From the sequence record NC_031127.1: DNA of 64,000 bases; one strand, given 5' to 3'. Positions 1 to 64,000 of the stretch are shown here, in pieces. The stretch's first letter is position 1; every line of letters begins with the position of its first letter. Below the pieces are notes generated by a model. That model worked only from the letters and a program-made list of their open reading frames with translations. It had not been told where the DNA came from and did no database searches. A program made the translations under genes and the position numbers.

Positions 1-28
1 TAAGGAAGATAATCACTACGAAGCCACA

Positions 29-853
29 ATGACCGCGAGCTTCGAATATGACCGCCCGGAAGAAGTCGGGTGTGTCTATCCGTACATCATCAATCAGACA
101 CCGTTGCCGGATGCCTACTTCCCGCAAATCGATCCGCCGTGGATGGAAAACGAAGACGGTGTCGAACGCAGCGAAGTGCAGACATCCTTTGACGGTACGT
201 GGTGGCAGAATGAACGCCGTCAGTTGATTCGACTGCCTTACCTGTTGTGTCCACCAGAACAACTCCACCGTGTCCATTCGCCGTTAGAGGCAAAGCTTCT
301 GCGGATGTTCGGTACCGATGTGTGTTTCGGTGAGGAGAACATGTCGAACCCGGTGGTGATGTCAACCTCTGACTTGCCGTATGAGTGGAACCCGGTACTG
401 CTGCCGTACATCGAGCACTGCCGCACGATTGACCCGACGGGGATGACGGGTGTGTTCCGTACCGAGCTGTTTGAAAACGGTTTACGTATCGAACCCCGGT
501 TGTACCACTGGCAGGATGATGAGTTCTCCTTAACCCGTGAGATGGATGTGCACAAAGCCTACTTCCTGACCGAGTCAGTGATTTACGACTGGCGGGGATT
601 AGACCTCTGGCCGCTCCAGAAATACCCGAAGGCCGCAGAGCTGCTCATCAAGTGGTTGTTCCCGAATCTGGACTTCCCGGATTGGTGGTGGGACTTACCG
701 ACGCTCCCGCCGAGTGCGTGGGAAGAGATAGAAGACAAAACCACCCAAGACGAGACCGGTGCAGGCACCAACCGCAAGCATTTGCTACTGACTGTCTTTA
801 ACACCACCATCATTGCAATACGAGGTACTTCGAATGCTGCAAGCGAAGGGTAA
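29..853 (+). CDS. Hypothetical protein, first gene of a structural operon
   Basis: 274-aa ORF; stop overlaps the start of the next gene; no recognisable motif. Confidence 0.75.
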   Translation: MTASFEYDRPEEVGCVYPYIINQTPLPDAYFPQIDPPWMENEDGVERSEVQTSFDGTWWQNERRQLIRLPYLLCPPEQLHRVHSPLEAKLLRMFGTDVCFGEENMSNPVVMSTSDLPYEWNPVLLPYIEHCRTIDPTGMTGVFRTELFENGLRIEPRLYHWQDDEFSLTREMDVHKAYFLTESVIYDWRGLDLWPLQKYPKAAELLIKWLFPNLDFPDWWWDLPTLPPSAWEEIEDKTTQDETGAGTNRKHLLLTVFNTTIIAIRGTSNAASEG

Positions 854-2165
854 GGGTAAAACCACATTCGAGCCGGTTAAGACGGAACCCGAATACCTGA
901 ATCAAGCTCAAGACGGCGTCAAGGAAAAAACCAACATCGTCACAGAGCCCACCAGAACGACCGTAGTCGATTTAGAGCGTACGCCTGCCGTTAACCTGCT
1001 TCCTGTCGTTGAAGGCTCCTCGTGGCCGCTGCTGGCGTATTATCGACGGTTAATGGGCAAGAACGACCCGAAGATGCTGTTCGACCCGAAACAGGACACG
1101 CCGGTACAGCAATACGACTGCATCCACTATCTGGAGCTGCGGGTTAACAGTCCCTTGTCGCGTGACCAAGACGGGGGCAACAAAACCTTCACCATGTCGG
1201 GCAGTGCCACCATGGCCACGTCCGTGGTACCGAACGAAAACGATATCTTCACGGCCTCCCTTGGAGATAACCGTGTCGGTATCTTTAACGTCACCACTAC
1301 CACCCGTAATTCGAACAACAAGGTTGCCACCTATTCCATTGAGTACACCTTACTCTTTGAAATGTCACCTGCCCACAAAGCCATACTGGACAAGTGTACG
1401 GCGCATGAGTTCTATTACGTTAAGGAACGTGCGTATACGGGTGGTGACACCTTACTCACCCCGAACGAGTACAACGCGTACTTGGCACTCGGTGAGCATG
1501 TCAAGGGGATTGAGGAGACGTACCTGCGTCGTTTCTTTAACGAGGACGCGCAAACGATTCTCTTCCCGGATGACCGTTACGGGTATGCCTACGATGTGTT
1601 CTTGGCGCAGTTCGTCCGGGACATTGGCCTGCGTATGGTGGGTAAAGATGTGCGTATCTATCCGCACCCAACCAAACCGATTCGTGATATCGAAACGCTG
1701 TTCACGGTCATCATCGCCCAACAACCCCTGTTCCTGCAAGATGTCAATCGCAAGAACAAAGGGTTGTCGGTGCGGTCGTTCCGTACCATGCAGACGTACA
1801 ACAACGTGGGTTGGTCGAAGATTGCAGTAACGCGCTACTTCTCTGACGATGCGCCGTTGCGTCAAATGCCTGCGGAATGGCCGAAGTTCGATGACTTTAC
1901 CAGCATAGATGTGTTGCTGGAAGGCTCGAACGAAACGGTGCCGGGCTTCCTGCCGTTAACGTACACGCCATACCTGCTGACTGACGTGTTTTACAACGGC
2001 GGATACAGCTCCGGGCTGGAGTACGCACTACAGCAGTACCTGAACAAACAACCGCTTTCCACAAAGCTGGCGCTGGATTTGGCGAAGCAGGTTCACAAGC
2101 TGCCGAAGACCGCGCAACTGTATTACGTACCACTGGTGTACGTATTGTTGAAATACGCGAGGTAA
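834..2165 (+). CDS. phiKZ-like virion structural (tail/baseplate) protein
   Basis: ORF track 813..2165, ATG at 834 preferred; segment PNENDIFTASLGDNRVGIFNV resembles conserved phiKZ-like tail proteins (recall, unverified). Confidence 0.6.
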   Translation: MLQAKGKGKTTFEPVKTEPEYLNQAQDGVKEKTNIVTEPTRTTVVDLERTPAVNLLPVVEGSSWPLLAYYRRLMGKNDPKMLFDPKQDTPVQQYDCIHYLELRVNSPLSRDQDGGNKTFTMSGSATMATSVVPNENDIFTASLGDNRVGIFNVTTTTRNSNNKVATYSIEYTLLFEMSPAHKAILDKCTAHEFYYVKERAYTGGDTLLTPNEYNAYLALGEHVKGIEETYLRRFFNEDAQTILFPDDRYGYAYDVFLAQFVRDIGLRMVGKDVRIYPHPTKPIRDIETLFTVIIAQQPLFLQDVNRKNKGLSVRSFRTMQTYNNVGWSKIAVTRYFSDDAPLRQMPAEWPKFDDFTSIDVLLEGSNETVPGFLPLTYTPYLLTDVFYNGGYSSGLEYALQQYLNKQPLSTKLALDLAKQVHKLPKTAQLYYVPLVYVLLKYAR

Positions 2166-2168
2166 GGC

Positions 2169-2711
2169 ATGAGCACGCAGAACAAGACTGCGGCATTCCA
2201 CCTGTTCCATTCGTGGGTCGGGTGGCGTATCCCGGAGTATTCTACCCTGACCGCGTATGCGACGCAGGAGTATGGTTTGTTTCTTCCTGAGGACAAACAG
2301 AAAGCCCGTGCTATCCTGTTGAACAAAAAGTTCGTGATGTACCGCCCCTTCGAGATTGCCCAGTATCTGGCAACCGGGGGTGCGTTGGACATTAACGATC
2401 CGCAAGACGGGATTAAAGTGTACGGCTGGATAATGGAGCACTTGGCAAACTGGATTAAACACATCGAGACGCCACAGCTGATCCCACAACCTATCCCCAT
2501 CGTGGGGCTGCGTGAATTCAACGTGCTCGCCAACAAACTCTTCCCCGTGGCAAACCGTTATGGTTACTTCAAAAAGCCCGAAGCCACCATGGCGGATGCA
2601 GTTGCGTCGTTGTTCGGGGAAGTGAAGTTAACGCAGCAACAACACCGGTTTAACGATACGCTGATTAAACGCATCGAAGCCGGGTACCGTAAACGTGGAG
2701 GTAATCGGTAA
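2169..2711 (+). CDS. Hypothetical conserved jumbo-phage protein
   Basis: 180-aa ORF tightly coupled to both neighbours (TAAGG SD; stop overlaps next ATG). Confidence 0.7.
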   Translation: MSTQNKTAAFHLFHSWVGWRIPEYSTLTAYATQEYGLFLPEDKQKARAILLNKKFVMYRPFEIAQYLATGGALDINDPQDGIKVYGWIMEHLANWIKHIETPQLIPQPIPIVGLREFNVLANKLFPVANRYGYFKKPEATMADAVASLFGEVKLTQQQHRFNDTLIKRIEAGYRKRGGNR

Positions 2712-4015
2712 TGGCCTATGGTCGCTTTCAACAGATTGTAAACTACCACATCGCGCAAGCGGCCGGATTGCCTCCCGTCGAGTACAACGCGGTGGTCACC
2801 GTGAGAGGGATTCCCCTGACGGTGATTCGTGTGCACTCCCTGATACACTCCGGGAACTTCTTCGAAGACATCACGACCCTGACCCATTTGACGTTGGTGG
2901 TGCCGTTCTCGCAGATGCGTATCGCCACCGCAAATTCCGACGGGGACTTAAAGGTGCAGATTACCTTGCGTAGCGCCAACCGCTTACTCGCCACGTACGC
3001 GTATCGCGGTATCGTGGTAAACAACCGTGACCCGGACATGGAAGCCCAAACCATGTTCTCCGGTCAGTCGGATGAGAAAGCGATTGCCTTCGTCACCTTC
3101 GAGCTGATGGATGAGTCCATCTGGTTCTTGCGTCTGCGTAACGTCAAGGTACGTCACCAAGAAACGGACGCCTTAACAGTCGCCCGTGCTATCTTGGCAG
3201 ACACGCTGCCTGACTCGTCCAACGAAGGGGAAGTCTTGTCGCTTGCCTACGAGAAAGAAGAACAGCAACTTTACCGTAACATCATTCTGCCGGACAGCAC
3301 GACCTTTATGGAAGTGTTTGATCAGTTGCAAGAACGTTATGGTATCTACAGCAAAGGGTTGGGTGTCTACCAACATTTGCGACGCTGGTATCTGTATCAA
3401 TTGTGGGACGAGGAGAAGTTCAACACCGCAACCGAGAAGGTGGTCATCTATAACCTTCCCCGCGAAAAGGCAGCCCAGATAGACAAGACCATCCACATCA
3501 CGCCGGGTGTTCTCTACCTGATTACCGGTGGGGACACCACTACCGTCGTGAAGACGGACGAGAACGCCCTGAATCAAGGGACGGGTTACCGTGTCGGTTC
3601 TATCCGTGCATTGGATAACCGTGCGTCTTCGTTTACACCGGGCGGTGTCAGTATGACCACACCAGACAAATTCGTTTCACAAGCTAACCCGGTGGACTAC
3701 GCCGGAAAGGTGACGAATGCGCCGGTGGCCAAACAAGGCTTTACCGACAACGACAAGCCGCTTCGTGCGAAGCTCGCCCGCTCAACCGGCACCTTTATCA
3801 AGGTGACGTGGAACCGCGCTGCACATGGTCTCATTAAGCCGGGGATGGCGGTGAAGTATGTCTATGCCAATGAGTACGGCATTTACAGTCGCTACGGTAC
3901 CGTTGTAGGTGAGGTCTTCCAAGCCGGTCTGGACGGTGGGTCGATTGCTACAGCGAACCACAATACCCAATCAGAACTTACCCTCTGGTTAGGGAAACAA
4001 AAAAATACAGCATAG
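2711..4015 (+). CDS. Putative virion structural protein (baseplate hub-like)
   Basis: 434-aa beta-rich ORF in the structural operon; hub assignment is inference. Confidence 0.5.
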   Translation: MAYGRFQQIVNYHIAQAAGLPPVEYNAVVTVRGIPLTVIRVHSLIHSGNFFEDITTLTHLTLVVPFSQMRIATANSDGDLKVQITLRSANRLLATYAYRGIVVNNRDPDMEAQTMFSGQSDEKAIAFVTFELMDESIWFLRLRNVKVRHQETDALTVARAILADTLPDSSNEGEVLSLAYEKEEQQLYRNIILPDSTTFMEVFDQLQERYGIYSKGLGVYQHLRRWYLYQLWDEEKFNTATEKVVIYNLPREKAAQIDKTIHITPGVLYLITGGDTTTVVKTDENALNQGTGYRVGSIRALDNRASSFTPGGVSMTTPDKFVSQANPVDYAGKVTNAPVAKQGFTDNDKPLRAKLARSTGTFIKVTWNRAAHGLIKPGMAVKYVYANEYGIYSRYGTVVGEVFQAGLDGGSIATANHNTQSELTLWLGKQKNTA

Positions 4016-4052
4016 TGCCGTTCTATGTTAACGTAACCATAAGGACTTTGTA

Positions 4053-4850
4053 ATGAACTCAGTTTACGCCCTCCGCCTACCTGGACAACTTATCCAGGAG
4101 ATTGAAGCCCACGAACAGAAAAACTTTAGCCGCCCGTCGAACCTGTGGGATCGCATCGTTAAAGTTTTACCGCGTGACGGCGAAATCGCACTGTTGTACG
4201 TCATGGCGTCCAGCCTTGATGCCAACGTGGCTATCATTTATACCCAAAATGGTGTGGAGCAATGTCGTCAGCTGCCGATTAGTGAAAAAGGCTCTCTGGG
4301 CCAACTGCTGTTCCTGCACTGCATGACCACCCTCCCGGTCTGGTCTGCGCTGCGTGGCCAGTACGATTTCGAATACATCTACTTCTACGGCCAGAAGCTG
4401 TCCAACGACATCATCGTTGGTGATCAGTCGACCTACCCGCGTTATGTTGAACGTATCACGCCGCAAGACACCGCTGATGCCGGTGACTACGAATTCAACA
4501 TGTTCCGCTTCCAGTTGGTCGGTGAATCCCGTGACCCGCAGAACACCGTGGCCCTTCGCGCTGCGATTCGTTGTGTGGCTCGCTCAACTACCCGTGAGCT
4601 GTCAACCAACATCAACGAAATCTTCCCGGTGCTGCAATACGGCCCGCTGATCACGTTCAACTCCTACGTGCCATTCCCGTGCCAGATTCTGACGCCGTAC
4701 GATAACGAGTGCACACTCGGTGCGGCGAAAGAATACGGTCTGCATGCGCAGGACGCTGTGATTGCCATCAGTGATGAACGTATTGTCATCAACGCACTGC
4801 AAGGTGTACAGGCCATGGACGTTCCGCCAATGACCGTGATGGGGCAATAA
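4053..4850 (+). CDS. Hypothetical protein
   Basis: 265-aa ORF, SD TAAGGA, followed by a terminator. Confidence 0.75.
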   Translation: MNSVYALRLPGQLIQEIEAHEQKNFSRPSNLWDRIVKVLPRDGEIALLYVMASSLDANVAIIYTQNGVEQCRQLPISEKGSLGQLLFLHCMTTLPVWSALRGQYDFEYIYFYGQKLSNDIIVGDQSTYPRYVERITPQDTADAGDYEFNMFRFQLVGESRDPQNTVALRAAIRCVARSTTRELSTNINEIFPVLQYGPLITFNSYVPFPCQILTPYDNECTLGAAKEYGLHAQDAVIAISDERIVINALQGVQAMDVPPMTVMGQ

Positions 4851-4860
4851 AGAATAAGAA

Positions 4861-4900
4861 GCTGACCTCCTTGTGAGGTCAGCACTTTCTATTTCTTTCT
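4861..4900 (+). terminator. Intrinsic terminator
   Basis: gctgacctc-cttgt-gaggtcagc stem followed by a T-rich tract. Confidence 0.7.
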
Positions 4901-5015
4901 CTAAACAGAGAAACAACAGGACAACATCATTTATCGTTTATTGTAATAAAAACGCTCTACGTGCGTTACAGAGCGTTTAAATGCCATATCTGGCTCACTC
5001 GTAGTAAAAATAATC

Positions 5016-5044
5016 TCAGATATATATTACCTAGGTGAGAGTTG
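5016..5044 (+). promoter_or_regulatory. Early promoter motif, copy 1
   Basis: tcagatatatattacctaggtgagagttg; contains TATATTAC (phiKZ early consensus); identical 29-mer at 52565. Confidence 0.8.
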
Positions 5045-5083
5045 TACAATAATCCTTAACTAATTACATATCTGGAGATACCT

Positions 5084-5263
5084 ATGAATACTTTAGAACG
5101 TATGGCTGCTGCACGTAAAGCTCGCATGTCCGAAAACAACCCACACGGTTATCAGTCAGAACAACTGCGCCACTCCGATGCAGTTCTGACTCGCAGCATT
5201 AACGAAGGCAAGAAAGTTGACGATGTACTGGCCAGCGCCATGGACCGTCTGAACAAATTCTAA
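5084..5263 (+). CDS. Small early protein, 59 aa (not in ORF track)
   Basis: Manually translated MNTLERMAAARKARMSENNPHGYQSEQLRH...MDRLNKF; SD GGAG; directly downstream of the early promoter. Confidence 0.8.
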   Translation: MNTLERMAAARKARMSENNPHGYQSEQLRHSDAVLTRSINEGKKVDDVLASAMDRLNKF

Positions 5264-5299
5264 TTCTACCATCTCTAATCGACTATCGAGGACTACATC

Positions 5300-5437
5300 A
5301 TGTTCAAACACAAACGCGCTATCCTGACCATCGTTGCAATCATGGCCTTCGGTTCACTGTACTTATCTGTTTCTACTGACTACGACACCTGCCGCGCTAA
5401 CGGAAACTCCGTTAATCTGTGCACCGGTCGTGGTTAA
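5300..5437 (+). CDS. Small early membrane protein, 45 aa (not in ORF track)
   Basis: MFKHKRAILTIVAIMAFGSLYLSVSTDYDTCRANGNSVNLCTGRG; SD GAGG; one hydrophobic segment plus a Cys pair. Confidence 0.75.
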   Translation: MFKHKRAILTIVAIMAFGSLYLSVSTDYDTCRANGNSVNLCTGRG

Positions 5438-5443
5438 TCCAAT

Positions 5444-5472
5444 AGGTAGCCTTCGGGCTACCTTAATTTTTT
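5444..5472 (+). terminator. Intrinsic terminator (cUUCGg loop)
   Basis: aggtagcc-ttcg-ggctacct followed by T tract. Confidence 0.8.
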
Positions 5473-5493
5473 GTTTACACAAGGACTATCAAG

Positions 5494-6210
5494 ATGACCC
5501 TGTTATTGAATCGCTTCGACCTGTCACCCCGTTACCCAACTTTACGTCATGACCCTAAACTGATTGCCGAAGTGGAAGACATTCGCTTGGCGGTATCCGA
5601 AGACCCGAACGGCGAAGACAAGATTTTCGTGGTCATTTATAAAGGTCAGGTTATCTCTGGCGTCTCTTTCAGTAAGCCCAGTTATCCGCGTGATGAAGAC
5701 AACCAACGTGAGCAACGTAACGCGGCATACACTGCGCTGAGTTATGCCTCATCCCACCTGATGGCAGTTACCCCCATCTTTGCAGAGCGTGCGGTGCTGG
5801 TAGGTCAGATGGTCGCGTTGTACACCCTGACTAACATGGACGAATTCTACAACGACGATCGTATTACGCAACGCCTGCAAGAAGACCCACGTAAAGCCCA
5901 CAACGCCTCTGACTGCAAGCTCGATGCCTTAGCGCTGTTGTCTGAGCTGTATCACGTTTGCCCCACCTTTGACAATAACGGCATCGTTGCCCAGTACGAA
6001 AACGTCAAACTGAACGTACTGACCTTGTGGGGAATTGAAAAGATTCGCTACAAGCTGACCGCCAAAGGTGGCACGTACGAACTGACTGCATATGTCGATG
6101 TCGGCTTCGAAGAAGACAGCCGCGACACGGTTGACAATTTTATGTCGCAGTTTGAGTTCCCGCTGCAATCCATCCCTGTTGACCAGAAAGAAGAAGGAGA
6201 AGACGAATAA
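5494..6210 (+). CDS. Hypothetical protein
   Basis: 238-aa ORF, SD AAGGA. Confidence 0.75.
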   Translation: MTLLLNRFDLSPRYPTLRHDPKLIAEVEDIRLAVSEDPNGEDKIFVVIYKGQVISGVSFSKPSYPRDEDNQREQRNAAYTALSYASSHLMAVTPIFAERAVLVGQMVALYTLTNMDEFYNDDRITQRLQEDPRKAHNASDCKLDALALLSELYHVCPTFDNNGIVAQYENVKLNVLTLWGIEKIRYKLTAKGGTYELTAYVDVGFEEDSRDTVDNFMSQFEFPLQSIPVDQKEEGEDE

Positions 6211-6602
6211 TGCGAAAGAGTCGTCTGTTACTGGCGTTAAAGTTTTTGTTTAAAGGTAACATTTTTAAGTGTCGTCACCGTATGGGACGTGTGAAGGATT
6301 TCCTGTACGGCCCAAAGAAATACCACCTCACAGAGCCACGTTGCCTGTGGGATGAGACACTCGACCACAAGTTCCGTGTGGTACGCTACCGCAGGGTATA
6401 CTGCTGGTACGGAAGACTCTACTCACCATTTCGTCGGACTCACCACAAAGGTCTGGAGTTGGAAAACGGGGTCATCGTGCCCCATGAAACCATCGCAGAT
6501 TATCTGGCAGCCCTGAAAAAGGCTGATGTAGTGTTTCCGCAATTAGTTGCGAACCTGAGAAAGGCGACCGACGAGTTGTGTAATTCACGCATCGAAGCCT
6601 AG
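6210..6602 (+). CDS. Hypothetical basic protein
   Basis: 130-aa ORF coupled to the previous gene by TAATG overlap. Confidence 0.7.
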   Translation: MRKSRLLLALKFLFKGNIFKCRHRMGRVKDFLYGPKKYHLTEPRCLWDETLDHKFRVVRYRRVYCWYGRLYSPFRRTHHKGLELENGVIVPHETIADYLAALKKADVVFPQLVANLRKATDELCNSRIEA

Positions 6603-6608
6603 TTGTAC

Positions 6609-6645
6609 CCCCAATCTCTTCGGAGGTTGGGGTCTTTATTTATTT
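6609..6645 (+). terminator. Intrinsic terminator (UUCG loop)
   Basis: ccccaatctc-ttcg-gaggttgggg followed by T tract. Confidence 0.7.
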
Positions 6646-6716
6646 TCGCAAAGAAAATAAAAGTCGGTTACTCCCCCGGCAAGGAGAGTAACCTTAATCA
6701 CATTGGAGTGACCAAT

Positions 6717-6860
6717 ATGAACAACTTTGTAAACCACTTACTGGCGCAAAAGAAGCGCACTGAGCAATACAACCAACGTGTGGCCGAGGTGCAACGCGCC
6801 CCAGCGCCGCGCTCACGGCTTAAAGGCTTAGGGGGTGAAATAGTATTCACTAAACGGTAA
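6717..6860 (+). CDS. Small hypothetical protein, 47 aa
   Basis: MNNFVNHLLAQKKRTEQY...; SD GGAG; 3' part of track ORF 6603..6860. Confidence 0.65.
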   Translation: MNNFVNHLLAQKKRTEQYNQRVAEVQRAPAPRSRLKGLGGEIVFTKR

Positions 6861-6877
6861 TTGATAAGATAACTAAC

Positions 6878-6903
6878 CTAGCCGGTGTTACAGCACCGGC
6901 TAG
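6878..6903. terminator. Hairpin between convergent genes
   Basis: ctagccggtg-ttacag-caccggctag, 10-bp stem. Confidence 0.55.
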
Positions 6904-6995
6904 TAATCCCACCATAGTAAGACGCTTATTTTTTTTGTCTCGGCAGGACACATAACTGCCCCTGCTGGAGACCGAAGTCTCCAGCTGAGTTAGGC

Positions 6996-8561
6996 TCAGA
7001 ATAAATCGTCGCCCATGCCACCGGTAAAGTGGTTGATAGAGGATGCCGTCACGGTCATCTCTTTGTCGCAATCCCAAGGTAGGATGCCAACGTCTGCAAA
7101 CGGTATAACAGTGTAATGATGTTTCTCATTGGTATCAATGATGGTACGGTGTTTACCACGTTGCACTTCTAAGAAGCTGTGACCGTTGACCACACGCTTG
7201 TTGAAGTACACCTCACCATCGGCTTCGTTATCCAGACTCGTACAGTTATCGTACAAGCCACGACCGGGCAGGTTCTTACAGAAGCCAACCGGGTCTACCG
7301 CTTTCAGACGTTTCCCTTCTGGAGAAATCTGGTGCGGTGCTAACAGGAAACCGTGGTTACGCACGACCTGAATGTTTCGGGCCATACGGTAAATCTCTTT
7401 GATGTCACTGCCTGCAATCCCGTTACCGTGTCCCGCTTTGTTGATGGTGCCAAGGTAGTCGGCACGAATCCCAACAACGTGGAAGCCGTCACGTTTGTAG
7501 TCAGTGATAAGGTCGTTCAGGTAATGCACTTTGAAATCGGTGTTCGTGTGTTTCTCAAACGAGTATTCCCACCCGTTCGCACGAATCTTACCAATCAGAT
7601 AATCAGCCATTTGCTGAACATGAGCAGCACGTTCTTCATCGGTGGCCGTCTCAGGCAGGGTCATTACCGGTGCAGCACCTTCAAAGTGACCGTAGATAGC
7701 CTGATAAGCGTAAGCGATGTTCACGTCCAGTTCGTTCTCAAGACTCAAGTCCAGAATCAATGGAGCCAAGTTACCTTTTACGTTCGCCATGACTTTTTCC
7801 GGTGTGTTAAACAACGGAACCGAGATAGCGGTCAAGAGACTAAACAGAGACTTACAGTTAAATGGCAGCGCAGGCATGAGCCACAATTCTTCGGTAATCC
7901 CTTTGTTACACCCCATCATTTGATTGATGGCTTTCCAACCGGTCTTCAAACCGTTACCGGCAACCTTACGGTTAATGTCGCTGAACGTCTTCACAAACGG
8001 TGCTCGGTCTGTGGTAATCAGCTTGTTCACCTGTGAAGGAATCTTATTATGAGAACGTTCACCGAACGTGGCCATCGATCCCGTCAGATCTTTCAGCGCT
8101 GTCTGGAGGTCAACGCGGGTTTCTGTTCCGTTCAACACGCCGAGTGTACGACCAAGGTATTGCTTTAACTGCACGCCTTGGATTGCCTGACGCAATTGGA
8201 AATAATATTGGGAGAGGGTTTTGTTCAGATAGTCGATACGTTCTTCTTCGGCTTCCGGCAATTCCTCAGCATCCATGAATTTCACAATCACATCGTATAG
8301 AGGGCGTGTTTGCGTGGTTGCCAGTTTCAAGCGCTTCATGACATTGGTGTGGTTGTATTCCATACCACCGTCGATGACTGATGTTATAATGTCTTTGATT
8401 TCAGCTAATGCCGAGCGCTCGTCACCTTCTTCGACGTAATCGGGGAGCTTGACCTCGTGGAGCACTTTTCTTATGACGTCATGATCTTTATCGGGCTCAG
8501 ACAGAAGGCTCTCTGCGTATAAGGCGGCTAAGGCTGTTATCAACATCATTTTACTATTCAT
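6996..8561 (-). CDS. dnaB: DnaB-like replicative helicase, phiKZ type
   Basis: LKTGWKAINQMMG, variant Walker A ALPFNCKS, LSLENE, ADYL, PHQIS, VQRGKHR; 521 aa; next to the capsid gene as in phiKZ-like genomes. Confidence 0.85.
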   Translation of the reverse strand: MNSKMMLITALAALYAESLLSEPDKDHDVIRKVLHEVKLPDYVEEGDERSALAEIKDIITSVIDGGMEYNHTNVMKRLKLATTQTRPLYDVIVKFMDAEELPEAEEERIDYLNKTLSQYYFQLRQAIQGVQLKQYLGRTLGVLNGTETRVDLQTALKDLTGSMATFGERSHNKIPSQVNKLITTDRAPFVKTFSDINRKVAGNGLKTGWKAINQMMGCNKGITEELWLMPALPFNCKSLFSLLTAISVPLFNTPEKVMANVKGNLAPLILDLSLENELDVNIAYAYQAIYGHFEGAAPVMTLPETATDEERAAHVQQMADYLIGKIRANGWEYSFEKHTNTDFKVHYLNDLITDYKRDGFHVVGIRADYLGTINKAGHGNGIAGSDIKEIYRMARNIQVVRNHGFLLAPHQISPEGKRLKAVDPVGFCKNLPGRGLYDNCTSLDNEADGEVYFNKRVVNGHSFLEVQRGKHRTIIDTNEKHHYTVIPFADVGILPWDCDKEMTVTASSINHFTGGMGDDLF

Positions 8562-9114
8562 GGAGCATCCTTCAATGCGAATTCGTTTTAGCCCTGCATG
8601 GGAAGTTCAACCTAACATAGATAAAGTAGCCAGCGTTAAAAAGTTGGAATTACTCCAACCGCTGTTCTTTAACTGGTTATATGACTGTGCTCCTGTTGCA
8701 TTCAGTTCAAAGCTGTTGCCGGACTGCTCGCGTGAAACCATCTACAAATCGTTGATGGCACCTCCGCTGCTTCCAGTTAAATATTATGACCAGGTGTTTG
8801 ACTTGGTTAGACAAGGTTCGAAAGAGTCCCTTTCCGATTTATATGGGGAAGCTTTCACCGAACAGTTACGCTGGGCTTTTGTCCAACGTAACGATGTTAT
8901 AGTGGCGTCTCTAGTTGAAGCGAAGGCCGGACATCCGGGTTTCACCCTCAGCGACGAACGCGCCGCGAAAAAGACGTTCTGCGCAGAACTTTTTAAATAT
9001 GTGCGTACCAAGACTCGCGTCGTGGATGATTCATTCAGCACGTCTACGCAGTTTGCTGCTCATGAAGTGCTGACGCAACTCTACGCATGTCATTTATCAC
9101 ACAAGGTAACTTGA
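8560..9114 (+). CDS. Conserved hypothetical protein upstream of the capsid gene
   Basis: 184-aa ORF; start may be 8575; stop abuts the capsid ATG. Confidence 0.7.
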   Translation: MEHPSMRIRFSPAWEVQPNIDKVASVKKLELLQPLFFNWLYDCAPVAFSSKLLPDCSRETIYKSLMAPPLLPVKYYDQVFDLVRQGSKESLSDLYGEAFTEQLRWAFVQRNDVIVASLVEAKAGHPGFTLSDERAAKKTFCAELFKYVRTKTRVVDDSFSTSTQFAAHEVLTQLYACHLSHKVT

Positions 9115-9115
9115 A

Positions 9116-11437
9116 ATGAAAGAAACTCGAATCTCCAATCTGGAGCGACTGATTGAGCAAGGCAACACTCTGGTTGCTAACTCAGCAGTTGGCACCACCA
9201 CTGCGGATCTGTGGAAAACTGTTGCAGTTGGCGAATCTGTTCGTAGTAACGCACATGCATTCTCTACCGCTGTAAATAGCGCTGGGCAGGCGTATGCTGC
9301 TGTATACGGCGGTAAGCCAATGTCGCACGCGGCACAGGTTGCTTCTGCCATGATTCTTTCTGCCATGGGCAACGAAGAAGAGTTCATGTCCAAGCCTGCT
9401 CGCGAATCTTCCGACAAGCGCTGGAACAACTACATGGAAGTTGCCATCCCTGGCCAAGCTTCCCTGAACGCTGACTACGGTAAAACACCGCTGGTTGCGA
9501 CTGAATACTACACCAACAAAGATCTGGACAAAAACCTGGGTCTGACTTGGACTCTGAACGTCCGCGCGCTGGAAACCCAGTCTGCGTTCGCTGAGAAACT
9601 GTTCCCGACCATCACTGTTGACACCAACGACGTTGGTATCACCGTGCGTACCAAAATCACCACCGTAACCCGTGGTATTCTGAACGCGCTGCTGGCGAAA
9701 GACAGCGTCATCGACGATCGTAAACCGCTGCACAACGCACTGACCGACCACACCGTACTGCAAGACGATGCTATCCGCATCGTGCCGTACGTGATGGAAG
9801 ACGGCGACAACGCCGAATACTTCGTGAGCGATGACATCATCGAAAACGAAACTGTGCGTCTGGGCCGTGTGCCGCCGTACCCGACTAACTATCTGGACAT
9901 CAGCAAGCTGAAAGGCAACCTGTTCCGTCTGGCAGCGCATCCGGGTATCGTAGCTGAAGGTTACGACGAAACTGACGAAATCGCACCGGGTGCTGCACTG
10001 GGCTCGCTGCTGGTTTCTGTCCGTAAGCCGGGCGACGATGTGAAGGCTGGTAAGAAAATCATCCTGAACACTCGCGACATGCAGTTTGCAAGCTTCCAGC
10101 GTCCTCCTGAAGGTGACGGTCGTGAGCTGGTCCTCCAGTTCCGTCGTACTCAGTTCGCGCTGAACGGCGACTCTCTGGATTACAAAGGCGATGACATCCC
10201 TGCGCTGTCTGCCCTGAAACAGAGCAAGTACACCCTGCGCTACGTGATCAACATCACCATGAGCCTGTTCACCAACGGTCAGCGCTCCGGCCAGTACGAA
10301 ATCAGCGGTGCCAACCTGTCTATTGAAGACCTGGTTGATGCAACTGGTGCAGAAGTGTCGATGGATTCCGGTATCGGTAAAACCATCATGGACAACCTGA
10401 AAATCGAACTGCTGGGCTGGCGCTTCGACGGTACTCGTACCAACGAGAACCGGAGAACTCAGGGCCTGCTGCTGGACCCGGTCTGGGAACAAGAGAACTA
10501 CAAGCTGCAATACGGTTCTCCGATCATGACCAAACAGCCGGTTGGCGTTGAATACGACGACGCTGAACGTCTGGATGACCTGGTGTCTGCGGTTAACATC
10601 CGTAACGAAATGCTGGCCATCACGCAGACCCTGTCTTACACCGATGCGGTTAAGCAGGCGAAAGCAACTATGGTTACACAGTGGGATAAAACTGCTATCC
10701 GCGGTCTGGGTCGCCACTGGGTTGCTCCGTGGTACGAAGAAGTTGACTTCAACGTTGACAAAATCGTCCAGTCTCTGGAAACCAAAGACGCGCTGATCAA
10801 CGCCCGTCAGGCGCTGCTGCAACGTATCGCTGACCAGGTAACTCGTGCTATCCAGGATAGCCGTTACATGCCTGCTCTGCGTCTGTTGACTGCAAACCCG
10901 CAAGCTGTACCGAAAGTTGTGATTGCAACTGACGAACCTACTGCTGCAATGCTGCTGCTGCAAGTTGGTGAAACTCGCCTGCTGGGCGACCGTTACGACT
11001 ACGAAGTTGTGACCACCAACGATGACCGCTGGCGCATCAAGAACGAGGCTGACGGTTCTTGGACTCGTCGCCTGCAATGGGTTCTGAAAGTTGACGGTGT
11101 TGAAGAAGGTTCTTACTGTGTTCTGAACTGGGGTAACCACTTCTGGTCTCCGATCATGGTAACCAACATCAACATCCAGCGTAACGGTTCTACCAGCAAA
11201 GAACTTGCTGTGCAGCCTCGTAACGCGCACATCTGCCACTGCCCGATCACTGGTCTGATCTGGGTTAAAGGTATCACCAAACTGGTTGAGCAGAAACTGG
11301 CTTACAACGTTGTTACCACTCAGAGTGGCGACGGCGCAACCGCAGGCGGCAACGCAGGCGATGTAGCTGGTGATGCTGGTACCGCTGGTGTTACCACTCA
11401 GAGCGCCGGTACTTCTACCACTGCTCCGAAAAGCTAA
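9116..11437 (+). CDS. Major capsid protein precursor, phiKZ/SPN3US type
   Basis: 773 aa, strongly biased codon usage, candidate A-x-E maturation site LVATE|YYTNKD, C-terminal ELAVQPRNAHICHCPI, strong terminator downstream. Confidence 0.9.
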   Translation: MKETRISNLERLIEQGNTLVANSAVGTTTADLWKTVAVGESVRSNAHAFSTAVNSAGQAYAAVYGGKPMSHAAQVASAMILSAMGNEEEFMSKPARESSDKRWNNYMEVAIPGQASLNADYGKTPLVATEYYTNKDLDKNLGLTWTLNVRALETQSAFAEKLFPTITVDTNDVGITVRTKITTVTRGILNALLAKDSVIDDRKPLHNALTDHTVLQDDAIRIVPYVMEDGDNAEYFVSDDIIENETVRLGRVPPYPTNYLDISKLKGNLFRLAAHPGIVAEGYDETDEIAPGAALGSLLVSVRKPGDDVKAGKKIILNTRDMQFASFQRPPEGDGRELVLQFRRTQFALNGDSLDYKGDDIPALSALKQSKYTLRYVINITMSLFTNGQRSGQYEISGANLSIEDLVDATGAEVSMDSGIGKTIMDNLKIELLGWRFDGTRTNENRRTQGLLLDPVWEQENYKLQYGSPIMTKQPVGVEYDDAERLDDLVSAVNIRNEMLAITQTLSYTDAVKQAKATMVTQWDKTAIRGLGRHWVAPWYEEVDFNVDKIVQSLETKDALINARQALLQRIADQVTRAIQDSRYMPALRLLTANPQAVPKVVIATDEPTAAMLLLQVGETRLLGDRYDYEVVTTNDDRWRIKNEADGSWTRRLQWVLKVDGVEEGSYCVLNWGNHFWSPIMVTNINIQRNGSTSKELAVQPRNAHICHCPITGLIWVKGITKLVEQKLAYNVVTTQSGDGATAGGNAGDVAGDAGTAGVTTQSAGTSTTAPKS

Positions 11438-11457
11438 GCCTTAGGCTAACGCGGAAT

Positions 11458-11493
11458 ACCCTACTCCTTCGGGAGTAGGGTTTTTCTTTTTTT
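11458..11493 (+). terminator. Intrinsic terminator (cUUCGg loop)
   Basis: accctactcc-ttcg-ggagtagggt plus long T tract; same core at 40106 and 52506. Confidence 0.9.
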
Positions 11494-11506
11494 GTCTAAA
11501 TTTTTT

Positions 11507-11530
11507 GAGATAGATATTATCTAAGGGAAG
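11507..11530 (+). promoter_or_regulatory. Early promoter motif, copy 2
   Basis: gagatagatattatctaagggaag. Confidence 0.7.
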
Positions 11531-11562
11531 CAACAACCTTTTCATTTATAAGGAGTATTATC

Positions 11563-12315
11563 GTGGATATCGATTTGTTACCGGTAGTTGAGTTTACTGG
11601 CGTGAGTAGTGTTACCCCCGTCTTTAACGGACGCGGTTACATTGTTCAATTCACCAACACATCGTACGGGCGTATGTGGACAAACTTCGAGTGTATCGAG
11701 ACGCCTATCTATTTAAGCAGTGATGCTCACGCAGCATTGCTTGCCTATATCGCGGAGCAGAAGAAGCTAGCAGAAAAGAACGACGGTTGGGGTTACAGTT
11801 CTGAATTCTTGGTTCTCGGCAATGTCCGTTTCTGCTCCCAACACTTTAGTGTGCATTGTGGTCCTGCTGAGGAACGTGTCCATCATCTAACCGAACTCTA
11901 CGTGGCGTTGGCCAACGGTCTGATGTTGAATGACACGTACGAGTGGAAGCCACTTCCATGGGGCCATGAAGGTTCGATTGTTTCGCACTCGAAGCGCCCA
12001 GACGCTGAACTAATCATTTCGGCTGATCAGGGAATGGTAACGTACCTGCGACAAGAGTTCGTCGAATCCCCACACGGACACCACCATTTGCAAGCCCTGT
12101 TTAGGGAACGCAACTATGAACAGATGGAGAGTCCGGTTGTTGAGACAGATATCGAACTTATCAACCTAGCCGATCGTCTTTATAACATCGCCTCGACGGG
12201 TACATTCCCAAACGATGGTTACACGCTGTCTTTGGAACTCGGTTTGGGTAAACTGGACATCGCGAAGATGGACAAAGCCCGACTCCTGAAATTGGCTGAA
12301 ACCCTTATCCCGTAA
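11563..12315 (+). CDS. Hypothetical early protein
   Basis: 250-aa ORF, GTG start, SD TAAGGAG. Confidence 0.75.
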   Translation: MDIDLLPVVEFTGVSSVTPVFNGRGYIVQFTNTSYGRMWTNFECIETPIYLSSDAHAALLAYIAEQKKLAEKNDGWGYSSEFLVLGNVRFCSQHFSVHCGPAEERVHHLTELYVALANGLMLNDTYEWKPLPWGHEGSIVSHSKRPDAELIISADQGMVTYLRQEFVESPHGHHHLQALFRERNYEQMESPVVETDIELINLADRLYNIASTGTFPNDGYTLSLELGLGKLDIAKMDKARLLKLAETLIP

Positions 12316-12366
12316 CATTTTTACGCCAGAGGCATAGCCTATGTGCCTCTTTGAATCCACGCATTC

Positions 12367-12390
12367 TGAGATAGATATTATCTCTGTGAA
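12367..12390 (+). promoter_or_regulatory. Early promoter motif, copy 3
   Basis: tgagatagatattatctctgtgaa. Confidence 0.65.
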
Positions 12391-12422
12391 TTGACGATTG
12401 GTTTTAAAGCTGGAAGTAAATA

Positions 12423-13514
12423 ATGAAACGACATAATCTAGATATCGCACCGGTTATCTCGAAGAAGCCTATTCGGCATAACGCCCTTAGGAAAACCTTC
12501 ACTTACGAGAATAACACCGGCACGCCAGTCTACGTTACGGATTCAACAGGGTCGTACATTATCATTGAGCCCAAGAGAAATGTTATTTCACCGAACGCTA
12601 TCGTGGTCTATGTCACGTACAGCATTCCGGCGGGAATGGCAAACCTCATCGGCATCGCAGACACCCTACCTGCGGCTGTCTATCAGAATCTGTGTCGTGA
12701 GCTGGATAGATTTGGTGAATCCACGCTGATGTACATCGTGGAAGATCCCGTACCCATTTTACGTGGAGAAGCTATTGTATTGGAGAACCTGGGGTTATCC
12801 TTCTCGGTTCGCCCATTAGAATTAGATAAGACACCTGTTCATCGCAATGGCCAAGCGACGGAACTGACGTTGGGTATTGTTGTAGTGCAGCGCCACGATG
12901 ACACACGCGTAATAAAGTGGGTGCGGTATTACAACACGATGGTTCAGGTGGTTCCAATCAAGGCGAAGTTTTACGAGCCGGGAATGTATCTGGTGATGAT
13001 GAGTGGAGATATTGTAGAAGGAAGTCGACTGCTACATTTCGACTTCGATGACCCAATGTCACCGATGCGGGGATTTGAAACAGAAGAAGCAGCTCGCCAG
13101 TTCAGGTGGGTTACGGATGCAGTTCCTGCATTAACTGATCTCAGAAACAAACTCGAAGCGCAAATCGCCGCCAACGACTTGTCTCATGCCCAGCACAAGC
13201 AACAATTAGATGTTGAGCATAGACGCAAGCTTAACGAAATGACAATCGAACGGGAGCAACAGGCCGCCCTCTTCAGGGAACTGGAGATGAAGGTTAAACA
13301 GCGAGCAGAAGAACGAAAAGACAGCTTTGATGAACGGTCTACATTACGTAAAGACCATTACGACGAACGGTCGACCGTCAGGAAAGACCAATCGGATGAA
13401 CGTAAGGAACATTACGAAAACCGTTCACAGACACGTAAAGACGCGTCTGAAACATTGAAAGCTATCCCGGCGATATTAGCAGCGGGGGTGGCTATCGTAG
13501 CGATGCTTATGTGA
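12423..13514 (+). CDS. Coiled-coil protein with C-terminal membrane anchor
   Basis: 363 aa; charged repeats RKDSFDERSTL/RKDHYDERSTV; terminal hydrophobic IPAILAAGVAIVAMLM. Confidence 0.75.
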   Translation: MKRHNLDIAPVISKKPIRHNALRKTFTYENNTGTPVYVTDSTGSYIIIEPKRNVISPNAIVVYVTYSIPAGMANLIGIADTLPAAVYQNLCRELDRFGESTLMYIVEDPVPILRGEAIVLENLGLSFSVRPLELDKTPVHRNGQATELTLGIVVVQRHDDTRVIKWVRYYNTMVQVVPIKAKFYEPGMYLVMMSGDIVEGSRLLHFDFDDPMSPMRGFETEEAARQFRWVTDAVPALTDLRNKLEAQIAANDLSHAQHKQQLDVEHRRKLNEMTIEREQQAALFRELEMKVKQRAEERKDSFDERSTLRKDHYDERSTVRKDQSDERKEHYENRSQTRKDASETLKAIPAILAAGVAIVAMLM

Positions 13515-13527
13515 GAGGAGAGAATGT

Positions 13528-15297
13528 GTGTTTGCAGATGCGATAAAAGAGTTAAAGGCGTCCGGTAAGATTGTCCCCTTTAACCGCGCAGTGGCAGAAG
13601 GCGTCGGCTATGCACAAGCAAAAGATGGTATCCATGAACGGGTGTACGGGATTCTGAAACGCGAACTCACGTACGATGCAGAAACCAACCCAAGATTGCC
13701 CATCGGGTTAGCGGTGCAACAATATCGTTTCATGTCACCATTCGAAGCCTTTATCTTTAAGGTGGCAAAGGCAGACAATCGTCAAGCACGGGGTCGTGCA
13801 CCAGTCTCCATTGCCAGAACCGATCAGTATATGATCATGGCCAACATCCGTATTCCGGGAGAGAACAGACTTACTGCACGTCCGATGTATCTGCCGTTTA
13901 TACGTCGCGGTGGATTGATGTACTCGTGGGGTACTTTGTACCATGTTGCGCCGGTGATTCACCAACCGGGTATCTGTCGCGAGCACGGCGGTATCTTCAT
14001 TAACTTCGACTTCACCCGTAAAGTCTCACTGAAATTCTGTAAGCACTCAGTGAAGATTCTGGTTAACGGGAAAAAGGAGGAAATCTTCCTGCCGGGTACA
14101 TCGAACCTGTACGTCCCTAAAACGACGCAGGGACAAGATTCCGATGAGAAGCCTCTGTTGTATTGGTTGTTCGGTAAGTACGGCTTTAAAGAAGCTGTAG
14201 AGCGTTATACGGGCGCACGCGTTGCCATTTGGCCATCGTACAATCTCAAGTCTATTGATTTGGATAAATACGTGGTGGTGCAATCGGGTGAACCGCAACT
14301 GGGTAAAAACATCCAGTATGCGATTGTTGTCCGTCGCGAAGATTTACCGAGCACCGAGAAGTCGCGCTGGGATCAGAACGAACACATGCTGTTGGCGATG
14401 TGTGCAGCTTTCTACAAAGCAGCGCATTTCTACGCAGGCCGTCGTACTGGTCGGAGTCAGCAACGTAACGCATTGGCACCTCTGTTCACCTCTATCAACG
14501 AATTCGATGTTGATGGTGACATTGCCAACCTGAACTCTAAGGATATCTGGAAGGAGATTCTGGGACGCAGTATTCAGGGTACGAAGCCTTCTGATGTGGA
14601 TTTGCTGCGAAGCATGAACAGCCACTTCATGGAGTGTGAGCGTTATGTGAACAACACGTTCCGTGCCGAACTCATGGCGGTGGACCCGGACATCGATCCA
14701 GAGATGGATATGTTCGACTTCCTGTACTACACCACCAAGATGATGGTTCGCACACGTTTGACCAAGCAGGATGATTTCTCGTCCATGTACGGCAAACGCT
14801 TAACCGTTACCGATTACCTGTTGCTGGCACCAAAAGGTTTCACCAGTACGATCTCCAACATCCGTTGGCGGTTGAGTCAGCTGGAGAACCGGACAGCCGA
14901 AAGTTGCCACGAAACCATTCGTGATGAGTTGAATAAGAAGATTGTACCTAACCTTGTCTGTCGTGGTATCACGTCGAACGGGGGCATCAACTTCTTCAAT
15001 GCATCTACTGAATCGATGGTACTGGCGGTCTCTACGCACGCAATTGGTCAGACGGAAACAGACAGTAAACGCGGTAAGAAAGGTAAGACCGTTAACCTTA
15101 ACGACCGTACCAAACACGCTTCGGCGTCGCACCTTGAATGTGGTAACGTACACTTCATTCCGAAGTCTGCCCCGTTCAAGTCTAACATCCTCAATGCATA
15201 TATGGTGACCAGCCGCCAGCTTGTGATGATGCGTAACCCGAAACTGAAGAAAGAAATCGAAGCCGCCGAGATTGACATCGCGCAAATCGGCCGATAA
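13528..15297 (+). CDS. Non-virion RNA polymerase beta-like subunit (N-terminal beta part, phiKZ gp123-like)
   Basis: RPMYLPFI, YHVAPVI, MYGKRL, and RTKHASASHLECGNVHFIPKSAPFKSNILN aligning by eye to RpoB RDVHxSHYGRxCPxETPEGxNIGLIN. Confidence 0.8.
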   Translation: MFADAIKELKASGKIVPFNRAVAEGVGYAQAKDGIHERVYGILKRELTYDAETNPRLPIGLAVQQYRFMSPFEAFIFKVAKADNRQARGRAPVSIARTDQYMIMANIRIPGENRLTARPMYLPFIRRGGLMYSWGTLYHVAPVIHQPGICREHGGIFINFDFTRKVSLKFCKHSVKILVNGKKEEIFLPGTSNLYVPKTTQGQDSDEKPLLYWLFGKYGFKEAVERYTGARVAIWPSYNLKSIDLDKYVVVQSGEPQLGKNIQYAIVVRREDLPSTEKSRWDQNEHMLLAMCAAFYKAAHFYAGRRTGRSQQRNALAPLFTSINEFDVDGDIANLNSKDIWKEILGRSIQGTKPSDVDLLRSMNSHFMECERYVNNTFRAELMAVDPDIDPEMDMFDFLYYTTKMMVRTRLTKQDDFSSMYGKRLTVTDYLLLAPKGFTSTISNIRWRLSQLENRTAESCHETIRDELNKKIVPNLVCRGITSNGGINFFNASTESMVLAVSTHAIGQTETDSKRGKKGKTVNLNDRTKHASASHLECGNVHFIPKSAPFKSNILNAYMVTSRQLVMMRNPKLKKEIEAAEIDIAQIGR

Positions 15298-15321
15298 GTA
15301 TACTTTAAGGAGAATCATTTA

Positions 15322-16890
15322 ATGGCAATTTCATCCAGTGCAGTCGTGAAAATCATCGAAAGTCGTTTAGCGGCTGGCAATGACACGACGCTTACTGCCA
15401 TCAATCAGACCATCAGCGAACGTGGTATCAGTGCGCAAGATGCACTGGACATCGCTATCCAGATTGGTGACATACTCCTGGGTAAGGGCGTTGCTCAAGA
15501 CAAGATTGTAGAGAACATTATTTCTGCGTACAAAGCCGCTGCGTATCAGCTGTTGCAGAAAGCCGGTATCGCGTTCCAGAGTGACCCTGGCCTACATGAA
15601 CGTCTGAACAAGTTCTTCCAAGAGGTGCGGGCCATGATCAAAGCCGCTGCCCAAAGTTCCACTGGAACCTTAGGCGGGTTGGTCGGTACCGCAATTCCGG
15701 GTGCAAGTTTGTCTGTTGCTCCAAGTGCGCCAGTGACGTCTTCCCCAATCGGTGATTTGGGTGGGATTCAAGTTGGTGATGGTATCCCCGTAACTCCGGC
15801 AGCTACCAGTCCGGGTCTTAGTGCAGTTAGTGCCACGCCGCTTGAGGCGTTTGCAGAAACTCCCGCAGCCGCCAAAGCCGCTGCACCACAACAACCCGCG
15901 CCAAAGGTGAATCCCGTGTTAAACGCTCCGGTTAAACAGATTATCGAGGTAGAAGATTTGGAAACGTACGCAGAACATGAACTGTCAACGCCACGTACAC
16001 GCGTGTCGGTCAGTGCGAAAGATGCCAATGAGAAAGTCAACGAGTTCCTGACCACCGGTAACTGGGTTGAACCACTGGCTGATCTCTTGGCTGGGAAAAC
16101 CAATGCGGTGTATTACGCGGGCGCAGATATTCTGGTGCGTGCTAACCGTGTCACTCGCCGTTATCTGGTTAACCCGACGAAAGATGCCGAGTTCGAAACG
16201 CGTATTGCGGAGTTCACTTCGCAGCACGAATCTCAGCTGGCGCGTCTGGATGATCTCTATGGAATGGATGACCCTGAGAAAATCATCAATGCGGTAACCT
16301 CGGTTGTGCAGAAGATGAAAGAGAACTTCGTCTCCTTCTACACCGACATGCTGCGCGAAGGTGCGGCCTCTGAAATCGTGGCCTCCGAAGTAGCTCGCTT
16401 CACCAACGTTGCACTGGGTACCATGTCCATTGCGGTACACAACGCACTGAGCCTCGGCACCAACCGTTGCCAGAGCATTCCAACCAATCCGAAGATTGAG
16501 CTGGAACGTAACATGGATGACCTGGAGTTCTTCTCTGACATCCTGTACCAGAAAACCGTTGGCGATAATGGCTACACCACGGAGCCGGATTTCTTCCGTG
16601 AGCTGTTCATGATGGTGGCCTCTTCCCTGCGTAAAGTTAATGTGCGCTACAGTTCTGGTGAACTGATCGTACGTCACGAAATCGCAGAGATTGTGATTCC
16701 GGGTAACTACCCAACCCTGAAACGCAATAACGTGGTGGGCAAACATTCTCTGGGTGCAACGCATGACCCGGTGACCACCATCTTCGAAGAGTTCGTCCGT
16801 AACAAGCCAGAAGTGAACGTCATGCTGAAAGCCGATGAAAGTTATCTGCTGCTGAGCACTGGCGAAAACACTGCGCCGATTTATTACTAA
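15322..16890 (+). CDS. Conserved hypothetical protein with Ala/Pro/Ser-rich linker
   Basis: 522-aa ORF, SD TAAGGAG, terminator downstream. Confidence 0.8.
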   Translation: MAISSSAVVKIIESRLAAGNDTTLTAINQTISERGISAQDALDIAIQIGDILLGKGVAQDKIVENIISAYKAAAYQLLQKAGIAFQSDPGLHERLNKFFQEVRAMIKAAAQSSTGTLGGLVGTAIPGASLSVAPSAPVTSSPIGDLGGIQVGDGIPVTPAATSPGLSAVSATPLEAFAETPAAAKAAAPQQPAPKVNPVLNAPVKQIIEVEDLETYAEHELSTPRTRVSVSAKDANEKVNEFLTTGNWVEPLADLLAGKTNAVYYAGADILVRANRVTRRYLVNPTKDAEFETRIAEFTSQHESQLARLDDLYGMDDPEKIINAVTSVVQKMKENFVSFYTDMLREGAASEIVASEVARFTNVALGTMSIAVHNALSLGTNRCQSIPTNPKIELERNMDDLEFFSDILYQKTVGDNGYTTEPDFFRELFMMVASSLRKVNVRYSSGELIVRHEIAEIVIPGNYPTLKRNNVVGKHSLGATHDPVTTIFEEFVRNKPEVNVMLKADESYLLLSTGENTAPIYY

Positions 16891-16902
16891 GTGAATCAAA
16901 CA

Positions 16903-16937
16903 GGTGACCTTCGGGTCACCTTGTTTTATTTTTTTAA
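16903..16937 (+). terminator. Intrinsic terminator (cUUCGg loop)
   Basis: ggtgacc-ttcg-ggtcacc plus T tract. Confidence 0.85.
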
Positions 16938-16950
16938 TCAGGAGAAAAAG

Positions 16951-17217
16951 ATGTTAACTGTCGATATTCTGAATCACGAAGGTAAGAAACTGTTTGACTT
17001 CGATCTGTCGGTGACGGGCGGAAAGGTATTGGAATTCGCCAAAGCCTGTGATCGCAACGAAACAACGGTCATCAAGAACAAACGCAGCGTGCGTTATTCG
17101 ATGGTGAAAAAAGAACTGGATGCGTGTTTACGGGGAACTTTAATTGCGCACCACTTAGCCCACCTCAACTCTCTCGACCCCCATTTTACCTTCATTACTC
17201 ACGATTATTATAGATAA
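16951..17217 (+). CDS. Hypothetical protein
   Basis: ATG at 16951 after SD AGGAG, within track ORF 16891..17217. Confidence 0.7.
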   Translation: MLTVDILNHEGKKLFDFDLSVTGGKVLEFAKACDRNETTVIKNKRSVRYSMVKKELDACLRGTLIAHHLAHLNSLDPHFTFITHDYYR

Positions 17218-17240
17218 CGTGATACACGCTGAGGTGTAAG

Positions 17241-17546
17241 ATGGTCAAGTTGCTTGTAATCGAGTTAAATCAGTACCGGGATGTGTTGCATCGGTTCGAG
17301 CTGCCTGACAATGTAGCGACTACCGCGTTCTTGGAACGCTTCCGTGGAACCAGAACAGCCGTCTACAGTGGTCGTCGCTGGACAGTCTATTATAACGTGC
17401 GTGGTGCACTCACAGACGCGTTAACCGCAGGGAAGGTAAAGGAGACCACCGCATTTTTAAAAGCCTACGAGAAAGACCCGCTGGCGATTGGTATCATGCT
17501 GGCCGAGAAAGAACAGATCGGTCGTCCTGCCCAACCGGACGAATAA
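17241..17546 (+). CDS. Hypothetical protein
   Basis: 101-aa ORF, SD GAGGTG. Confidence 0.7.
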   Translation: MVKLLVIELNQYRDVLHRFELPDNVATTAFLERFRGTRTAVYSGRRWTVYYNVRGALTDALTAGKVKETTAFLKAYEKDPLAIGIMLAEKEQIGRPAQPDE

Positions 17547-17556
17547 AAAAGAGCAA

Positions 17557-17598
17557 ACTCCTACCCGTAAAGGTAGGAGTTGTGCTGCTTATTTTTTT
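17557..17598. terminator. Bidirectional terminator between convergent genes
   Basis: actcctacc-cgtaaa-ggtaggagt, A tract upstream and T tract downstream. Confidence 0.75.
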
Positions 17599-17604
17599 TG
17601 CTAT

Positions 17605-20343
17605 TTAGACGGTTTCATCTTCCGGATTAATATCCAGAGGATCGCTACCATCACCAGCATCGCCATTATCCCCAGCGTTGTTTCCATCGTCAGGGTTAAG
17701 AGCGTCATCTGGATTATCGTCTGGATTGTCATCAGGGTTGTCGTCCGGGTTATCGAGAGGATTATCGTCCAGCGGGTTGTCGTCCGGGTTGTCATCTAAA
17801 GGATTGTCATCCAATGGATTATCACCACCACCCCCACCAAAGTTATCATCCCCGCCACCTTCTCCACCCATATCGCGCTGCTTAGCCAACGTCTCAATCT
17901 TACCAGACGTTGTTTTACCGAGCTGCATGATAGTGTTGGAAGCTTCACGGATTTCATCACTGATCATCTTCACGGTCTCAGCACGTTTCTCTTTATCGTA
18001 AATCAGGTCGAAGAATTCATTCTCGATACCCTGTTTACGCAGCCACGTACGGACATAGAAGTTCTTCACCATCGTCTTAATGGTGTTGGCATCCAGCGAG
18101 ATACCCGCATCCTGCATCATCGTGGTGATATCATCCGTCACTACCAAGTCTGCCAGCTTCTCAATGAACTCTGTACGTTTGTCGAACAGTTCCATTTGTG
18201 AAGAGGCCGCAGACGTATCCGGCGGTGGCAGCGTGACTTTAATACCGTTGATAAACTGACGCATGTACATAGAGGCTTTCGCCACGTACTGATCTTCAGA
18301 TGTATCCGGCTCTTTGTCTTTGATGTACTCCACACAGGCTTTCAGCAGTTCTGCTTGCAGGCTTGGTGAAGACAGCGTGGACGTCACGACATAGCGGGTC
18401 AACGGTTTTTGCAGAATCTCTTGCTTCTTCATGATCTTTTGGGTGACCAGCAGGGACTTGGAGAAGATTTGAGATGCAAACTCGATGTTGTCCGGCGTCA
18501 GTACCAAGTCCGGGTCAACGTCCGCGATGTGGCAGGTACGACGCAGTAACTGCTCGTCGAGTTCCTTATCGGGCGCTTTGTAGTCCGGTGTGGTGTCCGA
18601 CACAGACACTTTACTGCTTGGGTAGTAATCGTTCCCCTCAACGTTGAACGCAATCCCCGAGTTGGTTGCCATTGACCAGATGTCATCCATATTCCCCCAC
18701 ATCGGCTGGCGACGGTTGAAGGAGTTCAGGATATCGGACTTCATACGGGCAACAGTTTCTTCCCCGTTCATGGCATCCGGTGACAACTGAATGTCGTACT
18801 GCATGTGGCGCGCAGAGTTCAGGATAGAGGTGTTCATGGTGGCGAACAGCAGTGCCATACGCACAGACGAGATAATGAAAGAACGTTCAGTGATGGACAC
18901 ACCAAAACCGTCTTCATCAAAGTCAGTAGCAAAGTAGCACAGGTTCTCAGCCGGAATGTAGACCACCTGCGTGTGACGTTTTGCTAAGTGGCGAGTCAGC
19001 ATGATACGGCCAAAGGTTTCTGACACATTCATGTCCAGCTCAGCACCGCCCAACGCATCACCCAGCGCAACCGCTAACTGGTTCTCAGCAATCTCACCGA
19101 AACGGCTAATCAGACGGTTAGCAATCTCAGGCGTGACCTTCGCGTTACCTTCACCCATCCCGATGGCGGAACGGTTAATGATGGAGTCGACCATCCCGTC
19201 ATTATTCAGGTAGTTCATGAAGTTCGCATCGCCGTACAGAGACGAGCGTGCGTTAATGAAGTTACCCAACTCATCGACGATTGCCAGATAACCGATCGGG
19301 TTCATCACGTCATCGCCCAGTACCAACGGCATGGTGGATTCAGCAGGCAGAACACGCTCGGTGTATTCAACGTGGTTTACGTCGTCCATCATCGGCTTCT
19401 GCATCTCGCCGTACATCATGGTCTGTGGCGTGGTGCGATACGTTTCGTTCAGGTCGGCGATGTTGATGCCGTCGTATTTGCGGTCTTGGCTCTCTTTGAA
19501 GGCATCCGCTTCAAATGTTCCAGCCCCGGTAGGCGTTTGAGGCTTTTCATATGCAGTCTGTTCCAACTGCCCGTAGAAGGACGCCGAGGCGTTCTCGCGT
19601 GCAACACGACGGACGGTTTCCGGCATCAAGAAAATGTTGGGGTTGTCGGTCAGCGTCAGTTTGATAGAAGCCATGTCACCGACTTTCTTCGAATCAAACA
19701 GCGAGTCCAGTTTAATCTCGATGGTCTGCGGACCGTCAGGACGCGTACGCCCATTCAGTATGCTTTCAATCCCAACCTTACGCTCATCCGGCTTAGAAAT
19801 CTTACCGAGGATACCACGCTGCTGATTAAAGAAATCAATGCGCTGGTTCTTGACAGATTCCTGTGCGACCTTCGTGTCCAACCCAAACAGTTTATCAAAC
19901 CCTGAGTCGGAGAGCAGAAGTACCGGCGTTGCACCTTTGAATTTAAGGGCATCGTAAATCCACTTGTACAGCTTAGTCGGCAGCTGACGTTTGTTGTCGT
20001 GGAACTCACGTTCGATGCGTACCATCTCCTGACGCAGGTCAAGAGGCATCTCGGCTACGCAATCGTAAATAAGACTGGTGTTCACCAAGTCTTTCGACGA
20101 CAACAGAGAAGAGGTGGCGATAGTGACAATCGTTTCGAGTTCAGGCAATGCCTGATAGATACGCTGTGCGTTCTTCGCTGTACGAATACGCGAACTGGCG
20201 ATACCTGTCAGTTCTGAGCGAGTTGGTGTGGTGCCTCCCTCCTCGCGCTTACCGCGCTCTTGCGAACCGCTTGGGCCGGTTGCCTTGCGCAGGATGGCGC
20301 TAACTGCTGGGTCGCGCGCCTGTAACTTACTAATATCGTCCAT
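17605..20343 (-). CDS. Portal protein, phiKZ/SPN3US type
   Basis: 912 aa; LPELETIVTIATSSLLSSKDL, KFKGATPVLLL, YFATDFDEDGFGVS, YNVEG-like FNVEGN; candidate VAQE|S site; acidic tail; head-to-head with a baseplate gene as in phiKZ-like genomes. Confidence 0.8.
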   Translation of the reverse strand: MDDISKLQARDPAVSAILRKATGPSGSQERGKREEGGTTPTRSELTGIASSRIRTAKNAQRIYQALPELETIVTIATSSLLSSKDLVNTSLIYDCVAEMPLDLRQEMVRIEREFHDNKRQLPTKLYKWIYDALKFKGATPVLLLSDSGFDKLFGLDTKVAQESVKNQRIDFFNQQRGILGKISKPDERKVGIESILNGRTRPDGPQTIEIKLDSLFDSKKVGDMASIKLTLTDNPNIFLMPETVRRVARENASASFYGQLEQTAYEKPQTPTGAGTFEADAFKESQDRKYDGINIADLNETYRTTPQTMMYGEMQKPMMDDVNHVEYTERVLPAESTMPLVLGDDVMNPIGYLAIVDELGNFINARSSLYGDANFMNYLNNDGMVDSIINRSAIGMGEGNAKVTPEIANRLISRFGEIAENQLAVALGDALGGAELDMNVSETFGRIMLTRHLAKRHTQVVYIPAENLCYFATDFDEDGFGVSITERSFIISSVRMALLFATMNTSILNSARHMQYDIQLSPDAMNGEETVARMKSDILNSFNRRQPMWGNMDDIWSMATNSGIAFNVEGNDYYPSSKVSVSDTTPDYKAPDKELDEQLLRRTCHIADVDPDLVLTPDNIEFASQIFSKSLLVTQKIMKKQEILQKPLTRYVVTSTLSSPSLQAELLKACVEYIKDKEPDTSEDQYVAKASMYMRQFINGIKVTLPPPDTSAASSQMELFDKRTEFIEKLADLVVTDDITTMMQDAGISLDANTIKTMVKNFYVRTWLRKQGIENEFFDLIYDKEKRAETVKMISDEIREASNTIMQLGKTTSGKIETLAKQRDMGGEGGGDDNFGGGGGDNPLDDNPLDDNPDDNPLDDNPLDNPDDNPDDNPDDNPDDALNPDDGNNAGDNGDAGDGSDPLDINPEDETV
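17620..17870 (-). repeat. Low-complexity acidic repeats (DNPLD/DNPDD)n in the portal C-terminus
   Basis: GGGGDNPLDDNPLDDNPDDNPLDDNPLDNPDDNPDDNPDDNPDD; 12/15-nt degenerate DNA repeats. Confidence 0.9.
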
Positions 20344-20358
20344 TGGGGTCTCCGGAAA

Positions 20359-22542
20359 ATGCAGAGGTTCAATATCTTTAGAGACCAGTCCATCCAGTTG
20401 GCGATGTCTTTGATTTTTAAATCAGAAGCCATTGCTGAGCAGATGAATCTGGCTATAACCGAGAATGGCGGTTATGTGTCGAATGACCGCACAACGTGGC
20501 GGTACTACCTGCATTTGGCAGGTCGTCGACATGAAATCGACAAACCGATTTTGTTTAAATCGGTCGAAAGCGGCGAGGAAATAGAGCTTACGGTGGCCAA
20601 CTTGGCTATTCATAAGAAAACCTCGAACGTCTATCGTTCCAACACCGAGTATATCGAAAACCTCATCGAGGCGTATCCCGACTACGCGGTCTATATAAAA
20701 GGTGTCTTTTGGCCTGTGAGTTTAGAACGGGCCATCTCCCTAAATGATTGCAGTATCATGTACTACGACTCGAAGTATGTCGAAGCGCAAGAGCAGTCAT
20801 TGATTCACGATTTAGAAGCAAAGATTCGTGCCACGCACGTCCGATATTTTGCCCAAGGATGGCGTGTACACAACGATGCGTTCGTGCTGGCGTTCTACGA
20901 CATGCTCTACCCTATGTTGCCTGCCTTTATCATGCAGTTGCGACATGAGAAGCAATTCACCGTTGAAACACACAGTTACTACGTCACCGAGTTCCTGGCC
21001 TCGCACCAAGAGCTGCACGAGTTTATTCCTTACCTAACTCAAAAACAGATGTTCACGCTATACCGTAACATCCGTTATTGGGAGCGCAACTCCGGCAAGA
21101 AAGAAATCTTCGACTGGATGGTGGAAACCCTCCTCACAGGTTGGAGTATGCCTGCCGTGGCGTACAATGTTGGCCAGTTAATTCACGACCCCACCACCGG
21201 GTTAGATGAAGACTTAACGCCGAAGCCGACAGGGTACCAGCAAGCTCTAAACTATAAAGAGCGTACGTCAGGCCGTGATTTGGATTTGGTTGCAACCGCT
21301 GACCTCATCCAGAAAGAGTTGTCGTTGGCCTCCGAAAACGGTCAACACCAAGTTGAGTACCAGACAGACCTAGACACGCGTCTGGGCCTGACGCAATATC
21401 CTAACCTGTCCACGAAGCTTGTCGAAGTGACCGCCATTGACCCCGAAGCTATTGAGCGTTGGGAGTATATGCACGGCCTCTTTAATGAGTGGTTACACTT
21501 AACGGCCAGTGGAAAGTACAACATTTATCACGACATCCTTAACCCGACCAATGGGGACACGTTGAAGCTCTCGTCTAAAGAGTTGTTCGCGCTGTACCTC
21601 TATGCTGGGTTCAAAGGTTTCTCCAATATTGAGTTGACCACCATCCCTGCGTTCCATGCCATGGACGTCCAGATTAAACGCTGGATTACCCCGGAAGAAA
21701 TGCACAACGCAATCTACCCAGATAGCTGGGTTGGGCGTTACGATGGTATGGTTAACTATTTCGCTGACACACAGTACGAGGTCATTGGGTCGCTGACCAG
21801 CAACGATGAGTTGTTCGATGCAATCTCCACGATGTTAGATAATAAACGTAAGCGCTACAGTTATGTTTATAACCGTCGTAAGATTCCTGACCGTGCAGCG
21901 GGCTTGCAACTGTTTGCTTACATGTATCGGAGCTACCGTTGCGATTTAGAACTGCCGTATACGGACTATGAAGAATTCTTCAGAACGTACGGAATCGACC
22001 ACACATTGATTTCGAACGAGACGTGGCAGGACATTGCAACTGATGCGTTCAATATTGCAACAAACATGGAGAACCGGGCGGTTCTGTCTCAAGGTGAGAT
22101 TCAGCGTGCAATGGTAAGGTTGATGAGTAAGCTCTCATCGTACACCATCCATTTTGCTGCACGTATGGCGTCTGACTCGTACGACATTACCGATCCTATC
22201 ACACCGATTCTTGGGGACATACCGGCTTCCGCACACGCGTCGATGTCGGTTGACCATCCTCATACCGGTGTGCAGGATGTGGCTGTGAAGTCGAAGATGT
22301 CCACCTCAACACCGCTCGCGGTGATGCCCGATATCGTCGCCTTAAAAGCACCCCGTCGTTTGCGATACCAAATGGATATCGCTATGGGTATTCAGGTAAC
22401 GATGCATCAGCATCAGGTGGTTAACATTTCTGAGCCGTTAGTGGGCGTGGACGTTACTGAAAACGTAAAAGACAAAGCCTACTTGAGCGATAAGATTAGG
22501 AAGCGTGCCCTCGATGGCTTTATTAAGGGCGAGTATTTCTAA
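20359..22542 (+). CDS. Baseplate/virion structural protein (phiKZ gp128-like)
   Basis: 727 aa; TWRYYLHLAG, ETHSYYVTEFLASH, LYRNIRYWERNSGK; synteny with portal. Confidence 0.65.
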   Translation: MQRFNIFRDQSIQLAMSLIFKSEAIAEQMNLAITENGGYVSNDRTTWRYYLHLAGRRHEIDKPILFKSVESGEEIELTVANLAIHKKTSNVYRSNTEYIENLIEAYPDYAVYIKGVFWPVSLERAISLNDCSIMYYDSKYVEAQEQSLIHDLEAKIRATHVRYFAQGWRVHNDAFVLAFYDMLYPMLPAFIMQLRHEKQFTVETHSYYVTEFLASHQELHEFIPYLTQKQMFTLYRNIRYWERNSGKKEIFDWMVETLLTGWSMPAVAYNVGQLIHDPTTGLDEDLTPKPTGYQQALNYKERTSGRDLDLVATADLIQKELSLASENGQHQVEYQTDLDTRLGLTQYPNLSTKLVEVTAIDPEAIERWEYMHGLFNEWLHLTASGKYNIYHDILNPTNGDTLKLSSKELFALYLYAGFKGFSNIELTTIPAFHAMDVQIKRWITPEEMHNAIYPDSWVGRYDGMVNYFADTQYEVIGSLTSNDELFDAISTMLDNKRKRYSYVYNRRKIPDRAAGLQLFAYMYRSYRCDLELPYTDYEEFFRTYGIDHTLISNETWQDIATDAFNIATNMENRAVLSQGEIQRAMVRLMSKLSSYTIHFAARMASDSYDITDPITPILGDIPASAHASMSVDHPHTGVQDVAVKSKMSTSTPLAVMPDIVALKAPRRLRYQMDIAMGIQVTMHQHQVVNISEPLVGVDVTENVKDKAYLSDKIRKRALDGFIKGEYF

Positions 22543-22567
22543 TCTATTGACATAAGCGAGAAATTGT

Positions 22568-23092
22568 ATGCCGTATCGTATCGACCTATCGAAACCACCC
22601 CACGAAATACTGGTGAATCGCATCAACTACGTCTGGGGTACTTCTTATAGACCAGACCAGGTTGAATTCAACAGTCGTGGCGCATGGCCGCTGACGAAAG
22701 AAGAACGACGTGCGCGTGGCGTCGAATCTAAAATCGCGGCACGATTTAAAAACGGGGTAATGGGCTTTCAGGAGTTCCACCTTACCCGTGCCGACCTGAC
22801 CGAACTGCTGGAAGGGGTTGTGGTAGAAGTTCCGATGGGTATTACGTGGAGCCACTACCTCGTCCCTTACATCATTGATGAGTTAGGTTTACAGTTGGGG
22901 CCGTACGATTTGGTGATTGAACCGTTAGAAGGGGATTTCACCACGTACGTCGCACGCATCGAACCGCATCATCCTTCATTCAAAGGGACGATTGATATTA
23001 AGTTCGTTGACCCGACCCCACGTAAGTTAACCGACCTCGTCACGAAATACAAACTTGACGGATTCCGCGTAGGAGAATTTTTCGATGGCTAA
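22568..23092 (+). CDS. Virion structural protein with the N-terminal domain seen in the tail paralog array
   Basis: KPPHEILVNRINYVWG resembles the KPSxExxxxLINxxN starts at 55487-61607. Confidence 0.55.
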   Translation: MPYRIDLSKPPHEILVNRINYVWGTSYRPDQVEFNSRGAWPLTKEERRARGVESKIAARFKNGVMGFQEFHLTRADLTELLEGVVVEVPMGITWSHYLVPYIIDELGLQLGPYDLVIEPLEGDFTTYVARIEPHHPSFKGTIDIKFVDPTPRKLTDLVTKYKLDGFRVGEFFDG

Positions 23093-23969
23093 TACCAAGG
23101 TGTATGACGGTAAGTTGTCCACAGCGACACTTAGCGCCATGCGTTTAGCAAGTGCGTTGATTTGTGGTGCCGATGTAAAGTACCCACAGAACTCAACGCT
23201 CAATGAGTTTTTCAAACTGATGACCGGTAAGCTGCCAGACCCATCGGTACGACCGAGTCTGAAGTATATGTCCATCGGCTTCGCAGGTCACAAATCCATC
23301 AAGGTGAAAACCATTGACAGTTTTGTGCCGATTGCGAAAAGTCCTACTGCGTCGGGGATGTTCAGTCACGTACCGTTTGTGTTGCGTACCCTCGATAACG
23401 ACCTGAGCGATGAACAGCGTAAAGATTATGCGTTCCGTACTCAAGTCAATGTTGAAGGCCGTAACTACTGGGCGTATTACCTGAAGCGTCTGGATATGCG
23501 TTCTGTTCAGACGACCGACCTCGAAACAATCCGCGAAAACGGCGTGCCGAAGACGGAAGACTTCGTCTACAAAGACAGCGACCTGAACCCGATCCCTAAA
23601 GACCTGCCAGATTATGACTACGACGATGACAGCACCGTCGAAATCCCGGACGGTCGTTATGTTCAGTCGGGCTGCGACATCGTTATCAACTGGACGGAGT
23701 TCGACATTCAGGAATACCTGAACGTGGCGGCCATCATGTTGGGTGACGCTGGTTCTGCTATCGTGTCTGAAATCGCGCTGTGCTCTGGTGTGGACTTCAC
23801 CACCGGTGGTCAATCTGCAACTGGTTCGCCGTTCTCGTACGAAGAAGCCATCGGGGTACAGGTTCTGTATCACATCAGCCTCTTTACTAACCTTGCACAA
23901 ACCAACGACCAGCTGGGTCTGACGATTCGTGTGGGTCAGCCTGCGCCGTTCTATCTGGGACAAGCGTAA
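23085..23969 (+). CDS. Virion structural (baseplate) protein
   Basis: 294 aa; HVPFVLRTLDNDLS, YWAYYLKRLD, IVSEIALCSGVD typical of phiKZ-like tail proteins (recall). Confidence 0.6.
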   Translation: MANTKVYDGKLSTATLSAMRLASALICGADVKYPQNSTLNEFFKLMTGKLPDPSVRPSLKYMSIGFAGHKSIKVKTIDSFVPIAKSPTASGMFSHVPFVLRTLDNDLSDEQRKDYAFRTQVNVEGRNYWAYYLKRLDMRSVQTTDLETIRENGVPKTEDFVYKDSDLNPIPKDLPDYDYDDDSTVEIPDGRYVQSGCDIVINWTEFDIQEYLNVAAIMLGDAGSAIVSEIALCSGVDFTTGGQSATGSPFSYEEAIGVQVLYHISLFTNLAQTNDQLGLTIRVGQPAPFYLGQA

Positions 23970-24619
23970 TGTTGATACCTGAACCGCGTCTCCCGGACAA
24001 CATGGTGCGGATTGTGGGTGTCGACCCCGGCACCTCACATCTCGGGTTAGCGGTTCTGGATTGGGAATACGGCACAGAGCAGGCCGAAGTGGTGTGGGCA
24101 GAAACTCTACACGTCAAAGACCCGACACACGACTCCTCTTTTGGAGAGACGGTGGGGCGGCGTGATGCTCGCATGATACAACTCGAAGCCTTATTCGAGG
24201 AATTCCTTCGGTTAGCTCGGCCGACCTTCCTTGCAACAGAAACCCCGTTCATGAAACGGGGTAAGCTTTCCGCCTATGAGTCCGGTGTTGAATTGCAATT
24301 GATGTTGCGCCGTTCCTTGTGGCGCGTCTTTCCGACGAAAGTCATTCACGGTTATCACCCCATTATTGTGAAATCTTATGTTGGTGTTGATGCGAGAGGC
24401 ACTGATAAGGAAGACATGAAACGCGCAGTCCAAAAACTGTACGCGAACCACACCCATGTCGACCTCAGTACCTTGGACGAACACAGTAACGATGCCGTCG
24501 CTGTGTGCAACATCTTCGTGAGGCTTTCACTGCTCAACTTAAACAGTCTCCTGCCGCCCAAAGAGAAGAAACCGAAAGGCTCCTTTTCCAAACGTCGGCG
24601 TAAACGGAAAAGGGGTTAA
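23969..24619 (+). CDS. ruvC: RuvC-like Holliday junction resolvase
   Basis: IVGVDPGTSHLGLAV, LATETPF, KSYVG, DKEDM, DEHSNDAVAV carry the RuvC acidic tetrad pattern. Confidence 0.9.
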   Translation: MLIPEPRLPDNMVRIVGVDPGTSHLGLAVLDWEYGTEQAEVVWAETLHVKDPTHDSSFGETVGRRDARMIQLEALFEEFLRLARPTFLATETPFMKRGKLSAYESGVELQLMLRRSLWRVFPTKVIHGYHPIIVKSYVGVDARGTDKEDMKRAVQKLYANHTHVDLSTLDEHSNDAVAVCNIFVRLSLLNLNSLLPPKEKKPKGSFSKRRRKRKRG

Positions 24620-24621
24620 CC

Positions 24622-25176
24622 ATGTCACTGTCTCAACAGGATGCTACCGCACAAGCGTTAGATGTCCTTATTCAAGCGGGCACCAACAAGCTCAGCATTG
24701 AAGAGGCCAGTAAAGTGAAAGACGCGGCTGCTGCTCTTGGGCATGCGGATATCATCGATGTCACCAAGCCTGCCAGCGTCATACTGTCTGTTCTGCGCCC
24801 GATGTTAATCGCGCAGATTGGCCAGTTGGCAGACAACCTCGAACAGCGCGCAGTCGGTGCTGTAGAGGGGCTGGATGCAAAGTATGGCAAAGAAACCATG
24901 ATGACCTTGTGGCCGAACTTTGGTCGCGGGGTGAAGTTCATCGTGATGCTGTTAGCGTTGGCGACCGTTGCCGTTGCGGGGTACCTTGCGTACTACACCA
25001 TGCACACGCCAGAAATGGACTCCATGGATGTGGCTATCGTGGGACTTACCCCACTGTTTGGACTGGCGGTGTTCTGCACTTGGCCAATCAAAACACTGGC
25101 GTACAGTTCGATGGCGATTGCAGCCAAAGTCGTTGAGGCGAAACTCCAGAAAAAAGCGACCGCAACCAAGTCGTAA
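24622..25176 (+). CDS. Membrane protein with two predicted TM segments
   Basis: FIVMLLALATVAVAGYLAYY and VAIVGLTPLFGLAVFCTW; basic C-terminus. Confidence 0.75.
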   Translation: MSLSQQDATAQALDVLIQAGTNKLSIEEASKVKDAAAALGHADIIDVTKPASVILSVLRPMLIAQIGQLADNLEQRAVGAVEGLDAKYGKETMMTLWPNFGRGVKFIVMLLALATVAVAGYLAYYTMHTPEMDSMDVAIVGLTPLFGLAVFCTWPIKTLAYSSMAIAAKVVEAKLQKKATATKS

Positions 25177-25179
25177 GTC

Positions 25180-25213
25180 TCTCGCCCTTCGGGGCGAGAT
25201 CTTTTCTTTTTTT
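25180..25213 (+). terminator. Intrinsic terminator (cUUCGg loop)
   Basis: tctcgccc-ttcg-gggcgaga plus T tract. Confidence 0.85.
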
Positions 25214-25263
25214 GTCTTAATACGCGAGTTGTAATTTATGTGAAAACGATTAGGGGGATAACC

Positions 25264-25887
25264 ATGAATCTATTACAGATGCGCGTTCGCACGGCACTGA
25301 TATCTGCGACGGGGGTTCTGAACGCCATACCGAAGCTGCCTAAAATAGTGCTCGGTGATGAAATCAGAAAGCGGCTTATTGTCAGTATGCTTGAAGAACA
25401 GACGTGGGCGAAGTACAGAACACTTCCTGCGGGTTATTCACAAGTAAGGCCACCGTATGTGGGTCAAACGCTAGACATGCTTAAAACGTTGTTTAAGGGC
25501 GCTAGCGTTGACGATGTACAACATGCGTATCGGTGTCTGGCGAATGCGACAGACAAACTACTCGCTCGGAGCTATGGCTTATGGCCAGAAGGTTTACCCG
25601 AAGAGGGTTTCGATGACAGTTACCCTGCGGGTGCGCTGTTGTTTGACCACGGGGTGTCTTACCGATTCCACAAGAACTTCATCCATGCAGTTTGGCTACG
25701 TCCAACGGTAGACATGAAGGAAATGTCAGTTGCTTCCTACATCGACTTCATTTGCACACATTGCGGCGACGTCGACGTCAAGGGCTACACGGTGCGTGAA
25801 CTAACACCATCGATGCCTATCGAAGATTTCCTCGGCGATGTGCACACCGATTATTTGGAGAGGAAATTATGCTCTACATCGAAGTGA
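25264..25887 (+). CDS. Hypothetical protein
   Basis: ATG at 25264 after GGGGA, within track ORF 25240..25887. Confidence 0.7.
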   Translation: MNLLQMRVRTALISATGVLNAIPKLPKIVLGDEIRKRLIVSMLEEQTWAKYRTLPAGYSQVRPPYVGQTLDMLKTLFKGASVDDVQHAYRCLANATDKLLARSYGLWPEGLPEEGFDDSYPAGALLFDHGVSYRFHKNFIHAVWLRPTVDMKEMSVASYIDFICTHCGDVDVKGYTVRELTPSMPIEDFLGDVHTDYLERKLCSTSK

Positions 25888-26345
25888 GTCCTGATAAGGT
25901 CTCCGGTGACCTGTTCCCCGGATTGCGTAAATGGATTGATGACCAGAACGAACACCGAGGTCAACCCATCCGTGTGGTCATGGCAGTGGAAGATGATATT
26001 CCGATGGGTGTTATGGCCTATGCCGATGGCCAGATACTCTACATCTACGTACCGGAAGAATCTCGCCGGGGTGGTGTCGGTACGGCATTACTGAAACGGG
26101 CGGTGTTGGAAAGTAAGCGTTCGGTGGTCAGCGCAAAGGTGCACCCGTCGAACGTTGATGGATTATGTTTCATGCTCAAGTGCGGCTTCGCTATTGATGG
26201 TGTCATGATCGGTTTGGATAATGTACGTTATCATCGTATGACGAATAACATCGTCGTTGTACATACGCCGCCGGAGGAGAAGCACTTAGAAACGTTTGTG
26301 ACGAATGTGCCGATATTTTTATCGATGGCGGAAGGTAATTTCTAG
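25869..26345 (+). CDS. GNAT-family N-acetyltransferase
   Basis: Motif A YIYVPEESRRGGVGTALL; VHPSNVDGLCFMLKCGF. Confidence 0.85.
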   Translation: MLYIEVSPDKVSGDLFPGLRKWIDDQNEHRGQPIRVVMAVEDDIPMGVMAYADGQILYIYVPEESRRGGVGTALLKRAVLESKRSVVSAKVHPSNVDGLCFMLKCGFAIDGVMIGLDNVRYHRMTNNIVVVHTPPEEKHLETFVTNVPIFLSMAEGNF

Positions 26346-26361
26346 CCGCGAGATTATAACA

Positions 26362-26847
26362 ATGTTACGTGTTGTGTACGAGACACGGTGCTTGGACGAT
26401 GTCCAATCAAAGCCAGTTTGTCGCGCTGAAATCGTGCCCGCCTCGGCGGTGGACAGAGCAGCGTCCACACTTCGGGGTGTGCCGGTGAAGTTTACACAGT
26501 GTGACGAACATCGCGAGAACAAACCTTATAAGACTATACCGGCAATGCGGCCCAGTAAGCGTAGAAGTTATGCCGAATTAAAGCAAAGACTTTATCGGCA
26601 TTACCGTCGAAGTGCTTGGAAACAGTTAGTGATGCTAGTCATTGACGATTTCATTAAGAACCTCGATTGGGAAGAAGTGCTTAAAGAGGCGGGCTTCCGC
26701 ACTCATTCTTTCACGTACCACTGGCATCAATTCAAAAAACAGTACGACCACGAACTTCGTTGGTCACCTGCAACCCGAAAGATGTTTGCGCGTCTTGAGG
26801 GGCAGGACTGGCTCCTACCGTATATGGAAGAGGACAAAAAAACATGA
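26362..26847 (+). CDS. Hypothetical basic protein
   Basis: ATG at 26362 within track ORF 26305..26847. Confidence 0.65.
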   Translation: MLRVVYETRCLDDVQSKPVCRAEIVPASAVDRAASTLRGVPVKFTQCDEHRENKPYKTIPAMRPSKRRSYAELKQRLYRHYRRSAWKQLVMLVIDDFIKNLDWEEVLKEAGFRTHSFTYHWHQFKKQYDHELRWSPATRKMFARLEGQDWLLPYMEEDKKT

Positions 26848-27236
26848 TGCGCATTGTAGCAGCTTTTATTTTAACGGTTATTTCGTTTACAGTTTCTGCA
26901 AACTTTAATCCCTACGTAATGGAAGGGTTCAAACCTTCCAATCCGGGGGATGTTCGTGTGAAGTTTACCGAGTTGGATAACCCGACCACGGTAGCGGAGC
27001 ATGGCGGGTTTGCTGTCGTGAATACAGGCCGGTCAGAAAAATGCCCCGCAGGGGGTTTCTATCTGGTTAACCTGACCCGCAAGACATATCAGTTCGTCGA
27101 TGCGGGTTCCTGTCAAAAGGATATTCGTGTGTCATTGTCTGGCCCATTCCCAGACAAACTTTCAGTCGTAACGGAGATTTTGACGTTCACTTACAAAGAC
27201 ATCGTTACGGCACGATACCCACTCTACAGTTATTGA
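26844..27236 (+). CDS. Secreted/periplasmic protein
   Basis: Sec-type signal MMRIVAAFILTVISFTVSA|N; two Cys in the mature region. Confidence 0.75.
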   Translation: MMRIVAAFILTVISFTVSANFNPYVMEGFKPSNPGDVRVKFTELDNPTTVAEHGGFAVVNTGRSEKCPAGGFYLVNLTRKTYQFVDAGSCQKDIRVSLSGPFPDKLSVVTEILTFTYKDIVTARYPLYSY

Positions 27237-27243
27237 GTGGTTT

Positions 27244-27277
27244 TCTCTCCCTTCGGGGAGAGATCATTTTATTTTTT
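27244..27277 (+). terminator. Intrinsic terminator (cUUCGg loop)
   Basis: tctctccc-ttcg-gggagaga plus T tract. Confidence 0.8.
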
Positions 27278-27311
27278 AAGTCACCGGTGAATGCTATAGG
27301 AGGTGTCAATC

Positions 27312-27914
27312 ATGACCATAATCTATCGCATTGCTGTAATCGGTTCACGGGAAACAGAAGAAGCGACCATGAGCGAAATGTACATGGCGTTGCTGCGCGG
27401 ATTCAATATGCTGCACCACAGGGGCTACAAGATTCTGTACAGTAGTGGTGGGTGCTGGAAAGGCCCTGACCAGTTACAGTTCAGGTTTGCTCAACAGTGG
27501 GCGAATACCATTGACCAAGACACCGGTAAGAAGGTCGTCTGGGACGATGAGTTCATCTGTTACTTAGCCGACAACAAGAAGATGGGTTGGCTACCGGGAT
27601 TGCACCGTAACGTCGACTTCCGTGTAATCGCACAGGACGAACGCTACCGCGATATCGTACGAAAGTTACACTCTTACCCTGATAAGCTAAAAGAATTCGC
27701 CTGGGCGCTTCATGGGCGCAATTTGAACATCATTATGGGGGATAATCTCGATACGCCAGTAGATGCCGTCTATTATTCGGCACCGTTGGATAAAGACGGT
27801 AATCCAACGGGCGGTACCGCGATGGGTGTGAAGTACGCCAAGGAGTGTGGCATCCCTTGTTATAACCACGGTTACGATGCCCGCAAGTGGCTGGAGACCG
27901 TGCGTTTATTATGA
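27312..27914 (+). CDS. SLOG-superfamily (DprA/Smf-like) protein
   Basis: IAVIGSRET, SSGGCWKGPD, GRNLNIIMG, TGGTAMGVKYAKECGIPCYN. Confidence 0.75.
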   Translation: MTIIYRIAVIGSRETEEATMSEMYMALLRGFNMLHHRGYKILYSSGGCWKGPDQLQFRFAQQWANTIDQDTGKKVVWDDEFICYLADNKKMGWLPGLHRNVDFRVIAQDERYRDIVRKLHSYPDKLKEFAWALHGRNLNIIMGDNLDTPVDAVYYSAPLDKDGNPTGGTAMGVKYAKECGIPCYNHGYDARKWLETVRLL

Positions 27915-27941
27915 CCTGGCCGCATACCTGAGGACACCACT

Positions 27942-28214
27942 ATGAAACCCTATCCATTCTGGAAACGTTTATACTTTGCCTTTTTCCCAGACAAAGACCC
28001 GAGAACGGTTAAATACATCTTCACGTTCGATCGTGAGGAAGATGAGTTTTGGGCAATGCTGAACGGTGACTATCCGGGATGGACGGCTATCTTTCCGTTC
28101 ATGGAACGGAGTGAGCCCCGTGTGATTCACTATCATGACATCCACGGGGACTTAGTGGCTATCTGTGTACGGTGGCCAAACCGCAACTATTACTACACCG
28201 TTAAGGTGCGTTAA
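27942..28214 (+). CDS. Hypothetical protein
   Basis: 90-aa ORF, SD GAGGA. Confidence 0.7.
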   Translation: MKPYPFWKRLYFAFFPDKDPRTVKYIFTFDREEDEFWAMLNGDYPGWTAIFPFMERSEPRVIHYHDIHGDLVAICVRWPNRNYYYTVKVR

Positions 28215-28230
28215 GACAAGGGGTGTGGCC

Positions 28231-28590
28231 ATGCGTGTAAAAAGAACAAGTGATGGCAAACTGTCATTCTTGTGTCCGGGTTGTGGCGTACGCCATACGG
28301 CGTCAGTTTCTTCATCTGGTGGCCCACAGTGGTCGTGGAACGGTGACGTAGACCGTCCCACGTTAACGCCATCTGTGTTGGTGCGCTCCGGGCACTATGT
28401 TCCTGGACACGACAAATCTGGCTGTTGGTGTACCTACTACGCTGATCATCCTGATGAAGATCCCGAAGACAGTTTCAAATGTGGTGTCTGCCACTCGTTT
28501 GTGACAGACGGAAATATCCAATTCTTAAACGATTGTACACATGCACTGGCCGGGAAAACTGTTCCTCTGCCTGAGTTGCAGGAGGACTGA
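28231..28590 (+). CDS. DUF6527-like Cys/His metal-binding protein
   Basis: FLCPGCGVRH, WSWNGDVDRPTLTPSVLV, CHSFVTDGNIQFLNDCTH. Confidence 0.65.
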   Translation: MRVKRTSDGKLSFLCPGCGVRHTASVSSSGGPQWSWNGDVDRPTLTPSVLVRSGHYVPGHDKSGCWCTYYADHPDEDPEDSFKCGVCHSFVTDGNIQFLNDCTHALAGKTVPLPELQED

Positions 28591-28592
28591 TT

Positions 28593-29759
28593 ATGTCGTC
28601 ACCAGATTTAGATTTTATTACGCTGTGTGAGGATTTTGACACAGTGGTTGCCTTGGAGTCCATTGGGGTGGGAATGAATAACCCGATGATGCGCTCTATT
28701 GCCTTGCGATGGAACGTGTTAGATGAAGCCGAGGCGGAGTGGGAAGAAGCGGTTGCCCGTGAGTCCAATGCGATGATGGAACGGGCACAGGCGGTCGCCG
28801 ACGGTGCTGCACAAGGTAGCATCGCGAAGAAGGTTGCCAAAGACGCCGGTAAGGCTGCGGTGGGTGTGGGGATGGGTGCTGCCCGTCTGGCCGGTAAAGG
28901 GACTGTTAAGGGCGCGAAAGCCGCAGGTAAAGGCGCTAAACACCTTTCGAGCAAACTGCTGGATAAATTCAAAGAGTGGGCAGAACACTACGGTCCTATC
29001 TTTAAAGAGAAAATCGCGGACATGACGTCGAAATCCACCACGATGGAAAAGCGTCGCCAGAAGCTCGAGTCCAAACTGCACACGGCGGAGATTCACCCGC
29101 AGGATGTCCGTGTCCTGACGTGGGCGAGTTGTGTCTGTTATGAAGACAAACCCGACCTTGCCAAGTGTATCGAGTTGTCGAATCACAGTGAAGCGATGGC
29201 TGCCGCGGTGAAAGAGTACACCGTGAAAGTTGACCAAACCAAACTGGTTGTCGACCGCCGTAAGAAGAACGATGACGGTACGCTGGATAAAATTGGTTAT
29301 CCGTCAAACGCCGCGATTCACCGTGCTTCAGGTCTTCTCGGACGCTTTACCGAGAACGATGTCAAGGCCCGTCCGTTAGCCGGTAACGTTATCATTGTTA
29401 CCCGTGGGTTCGGTGCAAAAGAGAAGGTGGAGTTTGCCGTTGCCCGTGAAGCCAAAATCGGTGGCAAGTTCGAAACGCTGTCTAAGGCCGAGTGTGAAAA
29501 AGCATTAGAAGCCGTTAAGCGTATTGCACAAGCCCTCGAAGACCGCAGTGCTAAGCGTGGCGTCTTCAGCTACACCGGCATCTATGAAAACATGGAAAAG
29601 CTGCGTGAGCACATGAAGGATTTGGACGGGAACGAGCTGCGTGCCGTTACGCTCCAGTTCAAGAACGCCATGGCTGTCGAAGATGCGTTTACAACAGCGC
29701 TCGTTCGTGTGGGTGATGGTCTGCTCAATTGGGTGCAGGCGTCCATTAAGGCGGGTTAA
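28593..29759 (+). CDS. Putative internal head/ejection protein with propeptide
   Basis: VVALE|S maturation-type motif near the N-terminus, Lys/Ala/Gly-rich amphipathic region; layout of phiKZ-like inner head proteins. Confidence 0.6.
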   Translation: MSSPDLDFITLCEDFDTVVALESIGVGMNNPMMRSIALRWNVLDEAEAEWEEAVARESNAMMERAQAVADGAAQGSIAKKVAKDAGKAAVGVGMGAARLAGKGTVKGAKAAGKGAKHLSSKLLDKFKEWAEHYGPIFKEKIADMTSKSTTMEKRRQKLESKLHTAEIHPQDVRVLTWASCVCYEDKPDLAKCIELSNHSEAMAAAVKEYTVKVDQTKLVVDRRKKNDDGTLDKIGYPSNAAIHRASGLLGRFTENDVKARPLAGNVIIVTRGFGAKEKVEFAVAREAKIGGKFETLSKAECEKALEAVKRIAQALEDRSAKRGVFSYTGIYENMEKLREHMKDLDGNELRAVTLQFKNAMAVEDAFTTALVRVGDGLLNWVQASIKAG

Positions 29760-29761
29760 GC

Positions 29762-30238
29762 ATGAAAGTCGTTTTAGTTTCTAAGTTAACATCCCGGCTG
29801 GGCCAGAAGTTCCACGCCGAGTTAACCGATTTGCACAACAGTCTCTATAACGACCAGCAGGCCCGTCTTAAAGACCTGAATGGCCGAAGTGGCTTTAATG
29901 AAATCGATGATGTCTCCGAAGTCTGGAGCGAAGGACAGCAGGCTGCCGTGGCTGTAGACGACGAAGGTCGTGCGGTGGGGTTCCTGTCCTTCTCCATTCA
30001 GACCGGTCGGTCGAACATGGGCAGTAAGTGGTTGTGGATTTACAACTTCTATGTCAACAACGACCAACGTGGTAAAGGTGTCGGTCTTCTGCTGATGAAC
30101 GCGGTGCGTGACCACGGGAAAGCCAAAGGTTGTGGTTTCATGCAGCTCTACGTGCTGGACAATAACCAGCAAGCGATTGCGATGTACCAGAAGTTTGGTT
30201 TTCGCACCGAATATCGGGATATGGTGAAGGAGATTTAA
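29762..30238 (+). CDS. GNAT-family N-acetyltransferase
   Basis: FYVNNDQRGKGVGLLLM; LYVLDNNQQAIAMYQKFGF. Confidence 0.92.
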   Translation: MKVVLVSKLTSRLGQKFHAELTDLHNSLYNDQQARLKDLNGRSGFNEIDDVSEVWSEGQQAAVAVDDEGRAVGFLSFSIQTGRSNMGSKWLWIYNFYVNNDQRGKGVGLLLMNAVRDHGKAKGCGFMQLYVLDNNQQAIAMYQKFGFRTEYRDMVKEI

Positions 30239-30844
30239 ATGGCAACTGTTCGCAATGTGCCCCATCAGGAGGGTCGTCGTTATACGTTTGGTGTGAAGCG
30301 GCATTTCCTCGGTTTCCGTCCGGGATGGAAAGTGGTTCGCGTTGCGGGCAGTTTCTGGCAACTCCCACCTAACGTGTTGAAGCATTACTCGGCAGAGCAG
30401 ATACAACATTTCCTCACACTCGCGGACTGGAGACAGAAAGAGTCCTTTAACCGCATCAAGTGTAATGAAATTGGTAAGTCTCGGAATGCAACCGAGCGGG
30501 GTGTTTATTGGACGGGGCAGAACGCATTTCAAACGGGTGGTTTTGTTGGCCCAACAGAAGTGCGGGAAGTCGAAGGGCAACTGGACGGCAGAAAGTTTAT
30601 CGGTCTGCACATCCACTGTCCTGATTCCCCTCAGTATGACTACCTGCTTGTTACCGATAAAGATGTGACCTTCTCGACGTTCTACAAGTACCTCTTGTTT
30701 TACAGCGATAAGATCTACTTCTACGCGTTCAATCGTGATACGCCGTGGGATATCGGTTTCCCTTACTTACGCCTACGGAGTAAAGAGGCATGTTCTATCG
30801 AGAACTTCAACAGTATACCGACGCTTTGCAAAGAAGCGAGCTAA
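30239..30844 (+). CDS. Hypothetical protein
   Basis: 201-aa ORF, SD AAGGAG. Confidence 0.7.
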   Translation: MATVRNVPHQEGRRYTFGVKRHFLGFRPGWKVVRVAGSFWQLPPNVLKHYSAEQIQHFLTLADWRQKESFNRIKCNEIGKSRNATERGVYWTGQNAFQTGGFVGPTEVREVEGQLDGRKFIGLHIHCPDSPQYDYLLVTDKDVTFSTFYKYLLFYSDKIYFYAFNRDTPWDIGFPYLRLRSKEACSIENFNSIPTLCKEAS

Positions 30845-31158
30845 AGCACGACAGTAACTTTGATGATGTCACGGATGTCCTTTCTCAATTTAAAGACCTC
30901 GTGGTAACCGTTAAGACTGACCCAATCGGTGTACAGTCGCGGGGGTTAGACCTTGTGATTGCCAACGAACATGGGCGGTTCCATTTGCGCTTCCGTTACA
31001 GTAAGGATTTTTTACTCACCTTATTGTGTCACGTTGAAACGAATGGCCAGCGACACAAAGTGCGTTGGTGGGACGATTATTCTAAGTTCGAGTACGCAGA
31101 AGCGGAACACCGCCAAACCGTATACGACTTTATGCGAGCCGTAATTAACGGATTTTGA
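30790..31158 (+). CDS. Hypothetical protein
   Basis: 122-aa ORF overlapping the previous gene, SD GAGG. Confidence 0.65.
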   Translation: MFYRELQQYTDALQRSELKHDSNFDDVTDVLSQFKDLVVTVKTDPIGVQSRGLDLVIANEHGRFHLRFRYSKDFLLTLLCHVETNGQRHKVRWWDDYSKFEYAEAEHRQTVYDFMRAVINGF

Positions 31159-31168
31159 GAGAGCGAAA

Positions 31169-31768
31169 ATGCCTGAGATGATCTTAGACTCGCTTTTCCT
31201 GATTACCAATGCGTACATTGATAAGAATGGTAAACTGCCGGTGCGTATCTGCGTCCGGCGCAGCGGCGTGAGCCGTCTGTATCACATTACCAAAGTCTTA
31301 GACATTGCGTGTAAAGTAACCGGGATGAAGCGACCGAAAACCCTGAACAACTTCAAACACGTTCAGGGTATTTTACACAAAGCCATGTGTGACATGCACC
31401 GTAAGCGCCGTCACTCGCCGTACCATCCATTAACGCGGGCATCAGGAGGTGACGTGGAGTATCGTGAGAACATCGTTAACCTGCGGCCGGGTTATTGCAA
31501 TGTTGCGGGGTTAGGCGCACAACGCCTGCGGAACATCATTCAGGGCAAGAACGCTGAACCGACTCCGCAAGAAGCAGAACACGCAATGTCGATGTTGCGC
31601 GCTGCTGAACTCGTGGTGGTGGATACCGAAGTCGAAGCGTACCGTATGCAGTTCTTCTTGACTGAACGCGGACTAACGGCTTTGGTGGTCTACGGTGAAA
31701 CAGCGGACAAGCTGAACCTGCCGAGCACAGATGGTGAATGGTCGAAACCGACCGTTGAACACCAGTAA
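31169..31768 (+). CDS. Hypothetical basic protein
   Basis: 199-aa ORF followed by a terminator. Confidence 0.75.
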   Translation: MPEMILDSLFLITNAYIDKNGKLPVRICVRRSGVSRLYHITKVLDIACKVTGMKRPKTLNNFKHVQGILHKAMCDMHRKRRHSPYHPLTRASGGDVEYRENIVNLRPGYCNVAGLGAQRLRNIIQGKNAEPTPQEAEHAMSMLRAAELVVVDTEVEAYRMQFFLTERGLTALVVYGETADKLNLPSTDGEWSKPTVEHQ

Positions 31769-31773
31769 AGTTT

Positions 31774-31810
31774 ACCCACCCCTCGGGGTGGGTTTACTCT
31801 ATCTTTTTTT
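31774..31810 (+). terminator. Intrinsic terminator
   Basis: acccaccc-ctcg-gggtgggt plus T-rich tract. Confidence 0.7.
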
Positions 31811-31833
31811 GAATAGATATTATTTAGGTGAGA
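31811..31833 (+). promoter_or_regulatory. Early promoter motif, copy 4
   Basis: gaatagatattatttaggtgaga. Confidence 0.65.
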
Positions 31834-31921
31834 TAACAATAGTTATCTTTTTTTACAGCAGATATTCTAAGTATGCCGATGTGTGCCGGTTAAAGCACAC
31901 CACATCCTACTAGGAGACATT

Positions 31922-32671
31922 ATGAAATTGGAACACGCCGTCGGACACCCACTGAAAACGCTGCGCAGTAACCCGTACATGGAAGAAGTCTGGACACTTA
32001 ACCATCCGGATGCCGCTCACAGTTTCCACTTCTTCAAAGCGAACGATAAGAAATACTCAGCGAAAGGTGTCGTGGTTGAGAAAGGGATTGATATCATCGT
32101 CGAAGTATTGCCGAGTATGGCCGACATGAAAAAGTTAATCGGTGCACGCGGTTTCGGATGGAAGTTAGAGAGCTTTTATCATCCTCTCTATTTGAGGATA
32201 GGCGAGATTGCCTTCAGACGTTGTTTGGGCAACGCAGATTTTCGCGTGGCACTAGCAAAGAACGACGGTGAGTTTGTCAGGAATTATGATCCACTAATTC
32301 ACAGTTTGTTCTTAGCGTATGGCTTGGCAACAGCCGAGATACGACCAGGAAAAGAGGGGATTTGGCCGTACGAAATTCTAACGTGGAATAGCACCTTCCG
32401 TGCGAAGTACCATACCGGAAAAGAGTTGTCAGGTCGCCGCAAACTTACTTACCGCCAAAGCAAGCATCCGGAACTGCCATGTACCGCAGAAATGGATATG
32501 CGTTTTGATGTCAAGCGTCGATGTAACACAGCGCCTAATTTGACGATTACCAGACGGTATCTTCTCGAGAGTTGGCCAAACTCCAAAACGTTTGTTGCGT
32601 CCCCAGAAAACAAACCGTATTTGGATATCCTTTTGGCAGAGGCGGATAGCACCGATACCAGACAGTTGTAA
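31922..32671 (+). CDS. Hypothetical early protein
   Basis: ATG at 31922 after AGGAG, within track ORF 31883..32671. Confidence 0.75.
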   Translation: MKLEHAVGHPLKTLRSNPYMEEVWTLNHPDAAHSFHFFKANDKKYSAKGVVVEKGIDIIVEVLPSMADMKKLIGARGFGWKLESFYHPLYLRIGEIAFRRCLGNADFRVALAKNDGEFVRNYDPLIHSLFLAYGLATAEIRPGKEGIWPYEILTWNSTFRAKYHTGKELSGRRKLTYRQSKHPELPCTAEMDMRFDVKRRCNTAPNLTITRRYLLESWPNSKTFVASPENKPYLDILLAEADSTDTRQL

Positions 32672-32676
32672 TTCTA

Positions 32677-32706
32677 TAAGCGACCTTCGGGTCGCTTATT
32701 TTTTTG
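32677..32706 (+). terminator. Intrinsic terminator (cUUCGg loop)
   Basis: taagcgacc-ttcg-ggtcgctta plus T tract. Confidence 0.85.
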
Positions 32707-32769
32707 TTCGATTACACCAGTTGTACATAATGTGTACAGAACACTTAAAGCTTTAATGGGGAAAACGTA

Positions 32770-33411
32770 ATGACAGCCATTACCGCGGCCTTCGATGGTC
32801 ACGATTATGCTGGGAAGTCTACGATGGTGCAGAAGGTTCGTGCCGTCTTAGAAGGTCTTGGTCTGCGAGTGAAGGTGGTTAACCACCCGTGTGCGGATAC
32901 CGAGACAGGGCAGTTTGCTCGCCGCCAGTTAGTGACTGGTGTGGCAGATGCTCTGGTTGCACGGGCAATGTGTCAGGATTTCGAATACACACTGCAATAC
33001 GTCGTACCCCAATACGACGTGGTTTTGCTTGACCGTTGGGCACCCGTGACAATCGCGAACCAAGGTGACGAGGGCCGTCAGGAAGTCTTCCGTTCTGGTG
33101 TGTGTAACCAACCGGGTTCTCCCCAGATTTATGTTTCGATGGAAGTTGGTTTTGAAACCGCCAAACTCCGTCGCAGCAAACGTCTGGCTGAGAAAGGGTT
33201 GGACTGGGATGATGCGGTCAGTGGTAAGATGTTCGAGTCGGAAGAAGCGTGGGATGCGTATCGCGATCGCTATCGTTATGCGTTTCAGATTCTGACCGAG
33301 GGCGGGGATAAGTTCCAGTGGCTGAAGTTTGACGAACAGTCTGACCAAGTTACGGCACCGCTCACTATCGCGACCGCAATCGCAGTGGCGTACGTGAACA
33401 AACTAAAATAA
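32770..33411 (+). CDS. tmk: Thymidylate (dTMP) kinase-like
   Basis: AFDGHDYAGKST P-loop, VVNHP, VVLLDRW, AKLRR. Confidence 0.75.
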   Translation: MTAITAAFDGHDYAGKSTMVQKVRAVLEGLGLRVKVVNHPCADTETGQFARRQLVTGVADALVARAMCQDFEYTLQYVVPQYDVVLLDRWAPVTIANQGDEGRQEVFRSGVCNQPGSPQIYVSMEVGFETAKLRRSKRLAEKGLDWDDAVSGKMFESEEAWDAYRDRYRYAFQILTEGGDKFQWLKFDEQSDQVTAPLTIATAIAVAYVNKLK

Positions 33412-33416
33412 GAAAG

Positions 33417-33453
33417 ACCCCTCTTACCTTCGGGTAAGAGGGTTTTATTTTTT
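33417..33453 (+). terminator. Intrinsic terminator (cUUCGg loop)
   Basis: ccctcttacc-ttcg-ggtaagaggg plus T tract. Confidence 0.85.
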
Positions 33454-33491
33454 ACACCAACCAATAGTCCTATGCTTTATTCCACAAAATC

Positions 33492-33516
33492 TCAGATAGA
33501 TATCATCTAGGTGGAC
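33492..33516 (+). promoter_or_regulatory. Early promoter motif, copy 5
   Basis: tcagatagatatcatctaggtggac. Confidence 0.7.
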
Positions 33517-33559
33517 ATTGAAATCAATGTCTTATTGTACCCACAAGGAGAATCAAACA

Positions 33560-33910
33560 ATGCGTTATATCCATGATGCTACACGTAATGCTAAAAACAA
33601 GTTCGTCAACCAGATGAGCTTCATCATTGAAAAGATTGTTGAAGACGGTGTAAAGCAGCGTGAACTTGCTGACGTTGCGAAAGTCTCACCTGGCGTCATT
33701 AGCAACATCAAATTCGGTCGTGTTGACCGTGTTTCATTTGACGTCGTTAAGCGTGTCGCCGATGCCCTGCGTCTGGAATATACAATCACCGTAACGTCCC
33801 GCTTTGGTAAGGCTACCGAAGTCGTGACCGTACAAACCGGTTATGAATATATGAGACTCAATGCCGCATGGCAGGGTCACCAGGCTAAGTCCGTCCGTAC
33901 CGCACACTAA
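33560..33910 (+). CDS. XRE/Cro-C1-type helix-turn-helix protein
   Basis: VKQRELADVAKVSPGVISNIKFGRVDRVSFDVVKRVADAL; ATG at 33560 after AAGGAG. Confidence 0.85.
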   Translation: MRYIHDATRNAKNKFVNQMSFIIEKIVEDGVKQRELADVAKVSPGVISNIKFGRVDRVSFDVVKRVADALRLEYTITVTSRFGKATEVVTVQTGYEYMRLNAAWQGHQAKSVRTAH

Positions 33911-33921
33911 TCGAGGTTACC

Positions 33922-34386
33922 ATGAAAGCAATTTATGCCGCTGGTAAGACCCAGCACATTATCGCCCCACACGACGAATGTTGCCCACACCTCCATCCGT
34001 GGCAAATCGCCCCGTACTACACCGCGCAAATCGTCGGCCCTATCCGTACGGTGTTCTACACTTGTAAGTCGTGCCACGAAGCGTTACAGAACGAAATCGC
34101 GCAGAACTTTATCCTCTGCAACGATTGCCGTAAACCGATGGCCCCGGAAGAAGTGATTTGCTGGTCGCCGTATGACACAAATCCTGCACAGCCGACCATC
34201 TATCTGTGCAAAGACTGTGAATGTGGTACGAAACACTTTGACCGTGTGGAGTACGACCGTGCGAACTTCGTGCAAAGCTACCCGGTGAAACAACGTAACC
34301 TCCGCCTGCTGGCGACAAGCGATGCCGGAATGAACATGCGTTATATTCCGGAGCCGATTCGTCGTCCGTATGACACACACATCTAA
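33922..34386 (+). CDS. Cys-rich zinc-finger protein
   Basis: CKSC, CNDC, CKDC and a CC pair. Confidence 0.75.
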   Translation: MKAIYAAGKTQHIIAPHDECCPHLHPWQIAPYYTAQIVGPIRTVFYTCKSCHEALQNEIAQNFILCNDCRKPMAPEEVICWSPYDTNPAQPTIYLCKDCECGTKHFDRVEYDRANFVQSYPVKQRNLRLLATSDAGMNMRYIPEPIRRPYDTHI

Positions 34387-34484
34387 AAGTAAAGTAAAGG
34401 GGGTCTTTCCCCCTTCTTATTTTTTGCCTTTTTACGCAACTTCCCTTTCCTGTGAATAACAAGAATTTGTTGCGGGGGAAATCG

Positions 34485-35492
34485 ATGCAATCGATAGCGC
34501 AATCAACCATCATTAAACCGTCGGTCGAACCGACAGAACAGCAAATCAATATCACCATTGAGCGACTCACTTGGGGTAGCGAAAAAGCACGCGAGTATTA
34601 TCATGCCTTTGGGTCACGTACCATTCCGATTAAACGGTTGAACGTTATCCTCAAAAATCCGCAGTACCAAGTCTTCGGTTTGCGTAACGACAGACATAAG
34701 CCGCTTGGGTATATCTCGGTCATTACCACCATGGGCGATGAAACACTCATCATTCACCATGCAGAAGAGATTATCTCTAAGTCTCTTAACAAAGTGGCGA
34801 TGATGATGTTGTTGGATCACGTCGGGTGCCGCTATGCGATGACGGTTGACGGGTCGTCTGATAACTTCGACTTCCGCAATCGCATGGGCTTTAAGCTGAT
34901 TGAAAACAACTGGATGGTGAACTGTAAACCGTACGAGAAACTTCCCATCGATAAACGGATTGTGGATGTCTCTGGTTTAGAGTCACTCAGCGAACATCAG
35001 CTTGAGCAACTTACCGGTTTAGTCCGCTACACCATCTACCGCGAAGGGCAGACTGATCCGTTTGGTCGGGAAATCTTCCGTGAAGTGTTACCAGAGTCGG
35101 TCATTGAACGTGGGCGCACCAGTCAGTATAAAACGCTGGTCTGGATGGATGCGGGGGATATTCTCGGCGTCGCACAACTGCAATACGCACAATGGGGTGA
35201 GGTTATCCTGAGTGGGGTTGGGGTTGATGGTTCCCATACGGGCAAGCGTATCGGGCGCAATCTGGTTGCCGCGGCAATTCAGAAAGCGGGCATGTCTCAC
35301 GAACACCTGATGGCCACCACCTTTGCAGACAATGGGCCAATGAACCACCTGTTTGGAAACCTCTTAGGTTGGGATATGTTGCCGGGGTCAATTGGCGTGG
35401 AGTTGGTTGAGAACGCGGTGAGCTGGAAGAAGTCGAAGAAGTATCTGGGTGTGACAGCCGGTCACGGTGCCCCAATGTACAAAGGGGATTGA
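34485..35492 (+). CDS. Tandem-domain GNAT acetyltransferase
   Basis: C-domain LSGVGVDGSHTGKRIGRNLV and TFADNGPMNHLF..LGW; N-domain ends NFDFRNRMGF; ATG 34485 preferred. Confidence 0.75.
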   Translation: MQSIAQSTIIKPSVEPTEQQINITIERLTWGSEKAREYYHAFGSRTIPIKRLNVILKNPQYQVFGLRNDRHKPLGYISVITTMGDETLIIHHAEEIISKSLNKVAMMMLLDHVGCRYAMTVDGSSDNFDFRNRMGFKLIENNWMVNCKPYEKLPIDKRIVDVSGLESLSEHQLEQLTGLVRYTIYREGQTDPFGREIFREVLPESVIERGRTSQYKTLVWMDAGDILGVAQLQYAQWGEVILSGVGVDGSHTGKRIGRNLVAAAIQKAGMSHEHLMATTFADNGPMNHLFGNLLGWDMLPGSIGVELVENAVSWKKSKKYLGVTAGHGAPMYKGD

Positions 35493-35493
35493 G

Positions 35494-36315
35494 ATGCGTT
35501 CTATTTTAAAATGGGTCGGTGGAAAGAAGCGAATCATCCAACCCCTGCGTAAGGTGTTCGGTGACACCGATTGTTTCGTCGAGCCGTTCGTGGGCGCAGG
35601 TTCGGTATTCATGAACACCAACTTCCCGAAGTACATTCTCTCTGACTACAATCCCGATTTGGTTGCGGTGCTCCGTTCTGCGATGGAAGCCCCGGACGAT
35701 TTGGTGGAAGCTTGTGAGCAACTCTGGACTAACGGGTGTGACCCTGAGGTTTATGATGCCCGCCGGGCGATACTCAACGACCGTGAGAACGTCACCGTCG
35801 AAGACACCATTGACCGGGCAGCTATCTTCATTTACCTGAACCGTCACGGGTACAATGGGTTGTGTCGCTACAACAAGTCGGGCGGGTACAACGTCCCTTA
35901 TGGCGACCACCCAACCAAACCGTATTTACCCAAAGAAGAAATTCATGCTTTCTGGAAACGCTGCACCGAATCCGAAGTAGACTTGCGCTGCTGTGGCTTT
36001 GAGGAGACGATTATCAATGCACCGAAAGGTTCACTGATTTACGCTGACCCTCCGTACATACCCAGCTCGAAGACTTCCTCGTTTGCGCAGTATCATAAAG
36101 CGTCCTTTAACCAACAACACCAACGCCAATTGGCTAAACTCCTGAAAGAAGCACATCTTCGTGGTTGTCGTGTAGTCCTGTCGAATTCTGATACGCTGCT
36201 CACCAAAGACATCTACTATGGCTTCCAATGGGAGACCGTAGAGGTGGGGCGGTATTTAGGGTCGAAGGCTGAAACCCGTGGACGTGTGAACGAGTTGATT
36301 GGTGTTCTGGAGTAA
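35494..36315 (+). CDS. dam: DNA adenine methyltransferase (Dam family)
   Basis: LKWVGGKK, EPFVGAGSVF, LSDYN, YLNRHGYNGLCRYNKSGGYNVPYG, DPPY, LSNSD. Confidence 0.95.
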   Translation: MRSILKWVGGKKRIIQPLRKVFGDTDCFVEPFVGAGSVFMNTNFPKYILSDYNPDLVAVLRSAMEAPDDLVEACEQLWTNGCDPEVYDARRAILNDRENVTVEDTIDRAAIFIYLNRHGYNGLCRYNKSGGYNVPYGDHPTKPYLPKEEIHAFWKRCTESEVDLRCCGFEETIINAPKGSLIYADPPYIPSSKTSSFAQYHKASFNQQHQRQLAKLLKEAHLRGCRVVLSNSDTLLTKDIYYGFQWETVEVGRYLGSKAETRGRVNELIGVLE

Positions 36316-36317
36316 CC

Positions 36318-37112
36318 ATGCACCTGTTATCGTATCCACCTGTGTACGAGCGACCTGTCCTCCTTAACGGTCGAGAGGTTGAAGTTGAACGTATCTGGCA
36401 AGGCATTAAACAAACCCATCCGTTAGCGATGGACGAGGAGCATTATCTGGTGGTGTCTAACACTCGCCAGACGCTCCTTGTATTAAGTGGCGAACGTCAC
36501 GGCGATGTGTTCCATATTCTCAATATGGTGCCGATGACCGACAAGCCCTTTTACCAGTGGAAAAACCTCATGCGTCAACTCGAAGTGGTTCACTTCGATG
36601 TGGTATTAGACCCAAGTGCTCATGTCGAGCACGGGATATGTCAGGCCATGGGACTTGAGTTCGTGACAAAGCGTGTGAAGTTTACCCCGTTTGATGTTTC
36701 GCGTTTCAACACGCGTGCGCCGATGATTCATCGTCAGGAGAACTGCTCTCTTGATGAGATGGAGCGTGTGTGTCAGATAACGAAGAAATCACTGCCGGGG
36801 TACAAGCACATCTTAAAGGAAGTGGCGTTCGGTTTTATGGAAACGTTGGTACGCAAACAAAACGACAAGATTACGTCGGTGTTGTTTGTTAGCCAGACAC
36901 CTAATACCGTCACCGTCGCTAACTACGTTTCTGTGTTTCATCAACAGGACAGGCAGTATGCGCAGGACTTCTCGGAGTTCTTCCGATACTTACTGAAACT
37001 GTGCGGGACACAGAAAAAGTCGTTGTATATCTCGCTGGACGCTAAGGCAGAGATACCGACTTACGATGGTATCACTCATGAGGTGGTGACACATCATTAC
37101 ACGATTGCTTAG
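36318..37112 (+). CDS. Degenerate tandem GNAT-like protein
   Basis: GNAT-like strand/helix pattern twice (HGICQAMGLEFV; NDKITSVLFV); no canonical acetyl-CoA loop. Confidence 0.5.
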   Translation: MHLLSYPPVYERPVLLNGREVEVERIWQGIKQTHPLAMDEEHYLVVSNTRQTLLVLSGERHGDVFHILNMVPMTDKPFYQWKNLMRQLEVVHFDVVLDPSAHVEHGICQAMGLEFVTKRVKFTPFDVSRFNTRAPMIHRQENCSLDEMERVCQITKKSLPGYKHILKEVAFGFMETLVRKQNDKITSVLFVSQTPNTVTVANYVSVFHQQDRQYAQDFSEFFRYLLKLCGTQKKSLYISLDAKAEIPTYDGITHEVVTHHYTIA

Positions 37113-37119
37113 GAGGGTT

Positions 37120-37881
37120 ATGAGAGAGATAACGAAAGAGGTGCTAGATGGTACGTATGACCAACCGCTCGGGCGTGGTGTATTAGACTGGCGTATCTTA
37201 GATCTGGCCCCCATGGAAACAAAACACATTGTTGAAGTGGGGCGTTGGCGTGTGTACCTAAAACGTCATCGTATCGAGGAAACAGCGCTACTGATTTCCG
37301 TTGACCGTTTTGGGGATGTGGAAGAACCACTGAATCTGCTCCCTGATGTGCTGGACGTCAAGGCAGTCTTTGCTTACTCGACGACGACTGCGGATGAAGC
37401 CCTTAAACGAATAGGGTTTGATCTGCATGCAGTGAAATATATCATTCCACCGCGCGAGGGTATCAGACCACCGCCGAAGATGATTGAAAACTGCCTGTTG
37501 ACGGACCAAGAAGCGGCGTCTTTTAAACTGGCCGCCATCGAAGAAGAAAGCATCCGTAAAGCGGCGGAAGCGTACGGTATGGGCACAGCTGCGTTTCACC
37601 GTGTCGACTTTGGGCACGGACGTACGGCAGTTGCGCTTATCAATATCGTCGATGAACATGCCACACTGCTGACGCACTGGGCAAGTGACTTCCAATCGCA
37701 AATGACGGTTGCTGACATCTTTAACTACATTGCCTCCTGTCAGAAGAACGGCGGGGAGTACGTGGTTAACCGTCAAACGTTCGATGACCCAACCCCTCTG
37801 GTGGAAACGCTGGAAACCCTCCACACCACGACACGCGGTGTTTATATTATCACAAAAGGAGTATCTACCCATGCAAACTAG
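37120..37881 (+). CDS. Degenerate tandem GNAT-like protein
   Basis: DEALKRIGFDL and GHGRTAVALINIVDEHATLL patterns; SD GGAGG; ATG 37120. Confidence 0.45.
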   Translation: MREITKEVLDGTYDQPLGRGVLDWRILDLAPMETKHIVEVGRWRVYLKRHRIEETALLISVDRFGDVEEPLNLLPDVLDVKAVFAYSTTTADEALKRIGFDLHAVKYIIPPREGIRPPPKMIENCLLTDQEAASFKLAAIEEESIRKAAEAYGMGTAAFHRVDFGHGRTAVALINIVDEHATLLTHWASDFQSQMTVADIFNYIASCQKNGGEYVVNRQTFDDPTPLVETLETLHTTTRGVYIITKGVSTHAN

Positions 37882-38167
37882 CATCAATCGTTCTGTCGCG
37901 CGTTCTAAAGAAGTGGTTTACGATGTGGTCTCTGGTGAAAAGACCCTGTTCCGTGCGGTGATTGTCGAGAACAACGAACTGCTCGTGGTCTATCCGGGTG
38001 GCGAGTTCTCTAAAGCGGAAAAGGTGGCACTGGATAAACTCATCACCAAAGCGAAACACCGCGACGGGATTTCTATCCACCGTGTGGTTAATGGTCGTGA
38101 GTTAGTGGAGAATGGCAAAGACTTAGAAGTGCGTCCCGTGAGCACGCAAGTCAACGCCTTTGTATGA
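37871..38167 (+). CDS. Hypothetical protein
   Basis: MQTSINRS..., 98 aa, SD AAGGAG, within track ORF 37709..38167. Confidence 0.75.
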   Translation: MQTSINRSVARSKEVVYDVVSGEKTLFRAVIVENNELLVVYPGGEFSKAEKVALDKLITKAKHRDGISIHRVVNGRELVENGKDLEVRPVSTQVNAFV

Positions 38168-38194
38168 CACCACTAACGTTATAGAGGAATCGCA

Positions 38195-38695
38195 ATGGAT
38201 GTTATCGATTTCGAACAGCTTCCACAGCACGACTTCGACCTCGGCGTCCGTGACATGGATTGCGGCTTCGAAGAAAAGGCGCGTGCGCTGTTCCAGAAAT
38301 ACGGCGAACTGATTATGGGTACCGACCATCCAGACATCACACTGGATGAGTTCGAGAAACTGATCGTTGGTCTCATCACGACCCGTGCACAGGACAGAGC
38401 GTTGCTGAACGAGTTGAACTTTACCACCGTGTCCCCCGCGGATGCTGCCGGTATCCTGTCGCAGTCCATCGTGCCGAACGATGAGATTCTCGACAAGGTT
38501 GCTGAGCTACGTGGCCCGTTCGACACAGCGGTAGAAGACTACGCGCAGCAGTTAGCGGAATCGGAATACGCGATGGTCGCCCCTGAGGGTGAGCAGCTGC
38601 CGTCTGATGAGCAAACTGAAACTGCCCGTCTGCGTCTTGCGCGATATGTCATTACCAGCGTGCTGGTTGATGACCGTGAAGATTGTCAGCTCTAA
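38195..38695 (+). CDS. Acidic hypothetical protein
   Basis: 166-aa ORF, SD GAGGA, terminator downstream. Confidence 0.75.
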   Translation: MDVIDFEQLPQHDFDLGVRDMDCGFEEKARALFQKYGELIMGTDHPDITLDEFEKLIVGLITTRAQDRALLNELNFTTVSPADAAGILSQSIVPNDEILDKVAELRGPFDTAVEDYAQQLAESEYAMVAPEGEQLPSDEQTETARLRLARYVITSVLVDDREDCQL

Positions 38696-38702
38696 TGAAA
38701 TG

Positions 38703-38735
38703 ACCTCACCTTCGGGTGGGGTTTATTTTTTTTTG
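38703..38735 (+). terminator. Intrinsic terminator (cUUCGg loop)
   Basis: acctcacc-ttcg-ggtggggt plus T tract. Confidence 0.8.
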
Positions 38736-38794
38736 CCTTTTTACAGAATAGCACCTATCTATGTCAAACCAAATAACCCTGAGGATTAAAAGCA

Positions 38795-39130
38795 ATGTGG
38801 CTTAGCGCAATTCACCGTGATTTACCAAAAATCGTTGACTTCGGTACCAGCGTGACTGGCGACCCGAATGTCGAACCGGTACAAATCGATGTGGGTCTGG
38901 CGAAGTTCGACCGCATGGAAGAAGGTCAGTTCGTGGTTCTCGATGCTGAAGAGAACGAATACATGCTGTTCCACCCGGAAGTGGATGTCGCGGGCATCGT
39001 TGACGGTGTGTGGTTAGCATCGTGGCACGATAAGTCCACGGACAAGTGGATGTGGGCGCTGGCAAAACAAGTCGGTGATAATTCATTCGTTCTGGATACC
39101 AAGCACCATGTTGAGCCCGTCCCTCATTGA
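38795..39130 (+). CDS. Hypothetical protein
   Basis: 111-aa ORF, SD GAGGA. Confidence 0.7.
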   Translation: MWLSAIHRDLPKIVDFGTSVTGDPNVEPVQIDVGLAKFDRMEEGQFVVLDAEENEYMLFHPEVDVAGIVDGVWLASWHDKSTDKWMWALAKQVGDNSFVLDTKHHVEPVPH

Positions 39131-39434
39131 TGTCCGCGATGAGCTGTCGACGAATGATTACCTCATTCGGATGCAGTCCGCGTTTCAAAAGCCGTTAGGT
39201 GGCCCACCGGAAGCACGTCAGGTGTACGCACAGGTCATCGGGGTGGATAACAAAGAGGTTCACTTCACGAACCTTGAAACCAAACTCGACTTCACCATGC
39301 CCCTGAACGTGTTTCTGTTTGTGCCTGCTCTCGGTTTGCCAGTTGAGATTAGTCGCGTGCATCACCGCATCTTCTGTTGGCCTGATGTCCACAAAGAGAA
39401 CAGCGATCCTATCCAGCTGCAAATTCGCCTGTAA
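39108..39434 (+). CDS. Hypothetical protein
   Basis: ATG at 39108 within track ORF 39075..39434. Confidence 0.65.
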   Translation: MLSPSLIDVRDELSTNDYLIRMQSAFQKPLGGPPEARQVYAQVIGVDNKEVHFTNLETKLDFTMPLNVFLFVPALGLPVEISRVHHRIFCWPDVHKENSDPIQLQIRL

Positions 39435-39445
39435 CGTATTACTTT

Positions 39446-39470
39446 TCAGATAGATATTATCTAGGGGAGA
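39446..39470 (+). promoter_or_regulatory. Early promoter motif, copy 6
   Basis: tcagatagatattatctaggggaga. Confidence 0.75.
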
Positions 39471-39513
39471 AGATTGTTTTCTCCCTCACATTTTAATCTA
39501 TAAGGAGTATCTC

Positions 39514-40098
39514 ATGTACAATTACGTTGTGTTGGGCCGCAAAGGTAGCATCGTCAGATTCGTCTTTAAATCTGACCCACCTGCCAAGCCGCGCGCGTTG
39601 GATTTAGCGGGCTTCGATTATAAAGGCATCCGCAAAGGTGTACAGCTGGACTTCAACGGTGACGTGAAGCCGGAGAACCTTTTGTATTCTGGCGATGTGA
39701 AGCCAAGAAAGCTTGTCGCCATCGGTGGAAAGAAACCCGCGAAGGCTGCAAAAGAAAGCAAAAAGGCACCGAAGGCTGAACCGACTTTCATCGTTGTTAA
39801 ACGTGTGAAGCAGGTCATCGAATATAAGATCTGCGGGGACGAGTCTGCGGAACCGTTAAACGAGACTCTGAAGATTAGTCTCGCCGGTTACGACTACAGA
39901 AAGCTGCGTAAGGACATGACCTTCCAGTTTGAAGGCGGTAAGATTGCTGCGGAGAATATTCGCTACTGGCCGTTCCGCGGTACTTCAAATAAGCTGCCGT
40001 TGCCGAAGCTTGAAGAAGTTGCACCTAAAGCGAAATCCGCAGCGGTGTCCAAGCGCGGTGCCACACCAAACGTGTCTATCCTGCGTAAGCACTTCTAA
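39514..40098 (+). CDS. Lys-rich early protein with an internally duplicated domain
   Basis: LAGFDYKGIRKG..ENLLY and LAGYDYRKLRKD..ENIRY; SD TAAGGAG. Confidence 0.8.
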   Translation: MYNYVVLGRKGSIVRFVFKSDPPAKPRALDLAGFDYKGIRKGVQLDFNGDVKPENLLYSGDVKPRKLVAIGGKKPAKAAKESKKAPKAEPTFIVVKRVKQVIEYKICGDESAEPLNETLKISLAGYDYRKLRKDMTFQFEGGKIAAENIRYWPFRGTSNKLPLPKLEEVAPKAKSAAVSKRGATPNVSILRKHF

Positions 40099-40105
40099 TC
40101 AGTAC

Positions 40106-40142
40106 GTCCTACTCCTTCGGGAGTAGGACTGTTTTATTTTTT
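40106..40142 (+). terminator. Intrinsic terminator (cUUCGg loop)
   Basis: gtcctactcc-ttcg-ggagtaggac plus T tract. Confidence 0.85.
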
Positions 40143-40153
40143 AAGGACTGTCG

Positions 40154-40681
40154 ATGACTACTTTTATTGCGGGCAAGAACTACCTCGCCGCAGACCGTGC
40201 GGTAATGAAAAACCGAATGGTATTTGAAGATGCGAAGATTCGCACTATCAAAGGACGCATCGCGTACTTCTTTGGTTCAGAGCATCCCACACCAGACGAA
40301 CGCAAGTTGCTGGAAAAGAACATCTACGATTACATCTTCGGTAAGCAGAAAGCCCACGAGGCAGCAGAGTTGTGGTTGCTGCACTTCATGGAAAGCAATA
40401 CGCTGGTTGTGATGACCCGCAAGAAGACGCTGACCTTCAGTGCTATCTCACGGCTTGCTGCGTGGTCGCCGGAGCTGGGTGCCCCAACACGCCACACAGG
40501 ACTTACCGTAACCGAAGACCTGCTTGAAACACCCGTCGTTTATGGCTCGGGTGCAGAGTTGGCACGGGCAGGATGGGCATGCGGATTACAGCCTGAGAAC
40601 ATCATTCTCATGGTACAGAAAATAGACCCGATGTCAGGGCATGGCTGCGATGTGGTTTACAGAGAGGGCTTGCGAAAATGA
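40154..40681 (+). CDS. Ntn-hydrolase, HslV/proteasome-beta-like peptidase
   Basis: M-TTFIAG (N-terminal Thr), LAAD, KIR, VYGSGAELA, KIDPMSGHG. Confidence 0.7.
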   Translation: MTTFIAGKNYLAADRAVMKNRMVFEDAKIRTIKGRIAYFFGSEHPTPDERKLLEKNIYDYIFGKQKAHEAAELWLLHFMESNTLVVMTRKKTLTFSAISRLAAWSPELGAPTRHTGLTVTEDLLETPVVYGSGAELARAGWACGLQPENIILMVQKIDPMSGHGCDVVYREGLRK

Positions 40682-41226
40682 GTACCGTTTCTATTGCTGG
40701 TTTCGTTGTGAATGGTGTGGTCTACGTCAACACCGCTGTTCAATCCATGCACCTGATGGCACCGTACAACCCTGAGGCGGGTTTCGATAAACTCGGATGG
40801 TGGTTCCCGAACGATGGGCAGGATAAAATTAGTGACATCTTGGTTAATGGGGATGACTGCGAACGCCATGAGGACATTACCTACTCCGGTAGTGTGCTGC
40901 GTCACGATGGGCGATTCTACGACGTTAAATTAGCTGGGCCAAACTACCGATTAATTTTCCTCCATCAACCGACCCCCGTGATGGTCTTTCCAGCCGACAC
41001 GGAATCATCGTTTGTGGCGACCTTTATCGAGCACTTGTCCTTGCACCCCGACTTGGACACCGAAGGGCCTGGGTGGAGCGCAGAGCGTATCATGAAGATA
41101 CTGTCGTGCTTCGCAGGCTGTCACAACTTCAAACCTTTCATGACTCTGGATGAACTCAAAGCCAAAGTCCAAGCTATGCCGGAATGTAAATTAGCGCCAT
41201 TCCCCCGCCAAAGAAAACCGGAGTAG
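40678..41226 (+). CDS. Hypothetical protein, possible degenerate Ntn-fold paralog
   Basis: 182 aa, coupled to the previous gene; similar strand/helix spacing but lacks AAD and GSG. Confidence 0.6.
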   Translation: MSTVSIAGFVVNGVVYVNTAVQSMHLMAPYNPEAGFDKLGWWFPNDGQDKISDILVNGDDCERHEDITYSGSVLRHDGRFYDVKLAGPNYRLIFLHQPTPVMVFPADTESSFVATFIEHLSLHPDLDTEGPGWSAERIMKILSCFAGCHNFKPFMTLDELKAKVQAMPECKLAPFPRQRKPE

Positions 41227-41287
41227 GAACGCGCGGATTTATAACAGCAGCATCCCTTTTAATGACAAACACAAGAGGATTATCAAC

Positions 41288-41899
41288 ATGCAATCTGTAG
41301 CCCATGCTTTATCTCCAGTCGCTTTTCCACAGTTCACCGGTCTTCAGGTTTACATGCTTCAGGCCACAGCGGGAACCCTCGCGGACGTAGCACCAGAAGG
41401 TTATCGCGACCTCGTTAGTGAGATGCTGAAAGATGGTAACATTCCTGCGGACACACAGGTCTGGCTGACGGTTGATGAATCGAACGTCAAAGCCGGTAAG
41501 AAGCAACGTCGTGGTGGTGCACACATCGATGGCAACTACGACCTCTTCGCAAGTGACTGGTGCACCGGTAGTTCTGGCTGGTTAAACGGGGTGCCGGGAC
41601 GTGAACTGACGCTTGAAGAACACCATCGTAGTTATCAGGAGTTCGGTGGTGGGATGCTGATTGCCTCCAACCATGCAGCCTGTCAGGTGTGGGAAGGGGA
41701 AGTGAACGGTATTCCGGGCCAAGGTGGCGACTGTGAGCATCTTCGTGACCAACTGGAAATGCTCCCGACCTATCTGATGGAAAGCAACCGAGCGTACCTG
41801 ACGAACTCGCAGTGTGTGCACGAGTCGTTACCATTAAAAGTTGACTTTCCACGTCAGCTTGTGCGCATCACTCTGTCCGAGCAGTACAAATTTAATTAA
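41288..41899 (+). CDS. 2OG-Fe(II) oxygenase-like protein
   Basis: RGGAHIDG (HxD), distal CVHES (H), RQLVRI (2OG-binding Arg). Confidence 0.75.
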   Translation: MQSVAHALSPVAFPQFTGLQVYMLQATAGTLADVAPEGYRDLVSEMLKDGNIPADTQVWLTVDESNVKAGKKQRRGGAHIDGNYDLFASDWCTGSSGWLNGVPGRELTLEEHHRSYQEFGGGMLIASNHAACQVWEGEVNGIPGQGGDCEHLRDQLEMLPTYLMESNRAYLTNSQCVHESLPLKVDFPRQLVRITLSEQYKFN

Positions 41900-41925
41900 T
41901 CTAAAACCACAAAGAGAATCAGAAT

Positions 41926-42588
41926 ATGGCGAAGCAAAAGAAAACCCGTAACAAAAAATATAACCCACAGCAAGCCCATGCAGAAACAGCCCGTATGGTG
42001 GTGCAAAACTCATTAGCCCGCATTTCCTTTATCGGTGCATCTAACCGCCGCATTCAACCCTACGGTGGTCGCGGCTTCCAATTCACCGTCAATCGCCCGG
42101 TACGGGTAACGGTCAGTGCAGCATTGGCTGAAACACTGTTCGAAGACCCACGGACATGGTCGGTGTGGATGGCGCATTATGCCGTTAATGCGGAAGGTGT
42201 CGTGGATGTGGAGTCTGGCGTTCTTCGCTTAGACGAATATACGTTGACTGACTTCACGGAAAATGTGGACAAGTTAGTGGAGCACATGAAACCTGAGCGC
42301 ATGATGGATAACCCGGAATACGTGGGCTACGCATTCTTTGCTTCACCAAACGAGCGTTACGATTTCACGCATGACACCACGGACGAACGTCTGATTGAAA
42401 ACTTCATGGCGTCGGGTGTGCTGGAGAAGGAGAATCATCTTTCACAACACGTTCTGAATGTTACCAAGGAAGAACTTATCATCATGCTCATGGCGGACCA
42501 TGCCAAGTTTGATACCAACATCAGTATTCACCATCGCGGCGAGGGGGATGATTACCACGTCGCAAATAAGCAAGTTATCGGAGAGTAA
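41926..42588 (+). CDS. Hypothetical protein with basic N-terminus
   Basis: MAKQKKTRNKKYNP; 220 aa. Confidence 0.75.
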   Translation: MAKQKKTRNKKYNPQQAHAETARMVVQNSLARISFIGASNRRIQPYGGRGFQFTVNRPVRVTVSAALAETLFEDPRTWSVWMAHYAVNAEGVVDVESGVLRLDEYTLTDFTENVDKLVEHMKPERMMDNPEYVGYAFFASPNERYDFTHDTTDERLIENFMASGVLEKENHLSQHVLNVTKEELIIMLMADHAKFDTNISIHHRGEGDDYHVANKQVIGE

Positions 42589-42591
42589 GAA

Positions 42592-43158
42592 ATGAAGTTC
42601 TGGGAGCGTTTTTGTCGCTTGTTTAAAGATGTCCCTGAGGCCCAGTCTGACGGTGACCGTTATACCCAAATCGTGCGTGACTACTTCAATGCAGGTAATC
42701 ACAACGTCGTGGAACTCTGTGATGCTATTGGCATGACACCACGCTCACTGTACTTTGCGGTTAACGACGACAACGTACGGGCGAACATTCTGCCCCGCCT
42801 CCCTGAAAAGATGCGGATGGAATTGCGTGATGAACTGACCGCGCGTGCGTTCAGTCGTCAGGCCGTCTCGTTAATTCGTCCGAGCACCGCGAAGTACGAT
42901 TTCGAAAACCTCAATGAGTTAATGGCACACGTACACCAGTTGTTCGAAACCTACCGCCTCGAACGTGGCGAGAAAGTGGACACCTCTATTAAGGCGTACA
43001 TCCACTCCCTTACACCACGTACCGTGCGTATCGCCTTCGTAGGCGGCGGTCACGAATTCAATGTGGGTATCATTGAAGGTATTAACGTTGTGCAGCAAAA
43101 CCTGCTTATGGTGAATTATGGAAAACTTAACGCCCGTGGAAATCGTCAATGTTTTTAA
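42592..43158 (+). CDS. Hypothetical protein with a possible HTH
   Basis: NVVELCDAIGMTPRSLYF resembles an HTH recognition pair. Confidence 0.65.
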   Translation: MKFWERFCRLFKDVPEAQSDGDRYTQIVRDYFNAGNHNVVELCDAIGMTPRSLYFAVNDDNVRANILPRLPEKMRMELRDELTARAFSRQAVSLIRPSTAKYDFENLNELMAHVHQLFETYRLERGEKVDTSIKAYIHSLTPRTVRIAFVGGGHEFNVGIIEGINVVQQNLLMVNYGKLNARGNRQCF

Positions 43159-44863
43159 CCGTTATGTCCACGGTCAAGAACTGGCAAAAAAGATGTTGGC
43201 GATTGCTCTGCGTAACCGCGTACGGGTAGCACTGCTACCCCTCGGTGAACGTGACAGTGTTCGCAAACAGAATCTGTTGTTACTGGGGCCAACTGGCTGC
43301 GGTAAAACTGCGTTGATGCGTGTATTGAAGACGCAGTTTGGTTTACCCGTGTTAGAGCTGGACATGACAGGCTTTTCTGAGACGGGCTACGTGGGGCGTA
43401 ATCTCAATACCGTGGGGACGGACTTACAAACCCTCACGCGTTCAATCGCTTTGCCGGACTGGTACGTAGAAATGCGCACCGGGATGCAGCTCGAAAAAGA
43501 CGAGCAGCGCTATACCCGTGAAGAACTCAAAGCGTTAGAAGAAAAAGAGTACGAAGTGGAAAGCGCTGCACGACAGGCGGAATGGGATGCAGGCCGTGAT
43601 GCTAAAAAGCAACACGAACAAACGCTGAAAGATTTAGGCGTGTTCCCGGACGACGATACCTACAATCATTATCGCATGGTCTATTACATGCGTGCGTTTT
43701 TAGTGGGGTATCATGCGTTAAAGAACCTGCCGTACGACGTCATTGATTTCGCGGACATTGAAATGATTCATGGGCAGAAGCTCATTGATGTCGCGAAGAC
43801 TGTGGTTGGTCTTGTCGAGAAGATGGCTGGCAGACCGATCAACAGTATCGATGATCTCAATGAAGATCTCAGCGAGCGCACCGATGAGATGATGGAGAAC
43901 AATCCTGCCTTGTTGGGTGAGTTCATGGGACTGATGGCCTACAACGAAGTGTTGGAAGCCATTATGGAACTTGGCACCGATCGCCTCAGCAGTAACCCGG
44001 CGGCGGCCTGTGTCTCCTCCAGCGATTGGTACGACGTCGCGCACTCTTTCGATGAAGCGGATGAACAGGATATCCCGCCAGGCATTGCTTGGCGTCCGAT
44101 GGACTTCACGGAGTTTGCGCTCTACATCTGTGTGATGTTGGTGCGTGACCCGGAAGGTCTGGAGGAAGTCTTCGAAGACTGTGATGACTTCACCCGCTTC
44201 GCCGACAAGAAACTTTGGAGCTACACCATCCCTAAACCGGAAGTGGTGCAGCCTAAAGGGAAGCGTAATGTGTTGTCGAAGAAAGACCTCGACAAGGTGG
44301 CGAACTGTAATGGTCGCGACTTCGTGGAGAACTTCGGGGTGGTGTTCTTAGATGAGATTGACAAACTCATTGAAACGGATACCACGGGAAGGACACACGT
44401 CTCCCGCAGCGGTGTACAGCGCAGTCTGCTCAAGATGGTAGAAGGCGGCTTGTACGCCGGGATTGACACCACGAACATTCTGTTTGTCGGTGCCGGTTCT
44501 TTCGCAGAAGCGCCTGTTACCAAACTGATGCCAGAACTGCAAGGGCGCTTTACCTTGCGTGCCGAGCTGGAACCGTTGGATAAAGAAGCACTGATTGCGA
44601 TTTGTCGAATGGATAGCAGTGAGTTCCATGCAATGGTTCGACTCTTGCGAATCGAGGGTGTGAAAGTCAACTACGACCTTGACACCTTTGAGTACATTGC
44701 AGAGAAGACCGTTGAAGCGAACTCGGTAGATAACCTCGGCGCACGGCGCTTAGCCGCGATTGTCGAAGCGTTGTTCCAAGACGCGTTGTACGAACCCAAC
44801 AAGTACACGGAAAAAGGTTACGACCTGACAGGTAAAACCCTGCGTGCTAAGGAGAAACCGTGA
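43118..44863 (+). CDS. hslU: HslU-like AAA+ unfoldase
   Basis: LTPVEIV, YVHGQELAKK, GPTGCGKT (res 57-64), ETGYVG pore loop, VFLDEIDK, GVQRSLLKMVEG, PELQGRF, NLGARRL. Confidence 0.9.
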   Translation: MENLTPVEIVNVFNRYVHGQELAKKMLAIALRNRVRVALLPLGERDSVRKQNLLLLGPTGCGKTALMRVLKTQFGLPVLELDMTGFSETGYVGRNLNTVGTDLQTLTRSIALPDWYVEMRTGMQLEKDEQRYTREELKALEEKEYEVESAARQAEWDAGRDAKKQHEQTLKDLGVFPDDDTYNHYRMVYYMRAFLVGYHALKNLPYDVIDFADIEMIHGQKLIDVAKTVVGLVEKMAGRPINSIDDLNEDLSERTDEMMENNPALLGEFMGLMAYNEVLEAIMELGTDRLSSNPAAACVSSSDWYDVAHSFDEADEQDIPPGIAWRPMDFTEFALYICVMLVRDPEGLEEVFEDCDDFTRFADKKLWSYTIPKPEVVQPKGKRNVLSKKDLDKVANCNGRDFVENFGVVFLDEIDKLIETDTTGRTHVSRSGVQRSLLKMVEGGLYAGIDTTNILFVGAGSFAEAPVTKLMPELQGRFTLRAELEPLDKEALIAICRMDSSEFHAMVRLLRIEGVKVNYDLDTFEYIAEKTVEANSVDNLGARRLAAIVEALFQDALYEPNKYTEKGYDLTGKTLRAKEKP

Positions 44864-45054
44864 CGTATTTGACGCTCGCAGTTGTTTGGTTGCTGGCTCT
44901 GGTGGGTGTAGGCCACTTAGCCAGTCAACTAACGATTAAGTTTAAGTGGGACATGGGCATCTCTGTTTTACTCGCGGCGGTAGGGGGTTGGGCTATAACC
45001 TTCCCCTATATCTACTTCGTTGTTGTACCACTTTATCAAAATATCGGAAATTGA
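44860..45054 (+). CDS. Small two-TM membrane protein
   Basis: 64 aa with two hydrophobic segments; GTGA overlap with hslU. Confidence 0.7.
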   Translation: MTYLTLAVVWLLALVGVGHLASQLTIKFKWDMGISVLLAAVGGWAITFPYIYFVVVPLYQNIGN

Positions 45055-45058
45055 GAAC

Positions 45059-45532
45059 ATGGAAAAGAAAACTGAACGTAACTTGATTGAAATCACAGGC
45101 AAGGGCGAAGACAACAACGGCAAGTTCTATTCCGTCGTGTTGTTAGACCAGTCCAAGATGAACGCTAATGGTCGTCAGTATAACGGCGATCTTGCGCATC
45201 TGGTGCGCGGTATCAAACGCATGCCGCGACTGTTCTGTGAAGTTGACCCGTATCACGATTACCGCTTCCAGTTCCCGGTAACCGATGACCGTTCTGTTTC
45301 TGGACCATGTACGGTCGACATGAAAAACGTTTGTGCATCTATCGAGAACATCCGTCACGATAAGATGAACCAGCGTGTGTCGGCTGAGCTGCGTCCGTGG
45401 GGCCCGCAGGCTTCGATGGTGCGTGATCTGTTGGACGGGGTCAACCAGAACGTGACCTTCGGGATGCGTGCGTTGGCAACCCCTGATGGCAAGATTGATA
45501 AAGTCATCACATGGGATTTGTTACCAGAATGA
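45059..45532 (+). CDS. Prohead-protease-fold protein, probably inactive
   Basis: NANGRQY, KNVCASI, LRPWGP, VTFGMRA, VITWD follow the T4 gp21/phiKZ gp175 motif order; catalytic H and S positions altered. Confidence 0.6.
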   Translation: MEKKTERNLIEITGKGEDNNGKFYSVVLLDQSKMNANGRQYNGDLAHLVRGIKRMPRLFCEVDPYHDYRFQFPVTDDRSVSGPCTVDMKNVCASIENIRHDKMNQRVSAELRPWGPQASMVRDLLDGVNQNVTFGMRALATPDGKIDKVITWDLLPE

Positions 45533-45563
45533 ATATCGCCGAACTGTTCTAATGAAAAAAAGC

Positions 45564-45587
45564 TCAGATAGATATTATCTTGATGAG
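45564..45587 (+). promoter_or_regulatory. Early promoter motif, copy 7
   Basis: tcagatagatattatcttgatgag. Confidence 0.7.
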
Positions 45588-45657
45588 CTTTCCATTATTA
45601 GTTCCAAGGAAGGTGCGTTTTACAATTACAATAAATTAAAATAATAAGGAGTCCGTC

Positions 45658-45834
45658 ATGGATAAAATTTATATCGTTACAGCAATCCTCTTTACCATCG
45701 CCTGCTTACTCAGCTGGCGTGTATCATCTAACATGAAACGTCGTAAGTGCCCACCGGGTGCTATCGCGTTTGGTGTTCAAGCCTGTGTTTATGGTTTTGT
45801 GGCCATCTACACCGGTGTGAAGTATTTCATCTAG
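45658..45834 (+). CDS. Small early two-TM membrane protein, 58 aa (not in ORF track)
   Basis: MDKIYIVTAILFTIACLLSWRVSSNMKRRKCPPGAIAFGVQACVYGFVAIYTGVKYFI; SD TAAGGAG. Confidence 0.8.
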   Translation: MDKIYIVTAILFTIACLLSWRVSSNMKRRKCPPGAIAFGVQACVYGFVAIYTGVKYFI

Positions 45835-45845
45835 CAGTAAAAAAG

Positions 45846-45873
45846 GGGCACGGAAGTGTCCTTTTTCTTTTTT
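45846..45873 (+). terminator. Intrinsic terminator (GNRA loop)
   Basis: ggggcac-ggaa-gtgtcct plus T tract. Confidence 0.65.
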
Positions 45874-45893
45874 CGTAAAATAAGGAGTATCAA

Positions 45894-46958
45894 ATGCCAC
45901 GTCTCTTAGCGTTTACCGGTGGAATTGATTCCACATGGGTGTTGCAGAAGTTAATTCAACAACCGTCATCCGATGGCGGTGAAGTGATTCATCCGGTGTA
46001 CATGGATTTCTATCAAGGTTCTCCGGCAGCCATTGTCGAGTTCCTGCTCGGCAGCGAAATCGCCCTGCGGCTGTTAAAGCACAACAAAGACAATTATAAA
46101 GAGCCGCTGGAATGGCGCTCACCCCCGTTGCAAATTTTCACCAGCTGTATTATCGGTCGCTCAAACGGAAACGAAAGTCGCCTGATTCAACAGGGTAACA
46201 CCGTGTTGGGTTTGGCACACCTGATGAATGCGGTACAAGCTCGCCATCCGGGGTCTACCGCCTTAACCGGCTGGAACAAAGCCGATTTCATTGAAAACAG
46301 TGCGCTGCAAGGCGAGTGGTCTGAAGAGGATTACCTGCGCCTGAAAAAACTCTACAGTGAAATGATGTTCTTCCAAGACCATCACTATCGCTGTTCTCCA
46401 CTTCTCACCCCGGCGTGGGATATGGAGAAGAAAGACATGTGGGATGCACTCCCGACTGATGTGCAAGAACTGATCACTGTGTGTTCAACCTACATGTTTA
46501 AGATTTACCATGTTAAGTCCGAGAACGCGCTGTACATCTCCTGTAACCCACAACACTTCGGTAAGTCTGTGCGGTATCTGGCCCGTGGGATTAACCTCAC
46601 GGCTGCCTGGCGTATAGCGATTGACGACGAGTTCCATCGCCGTCTTAACACAGACAACGTCCCGAGTAACCACTTCGCTGGAAGCTTCCCAAGTGAGTTG
46701 CTATCGTCGACCGAAACGAAGCACCGGCCATCACTGCGCATGCGTTCCGATGACCGCAACCTGCAAATCGAAGCCTACAGTATCGATGAGTGGAAAACGA
46801 AGTTTGACCATGTAGAAGATATGCTAAAGGTGGAACGTGAACGAGAACAAGCCGAGTACCGTGCCCAGCGAGAAAAAGAGAAAGCTGAAAGTCCGGACAG
46901 TGCAAATCGCGAAGTGGCGGAAGGCGAAGTCGCTGTTTCCAGCGGTGCCGCTGATTGA
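45894..46958 (+). CDS. QueC-like PP-loop ATPase, non-canonical
   Basis: LLAFTGGIDST PP-loop, PVYMD, LTPAWDMEKKDMW; no CxxCxxC zinc cluster. Confidence 0.65.
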   Translation: MPRLLAFTGGIDSTWVLQKLIQQPSSDGGEVIHPVYMDFYQGSPAAIVEFLLGSEIALRLLKHNKDNYKEPLEWRSPPLQIFTSCIIGRSNGNESRLIQQGNTVLGLAHLMNAVQARHPGSTALTGWNKADFIENSALQGEWSEEDYLRLKKLYSEMMFFQDHHYRCSPLLTPAWDMEKKDMWDALPTDVQELITVCSTYMFKIYHVKSENALYISCNPQHFGKSVRYLARGINLTAAWRIAIDDEFHRRLNTDNVPSNHFAGSFPSELLSSTETKHRPSLRMRSDDRNLQIEAYSIDEWKTKFDHVEDMLKVEREREQAEYRAQREKEKAESPDSANREVAEGEVAVSSGAAD

Positions 46959-47262
46959 TGTCACGGTTAAATCCGGTATCAAAGCCTTAGCCCCAACGTG
47001 GGACTTTCTGATGGTGTACAAGAACTCCGACAAAGGTCCCGAGGCTGAAGACGCCTACACGAAAAAATATAAAAGCAGAATCCAACAGCTCAAACAGGAT
47101 GACCCTGATGTGATGTTGGAACTGCTGTATCAGGATGAGATTATCCTGATGTGTTATTGCCCGTCCGGTAAGTTTTGTCACCGGCTTTTATTAGTTGATG
47201 AGTTCAAAGCCTTAGGCGATGAACACAATGTCGAAGTAACCTACGAAGGAGAAATCACATGA
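46837..47262 (+). CDS. DUF488-family protein
   Basis: IDVTVKSG, LAPTWD, YTKKY, ILMCYCPSGKFCHRLLL; GTG start with AAGGTGG SD inside the upstream gene. Confidence 0.7.
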   Translation: MNENKPSTVPSEKKRKLKVRTVQIAKWRKAKSLFPAVPLIDVTVKSGIKALAPTWDFLMVYKNSDKGPEAEDAYTKKYKSRIQQLKQDDPDVMLELLYQDEIILMCYCPSGKFCHRLLLVDEFKALGDEHNVEVTYEGEIT

Positions 47263-47651
47263 GTTTTGATATCAAGAACGACACCCTGCGCATCATTGTT
47301 CCGGTCGGCACTATTCCCGGTCGTGAAATCCCACTTTTTGAAAACGCCACGGCGTTAGCCAAAGAAGCTTTCGAAGCTGCGGGTTTCGAGAAAGTGGAAC
47401 TGGTTGAGAAACCGGCAGCGTTTTTCACCCGTGCTTACAGCGACAGCGGGCAGGCTTGGGCTGCACTGTATAACTACGGTTTGGTATTACGCTCGTCGTT
47501 TACGCCGTACGTCACCATTGAAGAACTGCAAAAGCACGCAGCCATCATCAATGTGTGGCATGACATCTTCAGCCACAAAATCCCAACGGATACACTGATC
47601 AGATTCTCGCCGACCCTGACCATGATTGCCGTTAACGATTTGGCCAAATAA
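47259..47651 (+). CDS. Hypothetical protein
   Basis: 130 aa, SD AAGGAG. Confidence 0.75.
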   Translation: MSFDIKNDTLRIIVPVGTIPGREIPLFENATALAKEAFEAAGFEKVELVEKPAAFFTRAYSDSGQAWAALYNYGLVLRSSFTPYVTIEELQKHAAIINVWHDIFSHKIPTDTLIRFSPTLTMIAVNDLAK

Positions 47652-47676
47652 ATTAGCACCCACAAGGAGTATCAAC

Positions 47677-48579
47677 ATGCAGGCTCAATTTATCCGCGTA
47701 CCGTTGTTTTCGAAAAATACCATCTCCGACAACATTGTTCTTCAGAATCTAATCGATACCACCCACAAACTTTATACGCTGGCGAAAGACAAGTTTCCGC
47801 ACATCGAGGGCTATAGCGTCCCCGAAGAAACACGCACTTACGTACTGATGGAGAAGTACGCCCGTCCGGCTTACCGCGCATTATCGACGCTGGCACCCGA
47901 TTCGGAAGAAGCAGCGAAAATCATTGCGTTATTGCACGAAGTCTATTGTGGTATCGCGGCGGACGATTGTGTAAACGTCGAACCGACGCCAGCGATGCTG
48001 TTGGCTATCAACAATCAGCACCTCCAGTCTGACATGTACATGCGTGCTGTGTTAGAAAGTAAACCTGGGTTCATGCGCAGGAGTATTGCTAACAACGGGC
48101 CGCGCGTTAAAAACCCTATCAATAAGGATATCACGCTTATCGGTGTCGCGGATATGCCTGCCGATATGCAAAAGGCTATTCTCGAAACGATGGCGCGGTT
48201 TAACGCAGGCAGAAACACGTTGTTGACTGGCCGCGACCGTAACATTATTACCGGTCCGGTGAGTTTCAATTTGAATTACCTCGGCGACGGTAAGTGGGAA
48301 GCCGATATCCACATTGTGGCTCAATCAGTTTCCGGACAGATCTGGCAGTTCATCATTGAACGTCTGAAGGCAGACACTGATTCAACCGAAGATAAATATA
48401 TCATCAACGGTGATAAAATGGTTATCGAGATGGCCCAAATGTTGCCGGAACGTCAGATGAGTGATGTTGTTATCAAACTGGTCACCAATGGTCTCAAAAA
48501 CACCATTATCCATGCCCTGTTGGATATCAGCAAAAACCGTTATCAAAATGAAATTATTCTTCGTTCCCTGAAGAAATAA
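47677..48579 (+). CDS. Hypothetical protein
   Basis: ATG at 47677 after AAGGAG, within track ORF 47626..48579. Confidence 0.8.
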   Translation: MQAQFIRVPLFSKNTISDNIVLQNLIDTTHKLYTLAKDKFPHIEGYSVPEETRTYVLMEKYARPAYRALSTLAPDSEEAAKIIALLHEVYCGIAADDCVNVEPTPAMLLAINNQHLQSDMYMRAVLESKPGFMRRSIANNGPRVKNPINKDITLIGVADMPADMQKAILETMARFNAGRNTLLTGRDRNIITGPVSFNLNYLGDGKWEADIHIVAQSVSGQIWQFIIERLKADTDSTEDKYIINGDKMVIEMAQMLPERQMSDVVIKLVTNGLKNTIIHALLDISKNRYQNEIILRSLKK

Positions 48580-48603
48580 GCAGTCCCCACAAGGAGTATA
48601 AAA

Positions 48604-49122
48604 ATGGAAATGAACTTTTACACTAAGCGAGAGTTAACGCACCTCGCAATGTTAAAACAACCGGGTATGGCCATTGACCCGGAAATCAAGATTGACCCGC
48701 TCAAAGAAGAAATCGCGTTGAGCTACCCGGAAGCCGAGTGGAACGACTGGTACTGCAAGGTGAAGATGGTGTCTTACGCGCTTCTGGAGCTGGCACGCTA
48801 CAACACCTGCAAACGTTTGCAAGGTTGGGTCTGGTATGTGCCCCGTACGCCGTCTCAGTTAGCCTTTGAGACAAATCCCGAAGAGAAGGTGGCTATCCGC
48901 CCAGTCATCCACCCTGAGCGCTTAGAGGTCCATCTGGAAGCGATTTGGAACCGTCCGCGTACGGAGCTGGCGGAAATCGTTCGCATTATCCAGCGGGTTG
49001 AGATGCCGGGACTGACGTGGGTAACCTGGGACTCGGTTGATGTCAACAAAAACTTCTGGGTATTAAGCTGGGTCGGTGGACCGTTCCATAACCACAACCA
49101 TATCTACCTGAACCGGAGATAG
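48604..49122 (+). CDS. Hypothetical protein
   Basis: 172 aa, SD AAGGAG. Confidence 0.8.
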   Translation: MEMNFYTKRELTHLAMLKQPGMAIDPEIKIDPLKEEIALSYPEAEWNDWYCKVKMVSYALLELARYNTCKRLQGWVWYVPRTPSQLAFETNPEEKVAIRPVIHPERLEVHLEAIWNRPRTELAEIVRIIQRVEMPGLTWVTWDSVDVNKNFWVLSWVGGPFHNHNHIYLNRR

Positions 49123-49126
49123 CCCG

Positions 49127-49402
49127 ATGCTTGACCGTCTGCTCTCCTTGATTAACAAACGTCAGCGTGACCTCTTTCAGCGTAACCTGCGTCTGGAAGA
49201 ACAAAAGCTGGAAGCGGAACAGCGTGTCCGTGCGCTCGAAAAGGTGGTGTTGGAAATGACCGACGTCGCGATATCGCATTGCGTGGTGATAAAAGCCGGT
49301 GTCGAGCGCAGTGACGGGCCATCCATTCGCCTGTCGACCGATACGCTCCATCAGCGCATGGTGGGCTACCGTACCAAAGTCAAAGAACTGGATTATTTCT
49401 GA
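49127..49402 (+). CDS. Small coiled-coil protein
   Basis: 91 aa, heptad-like LRLEEQKLEAEQRVRALEKVV. Confidence 0.7.
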   Translation: MLDRLLSLINKRQRDLFQRNLRLEEQKLEAEQRVRALEKVVLEMTDVAISHCVVIKAGVERSDGPSIRLSTDTLHQRMVGYRTKVKELDYF

Positions 49403-49728
49403 TGAAAGATGTAACGCCTTTTGATGCCAAGTCACTCGGTGGGATGTCGCCAGAGCAATCGCTTTCCTACCTCGCAAGGGGTGGGAAGATTCTGGATGAC
49501 ACCGACACAGCTGACCGGTTGTTAACCATGATGGTGCCCCTGCGTGATAACTACTACGAGATTGTGCCGCTCGCAACCGAGTATGTGGTACGCACGCCGG
49601 GGCGTGAATACGAAGCATTGAGAGCGCCTCGCAGCGTAGGCGGGGTGATTCTATTGATGCGTAACTTTAACGACGCTGTAGAGCGCTGTGGGCTGTATAT
49701 CGCCACAGGTGGAACGGGACACTACTAA
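49402..49728 (+). CDS. Hypothetical protein
   Basis: 108 aa, TGATG coupling. Confidence 0.7.
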   Translation: MKDVTPFDAKSLGGMSPEQSLSYLARGGKILDDTDTADRLLTMMVPLRDNYYEIVPLATEYVVRTPGREYEALRAPRSVGGVILLMRNFNDAVERCGLYIATGGTGHY

Positions 49729-50147
49729 TGTTTGGATGGCTTACACGACTGTCGAAATTGAAGCAGGAAAACGCCGAGCTAAAAGAGTTGGTGGTAACGC
49801 TGCGGGAACTCAATGAAACTGATGAACGTATGCTTGCATCCACCATGGCTTCCTTAAATGATGACATGATGCGCGGGCGCGTATGGGTCGAGTCATACCG
49901 GTGGCACATTTGCCGGATGAACGAATCCACGCAGAAGTACATCAAGGAATACGAGGAGTCGTATCAAAATACCGCCAAAGAACGAAACATCCACATTAAT
50001 CACGAACCGATACCGACGTTCGATTTCCCGACCTCACCACCGGACGAAATTGTTGTACGTCCCCGTGATAAGTACCGTACGCCGATTCGTGGCACAATAG
50101 AGATTAAAGATCTCAGCACGTATATTCAACCAAAAAAGGAACAGTGA
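49728..50147 (+). CDS. Hypothetical protein
   Basis: 139 aa, TAATG coupling. Confidence 0.7.
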   Translation: MFGWLTRLSKLKQENAELKELVVTLRELNETDERMLASTMASLNDDMMRGRVWVESYRWHICRMNESTQKYIKEYEESYQNTAKERNIHINHEPIPTFDFPTSPPDEIVVRPRDKYRTPIRGTIEIKDLSTYIQPKKEQ

Positions 50148-50566
50148 TGTACCAACTGACATTGTCAAACGGTTTAACAGTTAGCTTAGTTCAACCCACG
50201 GTTGAAGATGTGCGCAAGTTCACCCACAACCAGCGCGATGCCCGCACGTCGCAGACTATGTGGATTCTCAGCGAAAACGGTGAGTTTATCTTACCGAAGT
50301 TTGTGAAATCGGAGCGCGGTGAACATCTCGCGATTAACCGTTTTCTTGACCGGATGCAAAAGGTCGGTACGGAATATGGCTTAGCCGTGTGTACTGCGGA
50401 ACTGCCGGACGACCTCGTGCTGATGTCAGATGAGCTGATGCACCTGTCCGTTGAGTATTTGGCGATTATCGATAACTATTGTAAGTACCCGAATGCCCGT
50501 ACGTTCATCATGATGTCGAACATGGCGTCGCATCTTTGGAACGTGCACCACCGCAAGAAACACTAA
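50144..50566 (+). CDS. Hypothetical protein
   Basis: 140 aa, coupled, SD AAGGA. Confidence 0.7.
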   Translation: MMYQLTLSNGLTVSLVQPTVEDVRKFTHNQRDARTSQTMWILSENGEFILPKFVKSERGEHLAINRFLDRMQKVGTEYGLAVCTAELPDDLVLMSDELMHLSVEYLAIIDNYCKYPNARTFIMMSNMASHLWNVHHRKKH

Positions 50567-50590
50567 GAGTAACCTAAAAGGAGTATTAAA

Positions 50591-51931
50591 ATGTTGAAAC
50601 CTCGTAAAGCAAAAACCGGTCTGGTAATCGTTACTCGCTATTCTGCGGGACTCCGTGGATTCCCAGAAGGGTTTGCGGTGTACTTGGGCAAGAAACTTGT
50701 TCGCTACATCGATGGCGTAGAAGTCGGTGAGATTGTGGGGCCATTAGGTGCACCTACCTTACCGGTCTTTAACCTGCCGAAAACCACCCGTGTGATATAT
50801 CGCCAATTACAGAATATGTTTTGTCGTGCGACCATCGGCATGGGTACCAAATACTACGGCCTGCGTAAGTTAAAGCCGGTCGCTAAAAAGAAAGACACCT
50901 ACATGGAAGAGTTGCAGGAGTCACTGTTCGGTAAACCGGATTACAGTCACATCGGTATTAACGCCAACCGTGACGCGGGTATGCAAACGTCGATGGACAC
51001 GCTGTTTAAGGGCGGGATTCACAACGGTAATGACAAACTGGCCCGTAAGATTGCCAATAACCCCGGTGTGTCCGGTGCGTTTGATAATCGTGTTGCCGGA
51101 CTGCTTCAGCAAGGTACGGGACATTCTTTACTGACAAGTGACTGTCGCTCCATCCGGTCTATTGCGTTGCAGATGGCGCAGCACAATGTCGATACGGCTA
51201 TGCGTAAGTTGAACTTCTCTAACGTTACGGTGCTGTACAGCACCGACGTGTTGAAGGATGTCGAGAACGAACTCCGTACCTGTCACGATGATCGTAACCA
51301 CATCAACCGAATGCTTGAGCTTCGTAAAACGCTGCCGTTAGCGGGTACCTACACACTCGTTGATGATCTGGTTAAGCTACCGCTGATGTCTCAATTGACT
51401 GAGTCTATCTGCGCAGCCGGTAAACGGGCAATGGCAGAACTGCCAACGGAAGACGCCGCTGAGTTGGATGACCCGACTCCAGAGACGTTAGTGGACTGGC
51501 TGATTCTGTTCGGTTCACTAAACCAACCGAAGACGGTGGACTATCTTTCCACGTTGAACGTCGGTGGCAGTGGGATCTCTTCTGAGGAAACGGCGGCGTT
51601 GTATAAGCGCATTCGTGAGCGTGCTGGAATTAACGATGGGGATGAAGCAGTTGCCAGAACGGTGGCGATGGCACGGGCAATTAGTCCGCACCTTCACGAC
51701 CCTTATGCTTACTCACGCGCGTTGCGTAACGGCGAACCTGTGCTGTACATGGATCTCGAAATGCCGACGGATACCAGTAAGCTCAAAGACCTGTTGGTCA
51801 AGGAAGAAGATTTGCCTAAGTTGATGGCCAACTACATCAAGGTTCGCCAAGGGGGCAAAGGCGAGATGTTCACCCTCGACTCTATCCCTCGTGAAAACAG
51901 CTTATTGAAGGACGAAGACGACAATGCTTAA
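50591..51931 (+). CDS. Hypothetical protein
   Basis: 446 aa, SD AAGGAG. Confidence 0.8.
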   Translation: MLKPRKAKTGLVIVTRYSAGLRGFPEGFAVYLGKKLVRYIDGVEVGEIVGPLGAPTLPVFNLPKTTRVIYRQLQNMFCRATIGMGTKYYGLRKLKPVAKKKDTYMEELQESLFGKPDYSHIGINANRDAGMQTSMDTLFKGGIHNGNDKLARKIANNPGVSGAFDNRVAGLLQQGTGHSLLTSDCRSIRSIALQMAQHNVDTAMRKLNFSNVTVLYSTDVLKDVENELRTCHDDRNHINRMLELRKTLPLAGTYTLVDDLVKLPLMSQLTESICAAGKRAMAELPTEDAAELDDPTPETLVDWLILFGSLNQPKTVDYLSTLNVGGSGISSEETAALYKRIRERAGINDGDEAVARTVAMARAISPHLHDPYAYSRALRNGEPVLYMDLEMPTDTSKLKDLLVKEEDLPKLMANYIKVRQGGKGEMFTLDSIPRENSLLKDEDDNA

Positions 51932-52496
51932 ACCGAAGAAACGCAAGGACCGTGTATACTTGATGCGGGCAACGAACGGCGGTTATGTGGTGCGCAGCGA
52001 AACCAAACGACGCGCGCTCACCCAAGACGCTATCGATGGCATCCTGTTGGTCTACAGTCCAGAGTACAGTTATCCGTGCGCAAACCGTGTAGTGCGATTA
52101 GTTCTGGATATGGTTTACCGGAACAATCGTAAGAAGGTTATGTTGAAAGAGTTCTCGTGGGAAACCTTCACGCCAAGTCCGGAGAAGTTCCGAGTCCCGA
52201 CTGATGGTGTGATGGGTCGTGAGTTGGATTGGAGTCGACTTTTGACGAAGCCGGTTATCTCTGAGAACGCGAAAGCGGCGATTGGGGGTTTGGAAATCAA
52301 AGGTGTGCAGCTGAAGCAATCGAAGCTTAAAACTGACGACATCCAAGAACTGGTTAAAGAGTTCGGGGTTGTCGCGGAGCAGCAACTGATTGACCGCTTC
52401 ATGCGAAACGAACAACCTACCCAAGAAGAGTATGAGCAGGCGCAGGCTATCGGCCGTTTGATGCTCCACCGCTGGTTAGAAAAGCAGAACTGTTAA
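51924..52496 (+). CDS. Hypothetical protein
   Basis: 190 aa, overlaps the previous stop, terminator downstream. Confidence 0.75.
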   Translation: MLKPKKRKDRVYLMRATNGGYVVRSETKRRALTQDAIDGILLVYSPEYSYPCANRVVRLVLDMVYRNNRKKVMLKEFSWETFTPSPEKFRVPTDGVMGRELDWSRLLTKPVISENAKAAIGGLEIKGVQLKQSKLKTDDIQELVKEFGVVAEQQLIDRFMRNEQPTQEEYEQAQAIGRLMLHRWLEKQNC

Positions 52497-52505
52497 AAGG
52501 CAGTG

Positions 52506-52542
52506 CCCTACTCCTTCGGGAGTAGGGTTTCTTCTTTTTTTG
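52506..52542 (+). terminator. Intrinsic terminator (cUUCGg loop)
   Basis: ccctactcc-ttcg-ggagtaggg plus T tract. Confidence 0.85.
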
Positions 52543-52564
52543 TTTACTCGCAATAAAAAATATT

Positions 52565-52593
52565 TCAGATATATATTACCTAGGTGAGAGTTG
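52565..52593 (+). promoter_or_regulatory. Early promoter motif, copy 8
   Basis: Identical 29-mer to 5016..5044, contains TATATTAC. Confidence 0.8.
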
Positions 52594-52645
52594 AGTAATA
52601 ATCTTCTCTTAACCATCCTATTAATAGACTATCGAGGAATACATC

Positions 52646-53071
52646 ATGAACACAGTTATCACTCTGAACGACACCATCCGTGAAGTAGCTCGCCGTAACC
52701 CAGCAGCTCTGTTATCCGTAGTTGGCATGTATGCGGGTACCGGTCGTGTCAATGATATCCCGGTGGAAACACTGGAAGCTGCAATCGAGAAAGCGCACGA
52801 AGCAGGACGCAACACACCTGTTCCTAATCGTGAAAATTTCGACAGTGACATGGCCTACAACGACCAAGTCAATCAGCTGACCATCATCAAAGCACTGGCA
52901 ACTAATCTCTGCTATGGCTTTACTGCGGATAACATCCCAGACATGATTGATGAAATGTACGACCGTATGGAAAGTCATGAAGAAGTGTGGGATGCCTACA
53001 CGGCCATCACTGTATCCACGCGTCGGATGGAAGAAGCTTTCATGGAGAAAGCGAAAACCGAACTGTTCTAA
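52646..53071 (+). CDS. Early hypothetical protein
   Basis: 141 aa, SD GAGGA, directly downstream of the promoter. Confidence 0.8.
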   Translation: MNTVITLNDTIREVARRNPAALLSVVGMYAGTGRVNDIPVETLEAAIEKAHEAGRNTPVPNRENFDSDMAYNDQVNQLTIIKALATNLCYGFTADNIPDMIDEMYDRMESHEEVWDAYTAITVSTRRMEEAFMEKAKTELF

Positions 53072-53143
53072 TATACCTACCCCTACCCAATTGGGTAGGG
53101 GTTAACTTAACTTATCTTAAAATATAAATACTGGAGAATCACC

Positions 53144-53365
53144 ATGCGCAACTTATTCACTACTAACAAAGCTATCGTTGAAACTGTTAAACCTGCTGGC
53201 AAGAAAGAAGACATGCTGGACCTGCTGCTGAAACTGAACAGCAATGAGCTGACCGCAGTTATGGCTGAGATGAAAAAGGGTGACCCTATGGTCAGCAAAG
53301 TCGAAGCCATCTACGACCGCAAGTCTGATGGCAAGATGAAAAGCACCATGCTGTTCATGTGCTAA
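53144..53365 (+). CDS. Small early hypothetical protein
   Basis: 73 aa, SD GGAG, biased codons. Confidence 0.75.
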   Translation: MRNLFTTNKAIVETVKPAGKKEDMLDLLLKLNSNELTAVMAEMKKGDPMVSKVEAIYDRKSDGKMKSTMLFMC

Positions 53366-53390
53366 GGGTAAATGATGCGACAACCAATAC

Positions 53391-53418
53391 GCTGACTCTC
53401 GGTTACCCGAGAGTCAGC
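53391..53418. other. Perfect 12-bp hairpin
   Basis: gctgactctcgg-ttac-ccgagagtcagc. Confidence 0.8.
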
Positions 53419-53545
53419 TGAGGCGTGTGTGTCATTTATTTTTTTTTGATTTTTCCCGTGGTTGACACACTCTTCTTTTTTCTTGTTGGATAAGCGGCAA
53501 GATGCTATGGACGTCACCCCATCACTTACATGAGGAACATGCACC

Positions 53546-55348
53546 ATGGTTATCACTGCTACTGCTTCTGACCGTTGTGCATCAATTGGCGCATTGCGCG
53601 CGAGTGAGCCGGTATTCCCCGGACAACGTATTGATTTGAAAGAATATCGTCAAGGCTCCGGCTTTGGTGGTGGTTTCTTTATTCACGACGACACCGACAC
53701 GTCAACTCCTGATGATGGCGGCTATTGTGTTGTCACCCCTAAAGGTGCTCGCTGGAAACGTGCACTGAACTCCCTGCATGAGCTGAACATTTGTCACTTT
53801 GGCGCAGAAGGGAACGGAGTCGATACCGCAGACGCGTTTGCGCGAATGATGGCCTTCTCCCAAAAGAACATTCCGGGTATGGGCGTGCAGTATCCGACCG
53901 GTACCTTTAAACTGTCGAAATTCACCAACACAAAAGAACTGGGACGCTTCCGCGTCGCCGGTGCTCCGATTGACGCTGACTACGGTTACTTCACGGGCAC
54001 CACGCTTTACGGCAACAACGACCAAGAAGGGTTCATCTTGGATATTGTTGCACGACGTACTGCTATTTCGAATATCAACTTCGAAGGGGCAGTCGATATC
54101 AACGCGGAGAGCAACAAGAAGGTTGCCGGTAAGATGGGCTTCCTGCGCAACACCTGTCCGGGCGGTCAGTACATCCGCGTCGGTAACTGGACCAGCTCGT
54201 TTGTGGGTGGTGTGACCTTTAGCATCCTTGATGCGTTGGACACCAAGTTCGACCAGTTCTACGTGTCTAAACACACCAACAGCTTTATTCGTGGTCGTTG
54301 GTCTGGCCAGACGTGGGGTGTGTGGGATCACGAAACCGCCATTGAGCTGTGCAACTTCAACATCCAGAGTTGTACTGGCCCACATGCGCTTGACCTGCCG
54401 CGTGCGACACAGTCACAAATTACCAACGGTTGGATTGAGCACACCGAGAATCCGGGCGACCTGTCTGATGGCCATTGGCTGATTGACAACTTCTCGATTG
54501 AAGACTCGGGCAAAATGCTAATTCAAAACGCCCGCCTAACGCGCCATCACATCAACCTGCAAGGGACGAGTGGTTTCGACAAGGGCACTGGCGTATCGAA
54601 TTGGCCGGGGCTGTCTGGGTACGAGAAAGGTGACCTACAGCTCGAATGGCACGGCATTGAAGCCGCGGGTTCTATTGCTGCAAAATACTTTGCCCCCATC
54701 GGTCGCATGGATAACAACAAAGCTACTTCGCAGTGGTTCTATCTGGGCAGCATCCGTACCACTGGTGTGGGTGAGAACGTCAAGATTACCCTGCAAGGCA
54801 CCCGTGGTTATAACGGTGTGAATGCCAGTGAAACCCGTTTGGGTGGCGGTGGTAGTGCACACGGCGCGGGTATCATCAGTATCAAAACTGTCTCGTCTAA
54901 CTACGCCGATGTGCAATGGGATGGAAAAGGTTCCTGCCCGGTGAAGAACGTGAAGTTCACGAAGCCGTTCAAGAACACCTGCCACCTCTTCGTTGAGTTG
55001 TTTGACTGGACGCGTTACATCTCACCGAAAGTTGAGGTGACTTCGAAGTCACGTTTTGAAGCCGGTATTCCATTCGACTTCAGTTTCGTAGGCACACCGA
55101 TTTCGCTTGAAGAAATGCAAGCGTTGGCTGATGCGCAGACTGCGGCAGCGGGTAACACCGTGACATTGAACGATGCCATTACCGGCATGTATCTGGGTGC
55201 CAAGAACGGTATCGGTTGGAACGGAAACGGTGAACTGCTGTTACGCTTTGCATTAACTAACGGGTATTTACCTGTGCGGATTACCGATCCGGTAACCGAA
55301 CGTGTAACCCAAGGGTACATCAAAGTCGAAACATCGTTGCCGGTGTAA
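53546..55348 (+). CDS. AmsF/WceF-like tailspike-fold (parallel beta-helix) glycan-active protein
   Basis: SIGALRASEP..GQRIDL..GGGFF..DDGG..ARWKR..HFGAEGNG head region, then LDLPRATQSQITNGWIEH; resembles Erwinia AmsF/Pantoea WceF by recall. Confidence 0.65.
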   Translation: MVITATASDRCASIGALRASEPVFPGQRIDLKEYRQGSGFGGGFFIHDDTDTSTPDDGGYCVVTPKGARWKRALNSLHELNICHFGAEGNGVDTADAFARMMAFSQKNIPGMGVQYPTGTFKLSKFTNTKELGRFRVAGAPIDADYGYFTGTTLYGNNDQEGFILDIVARRTAISNINFEGAVDINAESNKKVAGKMGFLRNTCPGGQYIRVGNWTSSFVGGVTFSILDALDTKFDQFYVSKHTNSFIRGRWSGQTWGVWDHETAIELCNFNIQSCTGPHALDLPRATQSQITNGWIEHTENPGDLSDGHWLIDNFSIEDSGKMLIQNARLTRHHINLQGTSGFDKGTGVSNWPGLSGYEKGDLQLEWHGIEAAGSIAAKYFAPIGRMDNNKATSQWFYLGSIRTTGVGENVKITLQGTRGYNGVNASETRLGGGGSAHGAGIISIKTVSSNYADVQWDGKGSCPVKNVKFTKPFKNTCHLFVELFDWTRYISPKVEVTSKSRFEAGIPFDFSFVGTPISLEEMQALADAQTAAAGNTVTLNDAITGMYLGAKNGIGWNGNGELLLRFALTNGYLPVRITDPVTERVTQGYIKVETSLPV

Positions 55349-55354
55349 TATTGT

Positions 55355-55390
55355 GTGGGGCACCTCGGTGTCCCACTTTATTCTTTTTTT
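55355..55390 (+). terminator. Intrinsic terminator
   Basis: gtggggcac-ctcg-gtgtcccac plus T tract. Confidence 0.75.
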
Positions 55391-55486
55391 GTGCCAAACA
55401 AGATGGGCCTTTAATATGCTGGCAGGGGGTTAACATTACCGCGGTAGTGTTTGGCCTTATTACACCTTAATAACCGAGTTAACGCG

Positions 55487-56281
55487 ATGTCTTTTAAATC
55501 CAAACAGAATCTGCTTAAACTCATCAACAAAGAGAACAAAATCTCCCCGGAGCTGACGTTCGATGATGTTGATATCTCTCTGCCGGAGGTGGTTTCAGTC
55601 GACGGTCGTGATTCAAAGGTTACGTTAACCTCGAAAATCAGGGGCGACGAAGGATCACAGGTTGAGGTGACATACCACCGTCGCGATCTACCTGACTATA
55701 TTCTCGGCGATCTGAGGTTCGATACAATCGGTGTGGTCACGACCCACGATTATATTCCCGCGCTAAACGATCGTTTCGATTTGAACCTGCTTCCGGAAGA
55801 CCTGGAAGACGCCCCGGTCGCGGGTGATTCGCATACGGTAGTTGCCGTGCCGACATCACACGAATGGCGTGGGAGCGTTACATTACAACTTGTTACCGCA
55901 GTACCGTTAGCATCTGTTGTCCCTCTTACTGAATTAGATGGACTGTTGTATCCTGATCATCAAACGACGACGCTGGGGCAAGCCTCCGTGTACTCGTACT
56001 ATTTGGATGCAAGTAAACTGGCTAGCTGGGTTCCTTCACTGCGCGCCGGTACAGCGGACATGACTGCCTTTGCGAAGGCGTTAAATACGATTGTACCTGA
56101 GCTGTGGGTAAATGAACTCAATGCGGTACCTTACAACCTTTCACAAGCAGTAGTCCAGTTTTACGGCAGCCCGTCGATGATTGCTGGTACGAACCCGGCG
56201 TTTGACAGTGTCCTCGGCTTAGAGTTGGGTCCACTGTGTACGAACTTCCAGGGCACCTTACTGCTGCACTTTAACAACTAG
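55487..56281 (+). CDS. Tail-associated paralog A1
   Basis: KSKQNLLKLINKEN ... GTLLLHFNN; ATG 55487 preferred. Confidence 0.75.
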   Translation: MSFKSKQNLLKLINKENKISPELTFDDVDISLPEVVSVDGRDSKVTLTSKIRGDEGSQVEVTYHRRDLPDYILGDLRFDTIGVVTTHDYIPALNDRFDLNLLPEDLEDAPVAGDSHTVVAVPTSHEWRGSVTLQLVTAVPLASVVPLTELDGLLYPDHQTTTLGQASVYSYYLDASKLASWVPSLRAGTADMTAFAKALNTIVPELWVNELNAVPYNLSQAVVQFYGSPSMIAGTNPAFDSVLGLELGPLCTNFQGTLLLHFNN

Positions 56282-56290
56282 GAGGGCTGA

Positions 56291-57133
56291 GTGTCTATCT
56301 ACAAGAAACCCTCACGCGAGATGTTGTTAGATGCCATCAACCGCCAGAACAACCTGACGGCAAAACCCCTGACATGGAACCAAATCGCTTCGGGTTATCC
56401 TGAAGAGGTGTTGACTCCTGGGGCTGATCGCAATACCCGTGTGCTGTTATACGGTCTGAACGGTCAGGGCTATAAAGGGAACGTCACGATTGAGTACGAC
56501 CGTATTCTCATGTCGATTTTGTTCCGCAATGTGATCCCAGTGGTGATTACCAATCCGGTCGATAAAGTTTCCCAACTGTTGCCTGCCATAAACGAGAAGT
56601 ACGGCCTGTCACTGGTTGCTAGCGACATTGAAGACTTCTCCGTGAAAGACATGGGTGAGAATTGGATTGCAGACGTCAACATTAAACCGGCCTGTCTGGC
56701 TTGGAAGGGTACGTTCAAACTGCGTTACGCGAAGTTCTTCCCGAACCTTGCCGATGCGGTCATGGACCAAGCCCTGTTGGCGATTATCCCACCGTTTACT
56801 GTCGCTGCGAAACCGCAAGCGGAATACGTGGCGTACGGATACGACTGGACGAACATGCTGCAACAGTTCGGAACCGATTGGGCGTACAACCGTGCGCTAA
56901 CTGCTGATGATGTGGATTTGCTCAACGAGGTCGTGCCATTGAAATTTGGCTACGTCACCGGAGCCACTGCACAAACCGGGCAGATTGCGTTACAGGGTGC
57001 GCGCTTTATGGGAACGGCTGCCGTTACACCGGGTGACCAGTATGACGACTCGTTCCAGCGTGTGGCGGTTATCAAGCTAGCGGCAGACAGCAACTACGCG
57101 GGTAATCTCATCCTTCACTATCTGCCGATATAA
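56291..57133 (+). CDS. Tail-associated paralog A2
   Basis: KPSREMLLDAINRQN ... GNLILHY; GTG start, SD GGAGG. Confidence 0.75.
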   Translation: MSIYKKPSREMLLDAINRQNNLTAKPLTWNQIASGYPEEVLTPGADRNTRVLLYGLNGQGYKGNVTIEYDRILMSILFRNVIPVVITNPVDKVSQLLPAINEKYGLSLVASDIEDFSVKDMGENWIADVNIKPACLAWKGTFKLRYAKFFPNLADAVMDQALLAIIPPFTVAAKPQAEYVAYGYDWTNMLQQFGTDWAYNRALTADDVDLLNEVVPLKFGYVTGATAQTGQIALQGARFMGTAAVTPGDQYDDSFQRVAVIKLAADSNYAGNLILHYLPI

Positions 57134-57141
57134 GGATTCCC

Positions 57142-57987
57142 ATGCCACTTTTAGCTACCGCAGAAGAAGTTATTCTGAAAGCGTTGAATACCGAAAACAG
57201 TCTCGACCTTAAAGTCGCAGAGGTGGTCTTCGGTACACCGGCCATTCCTACAGAACCGGACGATGTCACCAAAGCCCAGGGCTTAAACAGCATGGTGCGT
57301 ATCCAAGCATTGGCGACTGCTAATGCCATTGGAGCCACCACCGTGTACTACGACCGGGTCGACTTTGCCGACATGTTTACCGGCGTGGACGGTATCCAGC
57401 CGATGCGCATTCCCGCGCGTTTAGATGCTGTCTTTACCGCACACCAAATCGTGGGGTTGATTAACCAATACTACGGTTTGAGTCTACGGGCGAATGATAT
57501 TGTTGATACGGACATCGACCGCAAAACCTGGATGATGGATTTGATTGCAACACCAACCTCCTTAGGGTGGATTGGACAGCAGCAGATTCAGCTGTTACCA
57601 GGTGATGCCCTCCTGCCGATCAACTTTGAACCGGTGACGGTGATGCCGTACGAGTACCCGTACTTCAATACGAAGGTCGGGCAATCCGCAGTGTATTCGT
57701 ATCCATGGCGTTTTGACAATTATGCAGCAGAGTTCCAGAACGCTGGGTTGTATATCACCCCTGAGCGTCTGGCGCAGATTCTGAAGACAGTCACCGGCGA
57801 CGGGTGGATGGTGTACCGTAACCCGGTTAACTACAACCTGAAAGAAGCCATCGTGGTGTATAACGGCCCGAACAAAGCATCGTTCCCGACCAACCCCTCG
57901 ATTGACAATGTTCTGGTAGTCGAGCTGTCACTGTACAGTCTTAACCTTGGTGGACGTTTGTACCTCCACTACAACGATCCTGATTAA
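57142..57987 (+). CDS. Tail-associated paralog A3
   Basis: EEVILKALNTEN ... GRLYLHYND. Confidence 0.75.
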   Translation: MPLLATAEEVILKALNTENSLDLKVAEVVFGTPAIPTEPDDVTKAQGLNSMVRIQALATANAIGATTVYYDRVDFADMFTGVDGIQPMRIPARLDAVFTAHQIVGLINQYYGLSLRANDIVDTDIDRKTWMMDLIATPTSLGWIGQQQIQLLPGDALLPINFEPVTVMPYEYPYFNTKVGQSAVYSYPWRFDNYAAEFQNAGLYITPERLAQILKTVTGDGWMVYRNPVNYNLKEAIVVYNGPNKASFPTNPSIDNVLVVELSLYSLNLGGRLYLHYNDPD

Positions 57988-58007
57988 TCCTGAGTAAGGG
58001 AAGTTAA

Positions 58008-58919
58008 ATGAAACCTTTAAACAAAACGTCTGACCTGCTGGTTCTGGACTTCATCAACGAAAAGAACCCAGGTGCCGACCTCGAGTTGGGCAAAGTCAAA
58101 CTGGGTACGCCGGTTCCGATTACCGAAGAAGACGCCGACCGTAACACCTCGCTGGAACTGACCGCACGTAAGAACTCCGGTTACATCGGCAAACAAGGCG
58201 TTACCTACGACCGTTTGGAAGGTGTGTCGCTGTTCCGTAACGTCACTGCGTATCTGGACGTTAAGCTGCCGAAAACCACCACCGATCTGCTGCCGACCCT
58301 GAACGCGCAGTATGGCCTGAAAATCACCGAAGACGATATCGTCCCGGCGGCGATTGCAGACAACACCAACCCACCGTTGACTGACCCGGAAGCGCCAGAC
58401 CCAGCTCCGGTTGATCATGACATCGTCTTCAAAGACGACTGCTATGCGTACCTTGGTAAAATTGCGGTGAAAATTGGGCCACGTCCACAGGTGGGTGAGC
58501 GTTTGAGCTTGGTCGTTACCCAGACCAAACTTGATGGCTTGGTGTACCCGGATGGCCCGTCTGATGATAAAGGTCAGGCGTACATCTACTCCTACGGCGT
58601 CGACGCCTCGGCAATTGCACCGTTCTTGGATGTGCAGGCAACTGGCGTTATGGCCAACGATACCGCGTTTGCGGTTGAGCTGAACAAAGTGGTGCCTGAG
58701 CTGTGGGTTGCGGACGATGCTGTCCACGACTACAACCTGAAAGGCGCGAACGTGCTGTACGTGGGTCTGACTGCGGATGACGGTACTGCAACCGGTACCG
58801 ATCCGAAGAAACCGGTAGAAGGTGCGAACCTGTCCTACAACAAAGTGATGTTGCTGGAGCTGGACGACACCAAGTGCTCTAACTTCACCGGTATCATGTT
58901 CCTGCACTTCAATGCCTAA
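58008..58919 (+). CDS. Tail-associated paralog A4
   Basis: KTSDLLVLDFINEKN ... GIMFLHFNA; Pro-rich insert PPLTDPEAPDPAP. Confidence 0.75.
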   Translation: MKPLNKTSDLLVLDFINEKNPGADLELGKVKLGTPVPITEEDADRNTSLELTARKNSGYIGKQGVTYDRLEGVSLFRNVTAYLDVKLPKTTTDLLPTLNAQYGLKITEDDIVPAAIADNTNPPLTDPEAPDPAPVDHDIVFKDDCYAYLGKIAVKIGPRPQVGERLSLVVTQTKLDGLVYPDGPSDDKGQAYIYSYGVDASAIAPFLDVQATGVMANDTAFAVELNKVVPELWVADDAVHDYNLKGANVLYVGLTADDGTATGTDPKKPVEGANLSYNKVMLLELDDTKCSNFTGIMFLHFNA

Positions 58920-58990
58920 GTAGGTCTCGCTGGGAGGGGGAAATCCTCCTCCTGGCGTTCTCCTTTCTTTTTTAGGCCGAGGAGGCTAGC

Positions 58991-59830
58991 ATGGCTTTAT
59001 ACAGTCTGTCTCAGCGACAGTTCCTGTACGATGCGATTAACGCGGAGAACCCAGGGGCCATTGAGCCGATGGGGCTGAACAACGCCGACATTGGCGTACC
59101 GAAAGCCATTCCCGCGACCCCCAGTGGAGCCAACACCGAGATTACCGTTCGTGGGCGTCAAGGGCGTGGTTACGTGGGCGTACAGACCTTCCGTTACAAA
59201 CGTCTGTCCCTGAATGATTTGTTCAAGAACATGACGCCACAGGTGACTTCTCCGAATGCGTACGGGTGGCTCAACGTATTGTCGAAGAAGACCGCGTTTG
59301 TGCAAAACATCAACGGCCGTTATGGCATGAATTTGGTGCCGGACGATATCCCGGATGTGTACGTTTACCTGAACGTGAATAACACAGTGTCAGTGAAAGC
59401 GAGCTGTATTCAATATATCGGCTCCATTACCTTCCTGTCTATCCGGGGCAAGAACAACTTGGAAGAACTGGTGGTGAACGATATTCTGAACGAACTGTCA
59501 CACCCAGTCCCGCCGAAAGACGGGAAGAAATCCATGGCGCTGTTGACTTACGGTCAGGACTTTACTGACGAAGTCCAAGTCATGAACTCGTTTAAGAACG
59601 GGCGTCTGGATGTGGGCAGTAACTTTGATAGCGGCTACACCACCAACTTGATGGCAACCTTGGTTGCGCGCGGACTACCAAGCTTTGACCCGACCGGGGT
59701 AAATGTGACCCGTTCGAAGACCACAGCCGTGACGGGTGCGAACACAGCGTACGATAACGTGCTGGTATTGAGTGATATTACCCTCGATGCCAACGTCGCT
59801 GGCAGCTGCATGCTTCACTACAACGATTAG
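58991..59830 (+). CDS. Tail-associated paralog A5
   Basis: QFLYDAINAEN ... GSCMLHYND; SD GAGGAGG. Confidence 0.75.
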   Translation: MALYSLSQRQFLYDAINAENPGAIEPMGLNNADIGVPKAIPATPSGANTEITVRGRQGRGYVGVQTFRYKRLSLNDLFKNMTPQVTSPNAYGWLNVLSKKTAFVQNINGRYGMNLVPDDIPDVYVYLNVNNTVSVKASCIQYIGSITFLSIRGKNNLEELVVNDILNELSHPVPPKDGKKSMALLTYGQDFTDEVQVMNSFKNGRLDVGSNFDSGYTTNLMATLVARGLPSFDPTGVNVTRSKTTAVTGANTAYDNVLVLSDITLDANVAGSCMLHYND

Positions 59831-59840
59831 GAAATAACTA

Positions 59841-60728
59841 ATGGCTATTTATCAACCTTCGAAAGACGTCCTGTTGGCGGCAGTGAACAGCCAGAACTCG
59901 CTGAGCGTTAAGATGACCGACATCGTGTGGTCTGCACCGAAGGACATCCGTGGGACCGACAAGGAAACCACCACCCAGCGTAACACGATGGTGAAAATCA
60001 CCGCTGACGGTGTGGTAGGCTCTACTTGGTCGGGAAAGAAAAACCTGTACTACAACCGCATGAAAGTGCAAGACCTCGCCATCATCCTGGGTGATACCCT
60101 AGCGATTGGTCCGTCTAACTCGACACTGCATGCTGCTTTGGTGGGTCTGAATCAGCGCTACGGTTTTGCGCTGGAAAACACCGACTGGTTAGAAGCCGAC
60201 ATCGAATGGAACGGCGATAAAACCGCCGGTACCGTGAAAGTGACCGCTGACCCAGACTCCCTAGGCTGGATTGGCACCTACACCTTCAAAGTAGTGAAAG
60301 GTGACGAGTCCTTGGTGTCCTCTGTAACCACCAACGTCCTGACCGGTCTCAAATACCCGAACGGGCAGATGGGTTCCGAAACCGTCAGTGCGATTATCGC
60401 TCCGGTGTACTCGTACCCGTACAACTTCACCAAGTACCGCGACACCCTGTTGGCGTACACGCCTGGTGTCCTGTCTGGTCAACCACTGACCGACATGGTC
60501 AATCTGCTGAAAGACATCACCGGGACGGCGTGGGTAGCAACCACTGCGGCTTCTTACGGTCTGGCGGGTGCAGAAGTGCTGAGCGTGGGTCTCAACGATC
60601 CAGTTGCAATGCCAACCAACGCGAAGTACAAGTACGCCTTGGCCCTCAAACTGCCTGCGACCTGTACCACCATCGTCGGTACCCTGTACCTCCAGTTCAA
60701 CGACCTGGACGACCCAAGCGAGGTATAA
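59841..60728 (+). CDS. Tail-associated paralog A6
   Basis: QPSKDVLLAAVNSQN ... GTLYLQFND. Confidence 0.75.
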   Translation: MAIYQPSKDVLLAAVNSQNSLSVKMTDIVWSAPKDIRGTDKETTTQRNTMVKITADGVVGSTWSGKKNLYYNRMKVQDLAIILGDTLAIGPSNSTLHAALVGLNQRYGFALENTDWLEADIEWNGDKTAGTVKVTADPDSLGWIGTYTFKVVKGDESLVSSVTTNVLTGLKYPNGQMGSETVSAIIAPVYSYPYNFTKYRDTLLAYTPGVLSGQPLTDMVNLLKDITGTAWVATTAASYGLAGAEVLSVGLNDPVAMPTNAKYKYALALKLPATCTTIVGTLYLQFNDLDDPSEV

Positions 60729-60731
60729 TGA

Positions 60732-61559
60732 ATGCTCAACTATGCTAAGCCGTCGAACGAACTGGTCTTTGACCTGATTAACCGCGACAACCCGAACCTG
60801 CCGTTCAAAGCCGATGCATCCAACTGTATCGTTGAGAAGGTGACACGGGTCTCGGTTAACGCCGCGTCCAACAACCGTAATACTTCTGCACGTCTGCGTG
60901 GCGTGCAGGGCACCGGCTTCCGTGATGCCATTACGGTGTATTACGACCGTGTTGATTTGGCACGTCTGTTGCCGTGGGGTACCACGGTGCAGGCTCAGTT
61001 CGTGACCTTTGATGCGCCTAACCTGCATTCGGCGTTTGCGGTGCTGCTCGATACCTACGGGGTAAACTTCTCGGCTATCGACATCACCAACTATGGCCTG
61101 AACGGGGTGAAGCAAGCGAACTACACCTCGACCACCACCATTAACGCCCTGACAAACTCCCCGGCCTACGTCGGGTCAGCTAACGTGCGTTACAGTCGTG
61201 GTCTGCCGGTACTCGACACCTCGATTACCAAAGAGGTGTTAGTGGCACTTCAGGAACCGGTTGACCCGGCGCTGAGTCAGAAGTGTATTGACATGCTGAC
61301 TTATGGTATCGATTTCACCGCGTACCGAAACCTGCTGACGGTCGACGCTTCTGGTCTGCCACAATGGGCGGGGCTGCGGAAGATTCTGGATGACCTCGGC
61401 GTGCCGAGTTATTCCGGTCCGTTGAACAGCAACACCGTGCAGGACGTGGCAACGTCAACGGCCCAATTCGCCAACAAAATCTATGACCGTGTGGTTATCC
61501 AAACGGGTATCGATGAAGCGGGTGTGAAGGGTGTGGCGTACTATCACTACAACAGCTAA
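60732..61559 (+). CDS. Tail-associated paralog A7
   Basis: KPSNELVFDLINRDN ... GVAYYHYNS. Confidence 0.75.
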   Translation: MLNYAKPSNELVFDLINRDNPNLPFKADASNCIVEKVTRVSVNAASNNRNTSARLRGVQGTGFRDAITVYYDRVDLARLLPWGTTVQAQFVTFDAPNLHSAFAVLLDTYGVNFSAIDITNYGLNGVKQANYTSTTTINALTNSPAYVGSANVRYSRGLPVLDTSITKEVLVALQEPVDPALSQKCIDMLTYGIDFTAYRNLLTVDASGLPQWAGLRKILDDLGVPSYSGPLNSNTVQDVATSTAQFANKIYDRVVIQTGIDEAGVKGVAYYHYNS

Positions 61560-61564
61560 GTGTG

Positions 61565-61588
61565 GGGGTCCTTCGGGACCCCTTCTTC
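61565..61588 (+). terminator. cUUCGg hairpin, probable terminator
   Basis: ggggtcc-ttcg-ggacccc followed by ttcttct. Confidence 0.65.
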
Positions 61589-61606
61589 TGGCGATGCGGA
61601 GTCCCT

Positions 61607-62980
61607 ATGCTTTTTTATTCTAAGGAGGCAGCGCTGCTCGTGTATGACCAAGTCAATCGGGATAATCCTGACTTGGTAGTAGAGTTGACGCCAGCTATCG
61701 CCGCCTTAACCAGTGGCCCGACAGTAGTATCGTCAAACGGCCGCAACACGAAAGCTGTCTTTACCGGATTTCCGGGTTCGGGGTTGCAAGGTAACGTAAC
61801 CCTTTTTTACGACCGCATTAACCTGTCGACTTTATTTAACTTTGTACCGAAAGTCTACATGCCGGATACCGTGCGCAATTATCGTGACGCGTTACCGGTT
61901 ATCAATGAAGCTTTAGGGTTGTCGTTGACCGCGAACGACATTACCACACCCGATGCGCTACTGACACAATCGTCAGCCGCACCCCAGTCAGGCAAAATCA
62001 CAATCGTCGGTAACTGTCCGGCCTTTACCGGTGCCATCAGCTTTACGTATATGCTGGAAGGGGCAGGCTTTTATCCTGACTCAGGCCCTGGACCGAAAAC
62101 CTTATTACAAGGTGACAGCCTGCGTGGTTATTTCGGTGTGGTGGATTCCGCTGAACTCTTTACCCACAAGGCGATTATCGACGCCGTGTTCTTAAAAGGA
62201 ACGAAGCCGGTGTTGAGTCCCGGTACCGAAGGGTGGCACAAGTTCTTCTATCAAGGACGGGTGCTGTACTTCCCGGTGAGCGCTATCGGCTACACTATTG
62301 CTTGGCAGACGTTGTACGGCGAAGGATTGGTCTATGGCGTAGATGGCCCTGGCCCCTATCCGTCGGGCACGCCGGTTGACCAAGGTCGCATTATTGCTGC
62401 CGACTCCGTCAGCGAAGGCCGCTTCTATTACCGCTGTCGTTTACCGTCGCTGGGCAAAGACCCGGTGTCGGCGACCAACCTGCTACCGGCAACGGAATAC
62501 GCGGGCAGTGAACTAGAGATGTTCAATTATCTCTATAACGGAAAGTGGGCAGCATTGCGGGGCGCTGCATGGACGGTGTACATCATGACGCAGGCCAGTG
62601 TCGTGGGGACGTTAACCAACCACAAGGTTATTACCGGTTCTCTTGCCGCTTCAACCAACATACCGAAAACCATGGCGAGCACGAGTTACACCTGGTTCCC
62701 GGTGCTGGAGTTGGTTGACAAAAACGGCACGACCTTAGGACTGGAAGAGATCAAGGGTAACGTTGATCATACGCTCTACCCGATTCTTTTCGATACCACT
62801 AACACGATGGAACTCCATCCGGTGGTGTTAGGTAATCCACGTACCGTTGAATTTGCCCCGGTGCTGTTCTCTGCGGATAACAGTATGGCGTTGCATCCGG
62901 TGACGTTAGGCTTACCGAAGACCGTAGACTTCACCCCCATCACCTTTACGGCTGAGCTATATACCCCGCCGGAAAGTTAA
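61607..62980 (+). CDS. Chimeric tail-associated protein (family A N-domain + family B C-domain)
   Basis: LLVYDQVNRDN and LFYDRINL (family A), then GDSLRGYFG/WQTLYGEGLVYG (family B); ATG 61607. Confidence 0.75.
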   Translation: MLFYSKEAALLVYDQVNRDNPDLVVELTPAIAALTSGPTVVSSNGRNTKAVFTGFPGSGLQGNVTLFYDRINLSTLFNFVPKVYMPDTVRNYRDALPVINEALGLSLTANDITTPDALLTQSSAAPQSGKITIVGNCPAFTGAISFTYMLEGAGFYPDSGPGPKTLLQGDSLRGYFGVVDSAELFTHKAIIDAVFLKGTKPVLSPGTEGWHKFFYQGRVLYFPVSAIGYTIAWQTLYGEGLVYGVDGPGPYPSGTPVDQGRIIAADSVSEGRFYYRCRLPSLGKDPVSATNLLPATEYAGSELEMFNYLYNGKWAALRGAAWTVYIMTQASVVGTLTNHKVITGSLAASTNIPKTMASTSYTWFPVLELVDKNGTTLGLEEIKGNVDHTLYPILFDTTNTMELHPVVLGNPRTVEFAPVLFSADNSMALHPVTLGLPKTVDFTPITFTAELYTPPES

Positions 62981-62992
62981 GAGGTAGTTATC

Positions 62993-63988
62993 ATGTCATT
63001 TACATTGCGTTGGAAGAACCCAAACGTAATTGCCACGGTGGTGAACATCTATCGTGACGTCAAAGATATTTCTGTTAGTGCACTACCTGCTCCGATTGCG
63101 ACGTTGTCGAACGGAGAAACCGAATGGCGTGATACCACCGCCGTGGGTGGGTCGACCTACTACTATTTGCTGACTGTGACCGCGAACGGTAAGACCGTGG
63201 CGACAGCGAGCCAGAAATACGTGGTGGAGGTCAAGCGCGGGATTGGTCCGATGACCATTATCCAGGGCGATGACCGTCTCGGTTTTATGGGCAATGTACC
63301 GTACGATGAGCAGTGGCAGCCTACTCAGATGCCTGCGAGCTTTCAGGCAATGTACCCGACGCTACTGACTGATCGTGTCAGCCTGAGTAAGTTTACCCGC
63401 AACGGTAAAATCCTGTACCTGCTCAATAGCAGCGCACAGTTCCTCGGACAGCAGTCGTGGGCGACGTTGTATCAGGCAGGGTTGGTGTACGGGACGGATG
63501 ACTTTGGGCCAGTTGGTGGCCACGGGACGTTACCCGATACCTTGCAGGATGCAAAGATTTATCACAATGGTGATGTGTATCGGATGCGTCTTGCGCGTGG
63601 ACTTACCGAAGAAGGCCAGTCACCAGCGTTTGCGTTTGACAGCAGCCTACATTTGAAAGACCACGATGCGGTCTCTGCGCTTACCGGATTTAACGAATAC
63701 AACGACCTGCTGTACAGCATGGTGGTGGATGTCCCGGTCAAACAGCGCTGGGCGAACTGGAACCAGCTTGGGTCGAATCTGTTAGGTGCGGGCAGTGTTG
63801 CCAGTAACTCGGTACTGATTAACGGTGGGGTACTTTGCCAAGAACACGACACGGCGACAGACAAGATTCTGCAACGTGGGTTGTTCTTGGCCACGACCCT
63901 GACGGCCACGTCGGCTATTCAACGTATTAACTACACCACCCCTGCTCAGCTAGGGCGTTACTTCCCTATCTTTGAGCTGGTTGAGTAA
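62993..63988 (+). CDS. Tail-associated family B protein with N-terminal Ig/FN3-like domain
   Basis: FTLRWKNPN..VNIYR..YYYLL; GDDRLGFMG, WATLYQAGLVYG. Confidence 0.7.
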   Translation: MSFTLRWKNPNVIATVVNIYRDVKDISVSALPAPIATLSNGETEWRDTTAVGGSTYYYLLTVTANGKTVATASQKYVVEVKRGIGPMTIIQGDDRLGFMGNVPYDEQWQPTQMPASFQAMYPTLLTDRVSLSKFTRNGKILYLLNSSAQFLGQQSWATLYQAGLVYGTDDFGPVGGHGTLPDTLQDAKIYHNGDVYRMRLARGLTEEGQSPAFAFDSSLHLKDHDAVSALTGFNEYNDLLYSMVVDVPVKQRWANWNQLGSNLLGAGSVASNSVLINGGVLCQEHDTATDKILQRGLFLATTLTATSAIQRINYTTPAQLGRYFPIFELVE

Positions 63989-64000
63989 GGAACGGTCATG

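Follow-up and report, generated by a model that had tools for sequence, protein, structure and literature searches.

QueC-family enzymes and their relatives

QueC (PF06508; PDB 3bl5 and 2pg3) carries a C(x)8CxxCxxC zinc motif and is genomically linked to queD, queE and folE and, in phages, to DpdA. Cap9, the QueC-family ligase of type IV CBASS (PDB 9nto_B), keeps the zinc site as well as the RN and YxDC motifs, which stack on and hydrogen-bond the deazaguanine; residues Y115, D117 and R86 are used for this binding, and the operon further encodes a CD-NTase, the TGT-like Cap10 and Cap11. QatC of the QatABCD defence system (PDB 9y01_B) retains a variant zinc motif, possesses motifs of its own (WxR, RxRxxxF, HP and others) and has been shown not to complement an E. 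coli queC deletion. QueC itself needs R99 and Y131 and bears the motifs VPxRN and YPDC (PMC13329287), and protein-nucleobase conjugation by enzymes of this family was recently found in two bacterial anti-phage systems (PMC13279940, PMC13329287, 10.1101/2025.04.06.647259). GenBank also annotates QueC-like proteins in chimalliviruses, including those of Pseudomonas phage PA1C (QBX32403), Aeromonas phage AerS_266 (WNV45795), phage EL (gp200) and Klebsiella phage Miami (gp102).

The window analysed here is a stretch of 64,000 nucleotides from the Erwinia jumbo phage vB_EamM_Huxley (genome positions 62001-126000; NC_031127.1), and all features described below lie on its plus strand. It contains the gene for a divergent, zinc-less QueC/Cap9-like PP-loop ATP pyrophosphatase, gp134, which overlaps the gene for a DUF488-N3a protein, gp135. 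Judging from sequence comparisons and a predicted structure of gp134, this protein probably comes from the QueC branch of the PP-loop ATP pyrophosphatases, has diverged strongly and would act as an adenylate-forming ligase on a substrate other than a deazaguanine, and gp135 a separate, cysteine-dependent DUF488-N3a enzyme; for these statements taken together we estimate a probability of roughly 0.65.

Motifs and domain layout of gp134

The gp134 gene (YP_009293102; phrog_8825) spans positions 45894..46958, encodes 354 amino acids and is preceded by a strong Shine-Dalgarno sequence (TAAGGAGT, 45882..45889) 5 nt ahead of the ATG. Its N-terminus, MPRLLAFTGGIDST, contains an intact PP-loop of the SGGxDS type, the pyrophosphate-binding motif (T8-G-G-I-D-S13, 45915..45932), in which G10 and S13 do not vary among the 35 members of the family. 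Apart from the PP-loop, E49, D131, P173 and K179 (equivalent to K165 of QueC) are kept throughout the family, and the ATP site therefore looks active and the enzyme, as far as its sequence tells, looks catalytically competent. The zinc site is lost: gp134 has four cysteines (C85, C166, C197 and C217) and no CxxC, none of the four is retained even among homologues at 42-90% identity, and the alignment of the whole family contains no conserved cysteine. Both the intact TGGIDS loop and the missing CxxCxxC cluster of true QueC, as reported in the first-pass annotation, were thus confirmed.

The remaining motifs were equated with those of QueC from alignments at 14-20% identity combined with the predicted structure. 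The segment that aligns with VPxRN reads I-Q-Q-G-N, with a glycine in place of the arginine that is essential in QueC, and forms a family-specific QQxN motif (Q99-Q100-G-N102, 46188..46199) whose two glutamines are invariant or nearly so. The YPDC substrate motif is missing as well; N-S-A-L stands in its place in the alignment, and no aromatic-x-D-C is conserved in the family. A second family motif, GWxKxDxxE (G126-W-N-K-A-D131-F-I-E134, 46269..46295), aligns with G-x-x-E-T-D-F-S-G of QueC. At the position of the QueC YxQxHxxE, gp134 has F39-Y-Q41...E49, of which E49 is nearly invariant and Q41 varies across the wider family; the close clade keeps F-x-Q...E, reminiscent of the Y/FxQ(x)5E of Cap9. 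None of the motifs particular to QatC was seen.

In the predicted structure the core domain comprises about residues 1-240 and adopts a Rossmann-like alpha/beta fold of the HUP class, with a beta-hairpin subdomain standing where the zinc lid would be. The C-terminal part consists of a long helix (297-332) followed by a disordered acidic tail, and gp134 is 170 residues longer than Cap9. A conserved 'EVA' in the tail was rejected as a functional motif, as it is the shadow of 'AKWR' of gp135 in the other reading frame.

Family placement

When searched alone, gp134 had no match in Pfam at E<=0.1 and none among PDB sequences or in PADLOC at E<=10, and its single match in NCBIfam was at chance level (E 0.14, 10.9 bits). 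As the protein falls below the Pfam threshold for PF06508, it also lies outside a 2026 survey of that family. The relationship emerged with a profile of the gp134 family, which matched the PDB sequences of Cap9 (E 7e-5), the nitrile synthetase ArtA (0.002) and QueC (0.008-0.02), and with hhalign, which gave 92.8% over 54 columns against E. coli QueC. PF06508 was matched weakly by 14 of the 35 members (best E 2.4e-6), a larger number than for any other family. Intermediates are provided by the proteins of PA1C (42.9 bits on PF06508) and AerS_266 (27.6 bits); the former, unlike gp134, retains the cysteine cluster and passes the PF06508 threshold. The PA1C, AerS_266, EL and Miami proteins belong to the same viral radiation and are matched by the gp134 family profile with E values from 1e-16 to 1e-67. 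They too are orphans with no preQ0 pathway nearby. Their genes lie in different surroundings, with thymidylate kinase, dCTP deaminase, ligase or RNase H close by.

A structural comparison with QueC, QatC and Cap9 had been proposed together with the first-pass view of gp134 as a non-canonical QueC-family PP-loop enzyme. Fold, family profile and hhalign all support that view, the fold placing the protein in the QueC branch and Cap9 being its best match both by structure and by profile. A match to YcfA, the 6-thioguanine enzyme of the host species, looked suggestive and was set aside: its Z is level with that of other PP-loop families, and YcfA is missing among the profile matches to PDB sequences. 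Members of the gp134 family occur in jumbo phages that form a nucleus (phiKZ/SPN3US-like) and in related ones. IMG/VR contributed eight loci, and the search of bacterial genomes for a cellular homologue returned 95 pattern matches and not one relative.

The closeness to Cap9 raises the question of whether gp134 could be a protein-modifying ligase like Cap9 or QatC. For regulation or counter-defence, it would then attach a small molecule bearing a carboxyl group, perhaps 7-carboxy-7-deazaguanine (CDG) from the host, to a protein of phage or host, either at the N-terminus or at a lysine; in one version it would drain or mimic the cofactor that type IV CBASS or QatABCD uses. The F-x-Q...E of the close clade and the extra C-terminal elements, which could bind protein, fit this reading, and QueC-family enzymes have already been recruited twice for protein modification (PMC13279940, PMC13329287, 10.1101/2025.04.06.647259). 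However, the zinc motif kept by Cap9 and QatC and the RN and YxDC motifs kept by Cap9 are all absent from gp134. The protein matches no PADLOC model, and among the 35 family members the QatC model was matched by none and the 'QueC' model weakly by six (best E 1e-4). Nor does the genome supply the expected partners: QatA, QatB and QatD do not adjoin gp134, the Huxley genome has no match to the TGT family that would include a Cap10, no other Cap9-type or QatC-type partner was found, and an N-terminal glycine motif is missing from all neighbouring proteins. This reading is considered quite improbable.

Gene context and absence of a preQ0 pathway

A terminator-like hairpin of 11 pairs followed by a T-run (45841..45876) lies between gp133 and gp134 and is the best-looking terminator site in a consensus scan of positions 42000-50500; it suggests that gp134 may open a new transcription unit or sit behind an attenuator. 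The gene 5' of this hairpin, gp133, is a small membrane-protein ORF. Otherwise gp134 is surrounded by structural, protease and uncharacterised phage genes.

The first-pass annotation had noted that folE, queD, queE and dpdA are missing from the window and had proposed a search of the rest of the genome. Their absence extends to the whole 240,761-bp genome, in which profiles for QueC (PF06508), TGT/DpdA (PF01702), FolE (PF01227) and QueD (PF01242) had no match at E<=10; the same profile searches gave matches in control genomes. QueE is likewise missing from the whole genome. Its only two radical SAM ORFs, located at about 138-140 kb, are fitted best by peptide-maturase models: one matches a CXXX-repeat family model with 127 bits, and the other reaches 35 bits on the QueE model against a cut-off of 260 bits. 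No full pathway to preQ0 is thus encoded elsewhere in the phage.

These results bear on the reading of gp134 as an ordinary QueC that turns host-made CDG into preQ0. Its place in the QueC branch by fold would agree with such a role, as would the GenBank labels of the relatives from PA1C, AerS_266 and RSL2 (7-cyano-7-deazaguanine synthase), but three features that QueC needs or keeps strictly (PMC13329287), namely the zinc motif, the VPxRN arginine and the YPDC motif, are all missing, the protein stays below the PF06508 threshold and the phage has no DpdA or TGT to use preQ0. An ordinary QueC is accordingly regarded as very improbable.

gp135 and its association with gp134

The gp135 gene (46837..47262) probably encodes 141 amino acids from a GTG start at 46837 and shares 122 nt with gp134, read in the +1 frame. 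This GTG has a Shine-Dalgarno sequence, and the RefSeq start at 46900 would drop the invariant T21. The protein matches DUF488-N3a (PF22751) with 42.4 bits (cut-off 27, E 1e-10) and shares the invariant positions T.Q, K.G, AP, CxC..G.FCHR and GE of that family. Its predicted active-site loop, C106-Y-C108-P-S-G111-K-F113-C114-H115-R116 (47152..47184), was located in an alignment of homologues, and C106, C108, G111, F113, C114, H115 and R116 are invariant in 14 chimallivirus homologues, phiKZ gp151 included. DUF488-N3a is assigned to the rhodanese-phosphatase superfamily; as the single-sequence AlphaFold (AF2) model of gp135 has a pLDDT of 39, the putative fold of this protein is based on the Pfam match and on the literature. 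A fusion of gp134 and gp135 by +1 frameshifting was considered and rejected, given that relatives have an ordinary ATG just 5' of the conserved N-terminal DUF488 strand and that the Huxley GTG has its own ribosome-binding site. The next gene, gp136 (47259..47651; 130 amino acids, phrog_20829, no known domain), starts with an ATG that overlaps the gp135 stop (ATGA) and is preceded by the Shine-Dalgarno sequence GAAGGAGA, and gp135 and gp136 are accordingly coupled in translation. It is missing in the relative L005.

The first-pass annotation had the enzyme working together with DUF488 and had proposed to follow their co-occurrence across phages. Within the monophyletic SPN3US-like clade the association stood: the two genes are adjacent in nine of nine sampled members, they overlap by 56-122 nt, and the stop/start overlap persists in phages of Erwinia, Salmonella, Proteus and E. 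coli, between which the enzyme is just 32-50% identical; this persistence is compatible with a real functional link. No terminator was found between gp134 and gp135 in the scan mentioned above, and the overlapping genes look co-transcribed in this clade. In Kwan and L032 they lie within 3 kb of each other. Outside these phages the link did not hold: in EL and Miami the enzyme is present and DUF488-N3a is not, phiKZ (gp151) and 201phi2-1 show the reverse, and pEa_SNUABM_48 carries both genes 116 kb apart. Downstream of the enzyme in the distant relatives L008, L009 and L011, neither Pfam nor alignment revealed a DUF488. By tblastn, DUF488-N3a was detected in 295 phage records and the enzyme in 73, making the former four times more widespread; unrelated Vibrio and Pseudoalteromonas phages of 140 kb also have DUF488-N3a on its own. 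The overlap of a DUF488-N3a gene with a PP-loop gene is confined to the SPN3US-like phages, and the tree assigns a single origin to the adjacency, in that clade; since synteny is generally conserved there, the adjacency is weak evidence for a functional link. No literature was found on SPN3US gp119/gp120, the homologues of gp134/gp135, or on phiKZ gp151. The pairing is thus partly supported, with DUF488-N3a as a lineage-specific companion of the enzyme and not an obligate partner, and the two proteins may act in one process within the SPN3US-like lineage.

A stronger version of this association would be a two-enzyme module, in which gp134 adenylates a nucleic-acid end, a nucleotide or an ADP-ribose-type sugar phosphate and gp135 transfers or removes a phosphate or sugar-phosphate on the same molecule; SPN3US-like phages would thereby have a novel modification of nucleic acids or nucleotides. 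The overlapping, terminator-free arrangement, with gp135 in turn coupled to gp136, and the adjacency in the clade speak for it. For the RapZ-C/DUF488/DUF4326 clade, Burroughs and Aravind in 2023 reportedly predicted three kinds of substrate: sugar phosphates, derivatives of NAD and the ends of nucleic acids. The prediction is stated for DUF4326 in PMC9503650. Against it stand the phages that carry either gene alone or both far apart, the wider spread of DUF488-N3a, the single origin of the adjacency and the lack of any fusion protein among 33 family representatives. On balance, such a module appears unlikely.

Proposed chemistry

In the preferred reading, gp134 as an adenylate-forming ligase, ATP would be bound at the TGGIDS loop as in relatives, and the enzyme would transfer AMP to an oxygen on its substrate, that of a carboxylate or a carbonyl, with release of pyrophosphate. 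A nitrogen nucleophile would then attack the acyl-AMP to yield an amide or amidine. The substrate would be a nucleotide, a metabolite or a group on a protein, and no preQ0 would be made. That it is probably not a deazaguanine follows from the loss of the zinc lid and of all residues with which QueC and Cap9 hold CDG, together with the absence of deazaguanine genes from the phage; host-made CDG held in a new way is nevertheless a possible substrate. The first-pass description of an adenylating or amide-forming enzyme is supported in its first half by the membership of a PP-loop adenylating family (profile, hhalign and fold), while the amide is what we infer.

A nitrogen nucleophile is favoured over sulfur chemistry of the ThiI/MnmA type because the gp134 family has no conserved cysteine. 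The corresponding alternative is a ThiI-like thiolation pair, with gp134 adenylating a nucleobase carbonyl and gp135, as a cysteine protein of the rhodanese superfamily, delivering persulfide sulfur for a thio-base in tRNA, DNA or nucleotides. The family differs in its cysteines from ThiI, MnmA and TtuA, no cysteine desulfurase was found in the stretch examined and the two genes are distributed independently; the hosts of some phages with this family would also not be expected to carry the ycf cluster. This pair is highly improbable.

A broader proposal is that a remodelled QueC-family ligase in nucleus-forming jumbo phages joins an acyl or nucleobase group to a protein, a nucleotide or a nucleic-acid end, in SPN3US-like phages in a pathway with DUF488-N3a, as a phage counterpart of deazaguanylation by Cap9 and QatC in bacteria that serves counter-defence or a new modification. 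It is put forward tentatively and is rather unlikely as a whole, and a role of gp134 in counter-defence is speculation.

Implications

The gp134 family represents a phage-borne branch of the QueC scaffold in which the zinc lid and the deazaguanine pocket have been lost and the ATP site has been kept. Its phyletic pattern warns against taking adjacency to a DUF488 gene for a two-component system. The substrate of gp134, if found, would extend the chemistry of the QueC scaffold and might bring to light a step of modification or of counter-defence in jumbo phages used as models, among them SPN3US with its homologues of both genes.

Locus and family of gp134

The window is 100% identical to genome positions 62001-126000 of Erwinia phage vB_EamM_Huxley, a Machinavirus with a genome of 240,761 bp (NC_031127). 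Its gene gp134 (window 45894-46958) encodes a 354-aa protein annotated as hypothetical and is preceded by genes for an HslU-like AAA+ ATPase (gp130, window 43118-44863), a short paralogue of the S80-type 'head maturation protease' (gp132, window 45020-45532) and a 58-aa membrane ORF (gp133). Downstream of gp134 and its DUF488-N3a neighbour gp135 (RefSeq 46900-47262), unknown genes are followed by virion genes. The protease paralogue (157-170 aa) and the HslU-like ATPase accompany the two genes in Huxley, the related locus L005 and Kwan in varying order; at the SPN3US locus the paralogue is present and the HslU-like gene absent. gp134 has a strong Shine-Dalgarno sequence. Between gp133 and gp134, a GC-containing hairpin of 11 bp with a T-run after it (window 45841-45876) is the clearest intrinsic-terminator-like site within 42000-50500; none was found between gp134 and gp135, and the start of gp136 overlaps the gp135 stop (ATGA).

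Searched alone, gp134 gave no match in Pfam, PDB sequences or PADLOC and a chance-level match in NCBIfam; it scores under the PF06508 (QueC) threshold and falls in PHROG 8825, whose function is unassigned. A word-based search returned 5 homologues and an exhaustive HMMER profile search 33 among 1.84 billion representatives, so the family is rare. Every genomic context examined was that of a large phage (SPN3US, phiEaH2, Asesino, Kwan, Caitlin, ChrisDB, Proteus phage 7, EC001, Miami, EL, pEa_SNUABM_48, AerS_266 and metagenomic jumbo-phage contigs), and close-family patterns detected no cellular relatives when 185,579 species genomes of bacteria and archaea were searched.

The 35-sequence family profile matched Cap9, the QueC-family ligase of type IV CBASS (E 7e-5), nitrile synthetase ArtA, TilS/MesJ, QueC and LarE, all via the N-terminal 40-55 residues. 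PF06508 was matched weakly by 14 of the 35 members and every other family by fewer, and hhalign against E. coli QueC gave a probability of 92.8%. An AlphaFold model built on the family alignment was confident (pLDDT 87.6, pTM 0.87); its matches in a viral structure library outside the family were mostly phage proteins labelled QueC, and its ESM Atlas look-alikes were viral clusters only, some with PF06508. The PADLOC 'QueC' model was matched weakly by six of the 35 members and the QatC model by none. A Cap9- or QatC-like protein ligase, possibly active in counter-defence as the first-pass annotation had proposed, would fit the Cap9 match and not the QatC result, and is regarded as unlikely.

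Intermediate sequences are found in two phages whose proteins score above the PF06508 threshold. That of Pseudomonas phage PA1C (L025 4992-5729, 245 aa; 42.9 bits) retains a C(x)8CxxCxxC cluster, lacks RN and YPDC and has no preQ0 pathway in its vicinity; that of AerS_266 (27.6 bits) has no Cys cluster. The PA1C protein has the look of a transitional form linking QueC to the zinc-less gp134 family.

Retained and replaced motifs

QueC, Cap9 and QatC motifs were defined after Libby et al. 2026 (PMC13329287), and Cap9 residue roles after the Cap9-CdnD structure paper (10.1101/2025.04.06.647259). gp134 shares the PP-loop with QueC and Cap9, and the TGGIDS motif reported earlier is indeed intact at its N-terminus. 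It also has a D-F-x-Q...E segment following strand 2, in which E49 is near-invariant and Q41 varies across the wider family, and it retains the strand-4 G...D (G126, D131) and P-x-W-x3-K, in which K179 is equivalent to QueC K165. The zinc motif is gone, as had been noted: none of the four cysteines lies in a CxxC and none is conserved. I-Q-Q-G-N is aligned where QueC has the VPxRN arginine, and N-S-A-L where it has YPDC. The lost positions are deazaguanine-contacting in Cap9, where R86, Y115 and D117 stack on and hydrogen-bond the deazaguanine (10.1101/2025.04.06.647259), and essential in QueC, where they are R99, Y131 and Y189 (PMC13329287). Gained as invariant or near-invariant family-wide are Q99-Q100, G126-W127-x-K-x-D131-x-x-E134, W175, K224 and G232. 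The model predicts a beta-hairpin subdomain in place of the zinc lid, and for enzymes of the SPN3US-like clade an additional long C-terminal helix and acidic disordered tail.

The family has no conserved cysteine, which argues against persulfide chemistry of the ThiI/MnmA/TtuA type and speaks for a nitrogen nucleophile as in QueC, Cap9, NadE and GMP synthase. A ThiI-like thiolation pair, even with a cysteine motif in gp135, is thus very improbable.

Search for a deazaguanine pathway

The reported lack of a deazaguanine pathway nearby holds for the entire phage genome: QueC, TGT/DpdA, FolE and QueD models gave zero matches, the identical searches being positive in control genomes, and no QueE was found. 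Radical SAM enzymes are represented by two adjacent ORFs only (448 and 297 aa; L003 and L004), at genome 137526-141889, 12-15 kb past the window end; both were rejected as QueE. The former best matches a CXXX-repeat peptide-maturase family (127 bits), with PapB-type maturase models also among the best, and the latter reaches 35 bits against a QueE cut-off of 260. That gp134 is an ordinary QueC acting on host CDG would agree with the QueC-like fold and disagree with the replaced VPxRN and YPDC positions; we give it very little credence.

The DUF488-N3a protein gp135

gp135 passes the Pfam DUF488-N3a threshold (42.4 bits, threshold 27) and carries C-Y-C-PSG-K-F-C-H-R. Invariant among fourteen chimallivirus homologues are T.Q, K.G, AP, Y, C-x-C-x-x-G-x-F-C-H-R and, at the C-terminus, GE. 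The RefSeq start (46900) lies downstream of the invariant T in the N-terminal strand and excludes it, homologues start 5-24 codons 5' of this residue (with ATG in SPN3US, phiEaH2, Kwan, phiKZ and Caitlin), and a GTG at 46837 is preceded by AAAGGTGG; gp135 is therefore probably 141 aa long. This start would create a 122-nt dual-coding overlap with gp134 (window 46837-46958). A candidate D-x4-E-V-A motif in the disordered gp134 tail was rejected because its apparent conservation stems from dual coding with gp135 A-K-W-R. The L005 homologue was likewise shortened by gene callers.

Gene product gp150 of Erwinia phage Kwan (NC_031010; L013 6465-6815), labelled 'putative GIY-YIG catalytic domain protein', is a DUF488-N3a homologue (hmmsearch E 2e-46), as is a GIY-YIG-labelled gene of phage Wellington. 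Weak matches of gp135 (window 46900-47259) to the PADLOC candidate-defence models PDC-M45C (E 3e-4) and PDC-M19A (E 2e-3) suggest that candidate defence systems of bacteria, too, contain DUF488-like domains. We take DUF488 to belong to the rhodanese-phosphatase superfamily, for which a 2023 classification reportedly predicts processing of sugar phosphates, NAD derivatives and nucleic-acid ends. DUF4326 is a member of this superfamily (PMC9503650).

Linkage of the two genes

The pairing of enzyme and DUF488 proposed initially stands for gene order in the SPN3US-like clade and not elsewhere. The genes adjoin or overlap in Huxley, Machina, Parshik, pEa_SNUABM_43/42/10/6/4/8/9/29, Caitlin, ChrisDB, phiEaH2, Stratton, Asesino, SPN3US (gp119/gp120), the SPFM and SPLA phages, EC001, JN03, Proteus phage 7 and three metagenomic contigs. 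They lie 2.5-2.8 kb apart in Kwan (with an HslU-like gene between), Wellington, pEa_SNUABM_11 and L032. HMM searches of whole records found the enzyme without DUF488-N3a in EL and Miami, DUF488-N3a without the enzyme in phiKZ (NC_004629; gp151, L036 3826-4176, complete CxC..G.FCHR motif) and 201phi2-1, and the two 116 kb apart in pEa_SNUABM_48. No DUF488-N3a was found within 6 kb of the enzyme in L009/L010/L033, L011, L034, L035, AerS_266 or PA1C, where the genes downstream are unrelated. By tblastn, DUF488-N3a occurs in 295 phage records and the enzyme in 73. Among the 295 are unrelated 140-kb phages of Vibrio and Pseudoalteromonas, with the gene amid unknown genes. A maximum likelihood tree of 23 enzyme sequences groups all adjacent cases in a single clade (support 81/93), with the 'within 3 kb' cases as its sister group, which indicates that the linkage arose once. 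A true two-enzyme module modifying nucleic acid or a nucleotide, consistent with gene order in that clade and at odds with the unlinked phages, is conceivable but doubtful.

Proposed function

The preferred reading, at a probability of roughly 65%, is that gp134 is an active adenylate-forming enzyme with a non-deazaguanine substrate. It would activate a carboxylate or carbonyl of that substrate at the expense of ATP, an amine would then attack the activated group, and the product would be other than preQ0; gp135 would be a separate cysteine enzyme co-expressed with it in one lineage. In phages beyond the SPN3US clade, genes of nucleotide and DNA metabolism are found near that of the enzyme (thymidylate kinase in EL, DHFR in Miami, dCTP deaminase and ligase in PA1C, RNase HI and ligase in AerS_266), a slight pointer to a nucleotide substrate that carries little weight.

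A few distant relatives are already labelled 'QueC-like' in GenBank, our search found no publications on the family, and the accessible part of the 2026 PF06508 survey describes no virus-specific cluster (PMC13329287). gp134 is a QueC scaffold that retains the ATP site, whereas other structures stand in for both its zinc lid and its deazaguanine pocket.
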